A stretch of 64,000 nucleotides of DNA from Octopus vulgaris (taxonomy: Eukaryota), in the NCBI GenBank assembly GCA_951406725.2, contig OX597832.1, forward strand, positions 57,040,001 through 57,104,000. Direction: 5' to 3'. The notes under the pieces are model-generated. The model saw only the letters and a list, made by a program, of their open reading frames with translations, searched no databases and had not been told where the DNA came from. The translations under genes were made by a program, and so were the position numbers. Shown here piece after piece: positions 1 through 64,000 of the stretch (the first letter of the stretch is position 1; each line of letters opens with the position of its first letter).

Positions 1-323
1 TTATTCTTTGTAAGCCTAGTACTTATTCTATCAGTCTCTTTTGCTGAACCGCTAAGTGACGGGGATGTAAACACACCAGCATCGGTTGTCAAGTGATGTT
101 GGGGGGACAAACACAGACACACAAACATATACACACAAATATATATATATACATATATACGACAGGCTTCTTTCAGTTTCCATCTACCAAATCCACTCAC
201 AAGGCTTTGGTCAGCCCGAGGCTATAGTAGAAGACACTTGGCCAAGGTGCCACACAGTGGGACTGAATCCGGAACCATGTGGTTGGTAAGCAAGCTACTT
301 ACCACACAGCCACTACTGCACCT
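1..323 (-). mobile_element. tRNA-derived SINE, family A (octopus OK/OR-like), truncated by window edge
   Basis: Minus strand reads GGTGCAGTAGTGGCTGTGTGGTAAG...GGGTTCAG/GGATTCAGTCCC (A/B-box-like), CORE-like CCTTGG(G/C)CAAGTGTCTT and a central TA/TG microsatellite. More than 20 full or partial copies occur in the window. Confidence 0.85.
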
Positions 324-1408
324 ATAAAACTTAACCTGATTAATCCTTTATTTTGTTTGTTTGCTTTTTCTTTACATCCCTTGGCCCGTTTTGGTCACCC
401 CATTATTGCCCCATTTTTCTTCAATGACCCCCCTGGATCTTTCCACCACCCCCAGTGGGCCAGTTACCACCCACTTTGTGAACCACTGATCTAAGGTAAT
501 GCTCCAGCATGACCTCACCCAATGGTTGAAACAAATAAATACTAAAATAAATGAAATTCTGAGTCAACAAGGAAGACTCCATGTGGTCACATAGCTTACT
601 AGAAATACTAACCAAAGTTCCATCACACCACACCTTACTACTTCAAAGAAGGAAGGACACTGGTTAATAAAGGTAGTCTTAAATTTATGGTGTCTGAAAG
701 GCGAAAAAAGGATGTTTTTAAATAGGACAAGACAAAGTCCTTGTTAAAACCATAAAACAAATACGAAAAGAAGAAGGATCATTATATTAGGAATGTCTTT
801 GATCACAGACCTTCTCAAAGAAATCTGACCTGAGGCTAATCATCACCATTGTCAACAATAACAACAACAATATTATGAAGAATGTGAAAATGACTGAAGC
901 AAAATTGTCTCCTCTTAAGAGACTGTTGTTTATGACAGCTTTATAATATGATACTAAGATCAGAGAATTCCAGAAATTCAGTGGTAAATGTGTGTAGATG
1001 GGGGGCAGAGGGCGGGGTGTGGAGAAGAAGGAGAGAAGAAGGTGTGTAAGAATACACGGTAAGATGCTTGCTATACCTAACTTTGATTTAAATGAATAAA
1101 TATGCAAAACCAGCCTGAAGAATAAACGTGGCATGAATTATAACCAAACCTTCTTCAGATGACACGGAGCGGGATGTGGACGCGATGCTTGTGTGTGTGC
1201 GTGTGTTTGTGTGTATGTGTGTGTGTGTTTGTGTGTGTAAGAAGACGTGTGATGGTACAGTAACATCAACAGCTGAGAAACATGAACAGTAAATTGCAGA
1301 GGATGCACAGTTATTGGAGAAGAATCACTTCAGGTTGACTATGTAATGGTAATAATGCTAACGATATATTACAAAAGGTGAGCGCAGGTGAGTTGAATGG
1401 AAAATGTG

Positions 1409-1695
1409 TTAACCCTTTCGTGACAACATTTCTAATGAAATACAAAGCTTAAGTTTCAATTAGTTCTGGAAATAATCAAGTATTTCAAAGATTTGGTTTA
1501 GTAAGCAAGTTTGTTCTTCATTCATCGGTATAATATATTAAACCAGTGTTTTGAATACAGATTAACAAAAGGTTCTTAAGATCGATGGAATTTCAATGGA
1601 GGGTTTTAATTTAGATATGAATATTCTAGATTAGGTAGGTTTGTGTTAGAAAAACTATGGGTGGTACCAGGTGGATTGGTTATCAAAAGAGTTAA
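1409..1695. mobile_element. old TTAA-flanked MITE (piggyBac-type)
   Basis: TTAA-CCCTTTCGTGAC ... TATCAAAAGAG-TTAA. The termini resemble the younger TTAA MITE at 5741-6690; the interior is diverged. Confidence 0.5.
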
Positions 1696-1914
1696 GGTGT
1701 GTTTATGAAATTAATAAGTATTAAGAAATAAATAAACATGAAATAAAAAAAATCAATTTAATATACACTTGACTGACACTGTCTGCTATAAATATGAAGA
1801 ACTGAAGCCATTTAATTATGTAAATAAGTGATGTGAATTAAAATTTTAAATTAAGTTATATGACATATCAGTTACTATATATCTGTGAGATTACACAGAT
1901 ACACACATATAGAT

Positions 1915-1972
<58 letters not shown>

Positions 1973-2017
1973 CTCACATACATGTATCTCTCTCTATCTC
2001 TCCCTCTATATATATAC

Positions 2018-2062
<45 letters not shown>

Positions 2063-2322
2063 TATCTTTAGTAGATCATAAATTCAAAAGAGAAGCACAC
2101 TCTAAGGTATAGGATAGCCATAACCATCTTTACCTAATTATATATATATATATATACACACACATATATACATACATATCTTGCTTAGATATTGTGATAT
2201 TAATAATGTGGTGTAGAACTCAATACACATATGCTTCAGACCAAAGCATCAGTCAAGAACAGACCAGTAATAAGGAAGAAATAAATTACTATCTTATGAA
2301 ATAAATTGTACTTTATGTTTGT

Positions 2323-2403
2323 GGCTCTGACGAAGCTATAAGGTGTTACTCAGGCACTCAACTATGAGTCCACTGCATCTTGTAGCAGAAACAACTGAAA
2401 GCT
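2323..2403 (+). ncRNA. degenerate type-I hammerhead ribozyme motif with long stem II
   Basis: GGCT-CTGACGA-A-GCTATAAGGTG...CATCTTGTAGC-A-GAAA-CAACTGAA-AGCT. Stem II is 11 bp including G-U pairs. Stem III and the cleavage triplet are decayed. Lies between (TA)n tracts. Confidence 0.55.
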
Positions 2404-2504
2404 AATGAAGTTCATAAGACAATCATTTATTTCTTCATCATCTCTTTACTTACATATACATATACATATATATATATAAATACATATATAAATATATATA
2501 CTGT

Positions 2505-2813
2505 GAAGGTGCATGGCTCAGTTGTTAGAGTGTCAGGCTCACAATCATGAGGTAGTGGGTTCAATTCTCAGAACGTGCCATGTGTTGTGTTCTTGAGCAA
2601 GACACTTTATTTCACGTTGCTCCTATTCACTCATCTGTAGAAATGAGTTGCAACGTCACTGGTGTGAAGATGTATCAGTGGCATGGAGAAGGGAGGCTGG
2701 TATGCATGGGCAACTGCTGGTCTTCCATAAACAGCCATGCCCGGACTTGTGCCTCGAAGGGGAACTTTCAAAATGCAATCCCATGGTCATTCATAACTAA
2801 AATGGGATCTTTA
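2505..2813 (+). mobile_element. tRNA-derived SINE, family C
   Basis: TGGCTCAGTTGTTAGAG (A box) and GGTTCAATTC (B box), then TGTTGTGTTCTTGAGCAAGACACTT. Other pieces at 7551-7738, 7986-8105 and 24241-24500. Confidence 0.75.
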
Positions 2814-2860
2814 CCCTCTATATATTAACACACACACACATACACATATAGACATATATA

Positions 2861-3427
2861 CGAAGGTGACTCAAAAAGTAATGCCATTTTGTTTAGGACA
2901 GGTATAATTACCAACACATGAACATGTATCATACATCAAAATGAAGCTGGTTCTCTGTGAATCACATCCCTACTCCTCAGCATAGTCACCGTTTCTCTCA
3001 ATAGCAATGTTCCACCTTTGAATGAGAGCATGTATCCCTACTCCGTAAAATTCTGTTGACTGTTCTTTGAGCCACTTCTTCACTACATTTTTTACTTCCT
3101 CATCACTGGAATAATGTTTGCTTCTCAAACCCTCTTCCATGGGGCCAAAGAGACGATAGTCTGGTGACGGTGATAGTCTAGTGACAAGGAAGTGAAAACT
3201 GTAGTGAAGAAGTGGCTCAAAGAACAATCAACAGAATTTTACGGGGCAGGGATACATGCCCTCATTTGAAGGTGGAACATTGCTATTGAGAGAAACAGTG
3301 ACTATGTTGAGAAGTAGGGATGTGATCCACAGAGGACCAGCTTCATTTTGATGTATGATACATGTTCATGTGTTGGTAATTATACCTGTCCTAAACAAAA
3401 TGGCATTACTTTTTTGACTCACCCTCA
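2861..3427. mobile_element. mariner-derived fold-back non-autonomous element (two inverted 3' ends)
   Basis: TA|CGAAGGTGACTCAAAAAGTAATGCC ... GGCATTACTTTTTTGACTCACCCTCA|TA with ~250-bp inverted arms. Minus strand encodes a mariner transposase C-terminus (SPSPDYRLFGPMEEGLRSKHYSSDEEVKNVVKKWLKEQSTEFYGVGIHALIQRWNIAIERNGDYAEE*). Confidence 0.9.
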
Positions 3428-4164
3428 TATAATAAAACTGAAAGACATTGAATTTCCAGTATTCAGAGTTGCCCATTTACAATCATCAGCAGGTAAACCG
3501 AGCCTGGTTGACACTTGCCCAAGGTGCCCACACGGTGGAACTGAACCCATGACCATGGGATTAGGAAGCAAATTTCTTACCACACAGCCACAACTACACC
3601 TACGTGACAAAACACATATAAATGAAGTCTTCTACTTCAAACAAAATATTGATTCTATCCAAGATTGGCTTCGATAGATAGATCTTCATTACTTCAAGAA
3701 AAAGATATACGAACGTTATTGGAATCGGTCAGTTATATGTAGAATTATCATTCATTCAAAATTATTTAAATTTATGCATCTATTTTGCATAAGTTGTCGG
3801 AAACTGGACAGAAAACCCATCTACAACGGAACAATTATAATTAGATTGGAATTCAGAGATATGGTGTTCTTTATCTGGGAATCTCGTTTATTATTCAAAT
3901 TTCGTGATTTATTACAGCTTCTGTAATAAGATAATAGATATTGCAATTGATAAGATATTTGCAAACAGCTTTGGGTAATAGTGAAAGCCATAAATATATC
4001 TCTTTAATGAGAAAATAAACGAACCTCTACACGGAGTCGTTTGATTTGACTTGCTAGAAAAAGCAGAGCTAGATAATTCTAAAATCATATCATATCTGAA
4101 TAAAAAAAATAAAGATAAAGAATAAAATAAAATGTACATCAGGCAATGTTATCCAAGCTGTATG

Positions 4165-4492
4165 GTGATGATGATGGGGAAAGAGAAGAGAAAGAGGGGG
4201 AAGAGGGAGAAGAGGAGGAAGGAGAGGAGATAGAGAAGAGGAGGAGATAGAAGAGGTAGAAGGGGATGTAGGGGAGGAGGTAGGGGAGGAGGAAGAGGAG
4301 GTAGAAGAGGAAGTAGACGAGGAAGAAGAGGTAGAAGAGGAAGGAGAGGATGTAGAAGACGAGATAGAACAGGAGGTAGAGGAGATGGAAGAGAAGTAGA
4401 AGAGGAGGTAGAAAAGGAGGCAAAAGCATAGATAGAAGAGGAAGAATAGGAGTTAGAGGAAGAGGATGTAGAGGAAGAGAAAGAAGAAGAGC
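4165..4492 (+). repeat. purine-rich low-complexity tract with Glu-codon periodicity
   Basis: Reads EEIEEVEGDVGEEVGEEEEEVEEEVDEEEEVEEEGEDVEDEIEQEVEEMEEK in one frame, with stops and frameshifts on either side. Confidence 0.7.
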
Positions 4493-5253
4493 ACCCATAT
4501 ATGATCAGATTCTATTTGTTCATTCTATACAAGTGAAATCTCTTGCCACAAGCGTTAAGGACTTTGAAATACAATTCAGAACTAAGCTGACAAATGGTCC
4601 CATATTTTTCATCATCACTGGATTTTTCCCCGTATCCTTCAATCAAAGGGATTTTATTTTTGTCTAATTCACTGTTATTAGCAAAAGTTTCCACATCTCT
4701 GAATTTACTAATGAGTATTGCAAGTCCAGAATAATGTAATTACGAGCTATCAATTAACCCAATAATTTTAATTCTTCTTAATTTCCTGATATAATGTTGC
4801 TAATAACCAATTACAACATCCATCTCGAGCCAATTAAATATAAGACACTTTAAAGCGTTCTTATAAAATGAAGTAGCAAAAACAAAGAAAAGAAACTAGA
4901 TCCAGTCTCATACCAGGCAACAGGATTACCCTTAATCACTTGGATTATGAACAGGGATAAAACCAATAGAATGAAGAACACACAAAGACAAACCCAAAAC
5001 AACATACAAACAAGTATGTAAACATCACAATAAACAATAATTTAAATCTAAATAGACGAACAACCCATCATTAGCTACTGTATTGGAAATCATTATGGTT
5101 TCGACACCAAGAGTTCCTATTATTCAATCCAACAATATCCACAGAGCTAAAAAATTGAAATGCTGCCCAAGAATTACAAGACATCATACACATATACTTT
5201 TACTTGTTCTTCTTCTTCCACCAACATGAAACTTCATTTCTTAGAACATGTCC

Positions 5254-5645
5254 TTTACTTGTTTCAGTCATTTGACTGCAGTCATGCAGGGGCACTGCCT
5301 TTTAGAATGTTTAGTTGAACACATCGACCCCAGTACATTCATTCTGTTAAACCTGGTACTCATTCTATCAGTCACTCTTGCTGAACTGCTAAGTTATGGG
5401 AAGGTAAACAAACCAACACCAGTTGTGAAGCAGTGGTGGGCATAAATACAGACACAAAGACACACATGTACACACACACACACACACATATAGACAATGA
5501 GCTTCTTTCAGCTTCAATCTACTAAATCCACTTACAAAGTCTTGGTTGGCCCAGGGCTAGGAAAAGGCACTCGCCCAAGGTGCCACACTGTCGGACTGAA
5601 CCCAAAACTATGTGGTTGGGAAGCAAACTTCTTACCACACAACCA
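5254..5645 (-). mobile_element. SINE family A copy (older, CpG-decayed)
   Basis: TTTTACTTGTTTCAGTCATTTGACTG tail through CCAAGGTGCCAC...GGACTGAACCC head. Confidence 0.8.
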
Positions 5646-5740
5646 ACCCAATCCTTTTAAACTGCATCCCTCAATATGTTCCTCTTCCACAAGTTCTTAC
5701 ACAATTAAAAAAAAACATTAACCACATTAAAAGGACACAT

Positions 5741-6690
5741 TTAACCCTTTCAATACCAACCCGGCTGAAACCAGCTCTGGCTCTGTAGTACAAATGCCTT
5801 GTTTTCATAAGTTTTGAATTAAAATCTTCCACGAAACTTTAGTCACAATTTATGTTCCTAACACTAGCTTATTTTACTAAATTCTTTGTTATATTTAAAA
5901 TTAATTGAAAGAAACACAGAGCATCTCAACAGAAATATGGTGACAAAAGGCTTAAAATATATAATCGAGAAACGATTCTTAACCCTTTCGGTACCAACCT
6001 GGCTGAAACCAGCTCTGGCTCTGTAGTACAAATGTCTTGTTTTCATAAGTTTTGAATTAAAATCTTAGTCGCAATTTATGTTCCTAACACTAGCTGAATG
6101 ATAACTAAGTTGTTTTACTAAATTCTTTGTTATATTTAAAATTAATTGAAAGAATCACAGAGCATCTCAACGGAAATATGGTAACAAAAGGGTTAAAGTA
6201 TATAATAGAGAAACGATTCTTAACCCTTTTGATACCAACCTGGATGAAACCGCCTCTGGCTCTGTAATATAAATGTCTTGTTTTCATAAGTTCCAAATTG
6301 AAATCTTCCACCAAACCTTAGTCACAATTTATGTTCCTAACACTAGCTGAATGATAACCAAGTTGTTTTACTAAATTCTTTGTTATATTTAAAATCAATT
6401 GAAAGAAACACAGAGCATCTCAACAGAAATATGGTAACAAAAGAGTTAAAATATATAATAGAGAAACTATTCTTGACTCTTTTGATACTATATCTGCTGA
6501 AATCAGTTCTGGCTCTGTAATATAAATGTCTTGTTTTCATAAGTTCCAAAGTAAATTCTTCCACCAAACCTTAGTCAGAATTTATATTCCTAACACTAGC
6601 AAGTTATTTTACTAAATTCTTTGTTATATTTAAAATTAATTGAAAGAAACACAGAGCATCTCAAAATAAATACGGTAACGAAAGGGTTAT
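5741..6690. mobile_element. tandem array of four TTAA MITEs (piggyBac-type) separated by a constant spacer
   Basis: Units start TTAA-CCCTTT(C/T)(A/G)(A/G)TACCAACC and end GGTAAC(A/G)AAAGGG-TTAA. Unit starts are 5745, 5983, 6224 and 6477. The spacer is A(A/G)TATATAAT(A/C)GAGAAAC(GA/TA)TTC. Confidence 0.9.
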
Positions 6691-7138
6691 CAGGGTCTGT
6701 AAGAAGGGGTGCAGGAAGTACATTCTAAGTGAGTCTGGGAATTTATTTCGATGTCAAAAAATGTTTGCACATTTGGGTAAGCCGTGTGCCAAAATGAACT
6801 TAGTAGCGCCAAATAAGATTCTACAGTGTCTCTGATGTCTAGTATCAGTTTACGTTAAAATTCTCAGCAGTTAAATCATTCATAATTAAACAAGATTTTT
6901 GTTGCACATAAGACAGCTAATCAACACAGTCTCGTATTTTCTCTGATTACATTAAACAGATTACTTTTAAGATTTAATCAGTCATAATTTTCTTGGTTAA
7001 CATTAAAGATGGAGCTCTCAGTCAAAACCACTACACTAAAAGCAAAAAGTTAAAAATCTCTTGGAAAATATTTAATGACAGATCTCACTCTAACAAGACA
7101 AAAGTTAATGATGATGATGGTGGTGGTGGTGGTGATGG

Positions 7139-7179
<41 letters not shown>

Positions 7180-7181
<2 letters not shown>

Positions 7182-7550
7182 AAATACCCTGATGCGGTAC
7201 CAGACAGTGGCTCTCATGGCTTCTGATTTTAACTGATTGTAAGTGTTATCATGTACATTGTTTTGTCTTGGTATAAAAGATGGGCTACAGCAAATATTCT
7301 GCTCAATACCACAGATTTGCTTGTCAGTTGCTTCACCTTAACCAGTCAGGCATGTACCTTAGTGACTGAAATATGTGCATCTTTGATGATGATGAGGAAG
7401 TTGTGGCGAAAGAGTCAGCAGAAGTTTCACCAGAGCCACGTGGAGCTTAGGTGTTTCGCTCATAAACAAGCACATCGCCCGGTCTGAGATTCGAACCCGC
7501 AATCCCTCGACCACGAGTCTGCTGCTCTAACCACTAGGCCATGTGCCTCC
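7180..7550 (-). mobile_element. tRNA-derived SINE, family D, with (CAT)n tail
   Basis: Minus strand GGAGGCACATGGCCTAGTGGTTAGAGC...GGGTTCGAATCTC gives clear A/B boxes. About 300 bp of body follow, then a (CAT)n tract at ~7108-7181. Confidence 0.75.
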
Positions 7551-8541
7551 TAGAAATGAGTTCCGACATCACTGGTGCCAAGATGTATCAGCCTTTGTCT
7601 TTCCTTTGGATAACATCAGTGGCATGGAGAGGGGAGGCTGGTATCCATTGGTGACTGCTGGTCTTCCCAGACTTGTGCCTCAGAGGCGAACTTTAAAGGT
7701 GCAATCCCGTGGTCATTCATGACCGAAGGGAGTCTTTATTTTTAACAAGGATAAAGTTATTTGATTTAATATTGTAGTGACTTCTGTTTCTTTTTCAAAG
7801 GTTAGCATGTAGGATTTCTGGTTTATTGCCACCATTAATATATCCAACACTCTCACTCTTTCCTCCTGCATCTTGCAGCTCACCAGCGATGGACCGGCGT
7901 CCCATCCAGGTGGGGAACCTATACGCCAAGAAACCGGGAAACCGGCCCTTATGAGCCAGGCATGGCTCGAGAAGGAACAACCAAAAACTCATTTCTACAG
8001 CTGAGTGAACTGGAACAACATGAAATAAAGTGTGTTGCTCAAGAACACAACACATAGTCTGGTCTTGGAATTGAACTCACAACCTTATGACTGTGAGCCT
8101 GACACTGAGCCCATTTTATATGACTTAATATTTTATACTTAAGTGCTGACATGACGGTGTAGAAAGAGGTTTGCTTCTCAGCCATGTGGTTTCTGGTTGA
8201 ATCCCACTACATAGAACCTTGTACATGTGTCTTCTACTATAGCCCTGGGCTGCCTTGTGAACAGATTTGATGGAAACAGAAGGAAGCCTGTCATTATATA
8301 TGTGTGTTCTTGACAACCAATGTTGGTTTGTTTGTGTTCCTGTAGCTTAACAGTTCAGCAAAAGAGACAAAATATGAACCAGATATAAAAATAACTACTG
8401 GGATTAATTTGTTCAACTAAACCCTTGAAGGTGGTGCCCCAGGGTGGCCACAGTCCAATGACTGAAAGAAGTAAAAAAACCATAAATAAATTATATATAT
8501 TTCATACTTAAAAACCAGAAAGAAAAAAGACATCGCAATAT

Positions 8542-8946
8542 AGGCGCAGGAGTGGCTGTGTGGTAAGTAGCTTGCTTACCAACCACATGGTTTCGGGTTC
8601 AGTCCCACTGCGTGGCACCTTGAGCAAGTGTCTTTTACTGTAGCCTTGGGCCGACCAATGCCTTGTGAGTGGATTTGGTAGACGGAATCTGGAAGAAGCC
8701 CATCGTATATATATATATATATATATGTATATGTTTGTGTGTCTGTGTTTGTCCCACCAACATCGTTTGACAACCGATGCTGGGGTGTCTACGTCCCTGT
8801 AACTTAGCAGTTTGGCAAAAGAGACCGATAGATTAAGTACTAGCTTACTAAGAATAAGTCCTGGAGTCGATTTGCTCGACTAAAGGCGGTGCTCCAGCAT
8901 GGTCGCAGTTAAATGACTGAAACAAGTAAAAGAGTAAAGAGTAAAG
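8542..8946 (+). mobile_element. SINE family A, near full-length young copy
   Basis: GGCGCAGGAGTGGCTGTGTGGTAAG ... GGGTTCAGTCCC ... (TA)n ... GACTGAAACAAGTAAAAGAGTAAAGAG tail. Confidence 0.9.
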
Positions 8947-9362
8947 AGAGATATCACAGTAAAGTTCTTTGAAATTTTTTTTTTTTTATGTTGATCATGT
9001 TTGTATTTTATCAATATTCTAGTTTTGTCTGTACTTTCTTTTGAGATTGCGGCAACATGAAGGATCATCCATAAAACAGTCAGTGGGTCAGAAGATAATA
9101 TAAATATTCTAGCCTCAACTGAAATAAACTTTATGTCTAGACACCAAGATGTTAGAAAATAGCAACCTACTGCTGTCACATCAATCTTTCTATACATCAC
9201 CCTCTGGTCACTGCTATATATTACACTGTATGCCATTTGAGATGTCTACATCAAAATGTAAAGTACACAGCAATACATAAAAAGTGTGATTGAGCCGATG
9301 CAGAAAGGGGAATCTCAGTAGTCGCTCGACCTGGTAACGATAGCAGCCAAATCTCCCTCAAA

Positions 9363-9580
9363 TTAACCTTTTAGCATTCAGATTACTCCATTAACTGTAA
9401 TGCTTATTTATTCACATTGTTTTGAATTAATCCTGTGATATCTCCTAGCTTTGAGATTTCAAAGAGGTTGTTGTTTATCCTTAGAATGGCATTGTAGGGT
9501 AGGCGTAAATTGCTGGATCTGGCCAGTTTTAGCATAAAGCAGGTAGAATATTAGGGACCATTTGAATGCCAAAGTGTTAA
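9363..9580. mobile_element. second TTAA-flanked MITE family
   Basis: TTAA-CCTTTTAGCATTCAGAT ... ATTTGAATGCCAAAGTG-TTAA, imperfect TIRs. Confidence 0.55.
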
Positions 9581-10903
9581 ACCTTACGAAACATAAATTT
9601 GAAAAGGGACAAGCACAGGGGAAAATGGAGTTGTTGATAAACAATGTTTGAGAAAAGGATGGATTGGCCATGGTTGGAATACTTTAGATCATAGGTCTTC
9701 TTGTATTGACAAGGAGCTAAATGACAACTGAGGGGATGTATATATACTAGAAAAACTGCTGAAGACGTGTGGCCTAGTGTTCTGGGTAGGGAATTAGGTT
9801 CAAGATCACAAGATCATAGTTTTGATTCCTAGATTGAGTGGCACATTGTGTCTTCGAGTAAGGCACTTCATTGCCCATTGCTCTTATCTATTCAGTTGAA
9901 ATCAAGCACCAGTATTTGGCTGGTACTCATTTTCAACTCTCTCTCTCTCTCTGCCTCCAGCTGTTATATCTAAAACGTTCAACCGGGTTATTAGACGACA
10001 GGGCAAAGAGAGTGTCTAGGTCGGCTCACAAATACACAAGGACTGAAAACTATTAGCAAAAACATGGTACATGTTACCAAATCATATTCACATGATTTGC
10101 TCGACTAAAGGCAATGCTCCAGCATGGTCGCAGTCAAATGACTGAAACAAATAAAAGAGTAAAAGAGCAAAAAGAGTTTATAAATTAGTAAAATATAAAA
10201 TATCTATTTACGCATAAAAACAGGTGTGGGGGCGCTGAGGGTATTATGTGGCCATGAGTGGAGGTGGGGGGGCAAAATGTTTGAGAACCTCTGGTATAGA
10301 TGAATAAGAAGTAGAAATTAATTCTAATGGGATTCATGCCTAGAAAAAGTGTCAAAGGGAACTGGATACTGTAATATATACAGACACCACCAAGCTCCAT
10401 CACCCAAGACTATTCAGATATCGATGTCTTTTGATAAGGTAGAAAGACAGTTTTTGTAAAAGAGAGAAAGAGGTTGTATATGGACGAATGGAAGTGAAGG
10501 TCAACAATGATGGAGTTTTCCGACACTATTCAAATATCAATTTCTCCCAATGAGGTGAAGGCCATCTTTTGTAGAAGGAACGTGTAGTCAAAGATCACAT
10601 TTTAATCACTGCCCCCCCCCCCCCCACCACCACCACCACTCCCTCTCTCTCTCTCCTTCCTTCCACACATCTCTCTCTGCCTTTTGTATCACTGCTGCTA
10701 CTATGGCCTCTTCAGCACTAGCTGGTCTCATATGACCTCAGGCCCAAGCACCCCCTCTTCACTCATTCCTCCTCCTCCTCCTCCTCCCCCTCTTAGTCAC
10801 ATTGTGTCTACCGTCACAGAGCTTCTTAAGCTAAATGCTAACCAAGCCCTGCCTTCCTAGAAGAGAGTCAAACAACTGAAATGCTCGACTTTTAACAGTA
10901 AAA

Positions 10904-11132
10904 TTAACCCTTTCGATACCAACCCGGCTGAAACCACCTCTGGCTCTGTAGTACAAATGTTTTGCTTTCATAAGTCCCAAATTAAAATCTTCCACCAAAA
11001 TTTAGTCACAATTAATGTTCCTAACACTAGCTTAATGATAACTAAGTTATTTTACTAAATTCTTTGTTATATTTAAAATAATTGAGAGGAAAACAAAGCA
11101 TCTCAAAATAAATACAGTAACAGAAGGGTTAA
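10904..11132. mobile_element. single TTAA MITE, same family as 5741-6690
   Basis: TTAA|CCCTTTCGATACCAACCCGG ... CAGTAACAGAAGGG|TTAA with a TTAA target duplication. Confidence 0.9.
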
Positions 11133-12939
11133 ACCACAGTCTGAGAGGGCATGCAAAAAGCTATGGACACAGCTCCTTTCTCCGGACCAAACCAACAAAG
11201 GGGAAAAAATGAAATCAACAATAGGTGCAGCAGGTATGACTGTGTGGTTAAGAAGCTCACTTTGGAACCACACGGTTTGGGGTTCAGTCCCACAGTGCAG
11301 CACCTTGAGCAATTGTCTTCTACTTATAGCCCCAGGCCAAGCAATGCCTTACAAGTGAATTTGGTAGCTTGTCGTATATACATGTTTGTCCTCCACACCA
11401 GGTAACAACTGATGTTGGTTTGTTTACATCCCCTTAATTTAGCAGTTTGGCAAAAGCGACTGGAAGATAAGTATCAGACTTAAAAGTCCTAGGACTGATT
11501 TGTTTGACTAAACCCTTTAAGCAGTGAAACAAAAGAAAAAATATGTGCCCCACCCCTACAATGTGTGGCCCTGTGCCAATTTAAATACTCTCTCTTTTTA
11601 CTCTGCTGTAAAGGTATGTCACTAAATCTTATGAACTTCTCTCAACAAAAATACAGAAAATATTCTTTCAGTTTATGACCACAAATTCAAAGCAGAAATT
11701 AGCATTGAAATTTTGGGAGAAATTTCTTTTTCAGAATCAAAGACACCATATTTTCAGATGTTGAAATCCCACCTATCCCGAACAAAAAAAATTCAAAAAT
11801 TCAAAAATACAAGTTAAAGGCAACAAAATGAGATTTGGTTAAAAAAAAACAAAAAATTAAATTAACCATTTTTTCCTTTTTTTTTCTGTTTTTCAAAAGC
11901 GTAATTTCCATTATTGAAAACATAGGAATCCAAAGAAATTTTTGAGAAAAGAATGACAAAAAAAAAACAGAAAAAAAAAAAACCGGATGAAATGTGGTGC
12001 CTATTTGACAAATCCATTTAGACTTTGGTTAATTGAGTCAATACCTCAACTCACTCTAGTAATAGGTTCCAAGACGTGTGACTTAACTCAAAAATTGATG
12101 GTAACACAGAAAAACATTTTTAAACATTTATTAGCATAAATCTAAACGGTTTGTACATATTTTCACATGTATTTTATTAGATTTTTTACTTTAGTGTTGC
12201 TGTTTTTTTAGGTGTTTTTCCTCTTTTTAAAAAGTTTTATGCTTTTAAATATGTTTGCCAACACTGATGCACAGATGGATAAACCGATTGAAGTTGAGGC
12301 TTATTTTTTTTTTCATCACCACCACCACCATCACCATCATCATCATCATCATCATCATCTAATGGTTGTTTACCATTATGTAAATGGTATCTGTGCTGGT
12401 AGCACGTAAAAAGCACCCATTAAGCTCTCTAGAGTGGTTGGCATTAAGAAGACCATCCAGCTGTAGAAACCCTGCCAAATCAGATTGGAACCAGGTGCAG
12501 CCCTCCAGCTTACCTGTTCCAGTTAAGCTGTCTAACCCATGCCAGCAGGGAAAGCAGATGTTGAATAAAAAATTAAATGCTACAAGTAAACAAGAATTTT
12601 AATCTATTGTTGTCATTTTCACAAATCAAACAAAACAACAAACACAATAACAGCTTTTTAGAATTTTTTTTTTTTTGCCATTAATTAGCAGACTTTTCGT
12701 TAACTATTCACTTAAACATATAGTTGTTCACTAACATATTTAAAAAAACAAATATTTTTTTTTTTGAATTTCAGTCTTGTAATTAAAATACAAAGATAAC
12801 AAAGAAGTGACATTCATAGCTTTTCCAAGTACATGAACGATGTGAGTGAAATAGTTCCAAAAACCAATTAAAATGACAGACACATCCAAAAATCACAGCA
12901 TGAAATAATGATATAAAATAATTGGAAATTGCAGCTGGA

Positions 12940-13240
12940 TACCAGTGCCGGTGGTACGTAAGAGAACCATTGCCAGCACCGCCCCGACTGGCCTCGTGCC
13001 GGTGGCACGTAAAAAGCACCATCCGATCGTGGCCATTTGCCAGCCTCGTCTGGTGGCACGTAAAAAGCACCCACTACACTCACGGAGTGGTTGGCATTAG
13101 GAAGGGCATCCAGCTGTAGAAACATTGCCAGATCAGACTGGGCCTGGTGCAGCCTTCTGGCTTCCCAGACCCCAGTTGAACCGTCCAACCCATGCTAGCA
13201 TGGAAAGCGGATGCTAAACGAAGATGATGATGATGATGAT
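12940..13240 (+). mobile_element. SINE/LINE-tail repeat (RTE-related) with (GAT)n tail
   Basis: GTGGCACGTAAAAAGCACC repeats, GGAAGGGCATCCAGCTGTAGAAAC, CCATGCTAGCATGGAAAGCGG...(GAT)n. Related pieces at ~12390-12560, 13560-13720, 36710-36860 and 38236-38427. Confidence 0.7.
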
Positions 13241-15250
13241 AATTAACAATATAACTCTAATAATGATTTCAAATTTTGACGCAAGGCCAGCAGATTTGGA
13301 AGAGGAGCTAAGTCAATTAAATCAAGCCCTGTGTTCATCTGGCACTTATTTTATTGGTTCTGAAAGGAACAAAAGCAAAGCTGGACCTCACAGAATTTGA
13401 ACTCACGACGTAAAGACGGACAAAATGCCACCAAGCATTTTACCTGGCGTGCTAACGATTCTGCCGGCTTGCCCCTTGGATGTAACTCTACTAATGCACG
13501 AAAGAACAGCCACCCTTTTTAAAACCAGGTAACCTCACACAAAATGAGTCCACTCTGCAGGATGGTTGGTGTTTGGAATGGCATCCAACCGTAAAAAAAA
13601 AACTGCCAAAACTGATACAGAGAGGCCTGGTGCAGTCTTCTGCTTGACCCCATCCTGTCAAACCATCCAACCCATGCTAGCATGGAGGGCAGATGTTAAA
13701 CGATGATGACGATGATGATTATGCCTAAACCACATATAACCGATATAAAATTTAGCATCAAACACTTCAAAGAAATGACAATTCTTTCTGCTTCAGACAC
13801 AAGGCCTGAAATTTATGTGGAAGAGCCCTGCCAATTGCATTGACCCCAGTGCCTGACTGATACTCAATTTATTGATTTTGAAGAGGAAAAAGGGCAAAGC
13901 CAGCTTTGGTGTCATTTGAACTCAAAATCTAAAGAGCTGGAAAAAATGCTGCTGAGTATGTTGCCCAGCATTTGTTTACTTTTTTTTATTACGGTCATGC
14001 TGGAGCACTGCCTTAAAGGGTTTTTTAGTGGGAAAAAATTGACCCCAGGATTTATTCTATTGCTCTCTTTTACTGAAGTTACGGAGACATAAGTACACCA
14101 GTGATGATGGGGGGACAAGCATAGACACAAAGACACACACACACACATACACATAAATACATATATATATATATATGTGTGTGTGATAGGCTACTTTCAG
14201 TTTCCGTCTACCAAATCCACTCACTAGGCTTCAGTCAGCAGGAAGCTGTAGTAGAAGACACTTGCCCAAGATGCCATGCAGTGGAACTGAACCCAGAACC
14301 ATGTGGTTGGGAAGCAAGCTTCTTATTACACAGCCACACATGCTAATGATTCTGCCAACACACAGGTTTCTGATGCCAGCAATTTTGAATTGAAGCGGTT
14401 AATCAATACCAATCAACAACTGCAACAAACACGCTGTACTCCATATCACAAATAACCTCAAATGATGGGCAAACATACAGTCTAGGGTCCAAAAAGTGAA
14501 AGTAAATTGCAAGAGAAACTGTAAGTGAGTGTGAAATCCCATCATTTTATTATATTTATGAAACATGAAAATAATGCATAGAACATTCACACAGCTTTTA
14601 CACAGTTTCTGAACCTATTTTGTTGCGTATGCTCATAGGTACGATGTAAATAACACATCACTCATCCTTCGTTGTCATCCAAGTTTCTTTTTACCAAGTA
14701 TCCACCATCCTTTGACAGATTGTGTACGGATGCTCTCATAACTGGATTAAAAAAATCTAAAGAGTATGCGACATATATAGTTGTGAACCAAATTAACATA
14801 GAAAGCCTGCCATAGGGTATCAGATGTGTCCCTGGCAATAACCATTGCATTACAATGGGCTAAATTGTTCACGTGTATGACTAGGAATCTCAATCAAGCA
14901 GTATTTTCTGGTATCCCTTTCTGTTTCATCAAACACCCAATTTCCTTTATGGCATTCCCTGGTGATATTTTCCATGCATGTATTTATGAAATTAAGCTGT
15001 CACTTCTGGCACAATTTACTCTCACTAATTGCAGATTAACAAAGTAATGCATTCACATTACAACACCAAGTGAACCAATAATCCACAAAGTCTAAAAATC
15101 ACTACAGAGTAATTAACATCATCATCGTTAAAAACAATGAAGATCATACCATTCCCCATGTTACAAAAAAAACAACCCCAAATAATGTGACTACTTTGTA
15201 AAACCAACCAAACAAACAATAAACCTAGTCAATAATGATACAGTGTACTA

Positions 15251-16120
15251 TAGGGTGTCCCCAAAGTCACTGAGGGGTTTCAATTTTTAATAACTTCCTT
15301 AAATTTACAAATAAATGCATGAAATTTTGATACAATATAAAGGACATAATGGAAATTAATATGCACGAGTCAGATTTTGCAACACCACTACATCACATAT
15401 GAAAAACAGCATCGCTTAAATGGCAGCCATCTTTGGCTTCACATGCCCTTGCTCTTTCCAAAACTTGCACCATAACACCCTCAAGAGTTTCAGACCCCAC
15501 TTCTCTGATTTCTCTATTGATGTTCTTCAGTTGCACCAGGGTCTTCTGTAACATAAGCCCTCTCTTTCAGGTATCCTCACGAGAAAAAATCCGAGCTAGG
15601 CCAATTGACATTGCCATACTAAGAGATTATTCTCTCTCCAAAGCATTGCCATAGCAGCTGCATTGTTTCTTTTTCAGTATAAGCAGTCTCCCCATCTTGC
15701 TGGAACCATGTGTGAGGTCTGCTTTGAATGGCCTTCACGTTCCCCAGACTTGACTAACCCAGATTTTTTTTTCTTGTGGGAGGTGGGGATACCTGAAAGA
15801 GAGGGTTTATGTCAACAAACTGGAGACTCTGGTGCAACTGAAGGGGAACATCAAGAGAGTAATCACAGAAGTGGGGTCTGAAACTCTCGAGGGTCTTATG
15901 GTGCAAGTTTTGGAAAGAGTACGGGTGTGTGAAGCCGAAAATGGCTGCCATTTGAGTGATGTCATTTTTCATATGTGATATAGTGGTGTTGCAAAATCTG
16001 ACTTGTGCATATTAATTTCCATTATGTCCTTTATATTGTAACAAAATTTCATGCACTTATTTGTAATGTTAAGGAAGTTATTAAAAATTGAAACCCATCA
16101 GAGACTTTTGGGATGTTCTG
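15251..16120. mobile_element. Tc1/mariner DD41D (rosa/VS-type) fold-back derivative
   Basis: ~340-bp inverted arms starting TA|TAGGGTGTCCCCAAAGTC and ending GACTTTTGGGATGTTCTG. Minus strand gives WFQQDGETAYTEKETMQLLWQCFGERIIS*YGNVNWP and plus strand gives WPSRSPDLTNPDFFFLW. Joined at WP, 41 residues separate the second and third D. Confidence 0.85.
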
Positions 16121-16483
16121 TCAATTATGACGATGAGAGTTCCAGTTAATCCAATCATCAGAACAGCCTGCTCATACAATTAATGTGTTCTACAGACACA
16201 TGTACCCTTAATGTAGATCTCAGGGGAATTCAGCATGACGCAGAATGTGCCAAGGCTGGTTCTTTGGAAATACAGGAGCAATTCGTTTTTGCCAGCTGAG
16301 GAGACTGGAGCAATGAGAAATAAAGAGTCTTGCACCACTGGGAATTGAACTCACAACCATATGACCACTAAGCCAAACACCTCATGTACCACATATAACA
16401 GTTTGTACACAGACTGCTTCCATAGCAAAGGATTTAAGAAGCACAAAAGAAGCAGCACTTGAACAATGTTCAGCAACAACGCT

Positions 16484-16960
16484 TTAACCCTTTCGTTACC
16501 AACCTGGATGAAACTGCCTCAGGCTCTGTAGTACAAATATCTTGTTTTCATTAGTTTTGAATTAAATTCTTCCATCAAACCTTAGTCACAATTTATGTTC
16601 CTAACACTAGCTGAATAATAACTAAGTTATTTTACTAAATTCTTTGTTATATTTAAAATTAATTAAAAGAAACACAAAGCATCTGAAAATAAATATGGTA
16701 ATGAAAGGGTTAAAATATATAATAGAGAAAGAATTCTTAGCACTTTCAATACCAACCTGGCTGAAACCAGCGCTGGCTCTAGTACAAATGTCTTGTTTTC
16801 ATAAGTTTTGAATTAAATTCTTCCACCAAACCTTAGTCACAATTTATGTTCCTAACACTAGCTTAATGATAACCAAGTTATTTTACTAAACTCTTTGTTA
16901 TATTTAAAATTAATTGAAAGTAACACAGTAACAACAGAAATATGGTAACAAAAGGGTTCA
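16484..16960. mobile_element. tandem dimer of the TTAA MITE with the same spacer as 5741-6690
   Basis: TTAA-CCCTTTCGTTACC...GAAAGGG-TTAA-AATATATAATAGAGAAAGAATTC-TTAG-CACTTTCAATACC...AAAAGGG-TTCA. Confidence 0.85.
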
Positions 16961-17005
16961 TACCAACAGAAGATTTGTAATGTGAAGAACTAAATAAACA
17001 AATCT

Positions 17006-17425
17006 GGCACAGGAGTGGCTGTTGTATGTAGCTTGCTTATCAACCACATGGTCCAGGGTTCAGTCCCACTGCATGGCACCTTGGGCAACTGTCTTCTGTT
17101 ATAGCCTCGGGCTGAGCAAAACCTTGTGAGTTGGTTTGGTAAACGGAAACTGAAAGAAGCCCGTCATATGTATATATATGTGTGTGTGTGTGTGCATGTG
17201 TGTGTGTGTGTGTGTGTGTGTGTCTGTCTGTCCCCCTACCATCACTTGACAACCGAGGTTGTGGTGTTTACATCCCCGTGAGTTAGCATTTCGGCAGAAA
17301 AGGCCGGTAGGATAAATAAATACTAGGCTTACAAAGAAAAAGTCCTGGGGTTGATTTGTTCGACAAAAGGCAGTGCTCCAGCATGGCTGCAGTCAAATGA
17401 CTGAAACAAACAACAGAATAAAAGA
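17006..17425 (+). mobile_element. SINE family A
   Basis: Same head, CORE-like block, central (TG)n and tail as 8542-8946. Confidence 0.85.
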
Positions 17426-17950
17426 CTATATACCTTTTAAAGTATTGGCTTATGGTAACAGCAAAGTTATGCTGTGGCAAGTTAGTCACCCATGTGAAAC
17501 GAGGAACCAGAATACTCTTATTTACTCATGCGCAAATTGCATCCCTAATTTAGTATTAAATCTTGATACAAAATGTTTTCCCTTCATGTTCAGACTTGTT
17601 TTTTGCAGATGAAATTAAATATAAACAAGTACGACTTATGCACCAGTAAATACGGTAAATTACTTTGGTTTGGTATTGCAGGTGTGTACATTAAAAATCA
17701 GGTGTTGTATTCAGGGAGAATATTTTTTATCGTTTATTTGTTTCAGTCAGTAGATTGCGACCATGCTGGGGCACCACAATGACTTTTTAGTCAAATGAAT
17801 TGACCCCAGTTCTTTTATTTTTTTTATTATTTTTTCTTTAAGCCTGGTACTTATTCTATCAGTTTCTTTTGGCAGACTGCTAAGTTATGGGATGTAAACA
17901 AACCAACACTGGGTTTCAAGCAATGGTGGGGGACAAACACAGACACAAAG

Positions 17951-17986
<36 letters not shown>

Positions 17987-18137
17987 CAGGTGTTTTTTTT
18001 TGGTTTCCTTCAACCAAATCCACTCGCAGGGCTTTGGTTGGCCCAAGTCTATAGTAAAAGACAATTGCACAAGGTGCCACACCGTGGGACTGAGCCTGGA
18101 ACCATGTGAGAACTAAGTTAGATTGAGATTTGGTATA

Positions 18138-18357
18138 TTCTTTTCTACTCTAGGCACAAGGCCTGAAATTTTTGGGGAGGGAGGAGCAGTCGATTAGATC
18201 GACCCCAGTACACAACTGGTACTTAATTTATCGACCCCAAAAGGATGAAAGGCAAAGTTGACCTCAGCGGAATTTGAACTCGGGATGTATAAAGACAGAC
18301 GAAATACTGCTAAGCATTTCGCCCGGTGTGCTAACATTTATGCCAGCTGGCTGCCTT
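18138..18357 (-). mobile_element. tRNA-derived SINE, family B (Nin/Deu-domain-like)
   Basis: Minus strand GAGTTCAAATTCCGC (B box) followed by CTTTGCCTTTCATCCTTTTGGGGTCGATAAATTAAGTACCAG, which resembles the Nin/Deu SINE domain. Confidence 0.75.
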
Positions 18358-19087
18358 AGAAATTTGGTATATTAGAGAATAGCAATCTTGTGGATCACAC
18401 TTCATCGTTTGGCTGACAGCATATTGTAAGACTGGTCAATTTGAGTTCACCTGGGGTTATACGGCAGCTGGTATCACCCACCTCACCTACAGGGAAGAGG
18501 TTACCTAAAGAACAAGTGATTTCATGATTTCAAACAGTTTTGATGATCAGATTTGTTCAGAACACATCAAAACATCAAAAACCATAAGAAAAAAAAAACA
18601 TATTCCACCTTCAAAGTAACATAGTGTAATCGTAAAAAATTATCCAGCCTTTATTTTGTTCTCTTTTTCTCCCTCTAAATTCTTAAATGTCTAGCAAAAG
18701 TTTTTGGATCGACTGCTATTTCAGTGTCTTAAGGTCAACAAACCATTAAAAGAGATTAAGAATTCCAGTGCCATTAACTACTTAAACGACCATACATTAT
18801 TTCTTTTGTTTGGTCTGCTCCTTTTATATTTGTCAGAAGCCAAAACATTTTCCAAAGAACAGATTTCATATAATTATAACATTATTCTTATGAGATTAAC
18901 ATCAAAAGTTTATATGGCATAAGATTCTACAAAGTTAGTTCTTGGACAAAGTAAAATTTTTTTTTACTTTAACAAGATTCCATGATGCAAGACAAAAGAC
19001 AGAATCTAAAATAACTGTTGCTTGTTTATTTGTTTGTTTGTTTGTTTAGTCACAAATTTTTCAATTTTGATAGTTTTTCTTGTTTTC

Positions 19088-19512
19088 AAAATATTTTGGC
19101 AATTTAGGTGGAGGAGTGGCTGTGTGGTAAGTAGCTTGCTTACGAACCACACGGTCCGGGTTCAGTCCCACTGCATGGCACCCTGGGTAAGTGTCTTCTA
19201 CTATAGCCTCGGGCCGATCAAAACCTTGTGAGTGGATTTGGTAGACAGAAACTGAAAGAAGCCCGTCGTATATATGTATATATATATATATATATGTGCT
19301 CGTATATGTTTGTCCCCCCCCAACATTGCTTGACAACTGATGCTGGTGTGTTTACATCCCCGTAACTTAGCGGTTCAGCTAAATATACTGATAGAATAAG
19401 TACTAGGCTTACAAAGAATAAGTCCTGGGTGGGGACAATTTGCTTGACTAAAAGCGGTGCTCCAGCATGGCCACAGTCAAATGACTGAAACAAGTAAAAG
19501 AGTAAAAGAGTA
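19088..19512 (+). mobile_element. SINE family A
   Basis: Full head-to-tail match to 8542-8946. Confidence 0.9.
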
Positions 19513-20517
19513 AGTATCTCTTGTTTAGAGATATGTAGATTGCTATTCTGAAAAAGTGCTTTTTTCCAAATTTCAGCTTTTTTTGTTTTTGTTTTGCTAA
19601 ATTTATGCCAATTGTTTACAATAATTCTTCACTTCCAATTTTTTATCATAAATTGGAAGAATGCCTCTTCGCAAATGAGATTTCCATTAAAGCAATAAAC
19701 ACAAGAGTTGCAAGGGATTTAGCTACTATTTCTAAAGGGTTGATAGCAAACCAAGTAGAGCCCCCCCCCCCCCAGTGTTTTTCTTAACAAGCAACCAAGA
19801 GAAAGAGGGAGGAATAAATAAATAAATAATTAAAGGGGGCAAATGATTAAGAAAGGGAAAAAAGACTCAGTCAGGTAGGGAGATTAAACAAAAATTAATA
19901 CAGTATAGCAGGCAGAGAGTTAGAGAGCAAGAAGAAATGCAGAGATGAAGATACAAAAATTGGGATATGGGGTGAGAGATTCATCATATTGATTTTTTAT
20001 TTGAAACTTGTAGCAAATTAAAATTTCAAGTCAGAGTTCAACGGAAGAGGAAATGAATAACTGGTGGTGGGGGGGGCACCTTGCTGACTTTTGGAAGAAC
20101 ATATCAATAAATGGGTTTCGATTGTAGGATAATGGATATGGAAAAGACAGAGCATCTAAACAGACACCATCTCGTCCTTGCATGGGGCACTGAGGTGGGG
20201 CGGTAGTCAGATTTAGTTGACTCAATGCAAGTCAGGTCGATCGCAGCTTAACAAAAAAATCGGAAGAGTGACACGGATGAATTTGCAGTGAATGTGATCG
20301 AAATGAAAGAATATAAACAAAAACAAGAACAAATAAATCTAAAACAGGAGGTTGAAGACAGATAAACTAAGATGTGGTGTGTAAGATGTAACCATACACC
20401 TAAGGAGATTTCGTCTTATATTTCTGTAGCAAATAGCAACAACCTGATTAATAAACGTAATTTTTGCTAGGGCTTGCAATACAGTTTTAATCAACAGTAA
20501 AAGTCATTCACCATATT

Positions 20518-20895
20518 TCATGGCACATATGATGCATGTCTTTTCCAAAAATGTCTCAAAGAATTCCCCTGGGTCCTATACGCAAAGTTGGGCCTTCCAT
20601 AAGCTAATATTACATGCTTTAATGCACTAAAAACTTTTCTCTTGAATAAGCATTGCTGATGTTGGGCTGCATCAAATATGCCATGAAATGCAGTCATTTT
20701 ACTAATCTGTGTTGTAGAATGGTTGGTAAGTTCCCAGAAAGACGAGACTGCTTTGCAGCTTTGATTCCCAGTTGAATCTTTCACTTAACTCAATGTACTT
20801 TTGTCTTTGACTGAAAGAATCAGCACCTCATCCTTGAAATATTCTTCCAATCTTTGGATTGTTGTGCAAAACTGAATCAGAGAATCCATCAAAAT
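20518..20895 (-). pseudogene. decayed coding-like fragment, probably transposon-derived
   Basis: One frame is open for ~120 codons with a single stop (MDSLIQFCTTIQRLEEYFKDEVLILSVKDKSTLS*VKDSTG...). It overlaps a motif GG(G/T)CCTATA(C/T)GCAAAGTTGGGCC that recurs at ~45789 and, more diverged, at ~47540. Confidence 0.25.
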
Positions 20896-21270
20896 AATAT
20901 TGTAAAAGAAAGAAAAAACACTGAACTCAGGCTATATATGTCTATAAATATACCGTATTCTTTTCCCAATTTCACCTAGTGGACAATGACAATACTGGAA
21001 CTAACAACAAATTTATCAAGTTTACTAAATCTCAGCACTTACTGTAATGGTAGATAAAGCATTTTATTAACTAACACAAATTTTTGCATTATCACTATTT
21101 TACTGAATGAACCATTTTATTTTCCCAGTTTGGCAACAAGCAAGCAGAATCATAAGTACATCACACAGAATGTTTAGTGGTATCTCCCTTGATGTATGAA
21201 GTTCAACTTGCGCTAAGGTCGACTTTGCATTTCATCCTGCCAGGGTTGATAAAATAAGTATTGAGGTTAT

Positions 21271-21800
21271 AGTTCTATATTTAAGAGATGAGGAATTATG
21301 TACATTATTTACATTTGACGGATATTTGTCCTCATCTTGTTTGTATTTAACACGTTTCAGCTGATATACCCTCCAGTCTTCATCAGGTGTCTTGGAGAAA
21401 TTTCAAACCTGGGTTCTCATTCCTAGGGTATTTTTTGATGTTATCATTTTTTTGATGTTCTCATTCCTAAGGTATTTTTTGATGTTATTATTATTATTAT
21501 TATTATTATTCAGATCACTCCCTGTTGTTGTTATTATTATTATTATTATCATTGTTGTTATTATTCAGGTCACTGCCTAGAATCAAACTCGGAATCTTGG
21601 GGTTAGTTTCCTGTGCTCTTAACAACAACAACAATAAATAATAATAATATTGAAAAATATCTTAGGAATGAGAACCCAGGTTCGAAATTTCCCCAAGACA
21701 CCTGATGAAGGCTGGAGGGTATAGCAGCCGAAACGTTGTGTTAACAACGAACAAGATGAGGACAAATATCCGTCGAATGTAAATAATGTAAATAATGTAA
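21271..21800. mobile_element. tRNA-headed hammerhead-bearing element in fold-back (Penelope-like) configuration
   Basis: The minus arm reads tRNA-like GTTAAGAGCACAGG...CCGAGTTTGATTCTAGGC, then (AAT)n, a ~180-bp tail and an HHR. An inverted plus-strand copy of the tail spans ~21650-21800. Flanked by TAAGTATTGAGGTT / TAAGTACTGCGGTT (14 bp, 2 mismatches) inside a family B SINE. Confidence 0.75.
21697..21742 (+). ncRNA. minimal type-I hammerhead ribozyme motif
   Basis: GACAC-CTGATGA-A-GGCTG-(GAGGGTATAG)-CAGCC-GAAAC-GTT-GTGTT. Stem I is ACAC/GTGT, stem II is 5 bp, and palindromic AACGTT replaces stem III. Confidence 0.75.
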
Positions 21801-22522
21801 GTACTGCGGTTGATATAATTGATTTTTCCGCTCCTCATGAAATACCTGGCTTTGTACCAAAATCTGAAGAACCATTATTATTAAGGTGGCAAGCTGATAG
21901 AATCAATTATCACACTGATGCTTAACGGCATTTCTTACAACTCATTATATCTAGGGCTGATAAAATGAATAAATGCTAGTTTAGCTTCAGAGTCAATGTA
22001 ATCAACCTGCCCATCCCCTCAAAATTTCTGGCCTCGTGCTAAAATTTGAAACCATTAACATCTTTATTGTGACTAGAGTTAATTTTGAATTCATTTTTGA
22101 TGGTTTTGTTACAAATCATTGGAGTCTGCCTGTCACCTCTCAGATTGGATTTTTTATTTTCATTTTTTTCCCTGTCTTTCTCGTATAATTTAAAATTTCA
22201 ATCAACAAGCAAATAAAAATTTAAAATGAATTAAATATTCAACATCAGTTGCTGTAAAAATACAGAACAAACATTAAAAAAAAAAAAACGGAATAACACA
22301 ACTGACATTTGATTAAAAGTATTTAGCATACTTACGAACAATGATTAATGAATAATGATTTAATGACAATAACTATGATAAATGAATGATTAACTGTGGT
22401 TAACCGTCGTCGACGTTGTCATCATCGTCACCACCACCAACATCACCCCTATCAAAACCACCACCACCACCACCATCATCATCACCACCATCTCCACTAT
22501 TACCACCACCACCACTACCCGT

Positions 22523-22575
<53 letters not shown>

Positions 22576-23021
22576 TTATATATGTTTGTGTGTCTGTGTT
22601 TGTCCCCCCACTATCGCTTGACAACCGATGTTGGTGCGTTTACATTCCCGTAACTTAACAGTTCAGCAAAAGATACCAGTAGAATAAGTACCAGGCTTAC
22701 AAAGAATAAGTCCTGGGGTCGATTTGTTCGACTAAAGGTGGTGCCCCAACATGGCGACAGTCAAATGACTGAAACATGTAAAAGAGTAAAAATCTATACA
22801 TGTGTATGTGTTGCAGAAATCTATTTATGACAAGCAACAGATTTTGGTCAGCATTTCTTATATTCTCCAAGCAGTATTTCTCAACCCCACTTTTGTTTTA
22901 CTAATGGAACCCATTTGATTCCTGTCTCACTCGGAAAGACCCCAAATATTTTTTAAAATCCTGTTGTATTTTTATAATCATATATTATTAGGAATTCTAT
23001 AAAAAGACTATTCTTGCTCCT

Positions 23022-23230
23022 CTTACTTTGTTCAGTCACATGACTGTGGCCATGCTGGAGCGCGGCTTTTAGTCAAATGAATCGACCCCAGGACTTATTC
23101 TTTGTAAGCCTAGTACTTACTCTATTGGTCTCTTTTGCCAAAATGCTAAGCTGTGAGGATGTAAACACACCAACATTGGTTGTCAAGCGATGATAGGGGT
23201 ACAAACACAAACATACAAATACATACATAC

Positions 23231-23277
<47 letters not shown>

Positions 23278-23461
23278 TAAAAACGGTAAGATAACAAAAG
23301 AAAGAAAGGGACCTCAATATTATGTAAATAGAGGAAATTTATCTGTAAAATAATATGTGACAATTATTCAGTAGAAGAGATGGTGGTGTGGATTTCTACC
23401 TCGGCATCCGAAACTGAGAGTTTTATCTTGGCTACCGAATAATTATCACATATTATTTTAC

Positions 23462-23507
<46 letters not shown>

Positions 23508-23670
23508 TCAACGGGCTTCTTTCAGTATCCGTCTATCAAATCCACTCACAAGGTTTGGTCAGCCTGAGGCTATAGTAGAAGACAACTGGCCAACGTGCCA
23601 TGCAGTGGGACTGAACCCGGAGCCATGTGGTTGGGAAGCAAGCTTCTTACCACACAGCCGCTCCTGCACC
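23022..23670 (-). mobile_element. SINE family A interrupted in its central (TA)n by a fold-back insertion
   Basis: SINE tail at 23022-23230 and head at 23510-23670, with the insert at 23276-23466. Confidence 0.8.
23276..23466. mobile_element. Penelope-like fold-back remnant with 5'-truncated hammerhead
   Basis: Inverted repeat 23341-23374 / 23432-23465. The loop contains GAAGA-GATG...CATC-C-GAAACTGAGAGTT (HHR core lacking the leading CT). Flanked by (TA)n. Confidence 0.55.
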
Positions 23671-25599
23671 TGCTTAAATATTTTGTGTATCTCAGAAATA
23701 TAATAACAAAATTTTATATGGACCCTCAAGGGCCATTAGAGTTTAGCTGAGAATCGCTGTCTGAGAGAGAGAAAGAGAGAGAGGAACGATTGTCAATTCA
23801 GTTATGAGTGATAATAAATATTCATGAATTTTACGAGACAAAAGGATATAAATAAAATAAGGAAATTTTATTAAAAGTTATGGTCTTCATATTGATTTTG
23901 TCTTTCTCAAGTTTCTTTGCATTTCTTTTTAGAAAAATAAACATTGAGGAATGCGTATAAACATTCCTGTTGAACTAAATAAATCAATACATGACAAATA
24001 TTTATTTTATTGACTCAAGAGGGATGAAAGGTAAAGCGGGCCCCCACTGAGGTTTGAACCTGGACGCAACGCATTACTTCACTTGTCGTCTTATTTCTCT
24101 CATTTAACTCATGAATATTAATTAATGTCTCGAGTGATTTAATCATCCGCTTGTTTAAGAATTACCTCTTCACAAATACCATACACATCGAAACGTGATG
24201 GACATTCAAACCAAAATGGAAGAAGCGTCTATGTGGCTGCTTGTTGTGTTCTTGAGCAAGACACTTTATTTCACGTTGCTCCAGTTCACTCAGCTGTAGA
24301 AATGAGTTGTGACATCACAGGTGCCAAGCTGTATCAGCCCCTTTGCCTTTCCCTTGGATAACATTGGTGGTGTGGATTAGGGGAGGCCGGTATTCAAGGG
24401 TGACTGCTGGCCTTCCATAAAGAACCTTGCCCGAACTTGTGCCTCGGAGGGTAACTTTGTAGGTGCAATCCCATGGTCAGTCATGACCAAAGGGGGTCTC
24501 AGTATATATATATATATATAACAAGCTTCTTTCAGTTTCCATCTACCAAATCTACTCACAAGGCTTTGGTCAGTCTGAGGCTATAGTAGAAAACACTTGT
24601 CCAAGGTGCCATGCAATGGGACTGAACCTAAAACCATGTGGTTAGGAAGTAAACGTCTTACCTGCACCTAATTCTGATGAAACAGAATTTGTTTAAACAA
24701 GTATAGAAAGTATGTATTGTACTTGGTTTGAAATATTTTATTTCTAAGAAAAACCAAAATCCACTCTTAACCCCTCGCACACCCTTAATATTTGCCAGCT
24801 CTTTGTGAGGTCACAATGTACCCCCAAGGGACCGTTGCTTTAGAGAATTGCCACCCACCCTCATCCTTTCCATAATGATCCAGTTTTGACATTTTTTCAA
24901 GAATTTCTTCAGATTTATGTTTTATAAAGTTTTGCATATTTTCTGAAGAATCACTCACAGAAATATCTGAAAAAATTTTCAAAATTAAGTTAAAACTGAA
25001 AAATTCTGGAAAAGATAAGAGGGGGAAGATCCTTTCTCCTATCTGCCTCCACATCTTTTTCTGTTTTGCTTTATTGCAGAACTGAAGTATCTGATGCATA
25101 TTCAAACATAAACATCTAAAAAAAAATTATGGTTTTTGGTACACTAGATCATTTCAGACTATTCTAGTAGAATGCAAGCATTCTGTTCTCTGCTTTATTG
25201 AACCTGACAATCCCAAAGCAACTTGGTTTTGATTTCCCATATAGATTCATTTCATTTATGATGTTCAAAGTCCTTTTGAAAATAACGAACATCACAACTT
25301 CCGATTCCTCTCTGGTTTCAATAAATCTAAGGTTTTTAGCAACCATCACAAAAACACTTCGCAAGTCAATGAACAACAAATAAGAAACGGCACAGCACAT
25401 ACATAAATATCTATATACACACACACACATATATCATATACATGTATATATACAGATATACACACACCCATGTAAGCCAGGAAAAGAAACAAAAATTAAT
25501 GTAGTGATGAGGGACTGAATATCAATCAGCAAACTACCTTTATCACGATATATGTATACTTATGTATTCATAAAGATATAAAGACAGAAAAGATTTACC

Positions 25600-26020
<421 letters not shown>

Positions 26021-26875
26021 TATATTTCTTCAGGTTTTACTTACTTTGTGTCTCCATTGACCATTTCCAACTTTATGATCTCTATTAACTCATTTTTATA
26101 ATATTTTCTATTTATCAATATTTTTCTTTCTTTTTTTTTTATTGATCTCACAAAAGAACTGTATTCTTTTTTTTTTTGTTTTTCGCTTGTTTTTTGTAAG
26201 AAAGTTTCGCCAACTTATTTTCTTCAGTACAGAACTTGGAAACCCACTCATTCTCTATTGGGGGGGGGGGGAGGAAAACTCAGAGTAAGCAAAGTGTCAA
26301 ATATCATGGCATTTATTTCCATCTCATTCAGTTCTAACTTCAAACTCCAGAGAAGTCGGTTTATGATTTTCTTCATTTTTTTTTTTTCAATAATATATTG
26401 ATTTTTCTCCATATAAACAACTCACTGTACGCTAACATTCGCCACCTCTTTTCCCCTTTCACATGCTAACATTCACCTTGTTTCTCCTTCTTTTGCACTA
26501 ACTGTTCACCCTTTCTTTCTCTCCCCATCGCCGCACTAGCATTCATTTTCTCTTTCATTTTCCGCAGTGGCTGTCACCCTGTTTCTTTCACTTAATGCCA
26601 TTTCAGGCTTAAAGCAAATGTCTTACAATAAAGATATTTGTTTCAGCGAACCAGATCCACATGACGGTTTCAATTGCAAATAGAAACCCGTTTGTAATTA
26701 ATTGACACAAATTAATGCCTACAACAAATATTATTACTCCGAAAGTAAGCAGCAAATTACACAAACAAGTTTCAATTTACATTTAAAGCCATTTTAGATC
26801 ATCTTAGTCTTTGAGAGCTTATCTTACCAACACATAACTTTCAGAAAAATGAATATTTTTAATGAAAGCAACATT

Positions 26876-27290
26876 CGAGCACGACTGTTGCTAGTGCCAC
26901 CTGACTGGTTCCTGTGCCGGTGGCACGTAAAAAGCACCATTCAAGCGTGGTCGATGCCAGTGCTGGCCGACTGCTCCCATGCCAGTGGCACGTAAAAAGC
27001 ACCATTTGAGCATGATCCTTACTAGTGCCACCTGACTAGTTCCTGCACCGGTGGCACATAAAAAGTCCCATTTGAGCGTGGCCGATGCCAGTGCCGGCTG
27101 AGTGACTCCTATGCCAGTGGCACATAAAAAGTACCATTCAAGCATGATCGTTACCAGTGCCACCTGACTGGCACGTAAAAAGCACCATTTGAGCATGGTC
27201 AATGCCAGTGCCAGCTGACTGGTCTCATGCCATTGGCACGTAAAAAGTACCATTCAAGTGTGGCCAATGCCAGTACCTCCTGACTGGCCC
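26876..27290 (+). repeat. ~60-bp minisatellite (~7 units) amplified from the SINE-internal GTGGCACGTAAAAAGCACC module
   Basis: Repeated GCCAGTGCCACCTGACTGG...TGCC(G/A)GTGGCAC(G/A)TAAAAAG(C/T)ACCATT(C/T)(A/G)AGC. Confidence 0.85.
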
Positions 27291-28279
27291 TCGTCCCCAG
27301 AGCCGGAACCAATCAAGGGGTTGCTGGAGTCAGTAAAACTATACTGACTCTAACTCCAACTCACAGTATCTTTATTCTTTAAAATAAACCAGTTTTAACA
27401 TATAGGCCTACTCAAAGTACAAGCGTATGCATATTCTTTATGAAATACGTAGACCAGAATCACTTAATTACCTAAAGAGGAGTCAGAGTCAGAGGTGTCA
27501 ATAGTAGAGGAGTCAGAGTCAAAGCTTCTGTTTCAACTCCACAGACCTGCTTTACATCCCCATAACTTAGCAGTTTGGCAAAAGAGACCAATAGAATAAG
27601 TACCAGGCTTAATATTAGATTGGTCTTAGAGTCGTATTTTATGGATCCATGGAAAGTGTTTGGGTTCGATGTATTTCTCGCAAGAAACAGCAAAGCTTCT
27701 TTCTCTGACATTTTACATAGTGCAGCCCACATCAGAGAGTGTGTGGTAAACAAAATAGGAATTTTGAAAGAAGTACCTATAAAATTAGCTTTTAAGCATC
27801 AAATGGTTTAGTGGGGTCTACCAGAATAAAATGGTAATCAAAGGGGCCCATAGATAAAAAAAATGGGTGAAAATCACAGGTGTAGATCATGTACAAAGAA
27901 CCTTTTTCAGTACCAGGAGCAAATTGCAAGAAGCTAGGAGGGCAACATCCATGCTGCGAAAAATAATGAATCTTCACTTTTCTAAATTTACATAAAATTA
28001 CTCTTTTGGTTTTAAGGGTTGGGGGGGGGATTTTCTCTCTTCCCCCCCACCTCTCTCTCTCACTCTTTTTGCATTCTTTTGGTTTGCGGTCACAAATTAA
28101 AAAAGATTGACACTTTTGCAATATCCAGATAGGCATGCCAAAAAGACACCCAACCATTTTTTTGCTTTTTTAAAGAGTTTTTTTGGATTCCTGTGTTTTA
28201 ACAGCAGTGATTACAACTTCCACCCCCACCCCCCACCAAAAAAAGGAAGGAAAAAAAAGTTATTAAAATTGTCTCACAT

Positions 28280-28310
<31 letters not shown>

Positions 28311-28641
28311 ACATTTTTTGAAATCTTTTTTTGAAGAAGGCAGAGGATACCACATTTAAATATAACGATATTATGGCTCCATTGGGGGTAAAAAAAACCA
28401 TTTTCAAAATTCCCATTTTTTAATACTGATTGCTCGTGATAATTTCTCAATTTCATTTTATGGTCATAAACCAAAAGAATGATGGGTTTTTTCTCCTTTC
28501 CACCATATGCTTTATTTTTCTCTCTTTTAGTATTTCTCAGTATGTAGTTTCACATTTGTTGGCGACAAGGGGTTCCTCGTCATCTTGAATGTAGGCTCTT
28601 TCATTGGTTAATAGAAAGAAAGAGAGAGAGAGAGAGAGAGA

Positions 28642-28840
28642 GAGCTAATTTACATAATGTTATTAGTTTGACAACCATTAAATAATTACCAATGCACAAA
28701 CACACGGACATTAAAATAATGCAGTGTACCGGAGTACATTTACATGTTTTAAACATGAATTTTTCAATGTTCATGCGGCGGTTGATGTATCAATAACTTC
28801 TTAACGGTTGTCAAACGAACACCATTATGCAAATTAGCTC
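28642..28840. mobile_element. ~200-bp MITE with GAG...CTC termini (Sola-like ends)
   Basis: GAGCTAATTTACATAATGTTATTAGTTTGACAACC / GGTTGTCAAACGAACACCATTATGCAAATTAGCTC. Confidence 0.7.
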
Positions 28841-29525
28841 AGCTGTGCGTGAACGAAGGCATTTTTCTATGTGACTATATGAACTGTTTGCTGCTAGTTG
28901 CATGACAACAGACACTCTAAGAGCTGATCTTTTTGAAAATTTCTACACAGATGTAGTTTTTCATGCTAATTTCAAAAATCATAACCGTTTTGGGGAGAGA
29001 TTACAAATTAAAATATTGGAAATCTTTAAAGATTGAAATTTTCTAATTCCAGCCAATCAGATGTAGCCATTTTCGACACACCGGAAGTCACAATAGCTCC
29101 AAACTGCACGTTTGAGTAATTTCAACCAGATACTTGGACTGTTTCTACATGAATATTTATTTCACAGCAAGACTGGAAATGCTTAAAATATAATCATACA
29201 ACTTCTGTGTATCATTTAAAAAAATGATAATGTTACACAGGTAATTTCTGGTAGTACCCAAAGCATACACACTCTCTACATCCTGATTTAAATCTAGGAG
29301 TCATTCGTCAAATGTTACCTACTTTTCTGGAAGCCTCCGAGCTAGAAAGAACAACCAAACCTCCTTCCAATCAGAAGCCTTAGAAAACAATATGGTGGAT
29401 AACTTGTTACTAGGTTGAGCAATCTTTTGGTATTCATACATGACATCAGCAATTTACAACACTCATACACATACATACCTAAGTACACCTTGTTTTGAAT
29501 TTTTTTGCAATTTGTTTATGTCTAT

Positions 29526-29661
29526 ACAATTGCAGTGTGGAAGGTGTTTATAAGCCATTTAAGAAAATATTTTGGCAAATTAAATTTAAATGTTGAAGTG
29601 AATCTAACGGTTTTTGTGTGTTTCTTAAATGGCTTATAAACGCCTTCCACGCTGCAATTGT
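29526..29661. repeat. 41-bp inverted repeat (hairpin element)
   Basis: ACAATTGCAGTGTGGAAGGTGTTTATAAGCCATTTAAGAAA / TTTCTTAAATGGCTTATAAACGCCTTCCACGCTGCAATTGT. Confidence 0.8.
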
Positions 29662-30625
29662 TTTCATTCCAGCACACAATCTCAGATCAGATCACTGGCT
29701 ATGCAAGTACATCTCCGTAATATGTTTATACATTTTAAAAATAATTTATATATTTCTTTTTAATCTGTTTTTTTAATTTTGTTCTTCCTGTTCCTTGAAA
29801 TCATCACACACACACACATACACACACCACACATCTTACCTCCTTTCTCAACCAGTCAGCGGTGTGTATGTATGTATATGTATTTAGCTATGTATGCATA
29901 TGTGTGTGTTTGAATGTATATTTGTTTGTTCAGCTCTCTCGTGCAAATCAAAGACAACATTGATAATCCCCGACACATGAAAAAAAAATTAAAGAAATAA
30001 AAATTTCTGTAAATTGTCAAACATATAGTTATGACATCACGTACAAATAGTAAATGACTGCTCCGATGCACGGGGATGTGATGGGATGGTCACGATTGGA
30101 ATGTCTAATTAATCATAGCTCTGCTTATTTAGTGCTGACCCGGAGTTCAGACAACATCAGCAGATTTGCTGATGCCAGCCAACAAGGTTCTCTACCAGGT
30201 TGCTCAACCTGCTAAAAATAGTAACTGCATCCTACCGTTTTGAAAAAGAAAAATAACACACTGGATAATGTAGTTTGTATGACTCCATCTTCAAAAAATA
30301 AAATTTAAAAAAACAGGACAGGCACAGCTTGAATGTTTTTTGTTTTTTTTTAACTGCAATGTGCTTGATCAGCAATGATTTTGGGTTCCAAGAACAATAA
30401 TGATAATGTCTTGAAGTTGGTCGGAAAACCGGTCAACTAGTTGAACAGCAGCACATGGCATCTTTGGGGGAGTTCATGCCACTAAAGCATTCGGGTTAGG
30501 TTTCCAATTTAAGGATATCTATATTCTTCACTCCTACCTGTCTTGGAGGCCTTGTAAATGGTCATAGGAACAACATTACTCTTCTTGACTCTTGACTAAA
30601 AGTTTTAAAAAAAAAACTTTAACTA

Positions 30626-31018
30626 AGGCACAGGCATTACTGCGTGGTAAGAAGTTTGCTTTCCAACCACATGGTTCTGGGTTCAGTCCCACTGCATAGC
30701 ACCTTGGGTAAGTGTCTTTTATTATAGCCTTGGGCAGACCAAGCCCTTGTGAGTGGATTTAGTAGACAGAAACTGAGAGCAGCTCATCGTATATATTTAG
30801 GTGTATATGTGTTTGTGTCTGTGTTTATTTCCCACCACTGCTTGACAACCGGTGTTGGTGTGTTTACATCCCCATAACTTAGTGGTTTGGCAAAACCAGA
30901 CCAATAGAATATGTACTAGGCTTAAAATAAGTAGGTACTGGGGTTGATTCATTTGACTAAAAATTCTTGAAGGTGGTGCTCCAGTATGGCCGCGATCTAA
31001 TGACTGAAACGATAAAAA
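30626..31018 (+). mobile_element. SINE family A
   Basis: Head-to-tail match. Its head plus upstream flank is duplicated at 31695-31961. Confidence 0.85.
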
Positions 31019-32207
31019 GGTGACTATTTTATTAAAATCTAGGAGTTTAGATTTTGTCTTGTTTTTTTTTTTGTTTGCATTGGTCTATACTTTCCTATTG
31101 ATTTTTTTTTCCAATTTTCTAGATAATGGTACATTTTAAAAGTTTTTCTCTAGAAAACATTTATTTAACATGTCTGTAGTGAACTGAGGACATCTTTTTT
31201 TTTTTACCTTTATATTGGTATTGCCTTAGTCATTATACTGCCATTGATAATTATGTTGAAGGTAAAGAGACTGCATTCTTAGACAAGAATGGACTCAACA
31301 ATGGATGATTCTATTTCAAACTGTTTATATATTACGTACGCACAAGTAAATTCATATATTGAAAAAGAAAAAACAACACACACACACGTTTCTACGGTAA
31401 TCTATGTAATACTTAAAGCTTTACAATATGGAAGATAAAAAGAATGCCTTAGTTTGGACTGTTTGCATGACAGATGTACTTTATTCTTTGTATATCGACA
31501 TCATAATATAAGGGTAATAATTACCCCTTTGTTGAACATATATGTAAACAGTGGCTGTTATGCAAGGACAAGTTGAAGAAATTCATAGAACATCTCGTGG
31601 AAGACTGGTGATAGAGTGCCATTTCTATATAGTAATAGGCATCTGTTGATCTCGAGAGACCATAGAGCTGCACCTGAAAAAATTGTGGTGCAAAATATCT
31701 ATATTCTTCACTCCTACCCGTCTTGGAGGCCTTGTAAATGGTCATAGGAACAACATTACCCCTCTTGACTCTTGACTAAAAGTTTTAAAAAAAAAGTTAA
31801 CTAAGGCACGGGCATGGCTGCATGGTAAGAAGTTTACTTTCCAACCACATGGTTCTGGGTTCAGTCCCACTGCATGGCACCTTGGTTAAGTGTCTTCTAC
31901 TATAGCCTTGGGCAGACCAAACCCTTGTGAGTGGATTTAGTAGACAGAAACTGAGAGCAGCCACTGATGGTAGTGCAGCATCTGCAGTAGCTGTAGAGAT
32001 CCACATGGGAGTGGCAGTCATCCATAGTGACTGCATTTGAAGGAGATCTCTGCCAGCACTACTGGTTTGCTTTAACTTCGTTACTATGGCAACAGTCTGG
32101 ATACTTACTGATCAGACCACATATACATATATATATATATAGTACGTTTAAATATTTGTTGTGCAAGATTTATTGGCTAAACTGGCAAAATGACCATTCC
32201 GAAATAT

Positions 32208-32243
<36 letters not shown>

Positions 32244-32249
<6 letters not shown>

Positions 32250-32319
32250 CAATATTAAGGAATGGCCTTGATAGGTCATTCAACCCACCTATCAAGGCCA
32301 TTCCTTAATATTGTTGAAT
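32244..32319. repeat. perfect 33-bp hairpin at the edge of a short insertion in (TA)n
   Basis: ATTCAACAATATTAAGGAATGGCCTTGATAGGT-(10 nt)-ACCTATCAAGGCCATTCCTTAATATTGTTGAAT. Confidence 0.85.
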
Positions 32320-32413
32320 GTATATTATATAGTCTGTTGACTATTTTTTCTTTCTCACTGGACCGCTGGTGGCGAAAAAATTTATCTTGAATTTTTTGCT
32401 ACCCTGATATTGA

Positions 32414-32452
<39 letters not shown>

Positions 32453-32555
32453 ATACATAAATATATATACATACATATCTATACATATATACACATATAT
32501 ATATATCCATACATATATATATATATACATATCTATACATATACATATGCATATA

Positions 32556-32598
<43 letters not shown>

Positions 32599-32855
32599 AT
32601 GCTAAGGTAGTTGTATGGTAGATGTGAATAGCTAAAGAAGGAAAGCAACAACTTTGAGGTAAAAAAAATGAAAATGAAGAAAAAAATAATCTTCAACAAT
32701 TTTTTTAATGGGAAGCTAAGTACAAAAAAAAATTACTCTAGAATTGTATTGAGTTGTCAAATAAATTCGTTCGTTTTTTCTTCTTTTTATTTTATTCCAT
32801 TTACTTTAATCATTTCCAACGTTGTACGAATTAACACCCACAAAATAACAACAAC

Positions 32856-32911
<56 letters not shown>

Positions 32912-33627
32912 TAAGTTTATCGTAGTGATTTATGTAGCTCCATTCTTCATCTACAACTTTTGTCAATCGTTTTTGCGAAATCTGAAAAACTTTTTTTCCT
33001 CTTTTCAGACATTGACGATGGAGTGCCAAATAGAAAGAAGAAAAAAAAAAATTAATAAATAAACGAATTTATCCTGACGACCCAATAAAGCCTTTGGCAG
33101 TACTACAGTTGATTTGAAAAGTGTGTAAAAACTTGTCTTGACTATTTTTTTTCTGAGTAACTATTAGAACAAGTCTTCACAGCTACGTTATACATCCATC
33201 AATAATTAATATAGTTCTCTATCTATATTTAGTGTATGTATATATATGTGTGTATATATATATATATATATCTCTTATTATAAAAGGCAGATTTTATCTG
33301 CCTCCCTTTGGGAGTTATAGAAATCTACAATATAGGATTTCTTCAATTACAATTTACCTGGCATTTTTGAGAGTACAATGCATCGCGTCATGCCAGGTCC
33401 AGTTTTTAAAATTTAAACTCCAATTAAGCAAAATTTACAGAAAACTCACATTCTGGTGTGTGTGTCAAATGCTTTTCTTAGTCTGGTTTACACCACACGC
33501 AAACGCACACACACACAAAGGGAGCGAATTGTTTCACTGACGCTATCACCCTTCTCCTCCTTTGTCTTTGCAAGTTGGCAGCTATTAAAGTGAAAACAGT
33601 GAATCCGACAGCGATAAAGAAAACGAA

Positions 33628-33900
33628 TTGGTACCTGAATGGAGTGAAAATTTAAAAACTGTTTCTTTCGGTGAGTTTTCTGAAGAAACTGGACCTAGCC
33701 ACAGACTTTCCCAGAAGAGTAAAGCCTTAGACTATTTCTATTTACTTTTTCGAATGAGCCTATTTGAAATCATTACGCTAAACGTAAACAAACCGAAAGA
33801 AAGGATAGTTTGTTATTTCCCACAATCTTAAATGAAATTAAGGCCTATTTTGCCATAAATATTATTATGGGTATCAGAAAGTTACCCAGAATAACAAATT
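33628..33900 (+). pseudogene. piggyBac transposase (PGBD/DDE_Tnp_1_7-like) fragment inside the Helitron
   Basis: FSEETGPSHRLSQKSKALDYFYLLFRMSLFEIIT..., then a frameshift to FPTILNEIKAYFAINIIMGIRKLPRITN. This matches the piggyBac pattern PLDYF.LFF / EIKAFLGL.I.MG...LP.I..YW. Confidence 0.7.
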
Positions 33901-34825
33901 CTATCGTAAAATTTTGTTGTATACCCAATTGAATATTAGCTAATAACCCATTTTCTATAGCGATGTTTGAACAAAATTTTAATAATTTTACAGAAAGTTA
34001 CCCAGAATAACAAATTCTATCGTAAAATTTTGTTGTATACCCAATTGAATATTAGCTAATAACCCATTTTCTATAGCGATGTTTGAACAAAATTTTAATA
34101 ATTTTACAGAAAGTTACCCAGAATAACAAATTCTATCGTAAAATTTTGTTGTATACCCAATTGAATATTAGCTAATAACCCATTTTCTATAGCGATGTTT
34201 GAACAAAATTTTAATAATTTTACAGAAAGTTGCCCAGAATAACAAATTTTATCGTAAAATTTTGTTGTATACCCAATTGAATATTAGCTAATAACCCATT
34301 TTCTATAGCGATGTTTGAACAAGATTTTAATAATTTTACAGAAAGTTACCCAGAATAACAAATTCTATCGTAAAATTTTGTTGTATACCCAATTGAATAT
34401 TAGCTAATAACCCATTTTCTATAGCGATGTTTGAACAAAATTTTAATAATTTTACAGAAAGTTACCCAGAATAACAAATTCTATCGTAAAATTTTGTTGT
34501 ATACCCAATTGAATATTAGCTAATAACCCATTTTCTATAGCGATGTTTGAACAAAATTTTAATAATTTTACAGAAAGTTACCCAGAATAACAAATTCTAT
34601 CGTAAAATTTTGTTGTATACCCAATTGAATATTAGCTAATAACCCATTTTCTATAGCGATGTTTGAACAAAATTTTAATAATTTTACAGAAAGTTACCCA
34701 GAATAACAAATTCTATCGTAAAATTTTGTGTATACCCAATTGAATATTAGCTAATAACCCATTTTCTATAGCGATGTTTGAACAAAATTTTAATAATTTT
34801 ACAGAAAGTTACCCAGAATAACAAA
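33875..34825 (+). repeat. 116-bp tandem repeat, ~8.2 near-identical copies
   Basis: Unit CAGAAAGTTACCCAGAATAACAAATTCTATCG...AATAATTTTA starts at 33875, 33991, 34107, 34223, 34339, 34455, 34571, 34687 and 34802 (partial). Confidence 0.97.
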
Positions 34826-35410
34826 CGAGCCCTTCTGGGTATTAGCGCGCGTCTACGATGAGTCTACGATTTAAAAAACAATTACCATCATATTTTTCCA
34901 TTTTAATGCATTTTTTTCGCTTTTATATAAGGGAAGTAACTCTCTAAAAATATCTACGATGTGTCAACGATTTAAAGAAAAATTTACCTTAATTTTTTTT
35001 CAATTTTTAATGCATTTTTTTGCTACTTTTTGGCTATAACTCTCTAAAAATGCTTATATAGTTATTTCCCTTACAACCCGAGCAACGCCGGGCGATACTG
35101 CTAGTATATATATATATACTAAATATTTAGTATATATATATATATATACATATATATAGTATATATATATATATATATATATAGTGTATATATATATATA
35201 TATAGTGTATATATATATATATATAGTGTAGTGTATATATATATATATTTAGTATATATATATAATATTTATAGCTATGAAACGTACGTAGTGTTTTTAC
35301 TTATTATATTATATATTTATCATTCATTTTATACTTTTTGAGATCTAGTTATAAGTTATATATTAAAAAAAAATTATAATTATAATTATATATATATATA
35401 TATATATATT

Positions 35411-35896
35411 AACGTAAGGTGTACTAGCCATCTGAATGTGGCTAGCCACTGGGGGTGTGTACGAGCCACATTCAGATGGCTAGTACACCTTACGTTGTTG
35501 AGCGGTTACTGTTTATATCTCGTTCAGAGATTTATTATTGTTTTCAGACAGTTTTTCTAAATCAGTGACAGTGGTTGCTGTGAAAAACGTTATATATTTA
35601 TTTGCAGGGGGACTCCTTCATCGAAGACCGGTGCTTACCATGCGTTGACGAGAGGCAATTACCTTGAAACTATAGTCCGTATGTAGTACTTAGGTCTTCG
35701 AGGGAGGATGACCTCCCTTTGCAAATAACACAAGGGCACTGAGATAGTGTCTAAAGTCCATCTGGTGACGTTAATCGCCTGGGGCTAAAAGCATCAGGAA
35801 CACACCACCCCCAGTGGCTAGCCACATTCAGATGGCTAGTACACCTTACGTTGTCGAGCGGTTACTGTTTATATCTCGTTCAGAGATTTATTATTG
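35411..35896 (+). mobile_element. retrozyme-like / non-autonomous Penelope-like element (356-bp period, inverted 5' piece)
   Basis: Direct repeat 35464-35540 / 35820-35896 (period 356). 35411-35457 is an inverted copy of ~35806-35852. Central HHR; flanked by (TA)n. Confidence 0.7.
35640..35682 (+). ncRNA. type-I hammerhead ribozyme motif (UUGACGA variant, GUC site)
   Basis: ATGCG-TTGACGA-GAGG-CAATTA-CCTT-GAAA-CTATAG-TC-CGTAT. Stem I is ATGCG/CGTAT, stem II is GAGG/CCTT and stem III is palindromic ACTATAGT. Predicted cleavage after 35677. Confidence 0.75.
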
Positions 35897-35982
35897 CTTA
35901 TATATATATTGTTATATTGTTATTTATGTATTGCCTTATGTCTATCACTGTTTGAGTTGCATAATAGTGGTTTTATCTCTAA

Positions 35983-36366
35983 CTAGCAGTATCGCCCGGC
36001 GTTGCTCAGGTTTGTAAGGGAAATAACTATAAAGCATTTTTAGAGAGTTACAGCCAAAAAACAGCAAAAAATGGAAAAAAATTATGGTAAATTTTTTTTT
36101 GATAGTTAAAAAAGGTGGAGTTGCGTCCCCTACACAGTTTGTGGTTTGTGTTCCTGATTCTCGACTCCATGTCGAATTTATCGATTTTTTTCAGAACTGG
36201 GGTAACTTTTTAAAATTTTCGCAGCGTTAGTTTTGAATTATGACATTGAGCTATGTGTGTGTCAAGTTTCATCAGAATCGGTTGAAAGCCGTGGTCAGGG
36301 TGAGGGTACAAGCAAACAGACACACAGAAACACGCACAGACAAACTGCCGTTTATATATAGAGAGA
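35983..36366 (-). mobile_element. short non-autonomous Helitron
   Basis: Minus strand A|TCTCTCTATATATAAACGGCAG ... CCTGAGCAACGCCGGGCGATACTGCTAG|T. The 3' ~90 bp are shared with the Helitron ending at 35104. Confidence 0.85.
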
Positions 36367-36369
36367 TTC

Positions 36370-36418
<49 letters not shown>

Positions 36419-36621
36419 GATGCTATAAGAATTTCCAAGGAATTTTTCAAGAACATTACGAAAAATAGCTGTTTCATTTGTTCCTGCTTATTCAGTTTCA
36501 TTTGGCAACTTCAGAATCAAGACATGGCATATTGCTAGGAAACCTGAAAGATGATCTAGTTATCGAAATTGAGATAAATTATTCTGCCAGTAATGTAAAC
36601 ATTTTTCAGCTTGGTTTAAAC

Positions 36622-36956
36622 CAGTGTTTCTCAACAGGGGTCCAAATAAGATTTTGCTGTTAAAATTAACGTGCAACAACTTGGTTATACTTTTACAATA
36701 CACAAAATCATCATCATCATCATCATCGTCGTTTAACGTCCGCTTTCCATGCTAGCATGGGTTGGATGGTTTGACTGTGGGCTGGCGAACCACATGGCTG
36801 CATCAAGGTCCAGAGTTTCTACAGCTGGATGCCTTTCCTAATGCCAACCACTCCGGGAGTGTAGTGGAGTGGTTAGGAAGGGCATCTAGCTGTAGAAATA
36901 TTAAATTTTTTTTGTATACAATTCTCATTAATACTTAATCATGAAATTACAATAGG

Positions 36957-37023
<67 letters not shown>

Positions 37024-37048
37024 TGTATGTATTTATGTATGTATACAG

Positions 37049-37079
<31 letters not shown>

Positions 37080-37157
37080 GAATGGTTATGGAGGTTTGGC
37101 AAAATATAGCAGGATATAAAAGGGATCCATAGGTAAAAAATAGTTGAGGAACTAGTG
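36622..37157. mobile_element. hAT (Charlie-like) MITE with nested SINE fragment and microsatellite
   Basis: GTTTAAAC|CAGTGTTTCTCAAC ... GTTGAGGAACTAGTG|GTCTAAAC (8-bp TSD, 1 mismatch). Confidence 0.7.
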
Positions 37158-37165
37158 GTCTAAAC

Positions 37166-37400
37166 CAGTACTACTCAAAGTGATGGTCCGCAGACTGGTG
37201 CCGGTACGCAGCGGGTTTCCAGAAATGAAAGAAACATTATAAAATGCTTATGCAATATTGTATTATTTGTTTACGAAATAAATATAAGATAAAAAAAAAA
37301 TGTCAACTTTTTTTACAAAGAAATATGACCGGTCCCTGGCAAATTGGAAAAAATAAATAAAACTGCCGGTACGTCACATCAGATAGTTTGAGACGCACTG
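37166..37400. mobile_element. hAT (Charlie/MER5-like) MITE
   Basis: GTCTAAAC|CAGTACTACTCAAAGTG ... TAGTTTGAGACGCACTG|GTCTAAAC, a perfect 8-bp TSD. Confidence 0.85.
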
Positions 37401-38774
37401 GTCTAAACCATAAGAGACATTCGTTCAATTACGAAGTAGTAGAAGGCCACAGGAGTGGCTGTGTGGTAAGTAGCTTGCTTACCAACCACATGGTTCTGGG
37501 TTCAGTCTCACTGTGTGGCACCTTAGGCAAGTGTCTTCTACTGTAGCCTCGGGCCGACCAAAGCCTTGTGAGTGGATCTGATAGACGGAAACTGAAAGAA
37601 GCCCATCTTATATATGTATATGTATATATATATGTGTGTTTGTGTGTGTATATGGTGTGTTTATGTCCCCGTAACTTAGTGGTTTGGCAAAAGAGACAGA
37701 TAGAATAAGTACCAGGCTTACAAAGAATAAGTCCTGGGGTCGATTTGCACACACACATACATGTATACATATATATATGCATACATACACACATATATTA
37801 CAAAAAGCGGTAAGTAACACCAAAATGCACGCCAAGATGCAAAACTTTTCAGTGTGCACCGAATCGCAGTAGAAAGGCATGTAGGTGTAGAAATGGAAAA
37901 ACGTGATTGACAGCAGAAGGTGGTGCTCCAGTATGGCCGCAGTCAAATGGCTGGAATGAGTAAAAGAGTAAGTAGAAGGCCAACCGAAACAAATTTCTTG
38001 AGATGTCTGGGCACTGGTTTTAATACACACATACACACACACATTGAAATGCGACCATGCTGGAGTACCGTCTCGAAATGTTTAGCTAAACATATTGACT
38101 CGAGTACTAATTGTACTGATCTCCTTTGCTGAGCCATTAGGTTACGGGGACGAAAACATAATAAACATCAGTTGCCAAGCGGTATGGGACAAACAGACAG
38201 ACACACTCACACACATGTACAGATATATATATATATCATCATCATCATCATCATCATCATTTAGCGTCCGTTTTCCATGCTAGCATGGGTTGGACGGTTC
38301 AACTGGGGTCTGTGAAGCTGGAAGGCTTCATCAGGCCCAGTCAGATCTGGCAGTGTTTCTACGGCTGGATGCCCTTCCTAACGCCAACCACTCTGTGAGT
38401 GTAGTGGGTGCTTTTTACGTGCCACCCGCACATATATATATGTATACATACACACATATATTACAAAAAGCGGTAAGTAACACCAAAATGCATGCCAAGA
38501 TGCAGAACTTTGCAGTGTGCACCGAATCGCAGTAGAAAGGTATGTAGGTGCAGAAATGGAAAAACGTGATTGACAGCAGAATAAAATTGGATTTATAAAT
38601 CTGTTTTCCTTATTATTAATTTATCATCTCTTCTCTACCGACAACATGCAGCCTCTATAGAGACAAATGGATTTACCAATGTGAAGATCTACCGAGGATA
38701 ATAAATTAAACTAGCTGGAGTTTTTCTGCTTTCTCTCTCTCTCTCTCTCTCTCTAGATATATATATATATATAT

Positions 38775-39192
38775 AGGCGCAGGAGTGGCTGTGTGGTAAG
38801 TAGCTTACTAACCAACCACATGGTTCCGGGTTCAGTCTCACTGCGTGGCATCTTGGGCAAGTGTCTTTTGCTATAGCCCCGGGCCAACCAATGCCTTGTG
38901 AGTGGATTTGGTAGACGGAAACTGAAAGAAGCCTGTCGTATATATGTATATATATATATGTATGTGTGTGTGTGTGTGTGTGTGTGTTTGTGTGTCTGTG
39001 TTTGTCCTGCTAGCATTGCTTGACAACCGATGCTCGTGTGTTTACGTCCCCGTCACTTAGCGGTTCGGCAAAAGAGACCGATAGAATAAGTACTGGGCTT
39101 ACAAAGAATAAGTCCTGGGGTCGATTTGCTTGACTAAAGGTGGTGCTCCAGCATGGCCGCAGTCAACTGACTGAAACAAGTAAAAGAGTAAA

Positions 39193-39195
<3 letters not shown>
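38775..39195 (+). mobile_element. SINE family A, young full-length copy
   Basis: Full head, CORE-like block, microsatellite and AAGTAAAAGAG tail. Confidence 0.9.
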
Positions 39196-39231
<36 letters not shown>

Positions 39232-39238
39232 TATATGT

Positions 39239-39593
39239 AACTATAAATAAGAGTATCTGAGAGACACCACCATGCCGAAATAGCAGTCAGACCCTGACTC
39301 TAAAAACCACCTAAAATGTTCATATCGCACTATGAGGTAAGACAGAGAGACGAAAATAAACTAGCAAAAAGATATTAATGGATAATTCAAGATCCTGACG
39401 AAAGCAGAGCTTATTTGAAGCAAAGCTAGAAATCCAGGATCTTGAATTATCCATTAATATCTTTTTGCTAGTTTATTTTATCTCTCTGTCTTACCTCATA
39501 GTGCGATATGAACATTTTAGGTGGTTTTTTAGAGTCAGGGTTTGACTGCTATTTCGGCATGGTGGTGTCTCTCAGATACCTTTATTTATAGTT
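39239..39593. mobile_element. Penelope-like fold-back with hammerhead core at the turn
   Basis: ~159-bp arms 39239-39397 / 39435-39593. The centre is CTGACGA-A-AGC...GCT-A-GAAA-TCC-A-GGA-TC (palindromic stem III, AUC triplet). Confidence 0.75.
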
Positions 39594-39704
39594 GTAAAAA
39601 ATTATTACCTTTGTATGGTATTTATTCCCATGCTGGCCACTTGATAATATCGATATTTAAATATCGATATTATCCTTATTTATAAATTTATATATATATA
39701 TATA

Positions 39705-39966
39705 CTTTATTTAAAGCAGCAGAAAATTCAACAAAACCTGAGTTTCCCGTTGCCGTTCATCGGACAGTTTTTGCTAGAATGGAACCGATATGTCGAATTG
39801 ACATATCGGTTCCATTCTAGCAAAAACTGTCTGATGAACGGCAACGGGAAATTCAGAGTAACAGGTTTTGTTGAATTTTCTGCTGCTTTAAATAAAGCAT
39901 ATTACTCTACGACTGGTCTTTGAGTACTCTTTTTTCCACCTTGTTTCACATTTACGTGTTTACTCC

Positions 39967-39968
<2 letters not shown>
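39705..39968. mobile_element. Penelope-like fold-back with hammerhead (39827-39864, +)
   Basis: Arms 39705-39794 / 39800-39897 around GAATT. The HHR reads CTGT-CTGATGA-ACG-GCAA-CGG-GAAA-TTC-A-GAG-TA-ACAG (GUA site); the mirror arm keeps GAAACTCAG. Flanked by (TA)n. Confidence 0.75.
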
Positions 39969-40013
<45 letters not shown>

Positions 40014-40029
40014 GTATATGTATATATAT

Positions 40030-40422
40030 AAGAATTTTTTGCATAATGAGATAAAAAACCAAGGCTGAGTAGATATTAGAACATTTATAGATAGAAGGTC
40101 TTACAGCTGTTTCCAGGATATTTATTAATTATATCCCTTCATCGGAGAGGGTGTAAGAGGATGGTTAAGTCATAGTTAGTTTAGATGTGATACAAAATAG
40201 AGAGTGAGGTGGAGGAAAGAAAATAGATGCGAGATATGTATGGTTAATGAAGTTGTAAGTCCATTTTTTAGGCAGAATGGTATACATGTAGTATTCTAAT
40301 ACCCTATGAGTAAAGTCCAAAATTCCGACAGAGTTTAAAATGGGTCCTTCCAAATATAGAGTTTATACACAATGTAAGATTCCCTTATGAGTGAGACCCA
40401 GCAGTTTTTAAACTTGGTCATT

Positions 40423-40425
<3 letters not shown>
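40030..40425 (-). mobile_element. Penelope-like 3' remnant with hammerhead (40099-40148, -)
   Basis: Minus strand TCT-CCGATGA-AG-GGATA-(11 nt)-TATCC-TG-GAAA-CAGCTG-TA-AGA (palindromic ACAGCTGT, GUA site, CCGA core variant). Lies between (TA)n tracts. Confidence 0.6.
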
Positions 40426-40458
<33 letters not shown>

Positions 40459-40752
40459 GCGTGGCTCATATATATTAGCAAAATGTCTCTAAGCTACCTT
40501 AAAATTATCACAATAAATACGTGCCGAATTCGGATACACACACACACACATGACAGGCTTTCACACGGTTTCCTTCAACCAAATTCACGCACAAGTAATT
40601 GGTCAGCTTGGAGTCCTAACCACATGGTTCAAAGTTCAGTCCTACTGCTTGGATCTTTAAGTAAGTGTCTGCTAGAATACTATATCACCTCAAACTGACC
40701 AAAGCTTTGTGAGTGGCTTTGGTAGGCGGAAATGCACATACATATTACATTT

Positions 40753-41508
40753 CAGTTCTATATTTAAGAGATGAGGAATTATGTACATTACTTATTTTAT
40801 TTACACATTACGGATATTTGTCCTCACCTTGTTTGTTGTTAACACAACATTTCGGCTGATATATCCTCCAGCCTTCATCAGGTGTCTTGGGAAATTTCGA
40901 ACCTGGGTTCTCATTCCTAAGGTATTTTTCGATGTTGTTGTTGTTGTTGTTGTTGTTATTATAATAATAATTATTATTATTATTATTTTTATTATTATTA
41001 TTCAGGTCACTGCCTGGAATCGGGTTAGTAACCCCAAGATTCCGAGTGTTCGATTCTAGGCAGTGACCTGAATAATAATAATAATAATAATTCGTTCGTT
41101 TATTGGCCACAAGGGCTAACAAAAATCAATTAAAACATAAAGGGACAAAACACAGGAGGAAAGTTACAAAGGGTTTTGTCCGTTTGAAAAAGTTCGTGTA
41201 CAAAAGCAGGATAATAACGAAATATAAGTAACGATTAAAACTCCCAAAAGGGGGAGGGGCTTCGAAAGGTTACTCGTGGAAAAATAATAATAATAATAAC
41301 AACAACAACAACAACAACAACAACAGCAGCAGCAGCAGCAAGAACAACAGCGAAAAATACTTTCAGAATGAGAATCCAGGTTCGAAATTTCCCCAAGACA
41401 CCTGATGAAGGCCGGAGGGTATATCAGCCGAAGCGTTGTGTTAACAGCAAACAAGAAGAGGACAAATATCCGTCAAATGTAAATAATATAAATAATGTAA
41501 ATAATGTA
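40753..41508. mobile_element. second copy of the tRNA-headed hammerhead element, double fold-back
   Basis: Same tail as 21271-21800. HHRs at 40841-40886 (-) and 41397-41442 (+). A tRNA B-box piece GTTCGATTCTAGGC at ~41048 lies within an inner hairpin at ~40990-41090. Confidence 0.8.
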
Positions 41509-42109
41509 TATATACATTTGCCCAAAGTGCCGCACAGTGACACCGAACGCGGCATGTATGCGTGTGCACGCGCGAGCGTACGTGCGTGCGTGCGCGCGCG
41601 GTTCTCACAGTCAGTGTTCCTCATTCTCATGGACGGTAATACTCGCAGATAACTCACAATGGCATATTATACAAAAATTTGTCATTGAAGTCTTTCCATC
41701 TCCGACTAAATCATTTAAACTTAAGAGTGTGTTGTGGTGGTGGTCGTGGGGGGAAATTAAGTCATTTTCGTGACAGTTGACATTTTCAGCTCGTAACTAG
41801 GTTTATGAGGGATTATTAAGTTACAATTCACTTTCTCATAAATCACTAATCCCTTATCGCTTCTCTCCTCATTATGACCTGTGTAAGTTGAATTAAAGAC
41901 ATAAAAACAAAGAATTATAAAAATTAAGGTATAACAAATTTAAAACGAATGCTGACACCTCGGGAAATTATCACAATGGACTTATCGCATGTGAAATTAT
42001 CTTGTCTGCTTGTAGAATGATGGGTTTATGGCTTATCTACACAAGTACTACCCCCATCTCACTCGATTTTGTGTTGTCATAACTTAGAGAAAAATGGATG
42101 TTTTATAAT

Positions 42110-42650
42110 CTTTTCTACTCTAGGCACAAGGCCTGAAATTTGGGGAGAAGTGGGGGGTTGTCGATTAGATCGAACCAGTACGCAACTGGTACTTAATTTA
42201 TCGACTCATCAAGGATGAAAAGCAAAATCGACCTCGGCGAAATTTGAACTCAGAACATAAGGGCAGACGAAATACCTATTTCTTTACTACACACGAGGGG
42301 CTAAACACAGGGCAGACAAACGGATCAAGTCGATTACATCGACCCCAGTGCATAACTGGTACTTAATTTATCGACCTCGAAAGGATGAAAGGCAAAGTCG
42401 ACCTCGGCGGAATTTGAATTCAGAACGTAACCGCAGACAAAATACCTATTTCTTTACTACCCACAAGGGGCTAAACACAAAGAAGACAAACAAGGACAGC
42501 CAAACGGATTAAGTCGATTATATCGACCCCAGTGCGTAACTAGTATTTATTTAATCGACCCTGAAAGGCAAAGTCGACCTCGCTGGAATTTGAACTCAGA
42601 ACGTAACCGCAGACCGCCCGGCGTGCTAACGTTTCTGCCAGCTCGCCGCC
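42110..42650 (-). mobile_element. SINE family B with internally tandem-duplicated B-box/Nin/tail module
   Basis: Three repeats of GGCAAAGTCGACCTCG...AATTTGAA(C/T)TCAGAAC; the head GCCAGCTCGCCGCC is at ~42640. Confidence 0.8.
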
Positions 42651-44996
42651 TTGTGGATGTTTTATAATGAAAGTGCGGTCGTGGCTTTGTTGTAAGAAGT
42701 TTGCTTTCTAACCACATGGTTAAAGGTTCAGTCCCACTGCTTGAGTCTTTAAGTGTCTGCAAGAATACCATAGCCTCGGACTGACAAAAGCTTTGTGAGT
42801 GGATTTGGTAGGCGGAAACGCACATACATACATATATCCATACCTACATGTATGGTTATGTGAGTGTCTTGTATTGGTTTGTTAACGTCCCCGTAACTTA
42901 GTGGTTCGGCAAAGAGAACGTCAGAATAAGTACTAAACCTTTCATGCAAAAGACAGATACCTTTCAGGTGTTAAATTACGATTACATCAGAACGTAATGC
43001 AAAAAAAAAAAACCCAAAAACTTAGAAGGCGCGAACCCGTACATACTGACACACACATACACAAACACACACGCACACACACACACACACATACACACGC
43101 ACACACACACGCACACGCACACACATACACACACATCTGCAAAATGAAACTTGAAGTCTCGGATATACAGGAATCGATTTCATCAATTGCATTCATTCTT
43201 CCCTTAAAAATTCAAGACTTGAGCACGAATGGAAATTATGGAGAGTGGCTTTTAATTTGTTCTGAATTCCAATTCCATTCTGGGGGTCGATTCAACTGAC
43301 TTATATAAGATTTCCCTGACAAACATCTACCTACTACCTTTGCGCCATTTGTAAGCAATCAATATAATTTAGGCGGAATGTATTCTCGTCATCTGGCCCC
43401 CAACGAAATCTGTTATCTGTAATATAATGGCTTTTTTTTTTTTATTTATTTGTTACGTCGGCTGAAGGCTACACATTTTTTTACAGCAAGAAGTAGATTA
43501 AGTCCGTTGAATCATCAGTACATTCCTGACCCATATTTTATCGACCCTAAGAGTAGTAAATGGTGGGGGTTCATTAAATACAATGTCATTCCCCGGTGAG
43601 ATTTCACCTCCACAACCTCAGGCAACGAAACTAATTCATTCTCTCTCTGTATCAAGTCCACAACCCAAATATAATATCGACTTGTTTGTTTTTGTTTTGT
43701 TTTTCTTTTTCTCTTTGTTAAGAATAGGTTTACAACCAAAATACATTTGACTCAGTCAGTTACATTACTAATGCCTACTGAATCAAGCTGTTGATAAATT
43801 TGCTTGAAATAGCAGCCAGCCGAATTTATCTCAAAGCACACCCTGCCGATTTAAAAAGGTTACCTTACATAACGTAGTCATAGATTCACTATTTATTTAT
43901 TTATAAAAACTGAATGATTTCAGTTAGAAATGCCTTTGATAAATAAAACCTTCTTGATCTGGACCAGCCCACCCGGGGTTAAACAAGAACGAACACTTAG
44001 TTTTACTGCCAAAAAGAATTGCAACTTTAGATAAAAAATTAAAAAAAAAAGACGGAATTAAATAAAGCGAAACATTCTGTGCAATATTCTACCATTTTTA
44101 CCATTCTACTACCTTTTCACAGATCGAATAGTGATTTCTAACTTTGGCACACAATGCCTCACATTTACAAGAGAAGAAATTGTTGGTTTGAAAGAAATCT
44201 CTCTCCAAGACAGAGACTGGTTTATATATTGATTGGCGAAATCATTAAGAGCGTCGGACAAAATATTTTGTGGTAGGAGTGACTGCGTGGAAAGAAGCTT
44301 GCTTTTCTACTACATGGTTCCGGGTTCAGTCCCATTGCGTGGCATCTTGGGCAAGTGTCTTCTATTGTAGCTTTGGGCCGACCAAAGTCTTGTAGACGGA
44401 AACTGAAAGAAGCCCGTCGTATATATATATATACATATGTATGTATTTATGTGTGTGGATCTGCGTTTGTTCCCCCCACCACCACCACCATCACTGCTTG
44501 ACAACCAGTGTTGGTGTGTTTACGTCCGCATAACTTAGCAGTTTGGCAAAAAATATCGATAGAGTAAGTACCAGTTTTAAAAAAAGTACTGGGTTCGATT
44601 TATTTGATTAAAAATTCTTCGTGGCGGCACCCCAGCATGGCCGCAGTAATAATAAAAAAATATATAAAATATTTAATAACGGTCTTTTACGTTCTAGGTT
44701 CAAATTCCGCGAAGGTCGACTTAGTTTTCATCCTTCCAACTTGAATGAATTATATAGCATCGGACAAGAATTAGTGACGATTCAATTCTTTTACTGCTGG
44801 AAATCAGATACATCCATTCAAAATTTCATTATCTTCAACTATAAAAACAGTTTTATAAACCAAACTATCCTTTGTTGGAGAATGTTGTTTGAAACTACTT
44901 TCTGTTGACATATGTCAAGTTTATTGAGGCAGCATGACTCGCAGGAAATATCAATTCTATATTTTATTTTAATTTTTGATTTTCGACACATATTTG

Positions 44997-45422
44997 GGAT
45001 CTTTTCGGTTTGAACGGCAGTTTTTAAATATAATTTCCACGTAACTAAACACTTTTAAACTTCGTATACTGGTAGAATGTGTTTAAAAAAACATTTTTCT
45101 CATGGCTTTATTGAGAAAATTCTATGGTTTGTAAGATATTTGTTGCTTTTTTTCTTCAATTTCTGCAATTTCAACCAATCAATGACATCTATTGAGGTGA
45201 AAACATTCTGTGCCGTATGAATATGTCCCTCGTTTAAAAAACAGATTGGGTTTATTTACATTTGTGAAGAAAAAAAAGATACCCTTCCCCCACCCCTAAC
45301 CCTAACTAACCCTAACCCTAAAACAGATTGAAATGCAATAGGTCGATTCTAGGGTCATAATTATGGGTGACAATTTCATATGACACCGCTAGAAAAAACT
45401 GCCGTTCAGACCGAAAAGATCC
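44997..45422. mobile_element. GGATC-ended MITE with internal (CCCTAA)n; 47-bp flanking duplication
   Basis: TIRs GGATCTTTTCGGTTTGAACGGCAGTTTT / AAAACTGCCGTTCAGACCGAAAAGATCC. Flanks 44950-44996 and 45423-45469 match at 45/47. Confidence 0.9.
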
Positions 45423-46062
45423 ATCAATTCTATATTTTATTTTAATTTTTGATTTTCGGCACGTATTTGACATCGTTATTGGATTAACCATGAAGTTTAA
45501 TTTCGAAATTACAGGGTTAATATTCTCGTAAAATTTCCTGCGTGTAAAGGGAAAAATTGAAACCCTAGAAACTGAAAGCGAAGCATTAACCCCGACCCAC
45601 CAACGATATGTATGCTTAATTAAATGAACTTCTGGAAGGAACGCAACTAAACTGACATTATCGTTTTTTTTTTTACTACACAAACCGTTCATTACAAAAT
45701 CATGAAAAGAAAATTATTATATTTGATGGTTTACGAGACGCACTTCTTTAAAAATAATTTTTTTAAATAAAAACAAAAACTAGTGAGGGGCCTATATGCA
45801 AAGTTGGGCCGATGTTATTTGCTTTTACGGACTAAAATCTATTTTTTTCCCCCTGAACATGTATTGCTGAAATCAAGGTACACCAAATAAGAATAGTAAT
45901 GTAATAATATAATATTATTTCTACTAAAGATACAAGACCTGGAATCTTGCAGGCGGCTAAGTCGACTCAAATACTCCGAAAGGATGAAAGGTAAAGTCGA
46001 CCTCGGCGGAATTTGAACTTAAATTTGAACTAACGCACCGCCTTAATATATCTCTTTTTCTT

Positions 46063-46460
46063 TTTTACTTGTTTCAGTCATTTGACTGTGGCCATGCTGG
46101 AGCACCGCCTTTAGTCGAGCAAATCGACCCCAGGACCTATTCTTTGTAAGCCTAGTACTTATTGTATCGGTTCCTTTTGCCGAACCTCTAAGTTACGGGG
46201 ACGTAAACACACCAGCATCGATTGTCAAGCGATGTTGGGGGTGGGGACAAACAGACACACAAACACACATCTATATATATATATATATACATATATGCGA
46301 CGGGCTTCTTTCAGTTTCCGTCTACCAAATCCACTCACAAGGCTTTGGTCAGCCCGAGGCTATAGTAAAAAACACTTGTCCAAGGTGCCACGCAGTGGGA
46401 CTGAACCCGGAACCATGTGGTTGGTAAACAAGCTACATACCACACAGCCACTCCTGCGCC
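46063..46460 (-). mobile_element. SINE family A, young CpG-rich copy
   Basis: Full-length match to family A. Confidence 0.9.
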
Positions 46461-46924
46461 TATATCATATAATAATTTCAAATTTTGGGCACAAGGCCTG
46501 CAATTTGGGGGTAAGGGGGTAAGTCGATTACGTCAACCTCAGTGTTCGACTGGTACTTAATTTATCGACCCTGAAAGGATCAAAAGCATAGTCGAACTCG
46601 GTGGAATTCGAACACAGAACGTAAAGACAGACGAACTGCCGCAAGACAGACGAACTGCCAGTGCGCCGCTTTTGTATATCATATAACAATAGCCGATCCT
46701 TCGATATTTGTGTAGAGAATGTCCGTAAGAGAAGACGTCATTCACCCTCTTTTTCCAGCCTAGCCTCGTTTATGTATGTCATGAAGGAAGATTATGTGGG
46801 AGAAGAACGTCGTTTCTCAATAACGAAGGATTGTCTAATAATATAATAACATATATCGTATTTGATGGCATATAAAATGCACTTATTTTTCCTAAAAAGT
46901 TACAATACCTAAAATAAAAAATGG

Positions 46925-47491
46925 GGATCTTTACGGTTTGAACGGCAGTTTTTAACAATTTCTAGGTAACTAAAAAATTTTAAACTTCGTATACTGGTAG
47001 AATGTGTTTATAAAACATCTTTTATAACATCTCGACGCTATAATGTTTCAGCCGGCTTTAATAAAAGAAATAATGGATCTTTTCGGTTTGACCGGCAGTT
47101 TTTTAAAATAGTTTCCACTTAACTAAACACTTTTAAACTTCGTATACTGGTAGAATGTGTTTATAAAACATCTTTTTCTCTTGGTTTTATTGAGAAAATT
47201 CTATAGTTTGTAAGATATTTGTTGCTTTTTTTCTTCAATTTCTACAATTTCAACCAATCAATGACGTCTATTGAGGTGAAAGCATTCTGTGCCGTATGAA
47301 TATGTCCCTCGTTTAAGAAACAGATTGGGTTTATTTACATTTCTGAAGAAAAAAAGATACCCTTCCCCACACCCCTAACCCTAACCCTAAAACAGATTGA
47401 AATGCAATAGATCGATACTAGGGTCATAATTATGGGTGACAATTTCATATGACACCGCTAGAAAAAACTGCCGTTCAAACCGAAAAGATCC
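46925..47491. mobile_element. composite GGATC MITE (partial copy + 43-bp captured piece + full copy at 47075)
   Basis: Flanked by CTTATTTTTCCTAAAAAGTTACAATACCT plus an A-run on both sides (46882-46924 and 47492-~47541). Confidence 0.85.
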
Positions 47492-48259
47492 CTTATTTTT
47501 CCTAAAAAGTTACAATACCTCAAAAAAAAAAAAAAAAAAGGTCCTTATATGTAAGGTTAGGCCTCCAATGAGCTTTAAATGCAGCAAAAACGTTCTTGAA
47601 TATACGCTGCTAAAATCACGGTACATCTAACTTGACCGTGCAACTCTTACGTAATAAAATACGATCCATTAGAAAGCAAAACAAAACAAAACAGGACAAT
47701 ATCGTCAAGGTCAACCTTGCTTTTCATCCTTTTGAGATCGATATAGAAAATCGATGAAATTATCTATCAATGGCAGTGGATTGGCGGGAACTGTAAGAAT
47801 GTAAAACCGGATGCTTTGCAAGTATTTGTTCCGGTTCTTTGCATTCTTGAGTTCAAATTCCACCACAGCCTTCTTGGGTGATAGACATAACCACTGCCAC
47901 CTGTTTCAACACCAGCGCCTGGCACGCTTGTGGGGGGGGGGGAGTGCTTTAGTAGAGTCCACCCTGTTGTAAGAAGTATTACGGAAAAGGCTCTGCTTTG
48001 AGAATAACTTCCCCCAGTCCACTCTCAGTCTCGGAGGAATTGTAAAAAAGGTCATTGACACTGCCTTCTCTCATGATTAAAAGATAAAAAGAAAAGAAAA
48101 CGGTGAAAAATTAACCAAAGATAATCATTTTCGTATAGAACACACACACACAAAGATGTGTGCACAACACTGCAGGGCACTGATATTTTAAATGGCGGTG
48201 CCCCAGCATAGCCACAGTTCGTGAGCTGAAACTAGATGAATTAAATATATGCTTATGTT

Positions 48260-48322
48260 AACATATATATACTTGTTGCATGTATGTGTATGTATGATAC
48301 ATACATACATACATATATATAC

Positions 48323-48380
<58 letters not shown>

Positions 48381-48458
48381 TATATATATACATACATACA
48401 TATACGTACATATATATACGTACATATATATATATACACACACATATATATATACATA

Positions 48459-48490
<32 letters not shown>

Positions 48491-48638
48491 TATATACATA
48501 CATATACATATATATATATATACACACATATATATACATACATATACATATATACACACATATACATATATACACACATATATATACATACATACATACA
48601 TATACACATATATATATATACACACACACATATACATG

Positions 48639-48670
<32 letters not shown>

Positions 48671-48745
48671 TAAATGCATACATACATATATACACACACA
48701 CATAAATACATACATACATACATACATACATATACATACATATAA
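48260..48745. repeat. long compound TA/CA/TACA microsatellite
   Basis: Direct reading. Explains the 129-172 aa YIHT/CVYI pseudo-ORFs. Confidence 0.95.
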
Positions 48746-49676
48746 ATCTACCTACCCATATTCATAGAATATAAGGTAGATGTATAAACACACACATATA
48801 CATACAATATTACAATATATAAGTATGTGTGAGAGAGAGAGAGATAGACAGGCAGACAGACAGACAGACAGTACGCTCGCATTCCCTGCTGTCTTTTTTC
48901 ATTATTACCAACTGCACTTGTAAAAGCTTTTAAGACCTCATATCTACAGCAATATTGTTTATGGATAACCGGTGGTTCTTGGGAAATATAATCAAATATT
49001 TAGTACAGACATGAACGAAATTATCGATATAACGATTTTTTATTTTATTTCTTTATCGATATTAAGGTGCCTTGGCGATGGTGGTGATGGTGGTGGTGGT
49101 GGCGGAGAGGGGGGGAGAGGGGCAGATGGTGAAAAAGAAAAGAAGCTATAACTATTGTAGACAACGGAAAGCTGGTGGTGGGTTGGGGGTGGTTTTGGTG
49201 TAATAAATGGAGCAAAGAGCCAGACTATGTCAGGGGAAATAGTCCGGAAGAATGTTCTTTAACAAAGGCGCGTGGGTGTCTATGTTTGTATGTATACAAG
49301 TGTGTATGAGTGTATGTATGTATACTGTGTGTGCGTGTGTGTGTGTGTGTGTGTGTATACGTATGTGAGTGTTTATATATGTGTATGTTGTATGTGTCTG
49401 TGTTATGTGTGCATGGGTGGATTGATGGATATCTATGTGTGTGTGTGTCAGTGTATGCGGTATGTGTGCGTGTACGTATGTGTGTATATTTATTTGTATA
49501 TTGTGTGTTAGTTTGTGTGTGTGTGTGTGAGTTCATTTATCACGACATACATAAGATGTGGCGAGAGACAAGAATATATATCTTAATTAAATTGAACAGC
49601 TACAGATTATATCTACAGTATATAAGAATATAACACACACGTCTGTGTGTTTGTGTGTGTGTGCGTGTATACATAC

Positions 49677-49744
<68 letters not shown>

Positions 49745-49820
49745 TATTATGTTGTGGGGAATGTATAGACATTTATATGCATATAACAATGGGCATTCTT
49801 ATATATATATATATATATAT

Positions 49821-50084
49821 TGAAGGTGTGTAAAAATTTTTGGAAAAGATTCGTAGAGAAACGGCGAGCATGTTTAAAGACATCGATGCACACATACATA
49901 CATGCATACATACATATATACATACATACATACATACATACATACATACATGCATGCATACATCCATGCATACATGCATATACATACATACATACATACA
50001 TACACGTATGTTCTTATATTCTTCAGTATATATATATATATAATTAAGGGATCGGCAGAAAGTTGCTTTAAATTAATAATTCTA

Positions 50085-50124
<40 letters not shown>

Positions 50125-50426
50125 AAAGTCTACGAAAAAAACAAAAGACGAAGACAGGTGGTGTACAAAACAAACAGGTGTATTAGTATAACGCTCAGGA
50201 ATAGAAAAAGTCTTTTACGTTTCGAGCCTACGCTCTTCTACAGAAAGGGACACAGAAAAAACAAGGAGTGAGAAAAAAGGAGAGAGAAAAAAAATATATA
50301 TAAGAATATAAGAACATACGTGAATGTACGTATGTATGTATGTATGTATGTACGTATGCATCGATGTCTTTAAACATGCTCGCCGTTTCTCTACGAATCT
50401 TTTTCAAAAATTTGTACACACCTTCA
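49821..50426. mobile_element. two inverted copies of a Helitron-like 5' segment flanking a hammerhead-bearing fragment
   Basis: 49821-~50023 and ~50302-50426 are reverse complements (AAGAATATAAGAACATACGTG-(TATG)n-GCATCGATGTCTTTAAACATGCTCGCC...CACACCTTCA). Confidence 0.6.
50212..50247 (-). ncRNA. minimal hammerhead-like motif (CUGUAGA variant)
   Basis: Minus strand CTTT-CTGTAGA-A-GAGC-GTAG-GCTC-GAAAC-GTA-AAAG. Stems I and II are intact; core position 6 is non-canonical. Confidence 0.5.
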
Positions 50427-50636
50427 AAATCATCCTAGAATAATGTATGAAAATTTTAAAAAAATCTGGCGGCCAAGGTCCACCTTGGGAGAAAATTAGG
50501 GAGGATTCAAAAGTGGTGTTGAAAAACTGGTGGTTGTAATGGACTGATTAGTGGTGTAAGAATGTTAGTGTAATTTTCAGAAACGTCAATCTGTCCTTCA
50601 TTTTCTCTTTAACTCCTTTCATGTTTCCAGCACTCA

Positions 50637-50689
<53 letters not shown>

Positions 50690-51158
50690 TACACACATAC
50701 ATACATACATACATACATACATACATACATACATACATACATACATACATACATACATGTAGTGATCGCTTGCCGATTGCAGGGATGTAAAACTAGAGTC
50801 GTGAGGAAGGTATTCAGTTTAAATCATTTACTCTAATACAAGTATTGAGTTCTCCTTTAATTCATTCAACAAAATCGACATTTGAACGCCACCCCCACTC
50901 CCCACAGAAACCGAAACTTGTTAAATATAGCATTATGATACACGATATATATCTAGAGAGTTCCTAGAAGTTCGATAAGCTATAATTGCCGTGAGGAATG
51001 AAGAATTTAACGTTTCCTTTTGCCTGAAAGCATTGAAGAGAGAAAGAAAGAGAGAAAGAAAAAAAAAGAAGGAAGGAAAGAAAGAAAGAGATATGCGAAA
51101 TCACTTTAAATAGAAGTATATAAAAGCAATCTTGAGAACACATCTCTCTTTCTATCTC

Positions 51159-51196
<38 letters not shown>

Positions 51197-51309
51197 TCTC
51201 TCTCTGCGTAAATCACTATTACTCCCAGATCCGTTCAGATCTGGAGTGGTTGTACCTTTCAGGATCCCCTCTAAGTGTTACACAAGGGTAGAAGAGGCTC
51301 TCGTAATTT

Positions 51310-51460
51310 TCTGACAAAGCATCGAGGAAGGCAGCTCTTGTAGGAGAAAGAGAGTCTGACATAAATCTTGCTGCCAGAACAGTACTAGCCATCTTGCAAT
51401 TCTTGTCACTGGAACCTACAATGGTAACCGACGGAGTGGCAAAAGTGCTGTACAAGTTTT
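51310..51460 (+). mobile_element. decayed RTE-type LINE ORF C-terminal fragment
   Basis: SDKASRKAALVG...NLAARTVL...LEPT, then a frameshift to GNRRSGK. Resembles the RTE C-terminal pattern SDKI..RR..LAGH...LAA..VLLWEPTHG.RR.GR. Confidence 0.35.
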
Positions 51461-51546
51461 TGTTACAAGAATCCAATGCCGTACCATTGTCTTACCATCA
51501 TTTCGATTGTGAGACGGTTGTCATCTGACAAAATGAAGCAATCGTC

Positions 51547-51572
51547 ATCTATCTATCTATCTATTTAATCTA

Positions 51573-51621
<49 letters not shown>

Positions 51622-51805
51622 ATCTATTTATCTATCTATCAATCTATCTATCTAGCTATCTAATCTAACTATCTAATCTATCTATCTATCTATCTAATCT
51701 ATCTATATTTATCTATCTATCGATCTATCTATCCATGTATGTGTGTATGTATGTATGTATGTATGTATGTATGTATGTATGTATGTATGTATGTATGTAT
51801 GTATT
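51547..51805. repeat. (ATCT)n followed by (TATG)n microsatellite
   Basis: Direct reading. Confidence 0.95.
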
Positions 51806-52256
51806 TATGTCTCGTAGGTTATCATTCGGATATAGTATTACAGACTAAAACTAAAGATCGCTATGTTTGTTCGGCAATTTCCGTAAAAGCTTTTTATTTC
51901 TTCACTTTATCAGCTCCACACACATACATACACACCAATTGTCTTTCACGTCCAAGAGCGAGTTGAACAGGGAAACACACTTGCACACACACTCACATAG
52001 GACTTTTTGGATCTTTTCCTTTTGAAAAGATCCGTCTTATTTTATGTTTTCACGAATCGCTGCTGTTGATGCATATTCTTGTGCATGTATGTATGTATGT
52101 ATAGGTCTGTGTGAACCGAAAAAAGAAATTAAAGAAATAAAAACTTTTAACGGAAATTGCCGAACACAGACAAAACAATGATCTTTAGTCTCAGCTTTTT
52201 GATACCATCTCCGAAGGACAGCTATACATACGCACATAAACACACACACACACATA

Positions 52257-52306
<50 letters not shown>

Positions 52307-54508
52307 TACATATATGCATACATACAAATGTATGTATATATTAAAAAAGAAAAATAGCGGGAAGCGCACACAAATACTGACACACATACGAAATGAAACT
52401 AGAAATTTTGTAGATATATGTGATAAATATCAGTATTTTCTGTTTTCTTTTTCCACAACAAGTTTCGATAAAATCAAAATCTACATCATCTGAAAAACAT
52501 GTATAGAAAATTTCTTTAAAAAATACCAATTTTTCTAAAAGCTAGAGAGATATAATGTCGAGGGTGGAGGAGCGGGACACACTTGTGCCGACATGCTGAT
52601 CCCGGTAAAATATCTTCTAGTATTTATATTTATATCTCGAAGATATGAACTGCTAAGTTGATTCCACCGATATTTGACCTATGAAAGACGTTGGGTGGAA
52701 CTAAATTTTGAACGGAAATTATCCATCCTTTTCATTTTTTTTTTTTTAAAGAGTAAGATGTAATTTAAGAAAGATGTTGCTGTTATTTCTAGCACGTTAA
52801 TAGCGCATAGAGAGGCACCTCGTTCTTTTGTTTTTGAGCGATGCATATACAGAACAAGTGACCAAATAAGATTTCGAAGGTTAAATCAAGAAAAAAGGAG
52901 ACAGTTATTATAAAAGACAGTCTCATGAATATCCAGGGTTCTTGTAGATGCTTCCAAAGAATTTACCCACATTTAATCGTGGAAGCGGGGTGGGGGAAAT
53001 ATGGTATATATTCTGCTAATGCCTGACGGAATCAGCAAGAAGTGTGTCAAAGGGCACAGAGTTCACAGAGAACAAGTGGAAGATTCTTAATCGACTTTGC
53101 GTTGGATTTGACCTAATCAGAGAGACATTAAAATGAAATGAAATAGGGAGGGACATAACATGGAACAACACCCCTTTCTGTGACTTTGGAACAGTCCAAG
53201 CCATGAGTCAGTCACCTGCTGGGTTTTTTTCCCCCATTATTTGAATTCCCCTTTTGTGGTTTGGATGATTCCAGAAATAACTCAAAGAATGAGCAATAGT
53301 GTGTGAAAAAAAAAAGCAGAAATTATTTGATGTAGAGAGAAATAAAAGAAACAGAAGAATAAAAGTTGTTCTCGGTATTATTGTTTTTGTTTAGCCCCCG
53401 GTCAGACTTGACTAAGCAGACCAATGATCAAAGACTTCCAATGTGATCATCAGTTTTTTTTTTTACTCTTTGCTTTATTTTCATTCCAAGCATAGTGTAT
53501 CTTTTTTCAAGCATACGATGTATATATCATCTAATACGACCTTCCATTTTCTTTAAAAGACAATGTCGTGCGATCTGAATGAAATTTGACAGCTATTTCT
53601 AGCAGGTCGAGCAATCGCATATTGGCTTGGCTTCCCTGATTGACTCCAAACAAGCGAGAAAATAATAACTGGATTTAGTAACATTAGGAAGCCATACGTC
53701 AGTGGAAATAAAGGCAAGGGTTTATTTTTCTCTCTCACTAAATCGGCTAATTCCTTTTTCTATACACCGAAATATGAATTGTGAATTCAAAGAGGCTTAA
53801 ATAAATAACACAACAGCTGGACGGTTGCTAATGTCACTAACGATGCGTAGAGCACGGAAGGACATTAGACGTGTGTGTGGACGGACCTAAAATAACAGTA
53901 AGGACAAGTCCATGGAGAACAATGCCATCAATTTTCTCAGTAGTATTCACAACATTCTAACAATTAATTAAAAAGCAACGAGCTGACAGAATAGTTACCG
54001 CGTCAGTGGGGGGAAAAAATACTCAGTCTTTTCCTCCGACTCTTTATGTGCTAAGCTCAAATCTCGCCGGGGTCGACTTTGCTTTTCATTCTTTCGGGGT
54101 TGATAAAAGAAGTACCAAATGAACATTGAGGTTTGATATAAATCGACTAACACCCTACCTCAAACTTCGGGTTCAAAATTGAAACTGGTACCTCCCATTC
54201 CCTTTCACTGTACATAACTGTTTAAAATAAAGAAATAATAAAAAAAAAAAAGAAAACATACGCACTAAAAGTTCTCGTGATAAAGGCAAAAGTAAGCCAA
54301 GGTTTCGTTTCAAGGCAAAGTAAGCCAAGTTTTCGTTCAAGTTACATAAAATTTTATTTTTGTAATTTTTATAATTTCATTCGAACTCGCATAGCATTTT
54401 TGTAATTGTTTTGTCCTGTAATGTCCCAATTCTATGTTAGATCACTTGATCATAATAAAGATAAACCCTACCTCAAACTTTCAAGCCTTATGCCTATATT
54501 AGAAAGGA

Positions 54509-54874
54509 GGCGAAGGTAAAGAATACGCACATCCGGGGTTTAGGGGTTAGAGTTTTATTTCGTTTTTGGATTTGGTTTGCAAGATTCTTTATATGAGTTC
54601 GTGTGTTGAAGCATATTCTGTTGTGTCTAGGGAGAGTAATTTTCTTTTTGTGCCTTATAATTTAACACACTCACCGGTAAAATTTCCTATTGAAAAGGTT
54701 GCAAAATGCAACGAAAATTTTAGGAAAATAAAAATAAGGGCAATGTTTCGTTTGTAAGAAATAAGTGGAAATTTTACTTATAAGGCACAAAAAGAAAATG
54801 ACTCTCCTCAGACACAACAGTTAGAGTTTTAGTTACGCCGAAAACGGGTGGTGTGCGTATTCTTTACCTTCGCC
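54509..54874. mobile_element. MITE with 23-bp GG...CC TIRs, probable 8-9-bp TSD (Merlin-like ends) and nested hairpin
   Basis: GGCGAAGGTAAAGAATACGCACA / TGTGCGTATTCTTTACCTTCGCC with flanks AGAAAGGA / GGAAAGGA. Contains TTAGGG-like repeats and an inner ~42-bp inverted repeat (54618-54659 / 54779-54820). Confidence 0.7.
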
Positions 54875-55691
54875 CGGAAAGGATAATCGTTGTTATTAAG
54901 GAAGGCGACAAGCAGGAAGAATCGCTGATGCGGCGGACAAAATGCGTAGCGGCATTTCGTCCGTCTTTACGTTCCGAGTTCAAATTCCACCGAGGTCGAT
55001 TTTGCCTTTCATCCATCCTTTCGGAGTTGATAAAACCCTCTATCCATATTTTTCCCATCCACATCTTTACCAATATGGGGCCCTAACAAAATCCGATAAT
55101 AGGTATAGATGAAAATCTATCCGATTACTTGTCTCCTAAAATCAGGCATAACTTGGCGATCGGTCGACTTACAACACCGTTCTTAGTCTTGAGTTTACTT
55201 GGTAGAGTGTGTTTTACCAATAGGTTGGTTGTTTTTAACACATTCACGAATGGGCTTTTCGACTAGGCATATCCTGAGAGCTGTACGGATCTGATTCTTT
55301 GTTATCCGCATGGCTGCCTCGTGTACAAGATCAAGGTGAGGTCTGATTGGTTGTATGCAAATAAGTGGGGTCCGGAACTCAGATGGAAAAAATTTCGCTC
55401 TATGGACGTACGATGAGTACTTCTGATACAGGGACTCTATCTACTCGCGTTTAGTGTTACTGCAATGCACTAGGCTCCCAGGAAGGCTTTTCTCCCAACA
55501 ACTGAGATCATTTGATCTGACGAGAGAAACCTTATGCGATAACTTGACGTGCTAGAAATAACAGTCAAATATCCCAACCACCTATCAGACCCTATTGCTA
55601 TCTTAAAACAACCAAATGGCCAATAAGTTTAAACAAAAAAAAATTAGAACAGTGGTTGGTCACATCTAGAACGTCTTTGACGACAGATTTG

Positions 55692-56076
55692 GGATCTTTT
55701 CGGTTTGACCGGCAGTTTTTTAAAATAATTTCCACGTAACTTTTAAACTTCGTATACTGGTAGAATGTGTTTATAAAACATCTTTTTCTTTTGGCTTTAT
55801 TGAGAAAATTCTAGTTTGTAAGATATTTGTTGTTGTTTTTCTTCAATTTCTGCAATTTCAACCAATCAATGACGTCTATTGAGGTGAAAACATTCTGTGT
55901 CGTTTAAGAAACAGATTGGGTTTATTTACATTTGTGAAGAAAAAAAGATACCCTTCCCCCTAACCCTAACCCAAAAACATTGAAATGCAATAGATCGATG
56001 CTAGGGTCATAATCATGGGTGACAATTTCATATGACATCGCTAGAAAAAAAACTGCCGTTCAAACCGAAAAGATCC
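55692..56076. mobile_element. GGATC MITE copy without flanking duplication
   Basis: Same TIRs and body, with small deletions. The right flank enters a headless family A SINE. Confidence 0.9.
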
Positions 56077-58245
56077 GTGTTGGGTATGCCCCACTTCACC
56101 CCGCGTGACAATCGGTGTTGGTTAGTTTACGTCCCCGTAAATCGGGCGGTTCGTTCGGCAAAGAAGGCCGATAGAATAAGTTACCAAATCAAAAACAAAC
56201 ACAAAAACGAACGCACAAAGAAAAACAACAAAAACTGCGGTGGTCGATTTGTTCGACCAAACCAGTCAAGGCGCTGCGCAAGCATGGCTGCAGTCCAAGG
56301 GAAAGGTAATAGAAGATAAAAGGATATAATTATAATAAATTATAATTTATAATTAGGTTATGAATCATAATCTACAACTGCAATATTATTACTTATCACG
56401 CACGCACACACACACACACACACACAGACACACACACACAAGGAAAGGAAAGGAATATTTATACAAACGTGCAGCAAGTTTCTCAAGTTTTATATTAATG
56501 TTAACAACAAACAATCTTAACGACAGTCCATGGCAGTTGCCGACGACCACAGCCAGCGAGAGACTTACTTTTCATCTGTGGAGATGTCGATCTATAATAA
56601 ATATCAGTGATCGATTTAGCCTCTTTTACTTACTTTTCATCAAAGGGTGGAGTGCTGGGGAACAGGGTGGGGGAGGGACTGCGCATAATCAAAAACAATT
56701 ACACACACACACATGCATACATACACGTATGCATACACACACATGCATATACGCACACACATACATGCATACATACACATGCATATACACACATACACTC
56801 ACACATGCATACACACACGCACACACACACACACACACACAGATGCATATGCACATACACGCATACGCACACGGCTATCGAAAATCGCGAAGAAATATCA
56901 CAGCCACCCTTATTAGAATGTCGAACAAAATACCTCGTGGTGTTTTTAGTTGATGTCTTTTACGTTTTGAGTTCAAATCTCGATATAATCGAAATCTGCC
57001 ACCGTCTATTTATAGTATATTTGCAGAAAATTTCATTAAAAAATATCCTGGAAGCTATGAGGCAACGAAGTGTAGGTATGCCATAAAGACAAGTATTGTA
57101 GACAATAAGTTGCCTTGAAATTGTTCTTAAGGATATTTATAGAAATTTCATTAAAAAATTGTTTTTCTGAAAGTTATGAAGAAACAAAGCCATCTCGTGT
57201 GAATTTTCCGAATTTCTTTTCAAATTAAATCTCGATTTAATCGAAGTCTGCAACCGTCTGAAGCATATTTGCAGAAAATTTCATTAAAAAATATCTTGGA
57301 AGCTATGAGGCAACGAAGTGTAGGTATGCCATAAAGACAAGTATTGTGAACAATAAGTTGCCTTAAAAAGTTTTGTTTATAAAATTTAACCTGGAGTCCG
57401 TCGTTGGGCGTACGCTGGACATTTCTGATGTAATGGAATTACATCCATACGCGATTAATGTTGCTGCGAGACTAGGCCCCCGCGAGGGTTTTGTCTAAAC
57501 AATAATTGAGTTTATTTAGCTAACGAGAGAACCTTGTCTTGCTTGGGGCCCTCAACATCTTGGTAGAGTTGTTGGGGGTTGGGGGCAACAGTCTGGACGT
57601 AGAGCGTGTCTTAGTCATTTTTAGACTTGGCAGAGACAATCCCTCTGACCATGGCTGAATTCTTCCAGAAGAAAAAAAGAGCGAGAGAATGACAAGAGTA
57701 CCAGCTCCAAAACTGGTGTTTTATTTATCGACTCCGAATAAAATAAAAAGTAAATTTAACGTCGGTGAGGTTTGAACTCACAACGTAGAGAGAAGGTACC
57801 ATTAACTTCAGATAAATCTATCCCTCACTTCTAACAATTACGCCATCGGTCGTCTTAGTTCTTATATTAGCTTCAAACTTTAACACTAGTCCAGCGGTTC
57901 CCAACCTGGGTTCCGCAAAGGTGGTAGTGATTTCTTATGGGCTTTATAAAGAGGAGTCACACAAGGACAGACAAACCAAGACATTGGGGTACATATAAAA
58001 CACATCTCGAATGGACTATGACTATGATAAAAAATGAGAACGAAATGGCTTACTCGCCCCCTAAAACAAGCAGTTTTATTTTACAGTTCTTTTAAATTAC
58101 AGTTCACTTTACAGTCATGTATCTTTTTTTTTAAACACACAATTGGAACAAATATTGCATAAGATCGTCGAAAATTACAACAGGCGGCAACTCGTCGTAT
58201 CTAAACTCTAAAAAGGAGTACTGGGGGTCCGTGAACTAAATCAAA

Positions 58246-58287
<42 letters not shown>

Positions 58288-58346
58288 AGGATGAAAATAT
58301 TAAAAGGAGTCCGTGGGAAAACTCATTTAAATAAAAGGGGTGAGAA

Positions 58347-58878
58347 CTACTGCGCTAGGCCAATAATTTCGGCGGAGCGAGGAAGGTTATTTACACCAAC
58401 TCCAGTGTTCAACTGGTAATTAGTTAATCGAACTGAAAAGATGAAAGGCAAAGTTGACTCTCGGCGGAATTTGAACTCAGGACGTAAAGGCGGACGAAAT
58501 GCCGCTATAAATTTCGCAGACGTTCTAATGATACTTATTTGTTTAGCCCACAAGTGGTTAAACATAGAGGGGACAAACAAGGACAAAGGGATAAAGTCGA
58601 TTACATCGACCCCAGTGCGTAACTAGTTCTTAATTTATCGACCCCGAAAAGATGAAAGGCAAAGTCGACCTCGGCGGAATTTGAACTCAGAACATAAAGG
58701 CCAAAAGGATTAAGTTGATTACATCAACCCCAGTGCGTAACTAGTGCTTAATTTATCGACCCCGAAAGGATGAAAGGCAAAGTCGACCTGGGTGGAATTT
58801 GAACTCAGAACGTAAAGGCGGACGAAATGCCGCTATGCATTTCGCCGACGTGCTAACGATTCTGTCAGCTCGCCGCCT
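58347..58878 (-). mobile_element. SINE family B cluster with tandem internal modules
   Basis: Repeated TTTATCGACCCCGAAA(A/G)GATGAAAGGCAAAGTCGACC...TTTGAACTCAG. Confidence 0.8.
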
Positions 58879-59771
58879 TCGCTTCGTCTTAGACACCATA
58901 TTAGCAAACATGGCAATATATAATACAATGGATTTCTTAAGCCTCTCTCGGTCATCGTTAACTATATTCCTGTTCAGGTCGCAGGGTTAGTGCGAGGCTG
59001 TTCTTGAAGAAAACGGAAATCTATACTATAATGAAGAAAGCTGTCTTATCATAATGGCGTTTAATAACCTACTTTCGAAAATTTGCTTATTCGTTTTCGT
59101 TCGTCCCTTTTAATTATATGACAGTAGGAATGGGATTAGATAAAGATGGAGCTGCTGCTTCTGTTAACTCGAACGTCTACACACACTTGTTTACTTTTTG
59201 CGATTCACAATGGTAGAGCAATTAAATTAACTTACGCCTGGCCACACACACACACACACACACAAAGAGAGAGAGAGGGGGGGGGACTGAGTTAGTTTAC
59301 CTTTTACTTGTTTCGGGCATTAGACTGTAGCCATGCTGGAGCACCGCCTTGAAGGATTTTAGTCGAACAAATCGACTCCGGTTCTTTTTTTTTTTTTTTA
59401 ACTGGTACTTATTCTATCGATCGGTTTTGCCGAACCGCTTTTTGCGATTCACAATGGTAGAGCAATTAAATTAACTTACGCCTGGCCACACACACACAAA
59501 CACACAAAGAGAGAGAGAGTGTGTGTGTGTGGGGGGAACTGAGTTAGTTTACCTTTTACTTGTTTCGGGCATTAGACTGTGGCCATGCTGGAGCACCGCC
59601 TTGAAGGATTTTAGTCGAACGAATCGACTCCGGTTCTTTTTATTTTCTTTTTTTTAATCTGGTACTTATTCTATCGATCGCTTTTGCCGAACCGCTACAT
59701 TACGGGAATGTGAACACCAGTTGCCAAGCTGTAGCGGGGACAAAAACACAGACACGAACACACACGCAAAT

Positions 59772-59819
<48 letters not shown>

Positions 59820-60161
59820 ACGGGCTTCTTTCAGTTTCCGCCTACCAAATCCTCCCACAAGGCCTTGATCGACTCGGGGCTAGAGCAGAAGACACTTACT
59901 CAAGATGCCACGTAGTGGGACTGAACCCGGAACCATGCGGTTGCGGAACAAACCTTTTACCACACACCCACACCAATTTCTTTACGTTTGTATGAATAAA
60001 AATAAGGTCTTATTGCCAGGAATTGTGAGTTGATCAATTATTTCTTTTATTAAAGCCGGCTGAAACATAAGAGCGTCGAACAAAATGTCTTTATAGTATT
60101 TGTTTCTGCTGCTTAAGTTCTTAAGTTCAAATTTCGTCGAAGTCAATTTAATCTTTCAGTT

Positions 60162-60576
60162 GGATCTTTTCGGTTTGACCGGCAGTTTTTTAATATAATT
60201 TCCACGTAACTAAACACATTTGAACTTCGTATACTGGTAGAATGTGTTTATAAAACATCTTTTTCTCTTGGTTTTATTGAGAAAATTCTATTGTTTGTAA
60301 GATATTTGTTGTTTTTTTCTTCAATTTCTACAATTTCAACAAATCAATGACGTCTATTGAGGTGAAAACATTCTGTGCCGTATGAAAATGTCCTTTGTTT
60401 AAGAAACAGATTGGGTTTATTTACATTTCTTAAGAAAAAAAGGTACCCTTCCCTCCACCCCTAACCCTAACCCTAAAATAGATTGAAATGCAATAGATCG
60501 ATACTAGGTCATAATTATGGGTGACAATTTCATATGACACCGCTAGAAAAAACTGCTGTTCAAACCGAAAAGATCC
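60162..60576. mobile_element. GGATC MITE copy without flanking duplication
   Basis: Same TIRs. It truncates a family B SINE on its left and shares diagnostic variants with the 47075 copy. Confidence 0.9.
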
Positions 60577-61063
60577 CATTTCTAAATTACCCACCCCACC
60601 CCCATTTGCTTCATTTACTTTTTTCAGAATTTTTTCCCCTCAAATTATGCGGAAAAATACGGAGATTATGATTCTGAAAAAAAATCTCCAAAAATCTTTG
60701 TAAAATTTTTTTAAAGAACTTTTTTCTTTTCTAAATATGCGGAAAAATATGGACATTAGGATTCAGACAAAAATTTCAAAACATTTCTGTACTTACAGTT
60801 ACGGTTTTAGGGTTTTAGGGTTAGTGTTGCGGAAAAAAGTGAAAATTGAAGGTGGGAGGAATTTTCACAATGCCGATTTTTGGCAATTTTCTGGAACCTC
60901 CGTATCCGAAAATGGGGATTTGGGGCAAAAAAAAATGTTTTAAGTATACAAATTTGGGAGAAAATGGGGGGACGGGCGGAAGTCTTTCCAAAAATAAAAA
61001 CAATAAATGTTTTCTTCTCGATCCATCCCAGGCTCATGAGGGCCGGTTTCCCAGTTTCAATCG

Positions 61064-61094
<31 letters not shown>

Positions 61095-61515
61095 TATATA
61101 TATATAATCTCCACCTGGATGAGACGCTGATCTGTCGAAGGGTTACTCATTTTTGCCAGCTGGGTGGACTGGAGAAACGTGAAATGAAGTGTTTTGCTCA
61201 AGAACACAATGCGTCGGCTGGTCCAGGTATCGAAACCACAATCTTTAGTAGGCCCGAGAGGCTAAAGTGCAAAAAAAAAAAAAAAAAAAAAAAGGAGAAA
61301 AAAGTAGCCCCAGGCGCCGTGCTATGAGACCGAACCAAAACTCTCATGGTCGGGAAGTAAGTTTGTTTACCACGAAACCACACCTGCACCTTCTCTAATT
61401 CTTAAATAAGATCTTTCTTTTGTTATGAAAAACACACCACACGGTGAATCCAAACACAATTCCGTTTCTTTAGTCACATTACTACTATTGTCAAGAATAT
61501 TAAACAAACAGTAAG

Positions 61516-61551
<36 letters not shown>

Positions 61552-61967
61552 ATACTTCTTTCAGAGTTGCAAAAGCCCTGCATTATATTATTGTGTGTTT
61601 TAATTCGATAATGCTCTTTTATTATTGAAATTCTTTCATTCTTTATTATAATCCGATAACTCAAACTCTTTAAATTTTTTAAATAATGCCTTCGAATTTC
61701 ACGTTGGTAATGGATTACCTGTAATGTCGAAGAATTTCAACCGAAACCGAATGTCTTTTTCAGAACCATGTAATTGCTGGAGTGATGATGGTAAAATGGA
61801 AATTTTACACTAAATAATAAATAAGGATGAATAAATTTCGGAGAAACGTTAGCCCACCGGGTAAAATGCTAATGGCATTTCAACTGCTTTTACGATCTGA
61901 GCTCAAATTCCACCGAAGTCGACTTTGCATTTCACCCTTTCAAAGTCGATAAAATAAATTACCAGTT

Positions 61968-62935
61968 AAAGCGGCGAGCTGGCAGAAACGTTAGCACGCC
62001 GAGCGAAATGCGTAGCCGTATTTCGTCTGCCGTTACGTTCTGAGTTCAAATTCCGCCGAGGTCGACTTTGCCTTTCATCCTTTCGGGGTCGATTAAGTAA
62101 GTACCAGTTACGCACTGCGGTCGATCTAATCGACTTACGTTCTGAGTTCAAATCTCACCAAGATCAACTTTTCTGTTTCATTCTTTTGTGGAGTCGACTG
62201 GAATCGATTGACGTAATCGACTTTTATCCCTCTCCTCAAAAGGAATAAAAAAAAAAAAGCTGTTGTCCCTTGCAACCAACCATGGAGAATGTTACGATCT
62301 CGGTCATTTATATATCATAGAAAGTAGGTAAGCGGCGAGCTGGCAGAAACGTTATAGTATGCCGAGCAAAATGCCTAGCGGTATTTCGTCTGCTGTTACG
62401 CTCTGAGTTCAAATTCCGCCGAGGTCGACTTTGCCTTTCATCCTTTTGGGGTCGATTAAATAAGTACCAGTTAAGCACTGGAGTCGATGTAATCGACTTA
62501 ATCCGTTTGTCTGTCCTTGTTTGTTCCCTCTGTGTTTAGCCCCTTGTGGGTAGTAAAGAAATAGGTATTTGGTCTGCCGTTACGTTCTGAGTTCAAATTC
62601 TGCCGAGGTCGACTTTGCCTTTCATACTTTCGGGGTCGATTAAATAAGTACCAGTTACGCACTGGGGTCGATATAATTGACTTAATCCGTTTGTCTGTCC
62701 TTGTTTGTCCCCTCTGTGTTTAGCCCCTTGTGGGTAGTAAAGAAATAGGTATTTGGTCTGCCGTTACGTTCTGAGTTCAAAATTCCGCCGAGGTCGACTT
62801 TGCTTTCATCCTTTCGGGGTCGATTAAATAAGTACCAGTTACGCACTGGGGTCGATATAATCCACTTAATCCGTTTGTCTGTCCTTGTTTGTCCCCTCTA
62901 TGTTTAGCCCCTTGTGGGCAATAAAGAAATAAGAA
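61968..62935 (+). mobile_element. young family B SINEs; second has three ~180-bp tandem modules
   Basis: GCGGCGAGCTGGCAGAAACGTTA heads at ~61971 and ~62332, with repeated GAGTTCAAATT...GTTTAGCCCCTTGTGGG modules. Confidence 0.85.
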
Positions 62936-64000
62936 ATTAGGCAAGCGGTCCTGTAAGTCCTCAGGCTACAAAAATGAAAAACAAAAAGAAAACTGTATTA
63001 CAACTAATGTCGAAGAATTTCTGCAGGAACCTAATACTCCTAGAACTATCTAACTGCCAGGTCAATGACATTAAAATGTAGAAACTCGAAAATAAATAAA
63101 GATGAATATATTTACAAAAAAAACAAACGAATTTATTGAATCATAGAAGCATTGATTATAACCGTGAGTTCATATCCAAGTTATCTTTTTTCTTTTTTAC
63201 TATCTAAACACTCAATAAAACTTTAGTTTTTCATGTGTAAAAGTTCCGTTTTGGTAGCTGAATCGAAGTTGTTGATTAACTTCTGTTGTTGGCACTGATC
63301 CAGAGGACCAATGATCGAAAAACCTTCAAGCCAGGAATGGTTTACCTCGGAGTACATTATCCAATGTATTCTCTTTTAGACGTGTACTTTGAATGGGGTT
63401 TGGCTGTTATTTCTGTCCGTTGAGTGGCCCAGTGAAAACTCCTTTCCGTTGGGTTTACTAAAATGATTCCTAGAAAAAGTGAGACCATCTCCTTGTTTTA
63501 TTTACTGTTTTTTTTTTCGGGAATAGTATACCTCGGAATACATTTTTTTAATGTACTCATTTGTAAGACAGTGATGTTTACATTCCCGTAACTGAGCGGT
63601 TCGGCTAAAGATTGATAGAATAAAGTTCCAAGCTTTATTTATAAAAAAAGTTCTGGGGTCGATTCGTTCGTCTAAAAGCTCTTCAAACACTGCCCCAGCA
63701 TGGCCGCAGTCTAATGCCTGAAACAAGTAAAAGAGAAATGTAAAAGATAGTTCGAAGATTTTAGATGCTATTTCTGCCCGACTGGGCCACCTTGTAGCGA
63801 CTCCCTCTCGTTGAATTGTTTATTCTGGGATTTATTAAAATGATTTCCACAGAAATTGGAACTAACGTGGCAATCTTGGTTTGTTACGAACGAGCTCCTT
63901 GTTTAGGAATACCTATACAAGTGTGTCCCTTCATGAATTTGGTTCCTTGTAACTTCAAGAAAAAGGAATATTTTTTCATGAAATTTTCAGCAAATGCGTT

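Follow-up and report, generated by a model that had tools for sequence, protein, structure and literature searches.

The window, a 64,000-nt stretch of the Octopus vulgaris contig OX597832.1 (positions 57,040,001 to 57,104,000 of the forward strand), contains at 35411-35899 one insertion of a non-coding, hammerhead-bearing family of non-LTR retrozymes. Comparison of the window with itself reveals a direct repeat of 80 nt, 35464-35543/35820-35899, with 98% identity and a period of 356, and an inverted copy, 35411-35457 versus 35806-35852, that is 100% complementary over 47 nt. The first-pass annotation had reported both, the former as a 77-bp repeat of the same period (which sits inside the 80-nt repeat) and the latter as a short inverted copy at the 5' edge; it placed the end of the insertion at 35896, and the true end is 35899. 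It also correctly stated that there is no open reading frame (ORF): none of at least 100 aa is found in 35411-35899, where the longest stop-free frame has 49 codons. The locus is composed as follows.

35400..35410, unstranded: left copy of the target-site duplication, 11-12 bp; lies within a TA microsatellite and so carries little information here
35411..35457, minus strand: inverted arm, 47 nt; it stops, 3', at unit position 309, the fixed "no-tail" end
35458..35463, unstranded: filler of 6 nt in the gap between the two arms, at their head-to-head junction
35464..35543, plus strand: final 80 nt of the upstream unit, 5'-truncated, which makes the direct repeat
35544..35899, plus strand: full retrozyme unit of 356 nt, U3.G8 subfamily
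35599..35727, plus strand: long covarying stem with the hammerhead at its tip, which would keep the two cut ends together
35639..35683, plus strand: type I hammerhead (motif and covariation; cut site independently marked by chimeric loci)
35853..35899, plus strand: "tail" of the type known from Penelope-type elements (PLEs), 41-47 nt between two fixed 3' ends (PMC11167929)
35900..35910, unstranded: right copy of the target-site duplication, pairing with the left copy at 35400..35410

The window copy, 1.2 units long, thus consists of the no-tail arm (35411-35457) and a 436-nt tail arm (35464-35899). By analogy with PLEs, the tail at 35853..35899 is likely to be the stretch between two start sites of the reverse transcriptase (RT). 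Li et al. regard as "active" those loci that have two consecutive units with complete hammerheads; the window locus has a single one, so this copy is likely a dead-end product and not a source.

Several other repeats are found in the vicinity. Two copies of another repeat, at 35075-35105 and 35982-36012, have their ends facing the retrozyme and form a 31-nt inverted pair that terminates in a hairpin followed by CTAG, which resembles Helitron 3' ends. A 116-bp tandem array (8.2 copies, 99% identical) occupies 33875-34825. The long near-perfect hairpins at 39719-39883 and 32235-32329 match Rfam miRNA models, but these AT-rich hairpins score below the cut-off and were rejected as real miRNAs; they are likely other head-to-head insertions.

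The hammerhead and its family in the octopus genome

The type I hammerhead with a GUC site and a palindromic stem III, recognized in the first-pass annotation, is indeed present at 35639-35683. Its parts, as read from the sequence, and the outer stems, identified by pairing, all lie on the plus strand.

35639-35644/35678-35683: hammerhead stem I
35645-35651: hammerhead core UUGACGA
35652-35655/35662-35665: hammerhead stem II
35666-35669: hammerhead GAAA
35669-35676: palindrome of stem III, ACUAUAGU
after C35677: predicted hammerhead cut
35599-35612/35714-35727, 35621-35629/35693-35701, and 35631-35635/35685-35689: three outer stems

All three nested outer stems that had been proposed were recovered, the outermost being one base longer than claimed. 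The Rfam search at E≤1 did not report a hammerhead, so its assignment rests on the motif and covariation. The central 135-nt arm folds at a z-score of -7.2, with 0 of 200 shuffles as good, and the monomer folds at -4.9 (linear) or -4.5 (circular). The description of the unit as rod-like applies to this central arm, whereas the whole unit, folded as a circularized monomer, is branched and has 8 hairpins; stem III does not form in the monomer folds. Antisense hammerhead cores were found in 0 of 12 units, which show 7-10 hairpins (other ribozyme classes were checked via Rfam only), and these results, together with the branched fold, do not fit a viroid-like replicon with ribozymes on both strands.

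In the 2.8-Gb genome, the family hammerhead pattern has 1,972 matches, the tail pattern has 1,207 exact matches, and the exact hammerhead of the U3.G8 subfamily has 214; each of the reversed controls gave 0. The monomer search scored 40 of 2,424 candidates. Five clusters were first seen at 59-84% identity and further clusters were seen later, all with units of 353-360 nt. Copies are dispersed, and upstream of a unit stands the tail of the previous one; arrays reach about 3-5 units, and some family loci hold 2-3 or more hammerheads. The type I hammerhead, the non-coding tandem units of this length, and the dispersal with target duplications support the retrozyme-type identity assigned originally. 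The check proposed originally, whether other copies are tandem or circularly permuted, revealed tandem units; the 3' ends are not permuted and fall at two fixed positions. The family also occurs in sequencing runs that carry the labels of three other organisms, with no RNA data set among those listed. In 14 runs presumed to be RNA, 21-35% of the sequence words are present; these are assembled contigs, which give no information on ends, strand, or circles, and no circular or monomer RNA was seen.

Among other members of the family, a subfamily with a GUA cleavage triplet (L484-L513) dominates the 175 matches of one control search. The 119-bp tandem array of six or more copies at L143-L148 (G000:C1:11.168 Mb), built from the retrozyme 3' end without the hammerhead, represents an incipient minisatellite. 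A frame of 30 codons that spans the tail was rejected as coding, as the subfamily differences (alignment A1) look, by eye, mostly non-synonymous.

The RNA fold of the family is under selection. In 28 chosen copies, both partners have changed in 14 of the 42 named pairs, 88.9% of cells are paired (versus 34-51% for slid-partner controls), and RNAalifold detects double changes in 21 of 67 pairs, with these counts reflecting a handful of subfamily events and not 28 independent rows. Stem III and the core pair 3-8 were surveyed in 115 units parsed out of 137 near-full ones, a sample enriched for the subfamily of the window copy. Of these 115 units, 100 have a perfectly palindromic stem III, or 109 if G-U pairs are allowed, in six different sequences; palindromic stem III is a published mark of dimeric hammerheads (PMC4209133). 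The pair 3-8 is U.G in 59 units, C-G in 41, and U-A in 15; one C.A copy, with a nearby deletion, lies outside the parsed set. Among the closest copies, U3 is found in 35 of 36 segments. As for the concern that the UUGACGA core, with U3 opposite G8, may lower activity, U3.G8 characterizes an entire subfamily that has been amplified and is not decay. Because this subfamily carries U3.G8 and such copies are found among the exact-cut chimeras described below, the U3.G8 hammerhead is likely to cleave. A literature search found no kinetics of a U3.G8 hammerhead.

Penelope-type ends and chimeras at the cut site

Copies of the family carry the marks of PLEs, namely, two fixed 3' ends, head-to-head arms, and target duplications. 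Of the 138 arms in 74 loci, which were sampled consecutively along one contig by their tail motif, 67 have the tail and 51 the no-tail end, the two ends being 41-47 nt apart. Among 135 loci there are 59 head-to-head insertions; 51 of them pair one tail with one no-tail end and 2 pair two tails, which differs from free pairing at p = 2e-7, with no-tail/no-tail pairs partly excluded by the selection on the tail motif. Target DNA is AT-rich, and target duplications of 12-16 bp were identified in 20 of the 36 non-TA two-arm loci versus 0 of 267 mismatched pairs. In 20% of two-arm loci, compared to 7% after shuffling, the two arms stop no more than 12 nt apart in unit coordinates. PLEs similarly have a tail on one end, an inverted arm, and a target duplication (PMC8557442, PMC3846280), and in vitro work places their tail between two internal start sites of the RT and shows cutting and extension of both target strands (PMC11167929). 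The initial assignment to the non-LTR retrozymes was correct but overlooked this PLE signature.

A search for copies whose sequence switches directly after GUC returned 60 hits. Eleven of these, representing 7 loci and 4 partner families, join the retrozyme GUC to the first base after the partner's predicted hammerhead cut. The partners are the L046/L052 PLE family (3 loci), a 781-aa family (1 locus), a third PLE family (2 loci), and a PLE-like family (1 locus), in which 12 loci yielded no ORF. As the partner's own triplet is GUA, six of the junctions are pinned to the bond between the retrozyme C17 and partner +1; the seventh (L456) has a 4-nt microhomology. In three chimeric insertions, the junction is present in both arms (a single A is missing from one of the arms); a fourth insertion also spans it but has a deletion. 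Both halves differ among the three L046/L052 chimeras, so these are likely separate events. In the first search, there were 10 cut-site chimera hits versus 942 normal copies, and control positions -2, -1, and +2 yielded 1 break into foreign sequence in 72 inspected hits; 145 further control hits, from the search dominated by the GUA subfamily, are outside these 72.

Two more loci join the cut to LINE sequence, namely L333, with an RVT_1 match (E = 2e-30) downstream, and L336, whose partner has no Pfam match and is presumed to be a LINE. There is a 14-nt insert at the cut in L321 and a complex junction in L314; L327 is without an assigned partner, and the rest of the hits are point changes or small deletions. 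Reciprocal chimeras, with the 5' part of a PLE and the 3' part of a retrozyme, were seen in 0 of 9 hits, the search in subfamily 4 gave 0 of 10, and a relaxed pattern returned 4 known and 5 chance hits. One PLE family (L052:2505-2535, L340-L396) has a hammerhead with U3-A8 and with GCAA replacing GAAA, yet is an exact-cut chimera partner. At about 558-345 on the minus strand of L046 (G000:C4:176.46 Mb), some 215 nt (~215) of foreign sequence lie at or beside the element's own predicted hammerhead cut; this insert may be another ligation fossil.

The chimeras show cut ends joining other RNAs, not self-closure, and are likely a fossil of in vivo cleavage and ligation in the germline. The GCAA of one partner and the microhomology at L456 count against this reading. 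Ribozyme self-ligation is unlikely because the 3' strand of the partner cannot pair with stem I of the retrozyme. A protein ligase would fit, by analogy with the U6/L1 chimeras, which arise by RtcB ligation (PMC6789731).

Template and mechanism of insertion

Given RT starts at 175 or about 220 nt downstream of the cut, a copy longer than this has to run across it. Such crossing is seen in 53 of 118 arms, 8 of which cross at least twice; of the 65 passes that enter the cut site ±3 nt, none stop there (2.1 expected). Genome-wide, 520 copies are continuous through the cut versus 3 that start at +1 (1.8 expected). Consequently, the cleaved linear monomer is not the usual template. Given that the ribozyme is conserved, likely cleaves, and has joinable ends, yet never bounds the copied template, cleavage and ring closure provide the best explanation: the RNA would be cleaved, closed into a circle of ~356 nt, and copied into AT-rich DNA by a borrowed Penelope RT-endonuclease (probability, roughly 0.7). 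A circular-template model has been proposed before (PMC4209133, PMC7229834); RtcB can close monomers of retrozymes into circles in vitro, and the mussel units, of 350-390 nt, occur as circles (PMC7229834).

In the proposed scheme, loci with at least two tandem hammerheads (as in 8 of 118 arms) would be transcribed, and the palindromic stems III would pair as a dimer and release a monomer. Its 2',3'-cyclic-phosphate and 5'-OH ends, held by the long stem, would be joined by an RtcB-type host ligase, as the chimeras suggest, and about 1% of the copies would record wrong joining to cleaved PLE or LINE RNA. Judging from the insertion anatomy, the PLE protein would make a staggered cut of 12-14 bp and prime cDNA from both strands, one per internal start site. 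Each cDNA would extend for a variable distance, through the cut site unstopped, and the two would be joined head to head, an arrangement seen directly in the copies. A bolder reading combines several claims: retrozyme RNAs ending at the cut would have been ligated, in the germline, to cleavage products of Penelope-type families (at least four) and then retrotransposed; the minimal hammerheads of PLEs would be active in vivo; circles of the retrozyme would serve as templates; and the PLE structure of inverted arm plus tail would arise because the two target strands are primed at two different sites on the RNA. Taken as a whole, this reading appears slightly better than an even bet.

The circle was originally deduced from the more-than-monomer length of the insertion. 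A circular template is indeed favored, with reasonable confidence, over uncleaved multimers, but a tandem alone is no proof, as PLEs without any hammerhead (Naiad/Chlamys) leave partial tandems too (PMC8557442). The same observation is in line with an alternative, judged unlikely here, that the PLE copies a linear multimer, either intact or cleaved in part, or else a dimer joined by ligation, whether linear or circular, while the ribozyme mainly trims and monomer circles are a by-product. PLE insertion in vitro proceeds on unprocessed RNA, independently of hammerhead cleavage (PMC11167929); 8 of 9 Xenopus retrozyme dimers did not cleave (bioRxiv 10.64898/2026.07.22.740005). The stop rate is 0.38-0.41 per 120 nt up to 400 nt and then rises, beyond one unit, to 15/24 and 6/9 (p = 0.02), which could reflect finite linear templates or, in an after-the-fact reading, strand displacement after one round. 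At two sites in L007, both 3'-most units differ from both upstream units, a hetero-dimer pattern that suggests a template with two or more dissimilar units and favors the linear alternative; the pooled three-way unit-variant test is neutral (35:25:24, p = 0.27). However, the 5' ends do not pile up at the cut or the unit boundary (6 stops in the boundary bin versus 4.8 expected), and the flank matches in 135 loci look, by eye, like common repeats and not like carried-along source flanks. Further, since 111 of 119 arms have one hammerhead or none, the family would become shorter if copying were purely linear, and the ends are demonstrably joinable, given the chimeras.

Exact junctions could also form without a ligase if the RT, on reaching the 5' terminus of one cleaved RNA, continued at the 3' terminus of that molecule or of a second cleaved one, producing both seamless tandems and chimeras, and the untidy joins at the cut in L321 and L314 would suit such a process. 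This appears improbable: jumps should leave stops at the cut, contrary to the counts given above, and in three insertions the identical chimeric junction is found in both separately primed arms. The U6/L1 analogue, as mentioned above, comes from ligation as well.

Known relatives and the search for a putative mobilizing PLE

The element itself belongs to a known class, the non-LTR retrozymes, whereas the cut-site chimeras are new. The metazoan non-LTR retrozymes (Cervera and de la Peña 2020, PMC7229834; 350-390 bp in the mussel) are similar in that they form non-coding tandem units of 170-400 nt with a type I hammerhead, are dispersed, make long duplications of the target, and coexist with PLEs. 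Circular RNA is described for them, whereas for the octopus family it is predicted; a PLE tail, two-arm pairing, and cut-site chimeras are, as far as the available text of that paper goes, reported only for the octopus family, whose core drifts among C3-G8, U3.G8, and U3-A8. The EN+ PLEs (PMC11167929, PMC8557442, PMC3846280, PMC4209133) share with it the tail at one end, the inverted 5'-truncated arm, partial tandems, AT-rich or microsatellite targets, and the palindromic stem III. The octopus family differs in having duplications of 12-16 bp (8-10 bp in rotifer PLE copies), no ORF, a tail of 41-47 nt (30-40 in PLEs), and a full-size hammerhead with a long covarying stem I, and none of the PLE ends tested matches it in sequence.

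Vertebrate retrozymes, described as non-autonomous PLE derivatives, have likewise been concluded to depend on PLEs and occur mostly as monomers or short arrays (bioRxiv 10.64898/2026.07.22.740005). Their PLE origin has been argued from co-occurrence and pLTR similarity (the same preprint and PMC6765202), in contrast to the octopus case, in which the evidence comes from insertion anatomy and the parental pLTR was not found. In the U6/LINE-1 chimeric retrocopies (Moldovan 2019, PMC6789731), an RNA with a 2',3'-cyclic phosphate is likewise joined 5' of a retroelement RNA and retrotransposed; in octopus, ribozyme cleavage would supply both ends, a PLE is the carrier in most cases, and ligation would be the joining step. 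No prior report of the cephalopod family or of cut-site chimeras was found in the open papers, although the family may appear in supplementary files of PMC7229834, of PMC4209133, or of the bioRxiv preprint; the words "ribozyme" and "hammerhead" are absent from the available text of PMC13282606. The family gives countable genomic evidence and offers a 356-nt minimal substrate for PLE reverse transcription, and the search for cut-site chimeras is a cheap test for any PLE-rich genome that maps active ribozymes, including those with non-canonical cores.

The octopus genome holds young RT/GIY-YIG families. An RT + GIY-YIG ORF between pseudo-LTRs is absent from the window locus and from 155 + 50 family loci, so the element is not an autonomous PLE. 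A 3' region shared with an autonomous PLE was not detected in 30 GIY-YIG loci (best local scores 26-35 versus shuffled maxima of 30-43) or in 10 loci of another PLE family (scores 28-34, without shuffles); 150 of 6,136 GIY-YIG candidates were scored. The chimera partners do not name the mobilizer either, as they come from four different families. Two hammerheads 3.6 kb apart, considered as a pLTR-ORF-pLTR arrangement, turned out to be a duplicated chimera, and four cases at 1.4 kb represent a local duplication. The view that the copies are merely truncated pseudo-LTRs of a coding PLE, or a DNA-level satellite, is hardly credible despite the PLE-type ends, the proposed derivation of vertebrate retrozymes from pLTRs (bioRxiv 10.64898/2026.07.22.740005), and a PLE ORF 1.3 kb upstream of the sister piece L066: this neighbor is a coincidental, separate insertion (39 other copies of that PLE end before the L066 piece), none of the copies in the 155 + 50 loci is continuous with a PLE ORF, as would be expected of the fragments of a long coding PLE envisaged earlier, and the dispersal with target duplications and the upstream tails noted above also speak against it. 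A very young PLE family (L217, L231-L260), in which 108 of 108 scored matches (25,209 candidates) are 99-100% identical, has a minimal U3.G8 hammerhead near its 3' end.

What the first reader, a model, noticed from the sequence alone, without database searches (positions are those of the whole stretch)
44950..47541. MITE family producing very long (43-47 bp) flanking duplications
Seen: the GGATC...GATCC MITE (~28-bp TIRs, internal CCCTAA repeats) at 44997-45422 is bracketed by a 47-bp direct repeat (45/47 identical) that abuts both TIRs exactly. The composite at 46925-47491 is bracketed by a different ~43-bp repeat (29 bp identical plus an A-run). Copies at 55692 and 60162 have no duplication and sit at truncated SINEs, which suggests adjacent deletions. 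Known: eukaryotic DDE superfamilies make 2-11-bp TSDs, while long variable TSDs are known mainly from some bacterial IS (IS1634/IS1549-type). Inference: an unusual integration mechanism, or an unclassified transposase family.
Basis: partly seen in the sequence, partly recalled or inferred. Interest (0 to 1): 0.72.

Follow-up and report, generated by a model that had tools for sequence, protein, structure and literature searches.

The report
Jumping DNA that sometimes duplicates flanks
This is a small non-coding transposon, likely of the known Merlin group, that normally duplicates 8 bases where it lands; about one copy in twenty, including the two flagged here, instead sits between 13-213-base duplications, likely because its two ends were joined to two different nearby target sites.

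Summary
Both long flanking repeats are real: 47 bp (45/47 identical) and 43 versus about 50 bp. They are not the family's target-site duplication. Of 359 copies scored genome-wide, 254 have an 8-bp TSD with 0-1 mismatch. GG termini, 29-30-bp TIRs and the 8-bp TSD fit Merlin/IS1595, but no autonomous partner was found. A minority class remains: 17 of 355 copies outside the window (4.8%) carry 13-213-bp duplications abutting both TIRs. Their lengths are continuous, with no 43-47-bp mode and no helical period. Both ends of each duplication score as complete 8-bp target sites (p=4e-8; held-out p=0.02). The duplicate copies are as old as the transposition burst. Fifty further copies lack a TSD yet have target-like flanks. 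Paralogous empty sites show the 47-bp segment once. Best reading (inferred): the two ends were joined to two neighbouring ordinary targets, most likely by hybrid-element insertion between sister-chromatid copies, as known for P and Ac. Rivals are uncoupled two-step insertion and recombination after a local hop. This is a known kind of by-product at a notably high rate, not a new transposase family.

The parts
44950..44996 (+). Left copy of the 47-bp flanking duplication; its last 8 bp are a target-like site
44997..45422 (+). MITE, subfamily A, 426 bp, 29-bp TIRs, internal CCCTAA tract near 45294-45321
45423..45469 (+). Right copy of the 47-bp duplication (45/47); its first 8 bp are a target-like site
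44785..45531 (.). Old interspersed host repeat interrupted by the MITE; paralogs carry the duplicated segment once
46882..46924 (+). Left copy of the 43-bp duplication flanking the composite
46925..47023 (+). Left-end fragment (about 98 bp) of a subfamily-B copy
47024..47031 (+). 8-nt filler resembling the adjacent MITE sequence (repair-type junction, inferred)
   Evidence: sequence
47032..47074 (-). 43-bp inverted copy of 60037-60079 (41/43), captured inside the composite; its TIR-abutting end is a target-like site
47075..47491 (+). Full MITE, subfamily A, 417 bp
47492..47541 (+). Right copy of the composite's duplication (50 bp, A-run longer than in the left copy)
55692..56076 (+). MITE copy without TSD
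60037..60079 (+). Source of the captured 43-bp piece, 13 kb away, now without an element
60162..60576 (+). MITE copy without TSD

Best explanation
This is an abundant non-autonomous TIR transposon with an ordinary 8-bp TSD, likely moved by a Merlin-type transposase, and its long flanking repeats likely arose when a left end and a right end from sister-chromatid copies were paired (hybrid-element insertion) and joined to a second ordinary 8-bp target tens of bases from the first. Shown: the 8-bp norm; a class of about 5% with 13-213-bp duplications abutting both TIRs; a full target-like 8-mer at both ends of each duplication; an age equal to the burst; single-copy paralogous empty sites. Inferred: (1) after replication the transposase pairs one end from each sister copy and cuts them; (2) the hybrid inserts at the nearest available target, in the freed flank or the homologue; (3) one product carries the stretch between the old and new target on both sides of the element, the other loses it and shows no TSD; (4) the broken flanks rejoin through their shared 8 bp, leaving no footprint.
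For: 8-bp TSD in 254 of 359 copies, with a palindromic preference A|SAwwwwTS|T. 17 of 355 non-window copies carry long duplications (95% CI 2.8-7.6%) with exponential-like lengths (KS p=0.78) and no 10-11-bp period (Rayleigh p 0.58-0.98). Inner halves of the terminal 8-mers score 0.92 against -0.80 inside the same duplications (16 duplications, p=4e-8; 15 without the window copy, p=3e-7) and are not different from held-out true TSD halves at 0.57. The held-out set of 3 duplications gave p=0.02. Duplicate copies differ at 73 of 1187 sites (6.1%), TSD pairs at 4.6% (biased low), and elements are about 3% from the majority, so the duplications date to the active period. No-TSD copies (50 of 359) have target-like 9-mers on both sides (36 copies: 0.47 and 0.71 against background -1.40, p=8e-14), as reciprocal products would. 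Long and no-TSD copies more often have another TIR within 1 kb (5 of 13 and 7 of 28 against 18 of 181; Fisher p=0.01 and 0.053). Head-duplicated copies L134/L135, L154 and the tail-duplicated L009 keep the 8-bp TSD at their outer ends. The window composite has an end joined to a target 13 kb away in inverted orientation. Hybrid element insertion is defined for copies on sister chromatids or homologues (PMC2775673, PMC3744419, passages read).
Against: No reciprocal small deletion was measured: 0 of 36 no-TSD copies could be bridged by paralogs at a consistent gap, and the relaxed test did not separate classes. In the 14 held-out no-TSD copies the right-flank score was only 0.02 (left 0.64). No duplication above about 230 bp was found although 307 copies had at least 1 kb and 73 had at least 4 kb of flank; P-element products are recalled to span far larger sizes. 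Only 2 of 5 partial-plus-full composites were closest to their own neighbour, and the window composite joins two different subfamilies. The clustering counts are small and two long copies (L213) are each other's neighbours. The chimera test had no power. The motif result fits any model with two full target engagements. No transposase with these TIRs was found.
Confidence: 0.5

Rival explanations
1. Uncoupled two-step insertion: one transpososome carrying one excised element joins its first end at one 8-bp target, slides or rebinds, and joins the second end at a neighbouring target; replication or repair copies (or deletes) the stretch between. This would be a eukaryotic counterpart of the long variable repeats of IS1549 and IS1634.
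For: Predicts full targets at both ends, short exponential lengths with nothing above about 230 bp, no footprint, and the same age as the burst.
Against: Does not by itself predict the excess of neighbouring copies, self-derived head duplications with an intact outer TSD, or an end joined 13 kb away in inverted orientation.
Confidence: 0.22
2. Two ordinary insertions and a recombination: the element hopped locally so that two chromatids or haplotypes carried it at sites tens of bases apart, and an exchange inside the element gave the duplication and its reciprocal deletion.
For: Gives the same structure with two full targets; local clustering and the 13-kb capture point to local movement.
Against: Independent insertions within 200 bp are far too rare at this copy density to give 5% (own estimate). 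A same-chromatid hop should leave an excision footprint at one outer boundary; none was evident by eye and terminal mismatches were not clearly raised (16 of 206 against 39 of 714). The duplications are not younger than the burst.
Confidence: 0.2
3. A true long staggered cut by an unusual transposase that makes 43-47-bp or discrete long TSDs.
For: Duplications abut both TIRs exactly; outer halves of the end sites are above background (0.26 against -0.80, p=1e-4).
Against: 8 bp is the norm; lengths are continuous with no helical period, whereas IS481EU classes are about 10 bp apart (PMC10045372, passages); inner halves are target-like; both subfamilies show it; 14% of copies have no TSD.
Confidence: 0.05
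4. Ordinary insertion into a pre-existing tandem repeat, or an assembly artefact.
For: Explains 2 of the 20 loci first called long (L259, L361: 184-bp arrays, 7 of 8 TSD match).
Against: An ordinary insertion always leaves an 8-bp match, absent at both window sites (3 of 8). Eleven of 12 paralogs of the host repeat align to both flanks with one copy of the segment (offset -47 in 5 of 5 and 4 of 5). The two copies differ by 6%. No third copy lies beside any of the 16 tested.
Confidence: 0.03

Closest known systems
Merlin / IS1595 (IS1016 group) DNA transposons and their MITEs
   Same: 5'-GG termini, TIRs within 24-462 bp, 8-bp TSD (PMC8101967, passages). Merlin transposases are plentiful in this genome (150 matches scored); one family with other TIRs has 8-bp TSDs and a similar target preference.
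   Different: No transposase-bearing element with these TIRs was found in 50 Merlin loci examined. A long-duplication class was not mentioned in the passages read.
P-element hybrid element insertion; maize Ac/Ds alternative transposition
   Same: Ends of two copies join a new target and give flanking duplications and reciprocal deletions (PMC3744419, PMC2775673, passages; Preston, Sved and Engels 1996 seen as title only, content recalled).
   Different: Here seen as fixed fossils in about 5% of copies, all 13-213 bp, around one element. Reversed-ends products in maize carry two element copies, and only three were found for 26 hAT families (PMC3744419 section 10).
IS1549 / IS1634 long variable direct repeats
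   Same: Variable long repeats abutting the element (8-514 bp; no mechanism proposed as of 2008, PMC2266710, passage).
   Different: There it is described as a property of those elements' insertions; here it is a minority beside a fixed 8-bp norm, in a different transposase lineage (inferred).
IS481EU
   Same: One eukaryotic family with more than one TSD length (PMC10045372, passages).
   Different: Discrete lengths near 4, 15 and 25 bp and TGT/TNT termini; here GG termini and a continuous distribution.

Membership tests
Merlin (IS1595-like) | TIRs begin with 5'-GG | tested here: met
   GGATC at both ends
Merlin (IS1595-like) | TIR length 24-462 bp | tested here: met
   29-30 bp
Merlin (IS1595-like) | 8- or 9-bp TSD | tested here: met
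   254 of 359 with 8 bp, 0-1 mismatch
Merlin (IS1595-like) | Autonomous partner encoding DDE_Tnp_IS1595 with the same TIRs | tested here: inconclusive
   None among 50 loci cut from the 150 scored matches (476 candidates); no shared longer internal sequence among 81 partial ends
Merlin (IS1595-like) | Target preference shared with a transposase-bearing Merlin family (supporting, not defining) | tested here: met
   25 TIR flanks score 0.09 against background -1.41, p=0.005; the two flanks of one element are not independent
hAT | 8-bp TSD | tested here: met
hAT | (C/T)A termini and nTnnnnAn or nnnTAnnn targets (recalled) | tested here: not met
   GG termini; position 2 is A in 64% and position 7 is T in 64%
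IS481EU-like discrete long TSDs | Discrete lengths about 10 bp apart | tested here: not met
   Rayleigh p 0.58-0.98 on 19 lengths
IS1549/IS1634-type long-repeat elements | Long variable repeats as the regular outcome of insertion | tested here: not met
   19 of 359
Hybrid element insertion products | Each end joined to an ordinary target site | tested here: met
Hybrid element insertion products | Reciprocal adjacent deletions of similar size | tested here: inconclusive
   50 no-TSD copies, mostly target-like flanks, no size measured
Hybrid element insertion products | Element non-chimeric (ends from identical sister copies) | tested here: inconclusive
   Star-like family, no 5'-3' linkage even in 8-bp copies
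Hybrid element insertion products | Precursor allele with 8-bp TSD at one end site; transposase dependence | not testable with these tools
   Needs population or sister-species assemblies and an assay

The most novel reading that the evidence does not exclude
A Merlin-type transposase uncouples its two strand transfers in up to a fifth of events (about 5% duplications, about 14% no TSD), joining each end to its own full 8-bp target within about 200 bp. That would be a eukaryotic version of the unexplained long variable repeats of IS1549/IS1634, readable from hundreds of fossil insertions, and a steady source of small duplications and deletions in this genome.
Probability: 0.22. Interest if true: 0.65.

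Novelty: new variant of a known kind. Interest (0 to 1): 0.4.

Why it matters
The finding removes a false lead: there is no long-TSD transposase family here. What remains is a measurable rate of aberrant end joining for a likely Merlin-type element. At 4.8% of at least 2,812 copies, over a hundred small flanking duplications are expected genome-wide, plus more copies without a TSD. That fossil set could tell hybrid-element insertion from uncoupled insertion and bears on how long variable repeats form in bacterial IS. It also warns that TSD-based annotation misses about a fifth of such copies.

Tried and rejected
Autonomous partner: searched PF12762, examined 50 Merlin loci for TIRs and similarity and clustered partial ends; none found. 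hAT, P, MuDR and Zisupton transposases were not searched, and no search for two TIRs 1-3 kb apart was obtained. Rate comparison with a transposase-bearing Merlin family failed: only 12 exact TIR matches. Deletion sizing by paralogs: the control returned the -8 offset in most of 16 bridged 8-bp loci, but no no-TSD copy was bridged at a consistent gap; the relaxed version did not discriminate. Chimera test had no power. No exchanged TSDs between neighbouring copies, apart from one 7-of-8 match between two left flanks in the window, taken as chance. Rfam: no match at 44500-48000. Earlier findings of this scan: none. Two loci first called long were re-filed as ordinary insertions in 184-bp arrays; 4 copies with flanks under 100 bp were dropped; L218 (nested insertion) was left out of the motif and divergence tests and the 13-bp case out of the motif test.
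Full report
Observation. The window holds four full copies and one left-end fragment of a 385-426-bp element with 29-30-bp TIRs starting GGATC. The copy at 44997-45422 lies between 47-bp direct repeats, 45/47 identical, that touch both TIRs. The composite 46925-47491 lies between a 43-bp and a 50-bp repeat that differ in an A-run. The copies at 55692 and 60162 have no TSD. Random flank pairs gave 0 of 1500 such repeats and same-locus offset controls 2 of 1007.

The family norm. One exact 41-mer of the right end occurs 2,812 times, a lower bound on copy number. I gathered 363 distinct TIR-bounded copies from best BLAST hits and first-listed exact matches; this is not a random sample and favours intact ends. 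Four with flanks under 100 bp were dropped. Of 359 scored, 254 have an 8-bp TSD with 0-1 mismatch, 15 have 6 of 8, 19 have other short repeats (mostly 5-10 bp), 50 have none, 20 were called long and one is the window composite.

Classification. GG termini, TIRs of this size and 8-bp TSDs are the stated marks of Merlin (PMC8101967, passages). The genome has many DDE_Tnp_IS1595 sequences (150 scored of 476 candidates). A transposase-bearing family with other TIRs has 8-bp TSDs (6 elements) and flanks that score above background on this family's target matrix (25 flanks, p=0.005). No autonomous element with these TIRs turned up in 50 loci or among 81 partial ends. So it works like a Merlin MITE, but membership is not proven. 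Other 8-bp superfamilies were judged only by termini and target pattern, from recall.

The minority class. Two of the 20 long calls are ordinary insertions in 184-bp tandem arrays (L259, L361). That leaves 17 of 355 copies outside the window (4.8%, CI 2.8-7.6%), plus the two here. Lengths are 13, 23, 28, 29, 30, 33, 43, 47, 66, 68, 82, 85, 91, 112, 118, 125, 129, 139 and 213 bp, median 68, compatible with an exponential and without helical period. None longer was seen, with 307 copies having at least 1 kb and 73 at least 4 kb of flank. Both subfamilies are affected. The duplicate copies differ by 6.1% (73 of 1187 sites, 17 pairs), TSD pairs by 4.6% (biased low by the mismatch cut-off), and elements by about 3% from the majority, so the duplications are as old as the burst.

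Not pre-existing. An ordinary insertion always leaves an 8-bp match, absent at both window sites. The 44997 copy interrupts an old interspersed repeat; 11 of 12 paralogs align to both flanks with a single, shorter version of the segment. These are paralogous, not orthologous, empty sites. Public runs laid on 44600-45700 did not settle the orthologous state.

Two full targets. A single long staggered cut predicts target-like sequence only at the two outer cut points. Instead the inner halves of both terminal 8-mers score like true targets: 0.92 against -0.80 inside the same segments (16 duplications of 20 bp or more, p=4e-8; each end alone p=0.001 and 2e-6; without the window copy p=3e-7), with held-out true halves at 0.57. 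Three duplications found after the matrix was fixed gave 0.57 against -0.86 (p=0.02). Outer halves score 0.26, above background and not significantly below true sites. Each end was therefore most likely joined at its own ordinary 8-bp site. A caveat: a subunit acting in trans could read the far half of a site, so this does not exclude a single complex engaging two sites in turn.

Companion products. The first 36 no-TSD copies have target-like 9-mers on both sides (0.47 and 0.71; background -1.40; true 1.27); 14 later ones gave 0.64 and 0.02. Some of this class are decayed TSDs or composites. No deletion size could be measured. Long and no-TSD copies have neighbouring TIRs more often (5 of 13, 7 of 28, against 18 of 181). 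Some copies carry a duplicated head or tail yet keep the 8-bp TSD outside (L134/L135, L154, L009); 2 of 5 tested partials were closest to their own neighbour, and nested insertion followed by recombination could also give them. The window composite carries 43 bp copied in inverse from 60037-60079, unique to these two places, with a target-like 8-mer at the TIR; its two parts come from different subfamilies.

Mechanism. I commit to hybrid-element insertion between sister copies (0.5): ends from two sisters pair, insert at a second target close to the first, and give a duplication on one product and a deletion on the other. All these steps are inferred. The process is described for P and Ac/Ds (PMC2775673, passages; PMC3744419, passages and section 10; Preston, Sved and Engels 1996 seen only as a title in reference lists, content recalled). 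Rivals are uncoupled two-step insertion by one complex (0.22), local hop plus recombination (0.2), a true long stagger (0.05) and pre-existing repeats (0.03).

Comparison and novelty. IS1549 and IS1634 make 8-514-bp repeats with no model proposed as of 2008 (PMC2266710, passage; the primary IS1549 paper was not held). IS481EU makes discrete lengths (PMC10045372, passages). A Bari1 array with a roughly 500-nt flanking duplication is noted in PMC5932611 (passages). Aberrant HIV integrations with duplications were seen as a search listing only (PMC5041404). An octopus repeat annotation lists Merlin and MITE classes and has no occurrence of TSD or target site (PMC13282606, three passages; supplements not opened). 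PMC7023781, PMC7642927 and PMC3439972 (passages) added little. Nine searches of the held library showed no report of such a class for Merlin or for a MITE family; subscription journals and Repbase were not searchable. Verdict: a real but minority by-product of an ordinary 8-bp element, a new variant of a known kind, interest 0.4.

Noticed in passing
L134/L135 (G000:C2:4633748-4639532): Tandem array of at least 16 copies of the MITE's first 249 bp ending in one full copy, with the 8-bp TSD kept at the outer ends: a satellite growing from a MITE head.
   Followed up: partly
L069:2931-3063: A right-facing TIR fragment and a MITE left end are separated by a 75-bp near-perfect palindrome resembling subterminal repeats of a Merlin family.
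   Followed up: no
L063-L066, L073, L228: A 308-aa Merlin-type ORF in several 87-99% identical 3-kb copies bounded by microsatellites with no TIRs found.
   Followed up: partly
L239, L236: Merlin loci arranged as long fold-backs (765 + 511 bp and 781 bp inverted arms).
   Followed up: no
L172, L152, L109, L177: Fold-back derivatives of the MITE with two left ends; L172, L152 and L177 have 8-bp TSDs, so two left ends can likely transpose together.
   Followed up: partly
L018, L092, L117, L218, L250, L295: Older related MITE families with TIR variants (about 75-85% identical over the first 200 bp), nested with this family in both directions.
   Followed up: no
window 33875-34825: Young tandem array, 8.2 copies of 116 bp at 99%.
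   Followed up: no
window 62380-62931, 42160-42614, 58579-58819: Tandem arrays of a 118-184-bp abundant repeat; the same 184-bp unit mimics long duplications at L259 and L361.
   Followed up: partly
G000:C19:44414382-44489750: Cluster of five degenerate Merlin matches within 75 kb.
   Followed up: no
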